The translations under genes were made by a program, and so were the position numbers. Source: a phage. Taken from it: 6,085 bases of DNA. Under the pieces are notes generated by a model. It worked only from the letters and a program-made list of their open reading frames with translations. It was not told where the DNA came from and did no database searches. Positions 1 through 6,085 of this stretch are shown piece after piece. How positions within the stretch are numbered: position 1 is the stretch's first letter; each line of letters begins with the position of its first letter. Where the stretch lies: the sequence record PX907427.1, one strand, 5' to 3'.

Positions 1-26
1 TTGTTGACATTCCCCAAACCCTTATG

Positions 27-65
27 AGACTCTTGCTTCAACGAAACGAAGTTGGAGTCTTTTTT
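27..65 (+). terminator. Candidate intrinsic terminator downstream of gene H in the circular genome (TH-like): bipartite hairpin plus T-tract
   Basis: Seen in sequence: agactc (27-32) pairs with gagtct (55-60); inner stem caac (39-42) pairs with gttg (51-54); followed by ttttt (61-65). Stem is short and only moderately GC-rich, so strength is uncertain. Confidence 0.3.
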
Positions 66-434
66 ATGAAACCTGCTCACCGCCTTTTTCACCCTGTTCT
101 TGGCTCATGGTTGTTTAAGTGCCCCGTTTATGTTCGTTATGAGTCCCTTCATCACGGTCGCCTCATTAAGGTTCGTGCTGTTCGTGATCTTTCCCCTCGT
201 CAGCAGTTGATTGCCAATCCTAAAAATTGCTTTGATGTTGTCATCGCTGAGATTGACGTTACTCGTCTTTCTGTTACTTGGTATGATTTTGAAGCCGAAG
301 AGTATGCTGAGTGTGATTCCGGCACTATGGAGCTTCTTCTTTCTCAGGTAAATTCTGGCGAGGTTATTCGCTCATCTGAAGATCTGTTTGTTGATGTTGA
401 TGATATGGAATGGCTTTATGAAATTGCGGAGTAA
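66..434 (+). CDS. Hypothetical protein (ORF1) in the H-A intergenic region, 122 aa from ATG 66 (136 aa if ATG 24 is used); basic N-terminal half, acidic C-terminal half
   Basis: Open frame 24-434 in the ORF track. GGAG at 54-57 lies 8 nt upstream of ATG 66; ATG 24 has no SD. Codon third positions are strongly T-biased (cgt, gtt, gct, gat, ctt), matching the confirmed phage genes. No homolog recognised by eye. Confidence 0.5.
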   Translation: MKPAHRLFHPVLGSWLFKCPVYVRYESLHHGRLIKVRAVRDLSPRQQLIANPKNCFDVVIAEIDVTRLSVTWYDFEAEEYAECDSGTMELLLSQVNSGEVIRSSEDLFVDVDDMEWLYEIAE

Positions 435-437
435 GTC

Positions 438-527
438 GTGGAAACTGTTATCGGAAAATTTATTGCTCTGGCTGTTGTTGCTCTTATGCTGTATGGAATT
501 TCCCGTTTGATTCGGAGGTTCCCGTGA
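438..527 (+). CDS. Hypothetical small hydrophobic peptide (ORF2), 29 aa, GTG start: METVIGKFIALAVVALMLYGISRLIRRFP
   Basis: GTG 438 preceded by cGGAG (427-431) with a 6-nt spacer; one predicted transmembrane-like segment followed by a basic tail RLIRR; same frame as ORF1, separated from it only by TAA (432-434) plus one codon; its stop TGA (525-527) overlaps the ORF3 start. Short ORF, so chance occurrence is not excluded. Confidence 0.3.
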   Translation: METVIGKFIALAVVALMLYGISRLIRRFP

Positions 528-700
528 AATATTTTAGTTTGGTAGATGAACATTATGCTTACTGCCCTGATACAAGGATTTTGCACATTACTCGTAGTCG
601 TGTTTCTGACCCTCGGTATGAGCGTCGTTTTCTTACTGATGAGGAACATTTTGCACTTTTGGATTGGTTGAAAAATCGTCCAACTTACATTAATTCTTGA
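524..700 (+). CDS. Hypothetical protein (ORF3), 58 aa, GTG start: MKYFSLVDEHYAYCPDTRILHITRSRVSDPRYERRFLTDEEHFALLDWLKNRPTYINS
   Basis: GTG 524 preceded by GGAGG (514-518) with a 5-nt spacer; GTGA start/stop overlap with ORF2; T-biased third codon positions; absent from the supplied ORF track (below its length cutoff or because of the GTG start). Confidence 0.4.
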   Translation: MKYFSLVDEHYAYCPDTRILHITRSRVSDPRYERRFLTDEEHFALLDWLKNRPTYINS

Positions 701-726
701 CAGACCTTTAAAATACCCTCTATATT
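697..726 (+). promoter_or_regulatory. Candidate sigma70 promoter for gene A (pA-like): -35 TTGACA (697-702), 18-nt spacer, -10 TATATT (721-726)
   Basis: Perfect -35 hexamer and 5/6 match to the -10 consensus with 18-bp spacing, about 33 nt upstream of the A start codon; phiX174 has its pA promoter in the equivalent position (established knowledge). Confidence 0.4.
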
Positions 727-755
727 GCCCTCATAGTTTCACTACGAGGGCTTTT
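727..755 (+). promoter_or_regulatory. Hairpin plus T-run immediately upstream of the gene A ATG; terminator-like and/or SD-sequestering 5'-UTR structure
   Basis: gccctc (727-732) pairs with gagggc (746-751), inner tagt/acta pairs (734-737 with 741-744), then tttt (752-755). The only SD-like motif for gene A (GAGGG, 746-750) is in the 3' arm of the stem. Confidence 0.3.
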
Positions 756-758
756 CGC

Positions 759-2243
759 ATGGCTACTGAAATCTTCTCTGATGTTGTTAAGTCTGTTTGG
801 TCGCACGCTACGGCTAAGCATGCTCATCTTCGCATGGCTGTTCAGGTTGATAATCGTAGCCGCCTCCTTTCTGACCTCGTTTATCAGTTGGAAAAACGCC
901 TTTCTGAAGAGACTCATTTGGATGATGAGACTCTTTCCGTCTATGAATCTCAGACTGCCCTTCTGGAAGACCATATGGCACTGGTTCGGAAGTGTGCTGC
1001 CCAACTTGATAATAGTAACACTATAGACCACCGTACCCCTTTGGATGCCGAATGTGTTTTTCTGTTTGAGATGATTTGCCCTGGTGTTCGCTACGGTAAA
1101 ACATTGAATTCTCTTTGGACTAAGTATGTCGCCCAGTGGCCTGAGAAGTTGATTCGTCAGGAGTTAGACATGGTTAAGCCTTTATCCTTTAAGGATGAGG
1201 TTGCTAAGTACATGGAGAAGATGCAGGAAAAAACACGCAAGAATCGCATGACTCAGAAAGTGATTAATGAGATGCGTATTGCTCACCAAAAAGGCTGGTT
1301 CTTCGTATTTGATACGTTGACACTTGCCGATGACCGTTTGCAGGCTTTTAATGAAAACCCCAATGCTCTCCGTGATTATTTTAGGACTGTTGGTCGAGCT
1401 GTTCTGCGCGCTGAAGGTCGTTCGGTTAAGGATTCCTACAATGACTGCTATCGCTATCTTTGTGTGCCGGAGTTTGGAGGTCAGCACGGCCGTCTTCATT
1501 GGCACGTTGTGCATATGGTGCGGACTCTTCCTTTGGGAAGTCATGACCCTAATTTCGGTCGCAAGGTACGTAATTATCGCCAGATTAACTCGTTCCGTGG
1601 CATGTGGCCTTATGGCTTCACGCAACCGATAGCTGTTCGCTATCAACATGACGCTTATTCTCGTAAAGGTTGGTTATGGCCTGTTGACAAAACAGGAAAA
1701 GCAATGCAGAGTAAGCCGTATCAGGCGGTCGCATGGTATGTGACCAAGTATGTAGCTAAGCAATCTGACCAGCGTCAGAAAGCTATTACCGAGAGACAAA
1801 AGAAATGCAAGAATCCATTAATGGCAATCTGTCTGAAGAAAGAGTTTCGGGTACGCAGCAGTCGGAAGCTCGGAATGGAGCTCCCGTCAATGGCTCACCT
1901 GAGCAACAAGGTACTTCTGGAACTGAGCCGAATCAGCTTCGATTCCAGTCCTCTGTATCAGATAGTGAAAGAGAACGCCAAAAAGCAATTGACCTTGAAC
2001 ATCGGCGCGCTGCCTTTGCACGTCATTTTGGATGTGCGCCCGGAAGTGAGAAGCATGTTGAAAACTATTCGTCGTTTGATGAAAAAGACACCCGAGTTCA
2101 ATTGGCAGAGTTCTATCGCTTCAATGACGGTCACTTTAAAAAATGGGGATATTTCTGATGAAGCACGTCAATACATTATTGATGCAGGAATTACGCCTAC
2201 TGATTTGCGAGCTAAAGCGACTCAGACTTTCGGCGGTAAGTGA
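759..2243 (+). CDS. A: Replication initiation protein A (HUH rolling-circle endonuclease), 494 aa
   Basis: Long blocks match my recollection of phiX174 protein A (WFFVFDTLTLADDRLQAFNENPNALRDYFR, PVDKTGKA, C-terminal GITPTDLRAKATQTFGGK). HUH motif H-W-H at 1497-1505; paired catalytic tyrosines in YVTKYV at 1737-1739 and 1749-1751. The gene contains the viral-strand origin. Confidence 0.95.
   Translation: MATEIFSDVVKSVWSHATAKHAHLRMAVQVDNRSRLLSDLVYQLEKRLSEETHLDDETLSVYESQTALLEDHMALVRKCAAQLDNSNTIDHRTPLDAECVFLFEMICPGVRYGKTLNSLWTKYVAQWPEKLIRQELDMVKPLSFKDEVAKYMEKMQEKTRKNRMTQKVINEMRIAHQKGWFFVFDTLTLADDRLQAFNENPNALRDYFRTVGRAVLRAEGRSVKDSYNDCYRYLCVPEFGGQHGRLHWHVVHMVRTLPLGSHDPNFGRKVRNYRQINSFRGMWPYGFTQPIAVRYQHDAYSRKGWLWPVDKTGKAMQSKPYQAVAWYVTKYVAKQSDQRQKAITERQKKCKNPLMAICLKKEFRVRSSRKLGMELPSMAHLSNKVLLELSRISFDSSPLYQIVKENAKKQLTLNIGALPLHVILDVRPEVRSMLKTIRRLMKKTPEFNWQSSIASMTVTLKNGDISDEARQYIIDAGITPTDLRAKATQTFGGK
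1002..1031 (+). other. Viral (+) strand origin of rolling-circle replication, 30-nt A-protein recognition/nick sequence CAACTTGATAATAGTAACACTATAGACCAC
   Basis: 28/30 identical to the phiX174 origin 30-mer CAACTTGATATTAATAACACTATAGACCAC as I recall it; expected nick between G1008 and A1009; located inside gene A as in phiX174. Confidence 0.9.
1221..2243 (+). CDS. A*: Protein A* (internal in-frame restart within gene A), 340 aa if ATG 1221 is used; ATG 1212 is an alternative
   Basis: In-frame ATGs at 1212 and 1221 sit where phiX174 A* starts (MKSRRG... in phiX, MQEKTRKNRM... here). GGAG at 1214-1217 is too close to ATG 1221 and GAGG 1197-1200 is 11 nt from ATG 1212, so the start is uncertain. 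Confidence 0.45.
   Translation: MQEKTRKNRMTQKVINEMRIAHQKGWFFVFDTLTLADDRLQAFNENPNALRDYFRTVGRAVLRAEGRSVKDSYNDCYRYLCVPEFGGQHGRLHWHVVHMVRTLPLGSHDPNFGRKVRNYRQINSFRGMWPYGFTQPIAVRYQHDAYSRKGWLWPVDKTGKAMQSKPYQAVAWYVTKYVAKQSDQRQKAITERQKKCKNPLMAICLKKEFRVRSSRKLGMELPSMAHLSNKVLLELSRISFDSSPLYQIVKENAKKQLTLNIGALPLHVILDVRPEVRSMLKTIRRLMKKTPEFNWQSSIASMTVTLKNGDISDEARQYIIDAGITPTDLRAKATQTFGGK
1805..2158 (+). CDS. B: Internal scaffolding protein B, 117 aa, encoded in an alternate frame inside gene A
   Basis: C-terminal region matches phiX174 B from memory (ERERQKAIDLE, AEFYRF, terminal GYF); position inside A as in phiX174. Confidence 0.9.
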   Translation: MQESINGNLSEERVSGTQQSEARNGAPVNGSPEQQGTSGTEPNQLRFQSSVSDSERERQKAIDLEHRRAAFARHFGCAPGSEKHVENYSSFDEKDTRVQLAEFYRFNDGHFKKWGYF

Positions 2244-2319
2244 CCCGGATTTTTCTCAGGAGAAAATTCATGCTGAGCTCGACTCGCTACTATGCAAGTT
2301 ATCGCGCCACTTTGACTAA
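2158..2319 (+). CDS. K: Protein K, 53 aa: MKHVNTLLMQELRLLICELKRLRLSAVSDPDFSQEKIHAELDSLLCKLSRHFD
   Basis: Not in the ORF track (too short). ATG 2158 shares its A with the B stop TGA (2156-2158); GGGGA 2145-2149 lies upstream; the ORF spans the A stop and the C start in the third frame; QELRLLICEL resembles QELLLLVYEL of phiX174 K (recollection). Confidence 0.75.
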   Translation: MKHVNTLLMQELRLLICELKRLRLSAVSDPDFSQEKIHAELDSLLCKLSRHFD

Positions 2320-2476
2320 GCAGTTGATGTTTCTTACGAAAGCTGACTTTACCAATGATGACGAGAAATGGCTTAATGCCTTTGGTAACCTTCTCCGTCA
2401 GTGGTTTCAGATTGAAGACTGGAAAGGCAATCACAAAAAATTGCTTGACGACCTGAAAAAACGTGATTATCTTTGA
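2270..2476 (+). CDS. C: Protein C (DNA maturation / stage III replication switch), 68 aa from ATG 2270
   Basis: Matches phiX174 C from memory (YFATFRHQLT...DEEKWLN in phiX versus YYASYRATLT...DDEKWLN here). The track's start at 2240 is a GTG overlapping the A stop; ATG 2270 has AGGAG (2258-2262) 7 nt upstream and is the more likely start. Confidence 0.85.
   Translation: MLSSTRYYASYRATLTKQLMFLTKADFTNDDEKWLNAFGNLLRQWFQIEDWKGNHKKLLDDLKKRDYL
2445..2473 (+). promoter_or_regulatory. Candidate sigma70 promoter for the late genes (pD-like): -35 TTGACG (2445-2450), 17-nt spacer, -10 TATCTT (2468-2473)
   Basis: Motif positions read from the sequence; lies inside the 3' end of gene C about 30 nt upstream of the D start, the position of pD in phiX174 (established knowledge). 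Confidence 0.35.
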
Positions 2477-2502
2477 CCCGAATCTTACAAAAGGAGTTAC
2501 CT

Positions 2503-2955
2503 ATGAATATTGTTTCTGATGTTAATTACGCTACTTCTGTTGCTGCTCTTCGTATGTTGCAGGCTAGTGCTGTTCTGGATATTACTGAGGAAGATTTTGA
2601 CTTCCTGACTGGTGATAAGATTTGGATTGCTACCGACCGTAACCGTGCGCGTCGTTGTGTTGAGGCTTGTGTTTATGGAACGCTGGACTTTGTTGGATAT
2701 CCTCGCTTTCCTGCTCCTGTTGAGTTTATTGCTGCCGTCATTGCTTATTATGTTCATCCCGTCAATGTACAGACAGCATGCCTCGTTATGGAAGGCGCGG
2801 AGTTTAGCGAAAACATTATCAATGGCGTCGAGCGTCCGGTTAATGCCGCTGAGCTCTTCGCCTACACCCTGCGTATTAAGGCAGGATTCAAAGAAACTGT
2901 AATGGATGCCGAGGAAAATGCTCGTCAGAAATTACGTGCTAATGGACTGAAGTGA
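2503..2955 (+). CDS. D: External scaffolding protein D, 150 aa
   Basis: Very high identity to phiX174 D from memory (ARRCVEACVYGTLDFVGYPRFPAPVEFIAAVIAYYVHPVN is identical). AAGGAG (2491-2496) lies 6 nt upstream of ATG 2503. The track's start at 2473 is a TTG upstream extension. Confidence 0.95.
   Translation: MNIVSDVNYATSVAALRMLQASAVLDITEEDFDFLTGDKIWIATDRNRARRCVEACVYGTLDFVGYPRFPAPVEFIAAVIAYYVHPVNVQTACLVMEGAEFSENIINGVERPVNAAELFAYTLRIKAGFKETVMDAEENARQKLRANGLK
2675..2902 (+). CDS. E: Lysis protein E (MraY inhibitor), 75 aa, encoded in the +1 frame inside gene D
   Basis: N-terminal transmembrane domain MERWTLLDILAFLLLLSLLLPSLLIMFIPS is nearly identical to phiX174 E (MVRWTLWDTLAFLLLLSLLLPSLLIMFIPS, recollection), including the conserved Pro in LLLPSLL. 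GAGG (2662-2665) lies 9 nt upstream of ATG 2675. Confidence 0.8.
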   Translation: MERWTLLDILAFLLLLSLLLPSLLIMFIPSMYRQHASLWKARSLAKTLSMASSVRLMPLSSSPTPCVLRQDSKKL

Positions 2956-2956
2956 T

Positions 2957-3031
2957 ATGAAAAAATCTCGTCGTTCTCCATCTCGTCGCAAAGGTGCCCG
3001 CCTTTGGTATGTAGGCGGTTCTCAGTTTTAA
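2957..3031 (+). CDS. J: DNA-binding protein J, 24 aa: MKKSRRSPSRRKGARLWYVGGSQF
   Basis: Not in the ORF track. ATG 2957 follows the D stop (TGATATG); highly basic; C-terminus ARLWYVGG.QF matches phiX174 J (GARLWYVGGQQF, recollection). The 24-aa length fits alpha3-like rather than phiX174 (38 aa). Confidence 0.9.
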   Translation: MKKSRRSPSRRKGARLWYVGGSQF

Positions 3032-3033
3032 TC

Positions 3034-3057
3034 ATGGGCCTTCGGGCCCTTTAAGGA
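3034..3057 (+). terminator. J-F intergenic hairpin module (GGGCC-TTCG-GGCCC) followed by TTT and the F SD; candidate weak terminator or mRNA-stabilising stem-loop
   Basis: Perfect 5-bp GC stem (3036-3040 with 3045-3049) around a TTCG loop; the 24-nt module atgggccttcgggccctttaagga is repeated exactly at 4364-4387. Confidence 0.5.
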
Positions 3058-3064
3058 AAATTAA

Positions 3065-4360
3065 ATGTCTAATGTGCAAACCTCCGCAGAACGTGAAATT
3101 GTCGATCTCTCCCATCTTGCTTTTGACTGTGGCATGATTGGTCGTTTGAAAACCGTTTCTTGGACCCCTGTTATTGCTGGTGACTCTTTTGAGATGGATG
3201 CCGTTGGTGTACTTCGTCTTTCTCCGCTTCGTCGCGGTCTGGCGATTGACTCTAAGGTTGATTTCTTCACCTTCTATATTCCGCATCGTCACGTTTATGG
3301 TGACCAGTGGATTCAGTTTATGCGTGATGGTATTGATGCAAGTCCTCTGCCTTCTGTTACTTGTAGCCGTTACCCTGACCATGCTGGTTATGTAGGTACT
3401 ATTGTTCCTACGAATAGCCGTATTCCGAAGTTCTTACATCAGAGCTATCTGAATATTTACAATAACTATTTCCGTGCTCCGTGGATGCCTGAGCGCACTG
3501 AGCAGAACCCTTCCAATCTTAATGAGGATGATGCTCGTTATGGCTTCCGTTGCTGCCATCTTAAAAACATTTGGTCTGCCCCTCTGCCTCCAGAGACTAA
3601 ACTGGTTGAGCAAATGGGTATTAAAAGCAATTCCATTGATATTATGGGCCTACAAGCCGCTTATGCGCAGCTTCACACTGAGCAAGAGCGTACTTACTTT
3701 ATGCAGCGTTACCGTGATGTTATCTCCAGCTTTGGCGGTTCAACCTCTTATGATGCCGATAACCGACCGTTGCTTGTTATGCACACCGACTTCTGGGCTT
3801 CCGGTTACGACGTTGATGGTACTGACCAATCTTCCCTTGGACAGTTCTCTGGTCGAGTCCAGCAGACGTTTAAACACTCAGTGCCGCGATTCTTCGTGCC
3901 TGAGCATGGTGTCATGATGACTTTGGCTCTGATTCGCTTCCCGCCTATCAGTCCGTTGGAGCACCATTATCTTGTTGGTAAGTCTCAGTTAACCTATACC
4001 GACCTTGCTGGCGACCCGGCCCTGATTGGTAACTTGCCTCCTCGCGAGATTAGTTATCATGACCTGTTCCGTGATGGTCGTTCTGGCATTAAGATTAAAG
4101 TTGCTGAGTCTATTTGGTATCGTACTCATCCTGACTACGTTAACTTTAAGTATTATGATTTGCAGGGATTCCCATTCCTTGATGATGCGCCTGGTACGTC
4201 TACTGGTGATAATCTTCAGGAGGCTATTCTTGTTCGTCATCAGGACTATGATGCTTGTTTCCAGTCTCAGCAGTTGTCACAGTGGAATAAACAGGCTCGC
4301 TATAACGTTAGTGTTTATCGCCATATGCCTACTGTTCGCGATTCCATTATGACCTCTTAA
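3065..4360 (+). CDS. F: Major capsid protein F, 431 aa
   Basis: Strong match to phiX174 F from memory ([28 protein letters not shown]...FTFY.PHRHVYG). AAGGA (3053-3057) lies 7 nt upstream of ATG 3065. Confidence 0.97.
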
Positions 4361-4363
4361 TTT

Positions 4364-4387
4364 ATGGGCCTTCGGGCCCTTTAAGGA
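4364..4387 (+). terminator. F-G intergenic hairpin module, second exact copy of the 24-nt GGGCC-TTCG-GGCCC element
   Basis: Stem 4366-4370 pairs with 4375-4379, loop TTCG; identical to 3034-3057; followed by the G SD AAGGA (4383-4387) and ATG 4395. Confidence 0.5.
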
Positions 4388-4394
4388 TTTATCT

Positions 4395-4958
4395 ATGTAT
4401 CAGAATTTTGTTACTAAGCACGATACCGCTATTCAGACCTCTCGCTTCTCTGTTACTGGCAATATCACTCCTGTTGCCCCTACTGGTAATATTCCTATTA
4501 TCAATGGTGGTAGCATTACCGCTGAGCATGCTGTTGTTAGTCTTTACGCTAATATGAATGTTGGTACCTCTTCTGATGGTTCTTTCATTGTTGCTATGAA
4601 GGTTGATACCTCTCCGGCTGACCCTAACTGCGTTATCTCTGCTGGTGTTAACCTTAGTTTTGCTGGCACTTCGTACCCGATTGTTGGTATTGTTCGTTTT
4701 GAGTCTGCTTCTGAGCAGCCCACATCTATTGCTGGTAGTCAGATTGAACATTACCCGATTGAAATGTCTGTTGGTTCCGGTGGTGTTTGTTCTGCTCGTG
4801 ATTGTGCTACTGTTGATATTCATCCTCGCACTTTCGGCAATAATGTTTTTGTTGGTGTGATTTGTTCTAGTGCTAAATGGACCTCCGGTCGTGTGCTTGG
4901 TACTATCGCGACTACTCAGGTTATTCATGAATACCAAGTTCTTCAGCCGCTTAAATAA
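4395..4958 (+). CDS. G: Major spike protein G, 187 aa
   Basis: Position after F and conserved blocks versus phiX174 G from memory (VRFES, PRT.GNNV.VG, C-terminal LQPLK). Confidence 0.95.
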
Positions 4959-5041
4959 AAGGCCGCCGCACTCCCGGTTATATGCCTGCCCAGTGTAGGG
5001 CGGACCGAGCCGTACGGAGATACCCGATAAACTAGGAACGT

Positions 5042-5068
5042 GGAAGGCGTTAGCCGCCTTCCCTCCTG
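5042..5068 (+). other. Candidate complementary (-) strand origin element: perfect 8-bp hairpin followed by CTG, of the primase-dependent G4 type
   Basis: ggaaggcg (5042-5049) pairs with cgccttcc (5055-5062), loop ttagc; CTG at 5066-5068 lies 3 nt 3' of the stem. Sits in the only sizeable non-coding spacer apart from H-A (G-H, 4959-5092). Confidence 0.35.
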
Positions 5069-5092
5069 CTAAGCCCAAAAGGAGTTACAGCG

Positions 5093-6085
5093 ATGTTAGG
5101 TGCTGTTGTTGGTGGTATTGCCTCAGCCTTAGCTGGTGGTGCCGCTTCAAAATTATTCGGAGGCTCTCAGCGTGGAGTTTCTGTTATGCAGCAAGGTGCC
5201 GAGTCTGCCGGATTGACTAACGGTGGCGGTGCCATTTCTATGGATAATGACCAAGGTATTCAGTCTGCTATTCAAGGCTCGAATGTTCCTCCTGCTGGTC
5301 AGCTTCCTGAGTCTCAGAATTCTGGTGTTATGGCTGATGCTGGTAATATGCTTCGCAATGCTGGAAAGTCCTTGCTTGACGGAACTATTCAGGCTGGCTC
5401 TGATAAAGTTAAACAAGCCCTTATTGATAAGTTGATTGGAGGTAATGATGCCAAAGATCGAGGAAAAGCCACCCGTGATTACTTGGCTGCGGCCTTCCCT
5501 GAGCTCAACCCATGGGAACGTGCTGGAGCTGGTGCTTCCACTGCCGGGTTAGAGTCCTCTGCTCAGAATCAGCAGAAAGAGATGTTGAAGATGCAATTGG
5601 ATAATCAGAAAGATATTGCAAAAATGCAGATGGATAATAATTTGCAGATTGCTGGTATTCAGTCTGCCACCTCTCGTCAAAATACAAAGGATTCTGTTTA
5701 TGCCCAGAATGAGATGCTTCAGTATAATCAACGTGAGTCGCAGGCACGCGTTGCGTCTATCCTCGCCAACACTGACCTTACGACTAAACAAGCCACCCAT
5801 GAAATTATGAGGATGGCCCTTACCCGCGCTCAGGAGACTGGTCAGCATTTGACTAACTCTCAGATTATGGCTTTGGAGAAAAAGGTTTATGCAGAAATTG
5901 GCAAAATTCATCAAGATACTCAAAATTCTCGCTATGGTAGCTCTCAAGTTACTGCCGCAGCGAAAGACGTTACGAATATGATTACTGATGCCTCTTCAGG
6001 CCTTGCTGATTGGGCTTCTCAGCAGTGGAATTCGTTCTTTAAGGATGGCAAGTCCAACGGTATTTCTTTTAATACTAGAAAATAA
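5093..6085 (+). CDS. H: Minor spike / DNA pilot protein H, 330 aa
   Basis: N-terminal glycine-rich hydrophobic segment GGIASALAGGA.SKLFGG and central block KDTRDYLAAAFPELN.WERAGA...IAGIQSATSRQNTKD.VYAQNEML match phiX174 H from memory. AAGGAG (5079-5084) lies 8 nt upstream of ATG 5093. Stop TAA is the last 3 nt of the window. Confidence 0.95.
   Translation: MLGAVVGGIASALAGGAASKLFGGSQRGVSVMQQGAESAGLTNGGGAISMDNDQGIQSAIQGSNVPPAGQLPESQNSGVMADAGNMLRNAGKSLLDGTIQAGSDKVKQALIDKLIGGNDAKDRGKATRDYLAAAFPELNPWERAGAGASTAGLESSAQNQQKEMLKMQLDNQKDIAKMQMDNNLQIAGIQSATSRQNTKDSVYAQNEMLQYNQRESQARVASILANTDLTTKQATHEIMRMALTRAQETGQHLTNSQIMALEKKVYAEIGKIHQDTQNSRYGSSQVTAAAKDVTNMITDASSGLADWASQQWNSFFKDGKSNGISFNTRK

Follow-up and report, generated by a model that had tools for sequence, protein, structure and literature searches.

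Two open reading frames in this genome, ORF1 and ORF2, lie in one frame with only a single stop codon between them, which raises the question of whether they are parts of one gene or two separate genes. The window (the whole stretch of DNA that was analysed, 6085 nt) comprises the entire circular genome of an alpha3-like member of the Microviridae (Bullavirinae, Alphatrevirus). An earlier note had described positions 24 to 527 as one frame that is open but for a single TAA, and we confirmed this description: Frame 0 mod 3 is open over 3–431 and is followed by TAA (432–434), GTC (435–437), and GTG (438–440). The ORF1/ORF2 junction sits in the 758-nt "intergenic" region that runs from the stop of gene H to the start of gene A, a region left unannotated in most alpha3-like GenBank records (alpha3, St-1, WA13, phiK, and others). 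For phage vB_SEC_3, which is probably this phage and is approximately 95% identical to alpha3, only the 10 classical genes (A–H, J, and K) were annotated and the H–A region was called intergenic (PMC13029530). Bases 1–760 of the window are 96% identical to alpha3 and 80 to 94% identical to 13 other alpha3-like phages. The ORF list places the classical genes as follows.

759–2243: gene A
Listed after A and before F: genes B, K, C, D, E, and J
3065–4360: gene F
4395–4958: gene G
5093–6085: gene H

We conclude that ORF1 (66–434) and ORF2 (438–527) are most probably two distinct cistrons, the first two of a three-gene accessory cassette (ORF1–ORF2–ORF3) that fills the H–A region, and we put the probability of this reading at roughly 0.85. 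The features that make up the junction are listed here.

66–434, plus strand: ORF1, 122 amino acids, soluble and β-rich with one long helix; supported by selection, fold, homologues, and Lilleven QBZ71502.1
428–431, plus strand: ORF2 Shine–Dalgarno sequence GGAG, within ORF1 codons 121–122 (GCG GAG) and 6 nt before the ORF2 start
432–434, plus strand: ORF1 stop TAA, the same codon in 30 of 31 sequences and one codon later in L042
435–437, plus strand: intercistronic spacer of 3 nt, GTC in the window; GTT, ATT, ATC, or TTT in relatives; TAA in L042
438–527, plus strand: ORF2, 29 amino acids, (M/V)ETVIGKFIALAVVALMLYGISRLIRRFP, a predicted single-pass membrane peptide with its stop TGA at 525–527

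We compared the junction in 31 distinct sequences including the window; the 30 relatives came from GenBank (15 records, alpha3 accounting for two), IMG/VR (three contigs), Logan or ENA (ten contigs), and metagenomes (two contigs). Exactly one stop separates ORF1 from ORF2 in each of the 31 sequences, and this stop is always UAA and never UGA or UAG. Thirty sequences share the pattern TAT GAA/G NTT GNG GRR TAA NTN ATG (with GTG as the start codon in the window). In the remaining sequence, L042, the junction reads TAT GAA ATG GAA GAT TGC TAA ATG, such that the homologous codon is a sense codon (TGC) and the TAA abuts the ATG of ORF2. In 30 sequences the two ORFs stand 3 nt apart, whereas in L042 they abut (0 nt), and the length of the spacer is fixed while its letters vary. 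The Shine–Dalgarno sequence of ORF2 is GGAG in 28 sequences, GGAA in two, and GGGG in one, and the ORF2 start codon is ATG in each of the 30 relatives and GTG in the window alone.

These comparisons bear directly on the suggestion of the earlier note that ORF1 and ORF2 might have been one gene of about 153 amino acids, with a membrane anchor at the C terminus, until a recent nonsense mutation at 432–434 interrupted it. The arrangement itself, two ORFs in one frame with a single stop between them, is what such an event would leave behind. However, the stop is found in 31 of 31 sequences across the whole clade, even beside an ORF1 allele of only 34% identity, and when codon 432–434 was checked in the relatives, as the note had proposed, none of the 30 had an open junction. 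ORF2 shows no decay and has its own Shine–Dalgarno sequence and ATG. Finally, all 19 homologues of ORF1 end at the same C terminus, ...YE(I/L)(A/V)(E/G), and no fused ORF1–ORF2 homologue extending past ...YEIAE was found among 5.8 billion proteins or 1.84 billion cluster representatives. The idea of a recently interrupted gene is thus refuted, and we give it practically no chance of being correct.

That the two ORFs share a frame carries little weight in this argument. Two ORFs have a prior chance of 1 in 3 of lying in the same frame, so the shared frame by itself is statistically unremarkable and uninformative. It is shared in all 31 sequences because no indel falls within the 18 nt that separate the conserved TATGAA from the ORF2 start, and the two frames coincide because the 6-nt spacing from Shine–Dalgarno sequence to start codon equals a stop codon plus one spacer codon. 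An indel in this interval would harm either the C-terminal strand and end of ORF1 or the Shine–Dalgarno spacing, and the arrangement is therefore simply inherited.

The same observations apply to programmed readthrough, by which some ribosomes would pass the UAA at 432–434 and produce a tail-anchored fusion (ORF1-X-V-ORF2) besides the separate products. Apart from the frame common to 31 of 31 sequences, this proposal can draw on the spacer codon, which, except in L042 (where the spacer is itself the stop), is always a sense codon that has T as its middle base and encodes a hydrophobic residue (V, I, or F), although this is weak evidence because it concerns a single codon. The stop and its surroundings argue against it. 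The UAA is followed by A in 18 sequences, G in nine, T in four, and never by C, and UAA followed by A, G, or U is reportedly an efficient termination context in Escherichia coli. Predicted folds of the junction RNA (395–450 and 400–530) were no more stable than those of shuffled sequences (z +0.32 and +0.65, respectively), and thus no significant structure lies around or after the stop. Moreover, the Shine–Dalgarno spacing and the absence of indels fully account for the conservation of the frame, the structural model of ORF1 is that of a complete domain, and ORF2 retains its own initiation signals (GGAG in 28 of 31 sequences, 6 nt upstream of an ATG or GTG in all 31). With UAA in efficient contexts and a downstream ORF that keeps its own Shine–Dalgarno sequence and start, the readthrough proposed in the earlier note finds no support, and we regard it as highly improbable.

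The A1 protein of the coliphage Qβ is the classical product of programmed readthrough: Its stop is a leaky UGA, after which the extension lacks a start codon and Shine–Dalgarno sequence of its own. ORF1–ORF2 resembles Qβ A1 in having an in-frame downstream extension after a single stop. It differs from A1 in having UAA, in strong contexts, as its stop and a conserved Shine–Dalgarno sequence and ATG for the downstream ORF. There is little to learn here about recoding, the in-frame stop most probably being an ordinary gene boundary. Of the possibilities that the earlier note had raised, two separate products is the one that agrees with the data, since the TAA is always present and ORF2 has its own Shine–Dalgarno sequence and start in 31 of 31 sequences.

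For ORF1, the point to be settled was its start.

54–57, plus strand: ORF1 Shine–Dalgarno sequence GGAG, 8 nt before ATG 66; AGGAG in most relatives, with a ribosome binding site marked at the equivalent place in M25640

The earlier note had ORF1 open from position 24. The open frame is there, but ATG 24 as the true start did not withstand comparison: Relatives carry +1, −1, and −2 indels in the interval from 24 to 65/66, and phiK has ATT at 24–26. From ATG 66 on, the sequence MKPAHRL... is conserved in all relatives. The frameshifting indels at 24–65, together with this conservation, place the real ORF1 at 66–434 (122 amino acids), and the annotation of phage Lilleven uses an equivalent start. 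Within these limits, ORF1 is under clear purifying selection, with a pN/pS of 0.30 in frame as against 1.16 and 1.70 in the other two frames and with 58, 47, and 108 variable sites at the first, second, and third codon positions, respectively. The N-terminal half of the protein is basic (pI 10.3) and the C-terminal half acidic (pI 4.05). AlphaFold2 predicts a compact β-rich domain with one helix (pLDDT 90.8, pTM 0.83), the last strand of which comprises residues 118–121; because the model ends in this strand, ORF1 is predicted to be a complete domain without ORF2.

Searches for relatives of ORF1 led back to the same group of phages. The 19 homologues found among 5.8 billion proteins lie on contigs of 0.6 to 6.3 kb, and each contig that we fetched was that of an alpha3-like microvirus. 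Homologue lengths range from 120 to 154 amino acids, save for one of 211 amino acids (P0019), which matches over its first 87 residues only and probably comes from a chimeric contig. The 154-amino acid forms owe their length to a 32-amino acid insertion after the N-terminal MKP, not to a C-terminal extension. A profile search of the 1.84 billion cluster representatives returned only the ORF1 family itself and one divergent allele, that of L042, which is 34% identical in protein sequence and lies beside nearly identical ORF2 and ORF3. Variation in ORF1 is concentrated in a hypervariable stretch at 282–401 (pN/pS about 0.5, nucleotide diversity up to 0.36), and in the St-1 record ORF1 is frameshifted.

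The L042 allele is also relevant to a more remote version of the one-gene idea, in which a fused, membrane-anchored ORF1–ORF2 protein of the clade's ancestor was split before the known lineages arose, with the two products still forming a complex. The shared frame, the minimal gap, and the co-occurrence of ORF1 and ORF2 in every relative are consistent with such a fission, as is the fact that adjacent coupled genes often encode partner proteins. In L042, however, ORF1 has been swapped as a separate module, and this exchange argues that ORF1 and ORF2 are independent units. There is furthermore no outgroup in which a fused form could be sought: The profile search was empty outside the clade, and Pfam, PHROGs, NCBIfam, the PDB, and BFVD yielded no match. 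We consider an ancient fission very unlikely and favor the reading in which ORF1 and ORF2 are distinct cistrons.

If ORF2 is a cistron in its own right, its product is a small membrane peptide. The earlier note had described a hydrophobic helix with a basic tail, and this description holds: The hydrophobic core spans residues 3–21 (Kyte–Doolittle 19-residue mean 2.15) and is followed by the basic tail RLIRR. We infer membrane insertion from the sequence, and the basic C-terminal tail suggests, by the positive-inside rule, an N-out, C-in orientation. ORF2 is intact, at 28 to 30 amino acids, in 30 of the 31 sequences (the window included); in the other, L039, the contig ends inside ORF2. Additional stops, frameshifts, or loss of the hydrophobic segment in 435–527, which the earlier note had named as evidence against its view of the region, were not seen in the complete relatives. 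Replacements exchange one hydrophobic residue for another or fall among S, A, and T (I/V, F/L, A/V, M/I, and S/A/T). At the C terminus, indels in relatives replace the terminal RRFP with SRTLK, NRTLR, DRTLR, NRILK, or SRT, each directly followed by a stop, and they leave ORF2 closed and the ORF3 start in place, mostly as an ATGA overlap. Gene finders call an ORF2 of 29 to 30 amino acids on several independent metagenome contigs, and the Lilleven record annotates it as QBZ71503.1. ORF2 is so short and so highly conserved that its codon-level signal is ambiguous, the pN/pS being 0.41 for the ORF2 frame, 0.30 for the +1 frame, and 1.5 for the +2 frame. The case for ORF2 as a gene draws mainly on its conserved Shine–Dalgarno sequence, start, and stop, its conservative replacements, and its compensating indels.

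A tblastn search of ORF2 against phages matched alpha3-like genomes only. KdpF and AcrZ of E. coli are small single-pass membrane peptides of about 30 amino acids, and the predicted ORF2 peptide shares with them, and with the microvirus proteins E and K, a size of approximately 30 amino acids and one hydrophobic helix with a basic cytoplasmic tail. The likeness is one of format only, as ORF2 has no sequence similarity to the membrane proteins E and K of the window genome or to entries in PHROG and Pfam.

The pN/pS values of ORF2 call attention to a second open frame over the same DNA.

418–510, plus strand: candidate +1-frame ORF, 30 amino acids, MKLRSKSWKLLSENLLLWLLLLLCCMEFPV, Leu-rich; lies across the ORF1 end, the junction, and the greater part of ORF2

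No forward frame has a stop within 438–507, and the +1 ORF (ATG 418 to TGA 510) is open in all 30 sequences that cover it. It is conceivable, but unlikely, that 418–510 is dual-coding and specifies a fourth, unannotated 30-amino acid peptide across the ORF1/ORF2 junction. Such dual coding, if true, would explain why synonymous change is scarce in ORF2 and would mean that alpha3-like microviruses hide an overprinted gene in a cassette that most annotations treat as noncoding. We likewise consider it unlikely that ORF2 is not the translated frame and that the conservation of 418–527 stems from the +1 ORF or from a nucleic acid element, whether instead of or besides ORF2. Three observations speak for the +1 frame: Its pN/pS is lower than that in the ORF2 frame (0.30 compared to 0.41); among transitions synonymous in ORF2, those observed have milder effects in the +1 frame than those possible (permutation P 0.008); and only two of 13 T-ending ORF2 codons show C, the corresponding figure for the N-terminal part of ORF1 being 41 of 48. 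Against these, the synonymous variability of ORF2 is not significantly below that of ORF3 (P 0.2 overall and 0.09 at T sites), and nucleotide diversity is generally low across the whole 400–2400 region. The +1 ORF has a weak Shine–Dalgarno sequence (GGA), undergoes radical and frequent changes near its N terminus (R to W in six sequences and S to L in 14), and owes its ATG and stop to the ORF1 Tyr-Glu and ORF2 Leu-Ile codons, which force them. ORF2 itself, on the other hand, has a strong Shine–Dalgarno sequence, conservative replacements, and compensating indels, and no significant RNA fold was found. An overlapping element had also been considered on the basis of the low synonymous diversity of ORF2 and was dropped, as this diversity does not differ significantly from that of ORF3 and fits the low diversity of the 400–2400 region.

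The third member of the proposed cassette follows ORF2 without a gap.

514–518, plus strand: ORF3 Shine–Dalgarno sequence GGAGG, inside ORF2 and 5 nt before GTG 524; marked as a ribosome binding site in M25640
524–700, plus strand: ORF3, 58 amino acids, with a GTG start that overlaps the ORF2 stop (GTGA); Lilleven QBZ71504.1

ORF3, like ORF1, is under clear purifying selection (pN/pS 0.17 in frame versus 0.98 and 1.83 in the other frames; 20, 14, and 33 variable sites by codon position), and AlphaFold2 predicts four strands and a C-terminal helix (pLDDT 80). The overlap with ORF2, as GTGA or ATGA, is present in 23 of the 24 sequences with a located ORF3 start, plus L042, L044, and L046; ID32 has a 1-nt gap. 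The argument of the earlier note that the region is or was coding is borne out by the pN/pS values of ORF1 and ORF3 (0.30 and 0.17, compared to 0.98–1.83 in other frames) together with an intact ORF2 in 30 of 31 sequences.

ORF1–3 are already known as hypothetical proteins in a close relative, Lilleven (MK629527). The H–A regions of Lilleven and the window are 93% identical in DNA, and QBZ71502.1, QBZ71503.1, and QBZ71504.1, all three annotated as hypothetical proteins, have the same layout as in the window (369 nt, a 3-nt gap, 90 nt, a 4-nt overlap, and 177 nt), with the difference that ORF2 starts with ATG in Lilleven and with GTG in the window. The three-ORF layout recurs in gene calls made independently on metagenome contigs, and a 1989 alpha3 record (GenBank M25640) marks ribosome binding sites before ORF1, ORF2, and ORF3. 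Homologues of the three ORFs occur in alpha3-like genomes only and always between H and A; for ORF3 there are 12, none with a Pfam domain, the longest contigs being about 6.1 kb. Family searches with ORF1–3 gave nothing meaningful in Pfam, PHROGs, or NCBIfam (in PHROGs, ORF2, the TM peptide, drew only hits with E values of 0.026 or weaker), and neither the PDB nor BFVD held a convincing structural neighbour. We found no trace of the cassette DNA in 5,426 E. coli genomes, and no host or prophage origin can therefore be demonstrated. The papers that our literature search covered included no functional study of ORF1–3. Our best guess is that the cassette is a dispensable host-interaction module, because it is restricted to one clade, ORF1 has a hypervariable patch and is swapped in L042, and the St-1 copy of ORF1 is frameshifted.

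The modest interest of the locus lies in what it adds to the gene map. The usual account of phiX174-type microviruses gives them a closed set of 11 genes. According to the comparative data, the H–A interval holds three conserved, selected genes that most reference records leave out. One of them, ORF1, combines a confident predicted fold that matches no known structure with a hypervariable patch, and another, ORF2, encodes a 29-amino acid predicted membrane peptide. The H–A region thus appears to contain a real but under-annotated accessory cassette in a very tractable phage.

How would the separate cistrons be translated? A ribosome completing ORF1 would stop at the UAA. The final sense codons of ORF1, GCG GAG, would serve as the Shine–Dalgarno sequence for ORF2, whose start lies 3 nt past the stop, and initiation at ORF2 would be a separate event, occurring de novo or through termination–reinitiation. 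The overlap of the ORF2 stop with the ORF3 start (GTGA) would couple ORF3 in the same manner. Translational coupling of the cassette ORFs is what the layout suggests: Stops and starts lie within a few nucleotides of one another or overlap, this arrangement is conserved, and the downstream Shine–Dalgarno sequences lie inside upstream coding sequence. Other microvirus gene pairs are similar to ORF1/ORF2 in having minimal or overlapping stop–start junctions with the downstream Shine–Dalgarno sequence inside the upstream gene. In phiX174, A and C reportedly overlap at ATGA, and D and J at TAATG. In the window, the D/J pair (D stop TGA at 2953–2955, J start at 2957) is nearly as tight as the cassette. 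ORF1/ORF2 differ from the other microvirus junctions in that their 3-nt spacer places them in frame and in that the genes are accessory and confined to one genus.

Transcription of the cassette can be considered in light of three flanking features.

26–65, plus strand: RNA hairpin (26–61) with a U-run (61–65), right after H and before ORF1; conserved
697–726, plus strand: promoter-like site of gene A, TTGACA-18 nt-TATATT (−35 at 697–702, −10 at 721–726), with 11 of 12 consensus matches
727–755, plus strand: hairpin GCCCTC...GAGGGC (727–751) with TTTT, shortly before the ATG of gene A (759)

The upstream hairpin (ΔG −16.6 kcal/mol, z −3.3) has an outer stem, GAGACTC/GGAGTCT, that is kept in relatives, and a pattern scan flags 35–58 with the T-run. 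Together with the U-run, the hairpin resembles an intrinsic terminator or an element that stabilises 3' ends. Its 3' arm pairs with the ORF1 Shine–Dalgarno sequence, and the hairpin may end most late transcripts and, by hiding this sequence, keep expression of ORF1–3 low. We found no sigma-70 promoter for the cassette, a TTGACA at 4–9 having no acceptable −10 hexamer. ORF1–3 are therefore probably carried on late transcripts that pass the hairpin at 26–61 and end at 727–755, and their expression is probably modest. The cassette would then be cotranscribed with the late genes by read-through of the first hairpin up to the second. The second hairpin (ΔG −14.9 kcal/mol, z −2.3), whose stem is compensated in relatives (GCCTTC/GAGGGC and GCTCTC/GAGGGC), is likely the 3' end of the late transcripts that read through ORF1–3. 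The −35 hexamer of the promoter-like site of gene A contains the ORF3 stop TGA (698–700), and this site is conserved in relatives other than NC35.

Variability within the first 900 nt was highest at 282-401 (ORF1 residues 73-112), where nucleotide diversity reached 0.32-0.36 and pN/pS was 0.45-0.56, versus 0.14 in the N-terminal part of ORF1. Because this stretch falls into two or three distinct haplotype blocks, the comparison suggests mosaic exchange or diversifying selection. Further features of the window are:

4-9, + strand: perfect TTGACA directly 3' of the H stop, kept in nearly all relatives
26-65, + strand: conserved hairpin and U-run directly 3' of gene H (dG -16.6, z -3.3)
418-510, + strand, frame 1 mod 3: candidate Leu-rich ORF of 30 aa, MKLRSKSWKLLSENLLLWLLLLLCCMEFPV
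697-755 region, + strand: gene A promoter (-35 at 697-702, -10 at 721-726)
3034-3057 and 4364-4387, + strand: two copies of an identical 24-nt element, ATGGGCCTTCGGGCCCTTTAAGGA, behind gene J and gene F

In a mosaic relative (L042, Logan SRR20337160, positions 820-1475), an ORF1 protein of only 34% identity lies beside an ORF2 and ORF3 nearly identical to those of the remainder of the clade. ORF1 thus seems, from this pattern, to have been exchanged as a module, with the conserved hairpin and the ORF2 start as breakpoints. A variant of ORF1, found in Logan and ENA contigs (L032-L036), is 154 aa long and carries a 32-aa acidic insertion (LTSSEIAVINSAICDLDDSIEEVESLVAS...) immediately behind the N-terminal MKP, with the same C-terminus and junction as elsewhere. 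Two records have a frameshifted ORF1, each by a 1-nt deletion: alpha3 (L005, X60322) at ~193 and St-1 (L007, GQ149088) at ~230. ORF1 is intact in resequenced alpha3 (DQ085810.2), and the deletion in X60322 therefore probably reflects a mistake in sequencing. A genuine deletion in St-1 would mean that this laboratory stock can do without ORF1.

The candidate ORF at 418-510 spans the end of ORF1, the junction and ORF2, and is unbroken in all 30 relatives that cover the stretch. The 1989 alpha3 record (M25640) marks an additional ribosome binding site at ~407-409, which seems to have been intended for this ORF. A permutation in which ORF2-synonymous transitions were milder in the +1 frame gave P 0.008 in favour of coding, versus P 0.2 for ORF2 synonymous variability relative to ORF3; we consider these statistics suggestive and not conclusive.

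The hairpin at 26-65 is likely a terminator or 3'-end stabiliser. Base pairing by its 3' arm occludes the Shine-Dalgarno site of ORF1, and the structure would restrict expression of the cassette. No acceptable -10 hexamer lies 16-18 nt from the TTGACA at 4-9, and no promoter was called at that site.

Transcription from the gene A promoter is predicted to start at ~733, within the 5' arm of a putative terminator hairpin at 727-751; by inference, upstream transcripts could form this hairpin, and promoter-A transcripts could not. In NC35 (L011), a 29-nt deletion equivalent to window 704-732 takes out the -10 hexamer of this promoter along with the downstream hairpin's 5' arm, with TTGACA retained. 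NC35 must, judged from its sequence, express gene A by different means. Finally, each 24-nt element behind genes J and F contains a GC-rich hairpin (GGGCC-TTCG-GGCCC), and the pair presumably arose by duplication of a terminator or stabiliser hairpin.

Follow-up and report, generated by a model that had tools for sequence, protein, structure and literature searches.

The region between genes H and A of an alpha3-like microvirus is very probably a small accessory operon rather than an intergenic spacer. The window analyzed here (PX907427.1) comprises the entire 6085-nt genome of an alpha3-like microvirus (Bullavirinae, genus Alphatrevirus), with a GC content of 45.3%, linearized just past the H stop codon. 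The circular distance from the H stop (6085) to the A start (759) is 758 nt, compared with 63 nt in phiX174 and 58 nt in the G4-like phage ID52, and this bears out the original prediction of a long H-A region where phiX174 has a few tens of nucleotides. As also predicted, the region contains three plus-strand open reading frames, designated ORF1 to ORF3 (Table 1). Taken together, the sequence evidence makes it likely that the three are translated as an accessory operon that is specific to Alphatrevirus and dispensable for the core life cycle.

Table 1. Coordinates of genes, reading frames and regulatory features in the window
Feature	Positions	Strand	Description
Module 1, -35-like TTGACA	4-9	+	3 nt past the H stop
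Hairpin 1	26-61	+	Followed by T-run 60-65; terminator-like; 3' arm holds the ORF1 Shine-Dalgarno sequence GGAG 54-57
ORF1	66-434	+	122 aa, 14.2 kDa, pI 4.8, beta-rich; Shine-Dalgarno sequence GGAG 54-57
Frame X	418-510	+	+1 frame, 30 aa, leucine-rich, MKLRSKSWKLLSENLLLWLLLLLCCMEFPV; candidate overprinted gene
ORF2	438-527	+	29-aa hydrophobic peptide; GTG start; Shine-Dalgarno sequence GGAG 428-431
ORF3	524-700	+	58 aa, 7.2 kDa; start overlaps the ORF2 stop (GTGA 524-527); Shine-Dalgarno sequence GGAGG 514-518
Frame Y	546-671	+	+1 frame inside ORF3, 41 aa, hydrophobic
Module 2, likely P_A	697-726	+	TTGACA-18 nt-TATATT; -35 box overlaps the ORF3 stop
Hairpin 2	727-751	+	Followed by T-run 752-755, before the A start at 759; 3' arm GAGGG 746-750 is the gene A Shine-Dalgarno sequence
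Gene A	759-2243		Genome layout
Gene F	3065-4360		Genome layout
Gene G	4395-4958		Genome layout
Gene H	5093-6085		Genome layout

A Shine-Dalgarno motif had been claimed upstream of each ORF and was found in all three cases, 8 nt from ATG 66, 6 nt from GTG 438 and 5 nt from GTG 524. The T-rich third-position bias ascribed to the ORFs was likewise recovered, with T fractions of 0.56, 0.47 and 0.59 in ORF1, ORF2 and ORF3 compared with 0.35 to 0.66 in the canonical genes. When scored against the phage's own codon table, the ORFs had log-odds of +0.45, +0.22 and +0.18, respectively; scores were positive in the claimed frames only, and the shifted frames ranged from -0.2 to -1.5. Only 3 nt separate ORF1 from ORF2, and the ORF2 stop and ORF3 start share the GTGA at 524-527, so that translation of the three ORFs is probably coupled.

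The cassette is already on record as a set of conserved ORFs that are rarely annotated. A passage in Wichman and Brown (2010; PMC2935103) refers to five conserved reading frames in alpha3-like phages, described by Rokyta et al. (2006); from that passage we infer that the frames lie in the H-A region and that the five are ORF1 to ORF3 plus the frames at 418-510 and 546-671. Among the 27 matching phage records, only that of Lilleven carries CDS annotation in the H-A region. Its three hypothetical proteins (QBZ71502-QBZ71504) correspond exactly to ORF1, ORF2 and ORF3, with 95% identity for ORF1 and 88% for ORF3. Both Lilleven and the frames of Rokyta et al. belong to the same clade as the window and the Lilleven CDSs occupy the same H-A position; the window represents another member that differs in nothing essential. 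Elsewhere, MG945254 carries misc_features in the region, and M25640, an alpha3 record of the 1980s, carries ribosome-binding-site (RBS) marks that correspond to ORF1, frame X, ORF2 and ORF3. The description of phage vB_SEC_3 (PX907427) lists eleven canonical CDSs only and gives a whole-genome identity to alpha3 of roughly 95% (PMC13029530). The suggestion that the region might be unannotated accessory content is correct insofar as most records leave it blank (CDSs in 1 of 27); it needs amendment insofar as the passage in PMC2935103 indicates an earlier description. We found no functional follow-up of the H-A frames in the literature.

The first 760 nt of the window match these 27 phage records at 80 to 96% identity, all of them alpha3-like, and the H-A region is 96% identical to that of alpha3. 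For comparative analysis, 25 distinct H-A regions with 69 to 96% nucleotide identity to the window were pooled from GenBank, IMG/VR, metagenomes and Logan assemblies, and dN/dS was calculated in the proposed frame and in the alternative frames. An excess of synonymous over nonsynonymous substitution and conservation of frame had been put forward as the signs to look for in such an alignment, and both were seen. ORF1 was open in 23 of the 25 regions and ORF2 and ORF3 in all 25. Variable sites in ORF1 numbered 78, 65 and 112 by codon position (p = 1e-10), and its Nei-Gojobori dN/dS was 0.18 in frame versus 1.3 to 1.8 in the other frames. The corresponding values for ORF3 were 19, 19 and 35 variable sites (p = 0.002) and a dN/dS of 0.07 to 0.12 in frame versus 1.0 to 1.8 out of frame. 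No codon periodicity was present in the flanks (1-63 and 701-757) of the 25-region alignment. Indels within ORF1 or ORF3 amounted to two 1-nt gaps and one in-frame 96-nt insertion, and all other indels in the H-A region were confined to ORF boundaries. Judging from these substitution patterns, ORF1 and ORF3 are under purifying selection as proteins, coding constraint is strong in both and good in ORF2, and frames are preserved beyond chance, with coding-type substitutions at 69 to 96% nucleotide identity.

The ORF1 reading frame, delimited mechanically, begins at ATG 24. ATG 66, the start chosen in the original prediction, is upheld as the real one because indels of 1 to 3 nt between positions 24 and 66 break the upstream extension in relatives. 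The two regions with an interrupted ORF1 are those of the 1992 alpha3 record (X60322) and of St-1. The 1-nt gap of the former is missing from the resequenced DQ085810.2, and the 1-nt deletion that frameshifts ORF1 in the St-1 record could be a sequencing error of the same kind. The N-terminal half of ORF1 is basic and nearly invariant, and the C-terminal half is acidic (about 16 D/E versus 2 K/R) and falls into several allele classes. Over the N-terminal 66 codons, dN was 0.04 and dS 0.70 (w = 0.06); the constraint is therefore on the protein and not on the DNA. The w of 0.33 in the variable half is in keeping with relaxed constraint and not with positive selection. One lineage (L051, L052) carries the 96-nt insertion, after codon 3. 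The most divergent allele, in L017, is only 34% identical and nevertheless keeps the motifs AHR..HP..G.WLFK.PVY and ANPKNC; L017 is a mosaic, with recombination at the boundary of the 418-527 segment. An AlphaFold (AF2) model of ORF1 was confident and beta-rich (pLDDT, 90.8; pTM, 0.83), and an independent BFVD model of the Lilleven ortholog superposed on it at a TM score of 0.97. A Foldseek search of BFVD with the ORF1 model matched this ortholog alone, and no other relative was found in the PDB or BFVD. The product would be a 14-kDa cytoplasmic beta-rich protein.

ORF2 encodes a peptide with a GRAVY score of 1.19, a pI of 10.9, one predicted membrane span and a basic tail (RLIRRFP), and its product would be a 3-kDa single-span membrane peptide. 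Its length is 28 to 30 aa in 25 of 25 genomes, among which there are 19 peptide variants, and the start codon, GTG in the window, is ATG in 24 of 24 relatives. The C-terminal tails are of two types, each with its own stop/start overlap with ORF3 (GTGA or ATGA). As far as the aligned sequences indicate, length, start and junction are preserved in every clade member examined, and gene finders call ORF2 in Lilleven, L054 and L055. Its dN/dS is about 0.4 to 0.6, and its synonymous diversity is very low. A hydrophobic span with a charged end is a composition that would fit small membrane-active peptides (E-, K- and TisB-like). No homology was found: the best PHROG match had an E value of 0.026, and tblastn matches were to the clade alone.

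The AF2 model of ORF3 comprised three or four beta-strands and a C-terminal helix (pLDDT, 76.8). The OmpR/ToxR winged-helix domain spans about 100 aa and has an N-terminal beta-sheet, three helices including the recognition helix, and a C-terminal wing. ORF3 resembles it weakly and in part, and an assignment as a full OmpR/ToxR domain was rejected.

All three predicted ORFs were upheld; the count of three may be incomplete, as the frame at 418-510 (frame X) shows signs of constraint. The drop in synonymous diversity at about 406-510 suggests dual coding in this part of the cassette. Third-position diversity in the ORF frames is 0.25 to 0.5 over most of ORF1 and mostly 0.13 to 0.30 in ORF3, where it reaches 0.40 before frame Y. 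Across about 406-510, matching the span of X, that of ORF1 and ORF2 drops to 0.03 to 0.09, a 4- to 10-fold reduction. Diversity by phase in 438-507 is 0.142, 0.007 and 0.055, the most variable phase being the third position of X (0.142, versus 0.055 at the third position of ORF2), and the substitutions at X third positions within 438-507 are conservative in ORF2. The X frame has a dN/dS of 0.27 compared with 0.40 to 0.58 for ORF2; its ATG is present in 25 of 25 regions, and it is stop-free in 24 of 25 and one codon shorter in L017. RNA structure was rejected as an explanation, since none was detected over the low-diversity block (396-530; fold z = +0.9). The old alpha3 record M25640 marks an RBS for X at about 407-409, and the passage in PMC2935103 speaks of five frames and not three.

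It is conceivable from these observations, albeit doubtful, that 418-527 is dual coding, with X translated besides or instead of ORF2 and the cassette comprising at least four genes, in the manner of E on D. Codon usage tells against X, which has a log-odds of -0.61 versus +0.22 for ORF2 and so is unlike the phage's own usage, and its Shine-Dalgarno sequence is weak (GGA). Moreover, +1 frames are stop-poor throughout the genome (1.6 to 5.3 stops per 100 codons versus 10 to 16) because third positions are T-rich, and the X ATG is a by-product of conserved Tyr-Glu codons in ORF1. The available substitutions are few, and a recent sweep of the segment could also lower diversity; the L017 mosaic attests to recombination at its boundary. 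The second +1 frame, Y, is stop-free in 25 of 25 regions and has its ATG in 23 of 25. With a dN/dS of 1.03 and its own second codon position the most variable, it is probably a compositional by-product.

The coding block, 630 nt long, lies between two modules (1-68 and 697-761), whereas the H-A spacer of phiX174 and G4-like phages is a single module consisting of the H stop, TTGACA, a -10 box, a hairpin with the gene A Shine-Dalgarno sequence, a T-run and ATG. In both modules of the window, a GC-rich hairpin is followed by a T-run, and its 3' arm holds the Shine-Dalgarno sequence of the next gene. The -35/-10 pair is complete in module 2 and partial in module 1, where a perfect -35 box is accompanied by three of six positions of the -10 box. 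The P_A candidate of module 2 is the best sigma-70-like site in the genome (11 of 12 matches). In alignments with ID52 and phiX174 it falls on their P_A region, and it is conserved across the clade except in NC35, whose -10 box is deleted. Hairpin 2 (centroid fold, -14.2 kcal/mol) occurs in 24 of the 25 genomes, and its stem shows a compensatory TA-to-AT change at 734-744 (18 versus 6 genomes) and a CG-to-TG change at 730-748. It is the counterpart of phiX174 T_H, the layout being the same in phiX174 and ID52. For phiX174, whose terminators are leaky, Logel and Jaschke reported an overlap of T_H with pA and a block by T_H of about 70% of transcription, compared with only 20 to 40% for the other terminators.

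The TTGACA of module 1 is placed like the -35 box of P_A in ID52 (TAA, 3 nt and TTGAC), and its TTGAC is conserved in 16 of 16 annotated clade genomes. The best -10 candidate, GAGACT at 26-31, follows a 16-nt spacer and has 3 of 6 matches, including the key A2 and T6. A promoter scan of the genome did not list the module 1 site. Module 1 is thus unlike the phiX174/G4 module in that it has no -10 box of consensus type and that many relatives have a break in its T-run. Hairpin 1 has a dG of -16.6 kcal/mol (z = -4.6), and 0 of 200 shuffled sequences folded as well. Folding energies of -13 to -21 kcal/mol were obtained for it in all 25 relatives; the inner stem varies yet still pairs, and the outer stem shows no changes and is hence neutral on pairing. 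The arrangement would be explained if the cassette had been inserted into an ancestral H-A spacer and the regulatory module had been duplicated or split.

Transcription of the cassette is probably weak, and two routes, which may operate singly or together, can be envisaged. Late mRNAs containing H could read through a leaky hairpin 1; ORF1 may be poorly translated from such mRNA because the hairpin sequesters its Shine-Dalgarno sequence. Alternatively, a weak promoter at the TTGACA of module 1 could initiate transcripts inside hairpin 1, freeing the ORF1 Shine-Dalgarno sequence. A start inside the hairpin, as predicted here, resembles P_A in phiX174, for which the recorded start (3962) is also within the hairpin.

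The gene order H-ORF1-ORF2-ORF3-A was identical in every locus recovered, and ORF1 was present on every alpha3-like contig found that covers the end of H. Identity to annotated clade members is 73 to 97.5% for ORF1, 85 to 100% for ORF2 and 88 to 98% for ORF3. In the protein collection we found about 226 distinct ORF1-family and about 144 ORF3-family sequences, from contigs that reach about 6 kb at the longest and are otherwise shorter fragments; the sole name among them was "hypothetical protein [Escherichia phage Lilleven]." The ORFs had been said to resemble no canonical microvirus protein and to have no recognizable homolog. Indeed, the best BLASTP E value against the canonical proteins was never below 0.1, and no homolog outside the clade was found in any library searched. 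Family and motif searches of ORF1 to ORF3 (Pfam, PHROGs, PADLOC and NCBIfam) yielded nothing significant, profile searches against PDB sequences gave chance-level matches alone, and an ORF1-family profile HMM run against 1.84 billion representative proteins retrieved nothing beyond the family and one divergent allele. On the strength of these searches, we regard ORF1 to ORF3 as confined to alpha3-like microviruses.

A donor of the cassette was not found among 5,426 E. coli genomes (blastn), among 72,556 plasmids and 50,697 phage records (tblastn) or among the 1.84 billion protein representatives. Derivation from duplicated phage genes was rejected, since comparison with the rest of the genome by BLASTP, blastn and tblastx gave nothing below an E value of 0.06. 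Because the codon usage matches that of the phage, either the acquisition is ancient or the genes arose within the lineage. The cassette resembles phage morons in being a clade-specific insertion between promoter-like and terminator-like elements that is dispensable to related phages and subject to allele exchange (L017). It differs from them in having no traceable donor and in using the phage's own codons. There are also parallels with the microvirus genes E, which is overprinted on D, and K, which is non-essential. As in that case, the cassette encodes small proteins, including hydrophobic peptides, maybe with overlapping frames in the stop-poor +1 phase, that sister clades do without in the core cycle. 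Unlike E and K, however, ORF1 to ORF3 occupy their own DNA rather than lying over essential genes, and they have no similarity to E, K or canonical proteins.

Homology and fold searches gave no functional clue for ORF1 to ORF3. Our preferred guess, offered tentatively, is that the products are non-structural and act on the host, in host range, anti-defense or superinfection exclusion. It is based on the absence of ORF1 to ORF3 from sister clades that have the same life cycle, on the frameshifted ORF1 of the St-1 record, and on the several divergent C-terminal allele classes of ORF1 together with one swapped allele. A more elaborate version, in which the cassette is a four- or five-gene module whose new-fold ORF1 protein acts on the host (anti-defense or host range) and evolves by allele swapping while 418-510 is dual coding for ORF2 and X, is somewhat less probable still.

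The cassette might instead regulate the phage's own program, with ORF3 tuning gene A transcription or replication or ORF2 timing E-mediated lysis. ORF3 does lie just upstream of P_A, and its weak resemblance is to part of a DNA-binding domain; we nevertheless consider this unlikely. Less likely again is that ORF1 is an anti-restriction DNA mimic of the Ocr/ArdA kind that permits growth on restricting B and K-12 strains. B or K-12 strains support the growth of alpha3, St-1 and phiK, whereas phiX174 and G4 are confined to E. coli C. The C-terminal half of ORF1 is strongly acidic, the whole protein has a pI of 4.8, and it is this acidic half that varies between lineages. Ocr and ArdA mimics, however, are elongated and present a highly acidic surface over the whole protein; the ORF1 model is beta-rich with a basic N-terminal half, and no matches were obtained in Pfam, PADLOC, NCBIfam, the PDB or BFVD. 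The genome contains 0 EcoKI and 0 EcoBI sites and so has no obvious need of protection against type I restriction, although with about 0.7 of each expected this count is uninformative.

That the region is non-coding, conserved for a cis element (complementary-strand origin, packaging signal or regulatory RNA) with the ORFs as T-rich by-products, is highly improbable: relatives conserve the flanking hairpins, composition can produce open +1 frames and most reference annotations leave the region empty, but the third-position excess and dN/dS values of 0.07 to 0.18 occur in the proposed frames only, synonymous sites in the N-terminal half of ORF1 have diverged, indels are excluded from the ORFs or in frame, and the L017 allele retains protein motifs. 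A G4-type primase-dependent complementary-strand origin in the H-A region was rejected, as the origin-like sequence maps instead to the G-H spacer (4959-5092), which is 93 to 97% conserved and shares 82% identity with the DNA between F and G in ID52 and NC6. Where the H-A region was folded, no stable structure emerged save the two terminal hairpins, and Rfam and tRNA searches gave no match.

Bullavirinae are a model for "complete" genome annotation, and phiX174 was declared fully annotated by synthesis. With the probable accessory operon described here, alpha3-like phages spend about 10% of a 6-kb genome on uncharacterized proteins that most records omit. These orphans are kept by every clade member sampled and are absent from two sister clades. 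If 418-510 is truly dual coding, it would constitute a second, independent instance of microvirus overprinting in the stop-poor +1 frame, beside E in D. Annotations of Alphatrevirus phages used for phage therapy should list ORF1 to ORF3, and in so small and tractable a genome, knockouts offer an easy route to their function. That function is probably related to the ecological distinctness of the alpha3-like phages, possibly to their host range.

The window comprises 6085 bp with a GC content of 45.3%. In the published description of vB_SEC_3 (PX907427), probably the phage of the window, identity to alpha3 is given as roughly 95% (PMC13029530), and a similar figure was obtained for the window. 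The CDS list of that paper holds the 11 canonical genes only, and the genes of the H-A region were left out (PMC13029530).

Two of the related genome records show a frameshifted ORF1. The alpha3 record X60322 has a 1-nt deletion near window position 193, which evidently was a sequencing error, because the re-sequenced alpha3 genome (DQ085810.2) does not contain it. In St-1 (GQ149088), a 1-nt deletion near position 230 also shifts the frame, and ORF1 could, if that deletion is genuine, be dispensable in culture. Two further genomes (L051, 1501-1965; L052, 689-1153) encode a 154-aa variant of ORF1, with an in-frame insertion of 32 residues, acidic and serine rich, directly after Met-Lys-Pro; the loop of the hairpin upstream of ORF1 is lengthened in both. 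In a Logan contig (SRR20337160; L017, 778-1535), the ORF1 allele shows only 34% identity to that of the window and lies beside near-identical copies of ORF2 and ORF3. L017 is a mosaic genome, and the juxtaposition suggests that recombination took place where ORF1 meets ORF2.

The start codon of ORF2 (438-440) is GTG in the window's genome only and ATG in all of the other distinct genomes (24/24). An ENA entry (P0022, 78 aa, from a 761-nt contig) was called as a protein in which the N-terminal 20 residues of ORF2 are joined to ORF3; the fusion stems either from a deletion in this variant or from faulty assembly. Further downstream, a stretch of 29 nt is deleted in NC35 (window coordinates about 704-732), and with it the -10 box of P_A, the likely gene A promoter, along with the 5' arm of the hairpin preceding gene A. 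NC35 is a viable isolate despite these losses.

Third codon positions in the window are T rich, and stop codons are therefore far rarer in the frame +1 to every gene than in +2 (1.6-5.3 versus 10-16 per 100 codons). Long hydrophobic ORFs result genome-wide, with examples inside F. Gene E, within D, occupies the same +1 frame.

Features outside the H-A region
Feature	Window coordinates	Remarks
Long hydrophobic +1-frame ORF	3474-3917	Inside F
Long hydrophobic +1-frame ORF	4026-4352	Inside F
G-H spacer	4959-5092	Clade-wide conservation; likeness to G4-like F-G intergenic DNA

The G-H spacer is 93-97.5% conserved across the clade, above the level of coding DNA, and shares 82% identity with intergenic DNA that lies, without annotation, between F and G in the G4-like phages ID52, NC6 and vB_1081. 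NC29 (6259 nt) exceeds its relatives in length by about 170-190 nt; this additional DNA sits upstream of the spacer and outside the H-A region, with the G-H match at 5133 rather than about 4945. The G-H spacer is very likely a G4-type primase-dependent complementary-strand origin. The origin-like sequence lies between F and G in G4-like phages, whereas in the alpha3-like clade it lies between G and H.

Follow-up and report, generated by a model that had tools for sequence, protein, structure and literature searches.

A conserved GTGA stop/start overlap joins two small genes between H and A in an alpha3-like microvirus genome and its relatives

Both the conservation of the junction in related phages and the pattern of substitution on either side of it indicate that the GTGA overlap between ORF2 and ORF3 is, at the level of sequence, an ordinary compact arrangement joining two small conserved coding genes. 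Taking all of the evidence jointly, we regard ORF2 and ORF3 as genuine genes of a three-gene cassette, and consider it probable rather than certain that they are read from one mRNA and coupled by termination-reinitiation at the GTGA.

The window, i.e. the whole 6085-nt stretch of DNA that was analysed, is a complete alpha3-like microvirus genome (Microviridae, Bullavirinae, Alphatrevirus), since the ORF map gave the A-B-K-C-D-E-J-F-G-H order on the plus strand together with the genome size and the identity to the alpha3 group that define Alphatrevirus (Table 1). Over positions 1–760 the window is 96% identical with alpha3 and 80–94% identical with NC3, Lilleven, St-1, ID62, WA13/45, NC35, ID21, phiK, NC28, NC29 and ID32, and the annotated relatives have the same gene layout. 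NC29 has a C–D gap of approximately 233 nt (its positions 2480–2712) compared with 26 nt in the window, and therefore a larger genome of 6259 nt. ORF2 and ORF3 are located in the 758-nt gap between genes H and A, which has been treated as intergenic; the H–A gap of phiX174 is 63–64 nt (PMC8310164).

Table 1. Position, strand and, for genes, selection (pooled Nei-Gojobori dN/dS over 14 non-redundant genomes) of the features of the window
Feature	Position (nt)	Strand	dN/dS	Details
Intrinsic-terminator-like hairpin and U-run	stem 28-59, U-run 60-65	+		Terminator scan; directly after H
ORF1	66-434	+	0.18	122 aa; first gene of cassette
ORF2 SD GGAG	428-431	+		In last ORF1 codons, 6 nt upstream of ORF2 start
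ORF2	438-527	+	0.38	GTG 438-440 to TGA 525-527; 29 aa
ORF3 SD GGAGG	514-518	+		5-nt spacer to GTG 524; read from sequence
GTGA stop/start overlap	524-527	+		ORF3 start GTG 524-526, ORF2 stop TGA 525-527
ORF3	524-700	+	0.079	GTG 524-526 to TGA 698-700; 58 aa
Predicted gene A promoter pA, sigma-70-type	697-726	+		TTGACA 697-702, 18-nt spacer, TATATT 721-726
Gene A	759-2243	+	0.05	ORF map
Gene B	1805-2158	+		ORF map
Gene K	ends 2319	+		ORF map
Gene C	2270-2476	+	0.05	ORF map
Gene D	2503-2955	+	0.11	ORF map
Gene E	inside D	+		ORF map
Gene J	2957-3031	+	0.16	ORF map
Gene F	3065-4360	+	0.22	ORF map
Gene G	4395-4958	+	0.55	ORF map
Gene H	5093-6085	+	0.15	ORF map

The positions that the initial annotation had assigned to the ORF2 stop, the ORF3 start and the GGAGG motif were all correct when checked against the sequence, and the motif does sit, as had been proposed, inside the ORF2 codons cgg-agg, which are codons 26 and 27 (CGG 513–515 and AGG 516–518, encoding R26-R27). 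The GTG at 524 is the earliest possible start following a stop in the ORF3 frame, and ORF3 itself, said to be absent from the list of open reading frames, is present in the mechanical ORF list. In a record of the alpha3 H gene from the 1980s (M25640), RBSs are annotated at the equivalents of window positions 53–57, 427–430 and 513–518, and early authors had therefore noticed these signals. The further claim that such an arrangement is unlikely by chance stood in part. Counting any pair in which an ORF of 25 aa or more is joined by an (A/G)TGA overlap to a following ORF of 50 aa or more, with an SD core 4–15 nt upstream, we found a comparable junction in seven of 2000 dinucleotide shuffles of positions 1–758 and in 17 of 500 whole-genome shuffles, so that the arrangement is uncommon, but its rarity is not overwhelming. 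The decisive evidence for the ORF2/ORF3 junction is comparative and not this chance test.

For the comparison we used 29 sequences, comprising the window, 15 GenBank genomes and 13 contigs from public assemblies. ORF2 (28–30 aa) and ORF3 are intact in every one of them, the latter with 58 aa except in one contig (56 aa) and in phiK (70 aa). The 4-nt stop/start overlap is present in 28 of the 29, as GTGA in 20 and as ATGA in eight, and GTGA was also found at the ORF2/ORF3 junction of three further IMG/VR contigs; in the one exception, ID32, the junction reads TGA-a-ATG, with a 1-nt spacer in place of the overlap. Two versions of the junction, which differ by indels as well as substitutions, account for the overlapping set, namely cggaggttcccGTGA (n=20) and taggactctgagATGA or taggagtttaaaATGA (n=8). 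Indels alter the C-terminus of ORF2 among the relatives, with the adjacency of ORF2 and ORF3 retained, and ORF3 starts with GTG or ATG, always at the same codon. A purine-rich SD lies 5–10 nt upstream of the ORF3 start in all 29 sequences; this is GGAGG in 19 of the 20 GTG-type genomes (GAGG in phiK) and AGGA or AGGAG at the equivalent place in the ATG-type genomes, i.e. the stronger SD accompanies the GTG start and the weaker SD the ATG start. Conservation of both overlap and SD in relatives, on which the initial annotation had suggested its proposal be judged, was thus confirmed, and its reading of ORF2 and ORF3 as real phage genes, packed in the way expected of a coupled pair, is supported by this conservation together with the coding-type substitutions described below.

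Two departures were observed at the level of single sequences. A GTG start of ORF2 is peculiar to the window, the start being ATG in the other 28 of 29 sequences (31 of 32 including the IMG/VR contigs), and this single A-to-G change should weaken initiation of ORF2 and, if the two genes are coupled, the output of ORF3. In addition, a 761-nt ENA contig (L045) has a 26-nt deletion, equivalent to window positions 510–535, that takes away the SD, the GTGA and ORF3 codons 1–4 and fuses ORF2 residues 1–23 in frame to ORF3 to give a 78-aa product. Since the coverage of this contig is just 2.2×, the fusion may be artefactual; a genuine fusion would hint that the ORF2 and ORF3 proteins act together.

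The substitution pattern indicates that ORF3 is under strong, frame-specific purifying selection, comparable with that on genes A, C and D (Table 1). When the same DNA is read in the five other frames, four have dN/dS values of 0.96–2.4 and hold stop codons, and the fifth, the minus-strand frame that shares third positions with ORF3, has 0.20, also with stops; over 24 haplotypes the ORF3 value was 0.14 (bootstrap CI 0.08–0.25). For ORF1, four of the five other frames give 1.2–2.1 and the minus-strand frame sharing third positions 0.28, and its variable columns are distributed 43/35/99 over the three codon positions. The ORF3 protein is 88–98% identical in all 15 relatives by tblastn, the DNA of the region being 80–96% identical, and the third codon positions of ORF1–3 are T-rich (0.47–0.59, compared with 0.38–0.68 in the known genes). 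Gene callers returned the same trio of 122, 29–30 and 58 aa on most of the metagenomic contigs, with ORF1 predicted on all of them, the 30-aa gene missed on two (L020 and L023) and ORF3 called from a later start on one (L029). The competing ORFs at 388–510 (+), 546–671 (+) and 416–649 (−) were rejected, as they have stops in relatives or dN/dS values of approximately 1 or more.

These data bear directly on whether 438–700 might be non-coding, with the ORFs and their overlap being chance features. Such a reading would agree with the existing records, 13 of 15 related GenBank genome records annotating nothing between H and A, and with the failure of ORF1–3 to match any Pfam, PHROG, NCBIfam or PADLOC family. 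Against it are the frame-specific dN/dS values of 0.08–0.18 for ORF3 and ORF1, reading frames without interruption in every relative although the DNA has diverged by 20%, the small number of shuffles (just seven of 2000) that reproduce the arrangement, and a confident AlphaFold2 model for ORF1. The comparative data in practice refute it, and we regard it as scarcely credible.

The coding case is weaker for ORF2 than for ORF3. Over all haplotypes its dN/dS was 0.34 with a wide bootstrap CI (0.11–0.97), its dS is 0.14 compared with 0.28–0.68 elsewhere, and its third-position diversity is 0.09 compared with 0.15–0.34 in other genes; because synonymous divergence is so unusually low, the conservation of ORF2 may partly act at the nucleic-acid level. 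One might accordingly ask if ORF2 makes no functional protein and 438–527 is a translated leader or nucleic-acid element that delivers ribosomes to ORF3 or regulates it, which would suit an ORF of only 29 codons with a low dS and, in the window, a weak GTG start, and in which a local hairpin can pair codons 19–22 with the SD and start of ORF3. However, among 21 haplotypes the variable columns of ORF2 codons 2–24 are distributed 11/0/9 over the three codon positions, i.e. there is not a single second-position change in 23 codons, and the first-position changes are all synonymous or conservative (I/V, L/F, A/S/T and R/C), a pattern that points to selection on a hydrophobic helix as its source. 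The start is also ATG in 28 of 29 sequences with an SD upstream, and the local hairpin did not survive the RNAalifold, covariation and shuffle tests. We therefore rate a leader without a functional product as improbable.

The same hairpin (492–503/514–526, −9 to −10 kcal/mol) was considered as an RBS-hiding structure of the atpHA or MS2 type, which upstream translation would open, and rejected on three grounds. Its energy is ordinary (z = −1.0), with 34 of 200 shuffles folding as well; RNAalifold failed to recover it; and compensatory changes are absent from all 12 of its pairs, five to seven of which are broken in the ATG-type genomes.

ORF1, ORF2 and ORF3 are closely packed and make up a cassette of three genes, flanked by the terminator of H and the promoter of gene A. 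Folding energies of the strong hairpin directly after H, which we presume to be T_H, are −14.4 kcal/mol for the window and −17.9 kcal/mol for alpha3 (z = −3.7 and −5.9, respectively), and −16.7 kcal/mol for ID32. The window hairpin is weaker than that of alpha3 because of a U·U mismatch in its stem, U34 lying opposite U53, a position at which alpha3 has A53 and thus a fully paired 12-bp stem. The SD of ORF1 (GGAG, 54–57) is located in the 3′ arm of this hairpin and its ATG directly follows the U-run; expression of the cassette may therefore be low, as the SD is buried in the terminator stem. The stop codon of ORF1 (TAA, 432–434) lies 3 nt before the start of ORF2. At the other end, the predicted pA is the best promoter-like site of the genome (11 of 12 matches) and is conserved in the alignment, and the ORF3 stop lies inside its −35 hexamer. 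In a consensus scan of the sequence, nothing resembling a promoter or a terminator was found between 66 and 697.

Individual relatives vary at both ends of the cassette. In phiK, TTGACA has changed to TTGGCA, which abolishes the ORF3 stop and accounts for its 70-aa ORF3, and in NC35 a 29-nt deletion (equivalent to 704–732) removes the spacer and −10 element of the putative pA, with gene A starting at 730. ORF1 has its full 122 aa in 14 of 16 GenBank-type genomes, and 1-nt deletions shift its frame in St-1 (near window position 230, leaving 94 aa) and in the alpha3 record X60322 (near 194, leaving 47 aa). The latter, from 1992, is probably a sequencing error, as ORF1 is intact in the resequenced alpha3 genome DQ085810. 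The St-1 frameshift is either a sequencing error or a laboratory loss, and suggests an accessory role for ORF1 that is dispensable in the laboratory. Three metagenomic contigs (L026–L028) carry ORF1 with a 32-residue N-terminal extension, 154 aa in total. Elsewhere in the window an identical 24-nt GC-rich hairpin element, ATGGGCCTTCGGGCCCTTTAAGGA, occurs at 3034–3057 after J and at 4364–4387 after F, a repetition for which the chance expectation is none; we presume the two copies to be the terminators of J and F, to which the SD (AAGGA) of the next gene is attached.

Given the 3-nt gap between ORF1 and ORF2, the 4-nt overlap between ORF2 and ORF3 and the position of each SD inside the gene upstream, we infer that ORF1–3 are read as a chain from a single mRNA, which would most likely arise by read-through of a leaky terminator after H. 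A ribosome ending ORF2 at the TGA would be held by the adjacent upstream GGAGG and would restart on the overlapping GTG, so that the output of ORF3 would follow the translation of ORF2. On the strength of the conserved arrangement and published precedent, termination-reinitiation of this kind is the most likely form of coupling: overlapping gene pairs have been tested with reporters, and strict coupling was observed for 13 of the 14 pairs, while four of the five E. coli pairs were coupled (PMC6728339). The main alternative accepts the genes as real but takes the overlap for a by-product of compaction, with ORF3 initiated de novo by a free 30S subunit on its own SD. GGAGG with a 5-nt spacer is a near-ideal E. 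coli RBS, strong enough for independent initiation, microvirus genomes are compact throughout, ORF3 is intact in ID32 although stop and start do not overlap there, and among the five overlapping E. coli pairs of Huber et al. one was uncoupled (PMC6728339). On the other hand, indels and a GTG/ATG switch have left the overlap in place in 28 of 29 sequences, and most of the E. coli 4-nt overlaps tested were coupled (PMC6728339). The pairing of a weak start with a strong SD, and the reverse, fits tuned reinitiation and equally tuned de novo initiation. Overall, we consider independent initiation unlikely but still to be reckoned with, and favour reinitiation at the GTGA.

Stop/start overlaps are well known in phiX174, where they occur at B-K, A-C (ATGA), C-D and D-J (bioRxiv 10.1101/2020.06.10.143693). 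The ORF2/ORF3 junction is like these in being a tandem co-directional overlap of 1–4 nt in which the RBS of the second gene lies within the first, in the same subfamily and on the same strand, and further overlaps of the window itself are TGATG at B/K and a GTGA where gene A ends. It differs in that the phiX174 overlaps join known genes, whereas the junction in the window joins two uncharacterized genes in a region absent from phiX174 and G4, and in that ORF3 starts with GTG and not ATG. The second GTGA of the window (2240–2243), in which GTG overlaps the gene A stop TGA (2241–2243), opens a 78-aa version of gene C from a GTG at 2240, ten codons before the ATG annotated at 2270, which has a strong AGGAG SD. 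This GTGA is conserved in 16 of 16 genomes, a conservation that is uninformative because the same region also encodes K. The ORF2/ORF3 junction further resembles E. coli operon pairs (Huber et al. 2019, PMC6728339, who cite trpB-trpA) in its 4-nt ATGA-type overlap, in having the SD in the upstream gene and in being a pair, probably co-transcribed, that is read in an E. coli host. Dependence on upstream translation was measured for the operon pairs and is predicted for ORF2/ORF3, and most of these phage genomes have GTGA in place of the ATGA of the E. coli pairs.

The closest annotated counterpart is found in Lilleven (MK629527), in which QBZ71502–QBZ71504 are the orthologues of ORF1–3 at the same coordinates and with the same 4-nt overlap; its ORF3 orthologue is 88–90% identical, and its ORF2 starts with ATG compared with GTG in the window. 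This is the only record that annotates all three, each as a CDS for a hypothetical protein from automatic annotation, and the Lilleven paper does not discuss them (PMC7552041). The metagenomic record MG945254 has two misc_features labelled ‘similar to hypothetical protein’, one of which is ORF1 and the other in a different frame, and the 13 records with nothing annotated between H and A include RefSeq alpha3, St-1 and phiK. We found no mention of ORF1–3 in the literature searched; one may exist in the original alpha3 genome paper or in Rokyta et al. 2006.

The predicted ORF2 peptide, METVIGKFIALAVVALMLYGISRLIRRFP, is hydrophobic, with 29 aa, a mass of 3.3 kDa and a pI of 10.9. Its residues 3–21 form the best 19-residue window, with a mean Kyte–Doolittle value of 2.15, and its C-terminus, RLIRR, is basic; by simple hydropathy, ORF2 probably spans the inner membrane once. 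The N-terminal half of ORF1 (14 kDa) is basic and the C-terminal half acidic, and its AlphaFold2 model (pLDDT 90.8, pTM 0.83) had, its own orthologue aside, no significant fold match in the PDB or BFVD. ORF3 is predicted to be a soluble 58-aa protein with four β-strands and a C-terminal helix (AlphaFold2 pLDDT 76.5).

No significant family was found for ORF1–3 in Pfam, PHROGs, NCBIfam or PADLOC; ORF2 alone had matches, to PHROG families with E values of 0.026 or worse, and a sequence search of the PDB gave no match. Word-indexed searches with ORF3 and ORF1 returned only relatives with 70–97% identity, nearly all on contigs of approximately 6 kb or shorter fragments, and an ORF3 HMMER profile run against 1.8 billion representatives recovered its own cluster and one HA-repeat protein (P0030). 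An assignment of ORF3 to the HA domain (PF03457) was rejected, as there is no Pfam match and the link to P0030 covers residues 37–58 (E = 6e-6); at 22 residues this match is too short to carry any assignment of function. Among known domains, ORF3 was also compared with the N-terminal part of the winged-helix DNA-binding domains of the OmpR/ToxR type; its assignment to the OmpR/PhoB-type domain, which would call for all of the approximately 100 aa, including recognition helix and wing, and for a Trans_reg_C match in Pfam, was rejected. The DNA of the cassette had no match in 5426 E. coli genomes, and ORF1 had none in plasmids. As far as the databases searched extend, the cassette is confined to alpha3-like phages, with no homologue elsewhere. 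The proteins of ORF1–3 are most likely accessory factors at or near the inner membrane and not essential replication or assembly proteins.

More speculatively, and with considerable doubt on our part, ORF1-ORF2-ORF3 may constitute an accessory module that is specific to Alphatrevirus and has been overlooked for decades in the classic model phages alpha3, St-1 and phiK. In such a module the ORF2 membrane peptide would work with ORF3, ORF1 would be a protein of unprecedented fold, and the role would lie in host takeover, superinfection exclusion or counter-defence; if true, this would explain the approximately 700 nt that these genomes have beyond phiX174 and G4.

Alpha3-like phages are textbook models for the assembly of ssDNA viruses and for experimental evolution, and 12% of their genome is treated as empty by RefSeq and most GenBank records. 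The overlap by itself is an ordinary case of compact phage gene expression; with three genes in this region under purifying selection, the gene count is corrected from 11 to 14, and the reading of ‘intergenic’ substitutions in evolution experiments changes if the region holds genes. The cassette also offers three small orphan proteins for study, one of which, ORF1, has a confident predicted fold with no known analogue. The wider point is that a region held to be non-coding in classic model phages contains a conserved three-gene orphan cassette.

Follow-up and report, generated by a model that had tools for sequence, protein, structure and literature searches.

Results

Three conserved ORFs lie between genes H and A

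The window, by which we mean the whole 6085-base stretch analyzed here (GC content 45.31%), is a complete alpha3-type microvirus genome that is 95% identical to alpha3 and aligns with it end to end. Its genes follow the order A, B, K, C, D, E, J, F, G, and H, with H ending at position 6085 and the coordinates common with those of alpha3. Gene A (759–2243, plus strand), which encodes the replication initiator, was taken from the ORF list and has the coordinates of gene A of alpha3 X60322. Between genes G and H is a GC-rich spacer of 134 nt (4959–5092) that contains several hairpins, such as GGAAGGCG/CGCCTTCC at 5042–5062. It is presumably in this spacer that alpha3, St-1, and phiK have their primase-dependent origin for the complementary strand. 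The sequence belongs to phage vB_SEC_3 (PX907427; PMC13029530), described as 6085 nt in length with 45.3% GC and with 94.99% and 95.06% identity to two alpha3 records; the annotation in that paper consists of the canonical genes only. For comparative analyses, we used 20 non-redundant alpha3-clade genomes drawn from GenBank, IMG/VR, and metagenomes, to which scans of the metagenomes and IMG/VR contributed seven new alpha3-like genomes and no more.

The interval between H and A measures 758 nt and contains three conserved ORFs, all on the plus strand. ORF1 (66–434) encodes 122 amino acids and, in its N-terminal half, has entropies of 0.15, 0.04, and 0.66 at codon positions 1, 2, and 3. ORF2 (438–527) encodes a conserved, hydrophobic peptide of 29 amino acids, METVIGKFIALAVVALMLYGISRLIRRFP, in which codon position 2 is almost invariant, and its stop codon overlaps the start codon of ORF3. 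ORF3 (524–700), which encodes 58 amino acids, begins with GTG after the sequence GGAGG (513–517), has entropies of 0.15, 0.09, and 0.46, and ends inside the -35 hexamer described below. Judged by these entropies, the substitution patterns of ORF1 and ORF3 are of the coding type. In tblastn searches of the phage collection, ORF1 and ORF3 were found only in 27 alpha3-group records. The three ORFs are unannotated in most records, are listed as hypothetical proteins in Lilleven, and gave no match in Pfam or PHROG.

ORF1 is intact in 18 of the 20 sequences and in the re-sequenced alpha3 (DQ085810.2). Single-base gaps break it in the 1992 record of alpha3, X60322 (L002, ~193), and in St-1 (L009, ~230); since it is intact in DQ085810.2, a sequencing error probably accounts for the frameshift in X60322. 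In its C-terminal half, ORF1 occurs as several divergent types, a pattern that looks like recombination.

Directly after the gene H stop codon, and preceding ORF1, is a compact plus-strand module (1–68; hereafter module 1) consisting of TTGACA at 4–9, a 13-bp hairpin at 27–60, a T-run at 61–65 (5–6 T), and the ATG at 66. The ORF1 Shine-Dalgarno sequence is inside the 3′ arm of the hairpin, which our terminator scan lists as terminator-like. TTGAC is invariant in the 20 genomes. Across the clade, 94% of the stem is paired and double compensatory changes are absent, and the T-run is interrupted in many relatives. We considered and rejected a promoter in module 1, as it has a perfect TTGACA but no usable -10 hexamer at 15–19 nt, leaving the hairpin only. 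An Rfam E-value search of the whole window returned no family.

A candidate promoter directly precedes gene A

A second element, at 697–758 on the coding strand, lies directly upstream of the gene A ATG (759). Its first part, TTGACA-N18-TATATT (697–726), is the only 11/12 match to the sigma-70 consensus on either strand of the window in our promoter scan, the next best site scoring 9/12; the initial annotation was thus right to single it out as the best match in the window. Promoter-like scores of this kind do arise by chance, as a site of at least 11/12 appeared somewhere, on either strand, in 10.8% of 1000 dinucleotide-preserving shuffles of the genome. The same shuffles yield an expectation of only ~0.0008 such sites per given 80-nt stretch of one strand. 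It is therefore the position of the match, more than the score alone, that marks it as non-random.

Conservation follows the pattern expected of a promoter. Within the -35 hexamer TTGACA (697–702), which contains the TGA stop codon of ORF3 (698–700), all but one of the 6 positions are invariant across 19 alpha3-clade genomes, and the invariant positions include T697, C701, and A702, although these are free of the ORF3 stop-codon constraint. The -10 hexamer TATATT (721–726) is likewise invariant at 5 of 6 positions, with TATAGT in ID32. The intervening spacer (703–720) is 18 nt long in all 19 genomes that carry the module, and only 3 of its 18 positions are invariant; fixed length combined with drifting sequence is the footprint expected of a promoter spacer. 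A spacer of 18 nt is suboptimal for sigma-70, and the TG of an extended -10 element is absent from the gene A promoter. An alternative pairing of hexamers, CTTACA-N19-TAAAAT (684–714, 9/12), was rejected because TAAAAT falls in the variable spacer.

In phiK (L010, ~696–740; window 697–735), TTGGCA replaces TTGACA, resulting in a weaker -35 hexamer. The same change removes the ORF3 stop codon, making ORF3 12 codons longer and extending it into the hairpin described below.

A hairpin containing the gene A Shine-Dalgarno sequence abuts the -10 hexamer

We documented the anatomy of the remainder of the element together with its conservation, covariation, and folding energy. Immediately after the -10 hexamer is a plus-strand hairpin, GCCCTCATAGT/ACTACGAGGGC (727–751), with a GC-rich outer stem of 6 bp, an A·C mismatch, an inner stem of 4 bp, and the loop TTC. 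The 5′ arm GCCCTC (727–732), which precedes the inferred transcription start, doubles as the promoter discriminator and follows the -10 hexamer without a gap, an arrangement also seen for GCCTCC in phiX174 and G4. The gene A Shine-Dalgarno sequence GAGGG (746–750) is inside the 3′ arm and ends 8 nt before the ATG. A run of four T residues (752–755) completes the element, with the tail TTTTCGC leading into the ATG at 759. On rechecking, the positions and sequences previously assigned to promoter, hairpin, GAGGG, TTTT, and ATG were all correct.

The hairpin folds with a predicted energy of -14.2 kcal/mol (z = -3.5; none of 200 shuffles was as stable) and is the fifth longest inverted repeat of the window. 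In 18 of the 19 module-bearing alpha3-clade genomes, no base separates the -10 hexamer from the 5′ arm; the remaining one (L034) has one extra T. Substitutions in the 5′ arm are confined to changes of C to T opposite G, which keep G·U pairs. The 3′ arm GAGGGC is invariant in all 19 genomes, a conservation that could reflect Shine-Dalgarno function alone; the T-run (4–6 residues) and the ATG are also kept, and the loop is the most variable part of the module. When the 19 distinct stem sequences are aligned, 92% of cells are paired. One pair changes from UA to AU in 6 sequences, and the A·C mismatch is replaced by an A-U pair in 7 sequences and by a G-C pair in St-1. The covariation score of the hairpin was reached by none of 500 shuffles, although it probably stems from few independent events, the 6 UA-to-AU sequences being close relatives.

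Could the promoter match be fortuitous, or could the inverted repeat act in single-stranded viral DNA, for example during replication or packaging? Sites of this score are found in a minority of shuffled genomes, as noted above, and because the viral strand has the sense of the mRNA, a DNA hairpin is compatible with the sequence. However, the position-specific expectation for the promoter is very low, the layout is conserved across three genera (see below), and the C-to-T changes in the 5′ arm give G·U pairs, which are tolerated in RNA. The known origins are elsewhere, inside gene A or in the F-G or G-H spacers, and we know of no replication role for the site at 697–758. We consider an explanation by chance or by DNA structure extremely improbable.

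The layout is shared with phiX174 and the G4 clade

The module layout is found upstream of gene A in 19 of the 20 alpha3-clade genomes, at five G4-clade loci that represent four distinct sequences, and in phiX174. In the H-A spacer of phiX174, the pA-TH element (3927–3980) reads TTGACA-N17-TTTCAT-GCCTCC-AAATC-TTGGAGGC-TTTTTT-ATG. Common to this element and that of the window are TTGACA, a -10 hexamer abutting a GC-rich 5′ arm of 6 nt, a gene A Shine-Dalgarno sequence in the 3′ arm, a T-run, and the ATG. The initial annotation had likened the placement of the promoter to that of phiX174 pA, a comparison that held up and could be broadened, since the -10 hexamer abuts the 5′ arm in phiX174 and in G4-like and alpha3-clade genomes.

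The phiX174 element also provides a probable start site. In the RefSeq record (NC_001422), the start is annotated at position 3962; this base is the first A past the 5′ arm GCCTCC. Transferred by position, it corresponds to A733 of the window (plus strand), the seventh base past the -10 hexamer, in agreement with the previous proposal of a start near 733. We take the classical 5′ end of the phiX174 A message made in vitro to be pppAAAUCUUGG, which agrees with a start at 3962.

The two elements differ in the quality of their parts. The phiX174 element, a clear terminator, combines a weak -10 hexamer (TTTCAT) and a spacer of 17 nt with T6 and a stem of 8 bp that is perfectly paired; in the element of the window, the promoter is near consensus, the spacer measures 18 nt, the stem contains a mismatch, and the T-run is T4. 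Our promoter scan gives phiX174 pA no score, as opposed to 11/12 for the window. The balance seems to be shifted toward the promoter in the alpha3 group and toward the terminator in phiX174. For phiX174, Logel and Jaschke described overlapping promoter and terminator, with the end of the promoter followed immediately by the terminator stem, and found a net 0.29-fold change in transcription across pA-TH, with TH blocking about 70%. Zhao et al. reported that phiX174 pA transcripts are scarce and unstable and that the TH hairpin is the most stable of the four terminators.

In G4, the corresponding sequence is TTGACT-N18-TAATAT-GCCTCC-CATCAAAC-GGAGGC-TTTTC-ATG. Three further distinct G4-clade sequences have the same order, and L036 is identical to G4 over the element. 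Within this clade, the -35 hexamer is TTGACT or TTGACA, the spacer is 18 nt at 4 of 5 loci and 15 nt in L037, and the -10 hexamer abuts GCCTCC; on the 3′ side are the loop, GGAGGC, 3–4 T residues, and the ATG 1–5 nt downstream. The arms are GCCTCC/GGAGGC, as opposed to GCCCTC/GAGGGC in the window, and G4 is without the inner stem. Among the elements compared with window positions 697–764 by simple alignment, that of G4 is the most similar (z about 5). The phiX174 and G4 elements directly follow gene H, whereas that of the window comes after ORF3 and is separated from H by ~700 nt.

The part of the window closest to phiX174 pA-TH is module 1, which gives z of about 6 in the simple alignment, compared with 3.5 for the gene A module. 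These similarities weakly suggest that an ancestral pA-TH element was duplicated around the ORF cassette.

Transcripts that start at 733 are predicted to have an open ribosome-binding site

If transcription starts near 733, the position taken from phiX174, the complement of the gene A ribosome site is upstream of the element's own start. To express the consequence in energetic terms, we calculated the opening cost, defined as the ensemble energy required to open positions -14 to +3 around the gene A start codon. For RNAs beginning at 659, 699, or 727, the cost is 14.6–16.0 kcal/mol; for RNA beginning at 733, it is 5.7–5.8 kcal/mol, a computed difference of about 9 kcal/mol between read-through RNA and RNA of the 733 start. 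By the same calculation, phiX174 gives 11.5–13.9 kcal/mol with the 5′ arm and 2.4–3.5 without it, and G4 gives 8.4–13.7 with the arm and 3.7–7.3 without. Pair probabilities of the Shine-Dalgarno sequence on short RNAs were dropped as a measure, since they were dominated by weak long-range pairings and depended on the chosen 3′ end.

The initial annotation held that a start at 733 would leave GAGGG free. The predicted fall in opening cost, from ~15 to ~5.7 kcal/mol, bears out most of this claim, with the qualification that weak alternative pairings involving the GGG of the Shine-Dalgarno sequence are still predicted in the 733-start RNA. It also spoke in general terms of transcripts reading through from upstream; more precisely, such transcripts would carry ORF1–3 and would first pass a second hairpin, the one after gene H.

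Termination at the hairpin is probably weak in this genome

Hairpin 727–751 has the GC-rich stem and 3-nt loop of an intrinsic terminator, with one A·C mismatch, and lacks a U-tract of at least about 5–6 residues. The run of four T residues is the shortest seen and is shared with NC3 and L021, the other relatives having 5–6. A d'Aubenton-Carafa-type score, which we calculated with modern energy parameters and which is good for ranking only, is -8.8 for the window, +1.8 to +16.5 for relatives with T5-6, and +27.6 for phiX174 TH. Our simple terminator scan, which lists phiX174 TH, lists the hairpin neither here nor in WA13, which has T6; because of the A·C mismatch in the stem, it is missed even with the longer run. 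Given the short T-run, termination at this hairpin is probably weak in this genome. An earlier proposal that read-through RNA would form the hairpin plus TTTT and terminate is accordingly upheld as to the fold and weakened as to the strength of the terminator.

Two further hairpins in the genome are informative. The J-F and F-G junctions contain an identical block of 24 nt, ATGGGCCTTCGGGCCCTTTAAGGA, at 3034–3057 and 4364–4387, after genes J and F, respectively. Each block forms a GGGCC/GGCCC hairpin with a TTCG loop, followed by TTT and then by the AAGGA of the next gene, just outside the stem. These blocks are presumably the equivalents of TJ and TF. That the Shine-Dalgarno sequence is outside the stem at these junctions and inside it for gene A in three genera supports a role for occlusion.

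One alternative is that the hairpin is mainly a terminator and 3′-end stabilizer equivalent to TH, that the overlap with the promoter allows the element's own transcripts to escape, and that burial of the Shine-Dalgarno sequence is incidental. Termination at TH, which overlaps pA, has been measured in phiX174, and the terminators of that phage also stabilize upstream mRNA. Most relatives of the window have T5-6 and positive scores, and escape from termination would explain equally well why the -10 hexamer abuts the 5′ arm. However, the tail and score of the window itself do not favor this explanation, nor does the separate T-tailed hairpin already present just after H. The position of the next gene's Shine-Dalgarno sequence, which distinguishes the gene A hairpin from the other terminators, and the computed difference of about 9 kcal/mol in opening of the ribosome site also argue for more than an incidental role. 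We therefore regard a purely terminator-based explanation as unlikely.

One natural isolate has lost both the promoter and the 5′ arm

NC35 (L014, DQ079872.1; ~696–705) is the viable natural isolate without the module. A single deletion of 29 nt, corresponding to window positions 704–732, took away the spacer and the -10 hexamer together with the 5′ arm, and a promoter search between H and A of NC35 for a replacement found only 8/12 matches. Because NC35 is viable despite having neither -10 hexamer nor 5′ arm, the phage can do without the element. The joint loss of promoter and occluding arm, although a single case, fits the view that the hairpin gates translation of gene A, as read-through RNA in NC35 would be translatable.

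It is also possible to envision that the promoter is minor, that A is made mostly from read-through RNA, and that the hairpin is a constitutive brake on its translation. The viability of NC35, which has no recognizable promoter between H and A, could be read in this way, as could the fall in transcription across pA-TH and the scarcity and instability of pA transcripts in phiX174. Yet 19 of 20 genomes keep the hexamers and their exact 18-nt spacing despite drift in the spacer sequence, and some of the conserved -35 positions are free of constraint from the ORF3 stop codon. In NC35, the 5′ arm is missing too and hence there is no brake, and the phiX174 start site is annotated in its RefSeq record. 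A constitutive brake with a minor promoter is, in our judgment, quite improbable.

Discussion

The element upstream of gene A is real, conserved, and ordinary for this phage family, and it extends the known phiX174 pA-TH arrangement to the alpha3 group. Its novelty is low, since the arrangement is that of pA-TH. Based on its sequence and predicted folding, we consider it likely that positions 697–758 are the alpha3-clade ortholog of pA-TH, in which the gene A promoter is fused with a Shine-Dalgarno-hiding hairpin that acts as a gate. The start site, which we infer from phiX174, is plausible, as are termination at the hairpin and differential translation of A.

How would such a gate operate? 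Host sigma-70 RNA polymerase would start at approximately A733, just past the 5′ arm. Because the resulting RNA would be missing GCCCTC, it could not form the hairpin, and would thus neither terminate itself nor close its ribosome-binding site. RNA arriving from upstream, carrying H and ORF1–3, would contain both arms; the hairpin would then fold, causing partial termination (weak here) and burying the gene A ribosome site. The net effect would be to shield production of A protein from the intense late transcription that circles the genome.

A comparable logic is found in insertion sequences. In the fold-back inhibition of IS10, reportedly described by Davis, Simons and Kleckner in 1985, an upstream segment is said to pair with the ribosome-binding site so that translation is restricted to transcripts of the element's own promoter. 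IS200 has a terminator and an RBS-occluding stem-loop as two stem-loops (PMC3196728). The element of the window would share the logic of insulation with IS10 and IS200 and has no sequence or evolutionary relationship to either. It also differs in that a single hairpin would be both terminator and occluder and in that the protected gene is a phage replication initiator.

The presence of two related modules in the H-A interval raises the question of how they arose. A tentative scenario, which we think possible and somewhat doubtful, is that pA-TH was duplicated around ORF1–3, that the upstream copy lost its -10 hexamer while retaining hairpin and Shine-Dalgarno sequence, and that the downstream copy acquired a strong promoter and a weakened terminator and works as a promoter-choice gate, a gate that would stand open in NC35. 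If this is true, only RNAs starting at A733 would make the replication initiator, and RNAs that read through ORF1–3 would be silent for A.

For the alpha3 group, the gain in annotation consists of a probable promoter and start site for gene A, along with three conserved genes absent from most records. When microvirus genomes are re-engineered or generated, changing the position of the -10 hexamer with respect to the stem should disrupt expression of gene A.

A protein, which introduces a nick at the origin and prefers its own DNA, is required at low levels and harmful in excess. Keeping A scarce in a tiny circular genome, on which late transcription proceeds around the full circle, is therefore a real problem of design. 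The element upstream of gene A may represent a compact answer, outlined earlier for phiX174, in which one stretch of 62 nt would serve as promoter, terminator-like hairpin, and translational operator.

Follow-up and report, generated by a model that had tools for sequence, protein, structure and literature searches.

The 30-nucleotide element CAACTTGATAATAGTAACACTATAGACCAC, found at positions 1002-1031 on the + strand of the phage DNA analysed here (a stretch of 6,085 nt, hereafter the window), is almost certainly ori+, the viral-strand origin from which an alpha3-type Bullavirinae phage starts rolling-circle replication. Its two differences from the phiX174 origin, both in the spacer, are an ancestral spelling fixed in the alpha3 clade rather than new mutations. 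An earlier note on this DNA had read the element as a viral-strand origin bearing two substitutions relative to phiX174; comparison with reference genomes, conservation at the level of the DNA and the presence of a cognate HUH initiator all bear that reading out. What the earlier note missed is that the two "substitutions" constitute the canonical allele of a clade, and are no peculiarity of the window genome.

Sequence and organization of the origin

Searching the window with the phiX174 30-mer at a tolerance of up to three mismatches returned a single match, at 1002-1031, while none of 200 dinucleotide-preserving shuffles (0/200) yielded one. The reference 30-mer, CAACTTGATATTAATAACACTATAGACCAC, occurs exactly in both phiX174 (NC_001422, 4299-4328) and G4 (NC_001420, 500-529), and the version of it used in the earlier note was thus correct; the job file that a 2026 preprint on phiX174 mutagenesis (bioRxiv 10.64898/2026.07.25.740675) used for AlphaFold 3 has the identical sequence as its "ori+" DNA chain. 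Exact comparison with these reference genomes places the window element at 28 of 30 identities, differing only at position 11 (T to A, nt 1012) and position 14 (A to G, nt 1015), the same two positions, and the same AT-rich spacer, to which the substitutions had originally been assigned.

Based on its alignment to phiX174 and G4, the element comprises three parts, all on the + strand. The cleavage decamer, CAACTTG^ATA (CAACTTGATA; 1002-1011), is identical to phiX174 4299-4308 and G4 500-509, and the 13-nt "key" (A-protein binding) sequence, CACTATAGACCAC (1019-1031), is likewise identical in both phages, such that the nick-site and binding halves are each intact, as had been proposed. Between them lies a 7-nt spacer, ATAGTAA (1012-1018; TTAATAA in phiX174), which contains both clade-specific differences (A at 1012, G at 1015) and of which 6/7 bases are A/T, with one G where phiX174 has A/T throughout. 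The three-part split at these coordinates, together with the roles of the decamer in recognition and of the key sequence in binding of A protein, follows the classical literature. Decamer and key sequence each occur only once in the window, ruling out a second copy of the origin or a pseudo-origin there.

The element is also read in frame as part of protein A, again in agreement with the earlier note. It begins 81 codons into gene A ((1002-759)/3 = 81) and hence forms codons 82-91, encoding QLDNSNTIDH, which align with residues Q107-H116 of phiX174 A. Each difference from the reference 30-mer is a non-synonymous change in the second base of a codon; phiX174 and G4 encode QLDINNTIDH, and the changes in protein from phiX174 to the window are I>N and N>S, which in phiX174 numbering correspond to I110N (4309 T>A) and N111S (4312 A>G).

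Genomic context and the cognate initiator

The window represents the complete 6,085-nt genome of an alpha3-like microvirus (Microviridae, Bullavirinae, Alphatrevirus). Aligned end to end, it is 95.1% identical to coliphage alpha3 over 100% of its length and 84-92% identical to St-1, Lilleven, phiK and the WA/NC/ID isolates, and ORFs A, B, K, C, D, E, J, F, G and H all have the coordinates that they have in alpha3. No record was an exact match to window positions 1-6085; the best, alpha3, differs at about 306-310 positions, an identity close to the usual species boundary. Divergence from alpha3 was also found to be uneven, with identities of 84-89% at 2947-3544 (gene J, the J-F spacer and the start of F), about 91% over 4442-4741 (gene G), and 97-99% across A, B, K and C.

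Gene A (759-2243, + strand), which contains the origin, is an ORF of 494 aa matching the Pfam family Phage_GPA (PF05840, E = 5e-59) and encodes a HUH rolling-circle initiator. The protein is 99.4% identical to alpha3 A but only 44.5% identical to phiX174 A, and lacks part of the N-terminal region present in phiX174 and G4. Its HUH metal-binding motif, HWHVVH (aa 247-252; 1497-1514, + strand), aligns with HFHAVH of phiX174 (His263/His265), and its catalytic two-tyrosine motif, YVTKYVAK (aa 327-334; 1737-1760, + strand), aligns with YVAKYVNK (Tyr343/Tyr347). A cognate initiator is therefore present, combining the Phage_GPA domain, the HUH motif and two tyrosines spaced YxxKY, and the occurrence of ori+ at 1002-1031 confirms that the replication module of this alpha3-like genome is intact.

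Several additional features were identified around and within gene A. A strong match to a sigma-70-like promoter (11/12; TTGACA, 18 nt, TATATT) lies at 697-726, ~30 nt upstream of the A start at 759 and in the same place as the phiX174 pA promoter. The long H-A intergenic region (1-758) contains + strand ORFs at 24-434 (136 aa) and 524-700 (58 aa), neither of which is annotated in the records of alpha3, St-1 or phiK; in Lilleven, the equivalent region has ORFs annotated as hypothetical proteins. Within gene A, an in-frame ATG at 1272-1274 (A codon 172) represents a putative A* start, matching the one that the St-1 record places at 1271, and an A* protein without the origin-encoded N-terminal part is probably made in the window phage too.

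Two spacer alleles across the Bullavirinae

The 30-mer of the window was found to be identical in both alpha3 records, St-1, phiK, Lilleven, NC3, NC35, WA13 and NC29. Used as a BLAST query against a collection of 50,697 phage records, the 30-mer matched 570 Bullavirinae records, among which the 26 exact matches were precisely the alpha3-like ones (alpha3, St-1, phiK, Lilleven, WA13, and the NC and ID isolates); the other 544, phiX174- or G4-like, matched at 28/30 and carried the phiX174 spelling in 10/10 of those inspected. Alignment to reference microvirus origins, the check put forward in the earlier note, thus gives 28/30 to phiX174/G4 and 30/30 to alpha3-like phages, and since all 26 alpha3-like records are identical, the variant 30-mer does not represent a mutation specific to the window genome. 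Partial matches of 18 nt to the 30-mer in structural genes of Lactococcus 936-group phages were dismissed as chance (E = 0.6).

We also scanned IMG/VR allowing any base at the seven spacer positions, which returned 20 contigs. These contigs, the window and the reference loci carry just two spacer alleles between them, split strictly by clade. The A11/G14 allele is carried by 23 sequences (from the scan, the window and the reference loci), every one a genome of 6.0-6.26 kb, and the phiX174 allele by 10 sequences (from the scan and the reference loci), every one a genome of 5.2-5.9 kb. With A11 and G14 in a genome of ~6.0-6.3 kb showing the alpha3 gene order, the window corresponds to the Alphatrevirus (alpha3/St-1/phiK) allele.

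Constraint on the origin and alternative interpretations

Given that the element is translated in frame, and that QLD..NTIDH is common to the A proteins of alpha3-type phages, phiX174 and G4, its sequence might be conserved for the protein A peptide alone, with the DNA serving as no origin in the window phage. However, comparison of 16 distinct alpha3-like A genes, with pairwise identities down to 90.6%, revealed variation in 20% of columns and 43% of third codon positions gene-wide, but in none of the 10 third codon positions (0/10) of the 30-mer; furthermore, the longest invariant run in the gene (1002-1033) has the same first base as the 30-mer. The second-longest invariant run among these 16 genomes, 30 nt at 1959-1988, lies in the A/B overlap and is probably explained by double coding constraint. 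The same pattern was apparent across clades: nucleotide identity over gene A as a whole is 56.5% with phiX174 and 55.3% with G4 (45% and 42.5% at third positions), against 28/30 for codons 82-91, where third positions are identical at 10/10 and which form the gene's best 10-codon block, an island in the N-terminal region of the protein, its least conserved part. In addition, saturation mutagenesis of phiX174 found synonymous mutations in the homologous Q107-D115 codons to be detrimental, an effect that its authors credit to ori+, and at the I110 and N111 codons even synonymous changes were detrimental (bioRxiv 10.64898/2026.07.25.740675). With synonymous positions frozen in this manner, the constraint on 1002-1031, as judged from sequence comparison, falls on the DNA and not on the protein, and conservation for the peptide alone is very improbable. 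Even less credible, to the point of being negligible, is an origin presented on a hairpin in the manner of the nonanucleotide stem-loops of other HUH Rep replicons, the match to the 30-mer then being incidental. The loop of a stem-loop is indeed the place of cleavage for many HUH initiators, but the 90 nt at 972-1061 fold as single-stranded DNA no better than shuffled sequences (-6.7 kcal/mol, z = +0.16; 107/200 shuffles as good), and a local inverted repeat was looked for around the site and none was found, leading us to reject a nonanucleotide-type stem-loop origin. A known structured RNA was likewise rejected, as an Rfam search of the whole window gave no match.

With 1002-1031 read as ori+, its spacer changes might still alter specificity, such that origin and A protein have become co-adapted in the alpha3 clade and the origin functions poorly with the A protein of phiX174 or G4. 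Consistent with this, the two alleles segregate perfectly by clade with no intermediates among the 570 records, both changes also alter protein A, and the spacer codons of phiX174 are sensitive to synonymous change; given the effects at I110 and N111, changes in the spacer are not automatically neutral. Conversely, a single ancient neutral fixation would produce perfect segregation as well, the decamer and key sequence to which recognition and binding are assigned are identical across clades, and the exact spacer of the window is carried by 26 independently isolated viable phages. Moreover, Heidekamp, Baas and Jansz reportedly observed in the early 1980s that phiX174 A protein cleaves St-1 and alpha3 RF DNA in vitro. 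On balance, co-adaptation of this kind appears unlikely.

Proposed mechanism and comparison with known systems

The A protein of phiX174 binds replicative-form DNA and cuts its + strand inside the 30-nt origin, between G4305 and A4306; cleavage is Mg2+-dependent, Tyr343 and Tyr347 are used alternately, and religation follows each round (bioRxiv 10.64898/2026.07.25.740675); the annotation of NC_001422 places rep_origin at 4306. From the register of the alignment with this site, the nick in the window is predicted to lie between G1008 and A1009, matching the position given in the earlier note. By homology with phiX174, we also infer the roles of the sub-domains and the reaction cycle at 1002-1031, including strand-specific cleavage at the G/A step of the decamer with covalent 5' attachment.

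According to this model, protein A, the product of the gene that contains the origin, would bind supercoiled replicative-form DNA through its key sequence CACTATAGACCAC, and the AT-rich spacer would melt. One tyrosine of the YVTKYVAK motif, together with HUH-bound Mg2+, would cut the + strand between G1008 and A1009 and would then be covalently joined to the 5' phosphate of A1009, leaving the 3'-OH of G1008 as the primer from which the host's Rep helicase and Pol III would carry out rolling-circle synthesis. Upon its return, the regenerated origin would be cut by the second tyrosine, and the first strand would be religated to a circle.

The closest known counterpart is the alpha3 origin (X60322, 1002-1031), which matches the window element at all 30 bases, at the same coordinate and in the same frame of gene A; there is no difference at the origin itself, and the flank shows a few synonymous differences. 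The ori+ of phiX174 and G4, CAACTTG^ATATTAATAACACTATAGACCAC, shares with the window its three-part layout, spacer length, decamer and key sequence, as well as its in-frame position within the N-terminal portion of gene A and its HUH/two-tyrosine initiator, and is distinguished by spacer positions 11 (T>A) and 14 (A>G) and the resulting peptide (QLDINNTIDH vs QLDNSNTIDH). More distantly, separate nick and bind sites are also a property of HUH rolling-circle replicons such as the pT181/pC194 plasmids and CRESS-DNA viruses, and the tyrosine/HUH initiator of rolling-circle replicons has been reviewed as remaining covalently attached at the 5' end. Unlike the origins of these plasmids and viruses, that of the window has a nick site without a stem-loop and is embedded in the coding sequence of its initiator, and a two-tyrosine flip-flop of the phiX174 type would make continuous re-initiation possible.

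Other elements of the genome

Two further sets of noncoding elements were identified outside gene A. The GC-rich G-H intergenic region (4960-5092) aligns closely with the complementary-strand origin of G4, for which a primer RNA and a rep_origin are annotated (G4 3970-3998), and aligns with its counterparts in alpha3 and St-1 as well, at a mean column identity of 87%. Folding of its DNA as a whole is not significantly more stable than that of shuffled sequences (z = -0.96). We regard this region as a probable minus-strand origin of the primase-dependent (G4) type. The second set is a 31-nt repeat, present in two copies that are 90% identical, at 3027-3057 (just after gene J) and 4357-4387 (just after gene F), and consisting of a perfect hairpin, GGGCCTTCGGGCCC, followed by TTTAAGGA. 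These repeats are likely intergenic terminators or mRNA-stabilising hairpins that overlap the ribosome-binding site of the next gene; a simple terminator scan did not call their hairpins, owing to the short T tail.

Biological implications

The origin at 1002-1031 is a standard alpha3-type origin and already known: the in-frame origin element of phiX174-family phages has been recognized since the early 1980s, and the alpha3-type version was sequenced along with alpha3, St-1 and phiK decades ago. The main use of the present findings is accordingly one of annotation (ori+ at 1002-1031, with a predicted nick at 1008|1009), and they carry little significance beyond this. Nevertheless, the clade-wide comparison illustrates how a cis-acting DNA element can be frozen within a coding sequence, in this case as two natural alleles in about 570 Bullavirinae records. 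A11 and G14 affect the region that melts as well as two residues of protein A, and there is a slim chance that they are non-neutral, and could tune origin opening, initiator-origin compatibility or compatibility between the A and C proteins in a manner specific to the alpha3 clade. If true, the origin would constitute a partial barrier to the exchange of replication modules between microvirus genera.

Follow-up and report, generated by a model that had tools for sequence, protein, structure and literature searches.

The window analysed here, a stretch of DNA of 6085 nt, is a complete alpha3-like microvirus genome that aligned over its whole length with coliphage alpha3 (95% identity), and with St-1, phiK, Lilleven and the WA13/ID/NC group at 83–92% alignment identity. 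These relatives, alpha3 among them, belong to the genus Alphatrevirus (Microviridae, Bullavirinae). Synteny with the alpha3 annotation and the list of open reading frames gave the gene order A (759–2243), B, K, C, D (2503–2955), E, J (2957–3031), F (3065–4360), G (4395–4958) and H (5093–6085), all on the + strand, which is the mRNA sense and also the packaged genome. Since the alpha3 annotation places J, F and G at these coordinates, the labels J-F and F-G given to two of the junctions in the first-pass annotation of this DNA were correct. The H-A spacer (positions 1–758) is an unusually long non-coding stretch, 758 nt compared with 63 nt in phiX174; it contains an open reading frame of 136 aa (24–434), and for Lilleven hypothetical proteins have been annotated in the corresponding stretch.

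Sigma-70-like promoter sites, both of them consensus matches only, were found just before A (697–726; TTGACA, 18 nt, TATATT; 11/12 consensus positions) and, by promoter scan on the + strand, before D (2445–2473; TTGACG, 17 nt, TATCTT). They correspond in position to phiX174 P_A and P_D. On the same strand, 26 nt past the H stop codon, a hairpin at 26–65 with a 13-bp interrupted stem is followed by six T; it was detected by the terminator scan (35–58) and by folding (−16.6 kcal/mol, z = −4.35), and its sequence makes it a likely canonical intrinsic terminator and analogue of phiX174 T_H. With these signals in place, the rest of the window's transcription plan looks like that of phiX174: the P_D-like promoter would feed transcripts through both of the hairpins described below, and that transcription unit would end at the T_H-like terminator. 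An inverted repeat of 29 nt (72% complementary), the longest in the window, joins 995–1023 in gene A (CAACTTGATAATAGTAACACTA) to a stretch of gene G at 4487–4515. The gene A arm is similar to the sequence conserved at the viral-strand origin in microviruses, and the pairing between the two arms is probably a chance one.

The J-F and F-G spacers share an exact 24-mer, ATGGGCCTTCGGGCCCTTTAAGGA (atgggccttcgggccctttaagga), found on the + strand at 3034–3057 and again at 4364–4387. Each copy consists of a hairpin, three U residues and a Shine-Dalgarno sequence. In the first copy, the stem lies 4 nt beyond the J stop codon (TAA, 3029–3031) and pairs GGGCC (3036–3040) with GGCCC (3045–3049) around a UUCG loop (3041–3044), so that the hairpin occupies 3036–3049; the U tract (UUU, 3050–3052) is followed by AAGGA (3053–3057), the Shine-Dalgarno sequence of F, with 7 nt between it and the start codon at 3065. 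In the second copy, 5 nt separate the F stop codon (TAA, 4358–4360) from the stem (4366–4370 and 4375–4379, loop UUCG at 4371–4374, hairpin 4366–4379), and AAGGA (4383–4387) precedes the G start codon at 4395 by 7 nt. The first-pass annotation had described an exact duplication of a hairpin module at the two gene junctions, with an all-GC stem of 5 bp closing a UUCG tetraloop through a C-G pair and running straight into the F ribosome-binding site. The sequence and a pattern search bear this description out in both copies, AAGGA beginning 3 nt past the stem in each.

The likeness of the two spacers exceeds the 24 nt, extending over 31 nt at 90% from stop codon to Shine-Dalgarno sequence. A pattern search of the window returned no third site for the 24-mer with three or fewer mismatches, and none was expected from 200 shuffles. 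A stretch at 3642–3663 (TTATGGGCCTACAAGCCGCTTA) is 73–77% similar to the module; it forms no hairpin, lies within the F coding sequence and was set aside as a chance match. Folded as RNA in ViennaRNA, the 24-mer adopts this hairpin alone, at −10.8 kcal/mol and with 96% of the ensemble. Both copies have the sequence of the hyperstable tetraloop class, a UUCG loop closed by C-G, in the transcribed sense; all annotated genes lie on the + strand, and the complement would carry a CGAA loop. Dinucleotide-shuffle z-scores for the fold were weak (−1.3 to −2.3) and uninformative, because a shuffled short GC palindrome still yields GC pairs, and we therefore relied on covariation and on simulation at the level of the motif. 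In first-order Markov simulations of 6-kb genomes, C(TTCG)G hairpins with at least five Watson-Crick pairs were expected 0.010 times per genome on both strands together, and two or more occurred in none of 20,000 simulations; the window has two, which lie in intergenic DNA on the coding strand. A search of the whole window against Rfam (cmscan, E ≤ 10) gave four chance-level matches, none of them near 3034–3057 or 4364–4387, and the GenBank records of alpha3 annotate no stem-loop or terminator feature.

In order to follow the element among relatives, both junctions were taken from 19 alpha3-like genomes (15 GenBank records, 3 IMG/VR contigs and 1 metagenome contig). In none of the 19 did either junction lack a C(TTCG)G hairpin, and TAAGGA, invariant in every alpha3-like relative examined, stood 1–4 nt after each. 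All alpha3-like genomes share one geometry, consisting of stop codon, 4–7 nt, stem, 1–4 nt, TAAGGA, 6–9 nt and ATG. Segments of 22 nt spanning the hairpins are identical to those of public genomes of the alpha3 clade, for example at F-G of alpha3 (DQ085810) and at J-F of NC28. The UUCG loop and its closing C-G pair are invariant in 38 of 38 junctions, while the stems vary. The window shares GGGCC/GGCCC with phiK, NC28 and others, the crown of the WA13-like clade has GGGGC/GCCCC and the IMG/VR relative UViG036090 has GGGCCC/GGGCCC; the J-F stems of alpha3, St-1 and Lilleven are GGGCCC/GGGCCT (with an outer G-U pair), GAGCCC/GGGCTC and GGCC/GGCC, respectively, and the F-G stems of St-1, phiK and Lilleven are ATGGGCC/GGCCCAT. 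Most of the differences between genomes are two-armed and preserve pairing, and the changes in stem length in UViG036090, St-1 and Lilleven are symmetric. J-F stems of 4 bp occur in two genomes only, Lilleven and NC29, the latter having lost one G from one arm.

Covariation was scored in a loop-anchored set of 21 distinct sequences that includes the J-F hairpins of phiX174, FL76, PJNS002, SECphi17 and G4. Counted from the loop outward, the first pair is C-G in all 21; the second is C-G in 11, G-C in nine and A-U in one; the third is G-C in 18 and C-G in three; the fourth is G-C in all 21; and the fifth is G-C in 17, A-U in one and G-U in one, with two sequences unpaired. No sequence of the set breaks the middle pair or either of the two pairs adjoining the loop, and two-sided changes are seen in five of seven pairs. 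None of 500 shuffles reached the observed covariation score or percentage paired, and shifting the partner by one column lowered pairing from 84% to 65%. RNAalifold, applied to each junction separately with 24 nt of upstream sequence, returned exactly the 5-bp helix and nothing else; in this set the second pair at F-G is C-G in seven sequences and G-C in three. Placed on the F-gene tree, the G-C/C-G swap, the change from G-C to A-U and the symmetric insertion and deletion of one pair represent several independent events that preserve the structure. Comparing the J-F and F-G junctions across related phages for compensatory changes in the stem, the check that the first-pass annotation had proposed, therefore gives a positive answer: the core pairs are kept through exchanges among C-G, G-C and A-U. 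We conclude that the pairing of the hairpin is under selection.

Two observations on the records concern the comparison set. The 1992 alpha3 sequence (NC_001330 / X60322, 4372–4385) is one C short in the 3′ arm at F-G (GGGCC/GGCC-T), and the resequenced genome (DQ085810, 4373–4387) has GGGCC/GGCCC; the missing C in the old record is probably a gel compression error in a GC hairpin. A metagenome scan with the F protein added a single alpha3-like locus (L025), the other 66 of 67 loci being phiX174-like or fragments. Loci L026–L090 include dozens of phiX174-like genomes in tandem, ∼5.4 kb apart, as in contig FUFK010037421.1 (327,964 nt), an array that looks like an assembly artefact of a sequencing spike-in and that dominated the results of the metagenome scan.

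On the coding strand, the hairpin of the first copy separates the J stop codon from the ribosome-binding site of F, and a hairpin is found in the same place in phiX174, FL76, PJNS002, SECphi17 and G4. In phiX174, the spacer reads TAA-TTGC-AGGGGC-TTCG-GCCCCT-TACTTGAGGA...ATG (also given as TACTTGAGGATAAATT-ATG), within which AGGGGCTTCGGCCCCT is the T_J hairpin. Like T_J, the window's element has a short GC-rich stem with kept pairing and a UUCG loop closed by C-G, and hairpin 1 is, in position and in sequence, the homologue of T_J. The UUCG loop with C-G closure is also seen at J-F in the G4-like genomes FL76, PJNS002 and SECphi17. Exceptions to the loop all fall outside the alpha3 clade: G4 itself has a 7-bp hairpin with CGCG instead of UUCG, L101 has UACG and L108 a loop of 5 nt. 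Judged from this distribution, the J-F hairpin is an old feature common to Bullavirinae; the module is an orthologue of a textbook regulatory hairpin and a known kind of element.

The second copy has a different distribution. It is absent from the F-G spacers of phiX174, G4, FL76, PJNS002 and SECphi17, and by sequence comparison it is specific to the alpha3 clade. The alpha3-like F-G spacer is a near-copy of the J-F cassette, 34–37 nt long, and the phiX174-like and G4-like F-G spacers are ∼100–136 nt and hold other hairpins. That of phiX174 (T_F, 110 nt) carries different hairpins, with GAAG loops, and a primosome site, unlike the alpha3-like copy; that of G4 (136 nt) carries a primase origin, whereas the alpha3-like origin cassette sits at G-H instead. 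Nearly every base of the window's G-H spacer (4959–5092, 134 nt) can be aligned with the origin region at F-G of G4, where an RNA-primer site and the complementary-strand origin are annotated, and the primase-type origin cassette of the alpha3 clade therefore lies between G and H rather than between F and G. With the origin homologue located there, the 24-nt module could be ruled out as a complementary-strand origin of the G4 type. Considering that the short F-G spacer is a near-copy of J-F and that G-H is origin-like, the spacer cassettes of the clade have been rearranged: the origin-bearing spacer has moved from F-G to G-H, and one T_J-type cassette is deployed twice.

The two copies may have become alike by duplication or conversion, or by convergence on a short constrained design, and three features hint at exchange. 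The same stem variant is present in both copies in 14 of 19 genomes (GGGCC in five genomes of clade A and in NC28, GGGGC in eight of clade B). A swap from G-C to C-G requires an intermediate with a G-G or C-C mismatch, and nevertheless it has occurred at least twice at each junction. In NC28 (∼3054–3085), the sequence on both sides of J-F is WA13-like (clade B), and a spacer of ∼35 nt with stem GGGCC, TTTAAGGAAATCCA, is alpha3/phiK-like (clade A); moreover, both NC28 and MG945254 (position 1707) have GGGCC at F-G inside clade-B flanks. This pattern suggests either that short patches were exchanged or that compensatory swaps between G-C and C-G happened repeatedly. For NC28, breakpoints at the hairpins from recombination of whole genes were rejected, as only the short spacer patch differs and the flanking genes do not. 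Concerted evolution of the copies is possible and, with 19 related genomes, inseparable from shared ancestry; we see only a slim chance that the two cassettes flanking F are kept alike by intragenomic conversion or by short-patch recombination between co-infecting phages. Were such exchange to occur, the cassettes would also serve as movable junctions at which spacers or the F module could be swapped, a small-scale counterpart of the promoter-stem-loop cassettes that have been proposed to shuffle genes of T4-type phages.

What the hairpins might do can be approached through phiX174. Four rho-independent terminators have been described in that phage, T_J in the J-F spacer, T_F in F-G, T_G in G-H and T_H in H-A (Logel & Jaschke 2020, bioRxiv 10.1101/2020.03.05.979765); T_J, T_F and T_G each block 20–40% of transcription and T_H ∼70% (bioRxiv 10.1101/2020.03.05.979765). 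Read-through at T_J was 68% at 37°C (Zhao et al., PMC3335065). Transcripts ending at T_J are the most stable of phiX174, and disruption of T_J leads to faster decay (Hayashi, Hayashi & Muller 1983, as cited in PMC3335065); by the same citation, stabilisation by the J-F hairpin was reported for both phiX174 and G4. Chemostat-evolved phiX174 repeatedly fixes C987T, an extra T in the tail just after T_J (PMC3606162), and in viable phiX174 variants generated by a language model Terminator J is unmutated. For alpha3-like phages (alpha3, St-1, phiK), no transcript mapping was found in the searchable literature.

Compared to an intrinsic terminator, the window's element has half of the expected signature. 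Its five G-C pairs provide the GC-rich hairpin of at least 5 bp; the tail directly after the stem, UUUAAGGA, contains three U, and not the five or more in 8 nt of a terminator U tract. A consensus terminator scan of the window reported neither hairpin, though it did report the T_H-like site at 35–58. Given this silence and the three-U tract, we did not file the hairpins as canonical intrinsic terminators and liken them only to the weak T_J of phiX174; as read from the sequence, termination at them would be weak at best.

The position and sequence shared with T_J, together with the published effects of T_J, support a reading in terms of termination and stabilisation. We consider it likely, by analogy with phiX174, that the module is an intercistronic weak attenuator and 3′-exonuclease barrier on late mRNA, grading transcripts in the order D/J > F > G. 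The late polycistronic mRNA D-E-J-F-G-H, read from the + strand, would carry both elements, and a C(UUCG)G hairpin would form just past the J stop codon and again just past that of F. At each hairpin with its three U, a minority of RNA polymerases would halt and the remainder continue, as at a leaky rho-independent site; transcripts ending there, through termination or through 3′-to-5′ trimming, would be shielded from PNPase and RNase II. Acting in series, the two elements would step the mRNA down from D/J to F to G ahead of the strong canonical terminator expected after H, and AAGGA, three nt past the stem, would serve as the next gene's ribosome-binding site, making a compact stop-hairpin-start cassette. 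Partial termination, mRNA stabilisation and graded expression are effects known from phiX174 that the present phage would share. Of the roles that the first-pass annotation offered for a reused structured RNA element, weak terminator and stabiliser of mRNA 3′ ends are supported by the covariation and by the published effects of T_J, and an endonuclease processing site finds no support; an RNase III site in particular was ruled out on established knowledge, a stem of 5 bp being far too short.

It is conceivable that polymerase does not terminate here at all and that the hairpin is purely an exonuclease barrier or processing end-point, 3′-to-5′ digestion down to it stabilising D-E-J (and F) differentially. 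In favour of this, the U tract is very short and the site falls outside the terminator consensus, stabilisation is the documented effect of the J-F hairpin in phiX174 and G4 (as cited in PMC3335065), and drops in RNA-seq read depth cannot tell termination from differential decay. However, the phiX174 literature calls T_J rho-independent with reference to rho-deficient cells (Hayashi, Hayashi & Imai 1981, listed in PMC3335065), and the adaptive lengthening of the T tail after T_J (PMC3606162) is easier to read as an effect on termination. We therefore regard a barrier acting on its own as unlikely and keep weak attenuation as part of the preferred reading.

The position of the hairpin also brings translation into consideration, since a ribosome on the stop codon 4–5 nt upstream must melt the stem and since the arrangement of stop codon, stem, TAAGGA and ATG is fixed in all alpha3-like genomes. 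The hairpin might keep the F and G Shine-Dalgarno sequences single-stranded, or couple or uncouple initiation on F and G to termination on J and F. Folds of single sequences permit a weak outer helix between YUUAA in the stop-codon context and UUAAGG at the Shine-Dalgarno sequence; it gains only 0.2–0.7 kcal/mol in these minimum-free-energy folds and was rejected as a conserved feature, since RNAalifold does not recover it at either junction and its consensus holds no conserved helix beyond the 5-bp hairpin and none sequestering the Shine-Dalgarno sequence. Moreover, insulation alone requires no invariant UUCG. A translational element is a doubtful substitute for attenuation combined with protection of 3′ ends, a reading with which such a role could coexist.

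Finally, folding predicts the same hairpin for the + strand as packaged DNA, at about −6 kcal/mol, and covariation of the pairs alone therefore cannot separate a role in RNA from one in DNA. UNCG loops gain their extra stability in RNA and not in DNA. Among close structural equivalents, the only other tetraloop variant is UACG in the G4-like L101 (5538 nt), which belongs to the UNCG class, as does UUCG. The invariant UUCG with its C-G closure thus points to selection at the level of RNA, although it does not amount to proof. A role in the single-stranded genome, whether it marks a site for packaging or condensation, signals replication or provides a short homology cassette for exchange of the F module between co-infecting phages, would draw on the predicted DNA hairpin, on the modules being direct repeats that flank F and on the ∼35-nt clade-A-like J-F spacer in the clade-B surroundings of NC28, which indicates that spacers are exchanged as short patches, but we hold it to be very improbable, as the complementary-strand origin is elsewhere (G-H, 4959–5092), no reason is known for a UNCG loop to be invariant in DNA, the element has no known binding protein and divergence between the clades shows no sharp change at the hairpins.

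Taken as a weak attenuator and 3′-end barrier, the module implies that the alpha3 clade presumably keeps serial hairpin attenuators in the style of phiX174, tuning the mRNA doses of the capsid proteins. Should the weak-terminator reading be wrong for this clade, that would bear on capsid protein stoichiometry in microviruses; nothing here suggests that it is. The hairpin offers a clean, small case of compensatory evolution in a viral RNA and, for synthetic biology, a part that combines stop codon, hyperstable hairpin and ribosome-binding site within 34 nt. Beyond annotation, its importance is little.

Several known systems share one or another property with the element. Tuerk and colleagues, in 1988, reportedly described C(UUCG)G hairpins in intercistronic regions of phage T4 and in rRNA; these are alike in the UUCG loop, the C-G closure, the short GC stem and the intercistronic position in mRNA, but they represent a structural motif class and no homologous family, with no sequence relationship beyond the loop. 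REP elements are intercistronic stable hairpins that block 3′ exonucleases and set differential segment stability in polycistronic operons; the module resembles them as an intercistronic stable hairpin with a proposed exonuclease block and differential segment stability, whereas REP elements are longer, imperfect palindromes of host origin without homology to it. With canonical terminators, of which the T_H-like hairpin at 26–65 is the likely local example, the element has in common a GC-rich hairpin on nascent RNA followed by U residues, and it differs in having three U compared with six and a stem of 5 bp compared with 13 bp. T_F of phiX174 occupies the same junction as the second copy and presumably does the same job of attenuation between F and G. 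T_J, described as a leaky site of rho-independent termination that also stabilises mRNA (Hayashi et al. 1981–1989; Logel & Jaschke 2020), is alike in its place at the J-F junction between the J stop codon and the F Shine-Dalgarno sequence, in the same gene order, and in its C(UUCG)G loop, its GC stem of 5–6 bp (AGGGGC/GCCCCT as against GGGCC/GGCCC in the window) and its poor U tract. It differs from the window hairpin in the second pair of the stem, which is swapped (C-G against G-C), in the Shine-Dalgarno sequence, which is GAGGA 8 nt past the stem in phiX174 and AAGGA 3 nt past it in the window, and in its tail, which in phiX174, unlike the window, resembles an A-protein cleavage site (PMC3606162).

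Follow-up and report, generated by a model that had tools for sequence, protein, structure and literature searches.

The spacer between genes G and H of an alpha3-like microvirus very probably carries a G4-type origin of complementary-strand synthesis

The window analysed here is a stretch of 6085 nt, taken at its full length, that corresponds to the complete genome of an alpha3-like microvirus, in which the genes are arranged A(B,K)-C-D(E)-J-F-G-H. Genome comparison gave 95% identity to alpha3 over the full length, and the other relatives were found at about 92% (St-1), 91% (Lilleven), 89% (phiK) and 83-85% (the WA13-like group). As in alpha3, all genes of the window lie on the + strand, and the non-coding spacer studied here is read on the packaged viral (+) strand. 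Since the last position of gene G is 4958 and the first of gene H is 5093, the G-H spacer extends over 4959-5092 and comprises 134 nt, in agreement with the initial annotation, with the ORF coordinates of both genes and with the alpha3 record X60322. This spacer had also been described as long for this genome, which is correct by comparison with the spacers of the structural genes (C-D 26, J-F 33 and F-G 34 nt) but not by comparison with the H-A region (1-758), which is longer. The features of the spacer and of its borders are collected in Table 1.

Table 1. Location of the flanking genes and of the observed and predicted elements of the G-H spacer (positions in the window)
Feature	Position	Strand	Basis and remarks
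Gene G (major spike protein)	4395-4958	+	ORF; counterpart of the alpha3 G CDS (X60322); upstream boundary of the spacer
Probable complementary-strand origin module (oric)	4958-5089	+	Homologue of the oric located in the G4 F-G spacer
5' domain, equivalent of G4 stem-loop III	4961-5006	+	Comparative pairing; minimum-energy fold
Local imperfect hairpin CTGCCC/GGGCGG	4986-5003	+	Alternative fold; 3' arm common with the long-range helix
Middle segment	5007-5041	+	Sequence conserved in alpha3-type phages, without G4 stem-loop II
Predicted RNA primer 5'-pppAGGAGGGAAGGCGGCUAACGCCUUCCAC	5040-5067	-	Up to ~28 nt; by homology, from the G4 primer template of 28 nt annotated at 3970-3997
Stem-loop I, GGAAGGCG-TTAGC-CGCCTTCC	5042-5062	+	Perfect inverted repeat and folding
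5'-CTG-3', predicted primase initiation trinucleotide	5066-5068	+	Aligns with G4 CTG 3996-3998
Shine-Dalgarno AAGGAG of gene H	5079-5084	+	Sequence reading; 3' edge of the module
Gene H (minor spike / pilot protein)	5093-6085	+	ORF; counterpart of the alpha3 H CDS; downstream boundary of the spacer

Several observations concern other parts of the genome. One 24-nt sequence, ATGGGCCTTCGGGCCCTTTAAGGA, occurs in both the J-F spacer (3034-3057) and the F-G spacer (4364-4387). It lies immediately upstream of the ribosome binding site, that of F in the first case and that of G in the second, and folds into a hairpin whose stem is GGGCC/GGCCC and whose loop is TTCG; the two copies were cross-matched by local blastn against a relative, and they are likely mRNA 3'-end or stability hairpins. 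The H-A region, with its 758 nt, far exceeds in length that of phiX174 or G4; within the clade, its identity is 0.85. It encloses ORFs of 136 aa (24-434) and 58 aa (524-700), where the alpha3 record X60322 annotates no genes, as well as a terminator-like hairpin (35-58) and, before gene A, a promoter-like site (697-726, score 11/12). Within gene A, the 30 nt at 1002-1031 are 93% identical to G4, against 68-70% for the surrounding sequence, and presumably correspond to the conserved origin of the viral strand (rolling-circle), at which protein A cuts.

Two annotations are given for the F-G spacer in the G4 reference record, an 'RNA primer of replication' (3970-3997) and an 'origin of compl. strand synthesis' (3998). 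When the window was compared with G4 by blastn, positions 4958-5089 matched G4 3890-4018 with 78.2% identity over 133 nt (E 2e-22), whereas the coding regions matched at 68-72% and gene G gave no alignment at all. The matching module is out of gene order: it directly follows F in G4, and gene G intervenes between F and the module in the window. This arrangement, together with the G4 annotation, agrees with the statement in the initial annotation that the origin of alpha3 and St-1 lies between G and H and that of G4 between F and G. The alignment runs without gap through the stretch ...ATGGACGGCGAAAGCCGCCGTCCCTACTGCAAAGCC... of G4 and ...GTGGAAGGCGTTAGCCGCCTTCCCTCCTGCTAAGCC... of the window, and therefore G4 3970-3997 corresponds to window 5040-5067, G4 3998 corresponds to 5068 and the two CTGs coincide. 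Considered block by block, the 5' and 3' parts of the G4 oric are 84% and 82% identical to the window, respectively, and the two modules have in common stem-loop I followed by three bases and CTG, a long-range helix in the 5' part and a ribosome binding site at the 3' edge (that of G in G4). They differ in their location (F-G in G4, G-H in the window), in the presence of a stem-loop II in G4 only, in the loop (GCGAAAGC in G4, GCGTTAGC in the window) and in one pair of stem I, which is C-G in G4 and A-T in the window.

Among the alpha3-type phages, the resemblance is much closer. The G-H spacers of alpha3, St-1 and phiK are 97.1%, 92% and 91% identical to that of the window; alignment with the known origins, which had been named beforehand as one way to check the assignment, thus gave 78% for G4, 92% for St-1 and 97% for alpha3. 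The origins of alpha3, St-1 and phiK occupy the same G-H position and have the same hairpin I, the same GCGTTAGC and the same CTG, the whole 38-nt 3' block that runs from the hairpin through CTG being identical to that of the window at 38/38 positions in all of them. By comparison with alpha3, the window has C4964/G5002 in place of T/A (a compensated pair), a T in place of a G in the loop of the 5' domain and one A fewer before the ribosome binding site of H. The sequences of the negative-strand origins of St-1, alpha3 and phiK, reported there to depend on dnaG (primase), were published by Sims, Capon and Dressler (J Biol Chem 254:12615 (1979), as cited in PMC13037366).

The spacer is under strong purifying selection. 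In an alignment of 13 complete alpha3-like genomes, its mean pairwise identity is 0.925, against 0.70 for gene G, the least conserved gene in the clade, and 0.83 for gene H; in the same genomes, the third codon positions of F, G and H are at 0.65-0.69 and the other spacers at 0.55-0.87. Windows of 20 nt covering 4950-5079 have identities of 0.92-0.99, and identity drops only past the CTG block, near the ribosome binding site of H. Outside these genomes, a metagenome contig that is 72% identical over 2.4 kb has nevertheless an almost unchanged spacer, and the uncultivated viral genome IMGVR_UViG_3300045988_036090 (L013) has a spacer identical to that of the window. This last genome counts 6143 nt and is 94% identical to the window overall; three uncultivated contigs have lengths of 6142-6143 nt, possibly due to assembly overlap at their ends.

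For the comparison of structures, 21 distinct spacer sequences (16 of alpha3 type and 5 of G4 type) were aligned. Folded as a whole, the 134-nt spacer has no unusual stability (z = -0.86), and Rfam scans of the window returned zero matches. The fold signal of the spacer resides in individual helices and not in a fold of the whole. The first of these is stem-loop I, a perfect 8-bp stem (5042-5049/5055-5062) with a 5-nt loop. As single-stranded DNA, this hairpin has a folding energy of -9.4 kcal/mol (z = -4.35), a value equalled in 0/200 shuffles, and it is the most stable local fold among all the 33-nt windows of the genome (genome mean -1.59, sd 1.49). Its stem is paired in 100% of the 21 sequences, one of its pairs being A-T in all alpha3-type sequences and C-G in all G4-type ones. 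The tip of the stem-loop (5047-5054) reads GCGTTAGC and fits the mini-hairpin motif GCGNNAGC/GCGNAGC, and the variation of the loop among the 21 sequences (TT, CA, TA, AA, T, A) is confined to the N positions of this motif; the metagenome contig L033, which is not one of the 21, is an exception with GCGTTAGT. The mini-hairpin motif has been described in the literature, where hairpin I of St-1 and alpha3 is given with GCGTTAGC at the place of GCGAAAGC in G4 (PMC13037366).

CTG follows stem I after 3 nt, a spacing that is the same in G4, and it is invariant in 21/21 sequences. The 23-nt 3' block, which begins with the 3' arm of hairpin I, includes CTG and ends at AAGCC, exists in one copy in the window and in none of 200 shuffles. 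T5067 is the predicted template of the first primer nucleotide and, in alpha3-type phages, the exact primer start is deduced from the G4 alignment and from the review PMC13037366. The reverse complement of 5040-5067 is AGGAGGGAAGGCGGCTAACGCCTTCCAC. Read again in the sequence, the elements on which the initial annotation had based its proposal are all in place: the perfect 8-bp inverted repeat at 5042-5062, the CTG just 3' of it and a predicted primer beginning 5'-AGGAGGGAAGGCGG, which correctly complements the template when this is read leftward from T5067.

A hairpin just downstream of a highly expressed gene could also serve only as a transcription terminator, or as an mRNA-stabilising 3' hairpin of the gene G message. 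Weak terminators follow the structural genes of phiX174 and, in the window, GC-rich hairpins are also found after J and F (3034-3057 and 4364-4387). However, the stem of hairpin I is followed by CTCCTGCTAAGCCC, in which there is no T-run, and a terminator scan listed three other sites and not this one. Moreover, conservation covers about 130 nt and not the hairpin alone, and in G4 the same block follows F and is annotated there as the origin. We therefore regard a role restricted to the messenger as extremely improbable; an additional minor effect of the hairpin on the mRNA may exist.

The 5' domain can be folded in two competing ways. In the first one, a long-range helix is formed between GGCCGCC (4961-4967) and GGCGG-A-CC (4999-5006), with A5004 bulged. 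It is part of the minimum-energy fold of both the window and G4, and 99.3% of its cells are paired in the 21 distinct sequences. Two-sided changes were detected at C4964-G5002, which becomes T-A in 5 sequences, and at G4965-C5001, which becomes A-T in 2 sequences belonging to different sub-clades (Lilleven and L015); in WA45, a substitution of GA by TG moves the bulge and the helix is retained. Compensatory changes affect 1 pair of stem I and 2 pairs of the long-range helix, with none in slid controls, which suggests covariation in both helices through few, possibly linked, events.

In the second fold, the local imperfect hairpin is made of six pairs, including one G.T. It can nearly always be paired, but via one-sided changes and G.T pairs only, and the compensating substitutions are located at 4964/4965, in the long-range partner, and not at 4987/4988. 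RNAalifold, used with RNA parameters, favours this local hairpin, extended by 4975-4978/5004-5007; less weight was given to this result because G.T is counted there as a good pair and no two-sided changes are shown. The DNA energies of the two folds, computed for the 21 sequences, are ambiguous, the favoured fold differing between close relatives. Given where the compensating substitutions lie, we treat the long-range helix as the better supported, though not proven, fold of the 5' domain. The imperfect hairpin initially reported at 4986-5003 is thus a pairing that does exist, but it competes with the long-range helix, which carries the compensatory changes.

Between the 5' domain and stem-loop I, the middle segment has identities of 0.95-0.99 within the clade in 20-nt windows. 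Nevertheless, 4/6 pairs of G4 stem-loop II (CGGAGA/TCTCCG) are unpaired in all 16 alpha3-type sequences, the part that matches the 3' arm of this stem-loop is 31% identical to G4 and no stable fold was obtained for the segment 5004-5044 (-2.1 kcal/mol, z = +0.92). Stem-loop II is likewise absent from the spacers of alpha3, St-1 and phiK, which are reported as primase-dependent origins (PMC13037366). With stem-loop II missing, the architecture in three stem-loops described for G4 does not fully carry over; stem-loop II seems to be peculiar to G4 and not a family trait, and would be dispensable in the alpha3-type lineage. The same segment contains the palindrome initially reported as CGTACG at 5011-5016. 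It is present, and in reality corresponds to CCGTACGG at 5010-5017, but it is not conserved: it is disrupted in the G4-type phages, phiK, L014 and WA45, and there is therefore no indication of selection for a palindrome.

At the 3' edge of the module lies the Shine-Dalgarno sequence of gene H; its equivalent is annotated in the alpha3 record M25640 as a ribosome binding site that precedes the start of H by 9-14 nt. Translation of H might be what the 3' part of the spacer mainly regulates, through pairing of CTCCT (5063-5067) with AGGAG (5080-5084) that would limit the low-copy H protein. This pairing belongs to the minimum-energy fold of the spacer, and both segments are conserved among alpha3-type phages. 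It is nonetheless limited to five base pairs, is absent from the centroid structure and has no counterpart in G4, where the corresponding sequences, CTACT and AAGGAC, do not pair; furthermore, it leaves the 5' domain and hairpin I unexplained. A translational control as main function is in our opinion very unlikely and, as the pairing is weak and not common to G4, it would have a secondary role at most.

Considering the sequence features, the homology with G4, the near-identity to the alpha3, St-1 and phiK spacers, the purifying selection and the two compensated helices observed here, we propose that this alpha3-type microvirus has its complementary (minus)-strand origin in the G-H spacer, with a priming signal of the G4 type. 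We give this reading a probability of roughly 93%. The proposal of a G4-type primase-dependent origin, made at first as a candidate, is thereby supported, both by the alignment of the G4 origin and primer annotations and by the near-identity to the spacers of alpha3, St-1 and phiK. The H-A region was considered as an alternative site for the origin; it is not unusually structured and contains no second copy of the motif.

In the minus-strand origin of the Ff phages (M13/fd), hairpins on SSB-coated viral DNA direct a single RNA primer, which is made by the host RNA polymerase and not by primase; this origin is not known to have any sequence relationship to the spacer of the window. In phiX174, also a microvirus, complementary-strand synthesis is likewise started by a structured viral-strand signal, which is a primosome assembly site. 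A site of this type would be recognised by PriA (n') and would require PriA, PriB, PriC, DnaT, DnaB and DnaC in addition to primase, and the spacer resembles one in being intergenic, structured and on the viral strand of a microvirus. Yet a sensitive blastn search with the spacer returned 31 records, all of alpha3 or G4 type and none of phiX174 type, although phiX174-type phages were present in the collection and matched in coding regions; the phiX174 primosome assembly site (PriA/n') itself had no sequence similarity to the spacer in this search. In addition, the G4 origin, to which the block is homologous, requires nothing beyond primase and SSB, in contrast with the multi-protein primosome of the phiX174 pathway (PMC6783573). 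A primosome assembly site in the G-H spacer is, on this evidence, scarcely credible.

We accordingly retain the G4-type origin. In G4, primase and SSB suffice, the primer, of 28 nt at most, is begun at the T of a 5'-CTG-3' located 3' of the stem-loops, and the hairpins keep SSB off the regions bound by primase (PMC6783573). From the literature on G4 and on alpha3, St-1 and phiK, primase and SSB would also be the sole requirement in the present phage, and the exact start of the primer would be the same. The following succession of events can be proposed. (i) The circular viral strand would enter the cell and be coated by SSB. (ii) Stem-loop I (5042-5062) and the 5' domain (4961-5006) would remain folded and offer an SSB-free landing site. 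(iii) The E. coli DnaG primase would bind this site directly, without DnaB or a PriA primosome. (iv) DnaG would begin the RNA opposite T5067 of 5'-CTG-3' and copy stem-loop I, giving a primer of up to ~28 nt. (v) Finally, the DNA polymerase III holoenzyme would extend this primer round the circle to produce the double-stranded replicative form.

Priming sites of this kind are also known outside phages. Plasmids R1 and R100 possess, downstream of oriR, a primase-only site referred to as G4-type ssi, in which a hairpin next to CTG is recognised directly. A profile built from the phage origins gave nothing significant against plasmid R100. At 90,501-90,524 of R100 (NC_002134.1; L037 40501-40524), about 0.8 kb downstream of repA, we noticed a 7-bp hairpin, ATGCCGC-TGAT-GCGGCAT, followed by ATC and CTG. 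It has the same geometry as the phage origins (stem, three-base spacer, CTG), without significant sequence similarity, and it may be the primase-only priming site of R1/R100.

Homologues of the module were found on small E. coli plasmids. Plasmid pRHB29-C22_2 and a sibling are 82% identical to the spacer over 121 nt, and two 8-kb plasmids are 72% identical over the same length; the copies are located at 1083-1205 of CP057337.1 (minus strand; L030 5001-5123) and at 7025-7147 of NZ_CP062859.1 (minus strand; L031 863-985). The carrier plasmids are small and non-mobilizable (9.65 kb and 8.0 kb), and the module lies in an unannotated gap, where it reads antisense to all annotated genes. The genes of these plasmids include an AlpA-like HTH regulator, a Sf6-type small-terminase-like protein and a resolvase, a content that suggests phage-satellite-like elements. 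Compared with the phage, the plasmids have kept the 5' domain and the TCCCTCCTGCTAAGCC block, and hairpin I is rebuilt around GCGAAGC; in the 82% homologue, the 5' domain is nearly identical to that of alpha3, and in pRHB29-C22_2 the predicted fold buries CTG in a stem. The module is rare: a homologue was present in 2/5426 complete E. coli genomes, on plasmids in both cases. A pattern scan of one genome per bacterial species revealed no copy, and Rfam scans of two of the plasmids gave zero matches.

The position of the module relative to gene G differs between G4 and alpha3. One may speculate that the primase-recognition module is a mobile cassette, simpler than the G4 textbook architecture and reduced in the alpha3-type phages to stem-loop I and the 5' helix; the conserved, unstructured 35-nt segment that replaces stem-loop II could contact primase or SSB directly. 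We put this forward tentatively, as an idea that is possible but rather unlikely.

The alpha3/G4-type origin has been a classic model of primase recognition since 1978-79. As the spacer of the window has essentially the same sequence as the origins of alpha3, St-1 and phiK, the element is already known, and the window is a new alpha3-like isolate in which it is re-identified. A literature search gave no usable explicit statement of a location 'between genes G and H', nor of a 'G4-type ssi', and no feature is annotated in the spacer of the alpha3-type records that we inspected (alpha3 X60322 and M25640, St-1, phiK and nine others). The origin can therefore now be placed at 4958-5089, with a predicted primer start at T5067, in the window. 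The main value of the present work is one of annotation, and it has little weight as a discovery. It adds modest detail to the description of the family, namely two covarying helices, a stem-loop II that seems dispensable and a loop whose variation is held to the free positions of the motif, with the exception of one contig. If the module were indeed mobile, it would represent a landing pad for the host primase exchanged between microviruses and plasmid or satellite elements.
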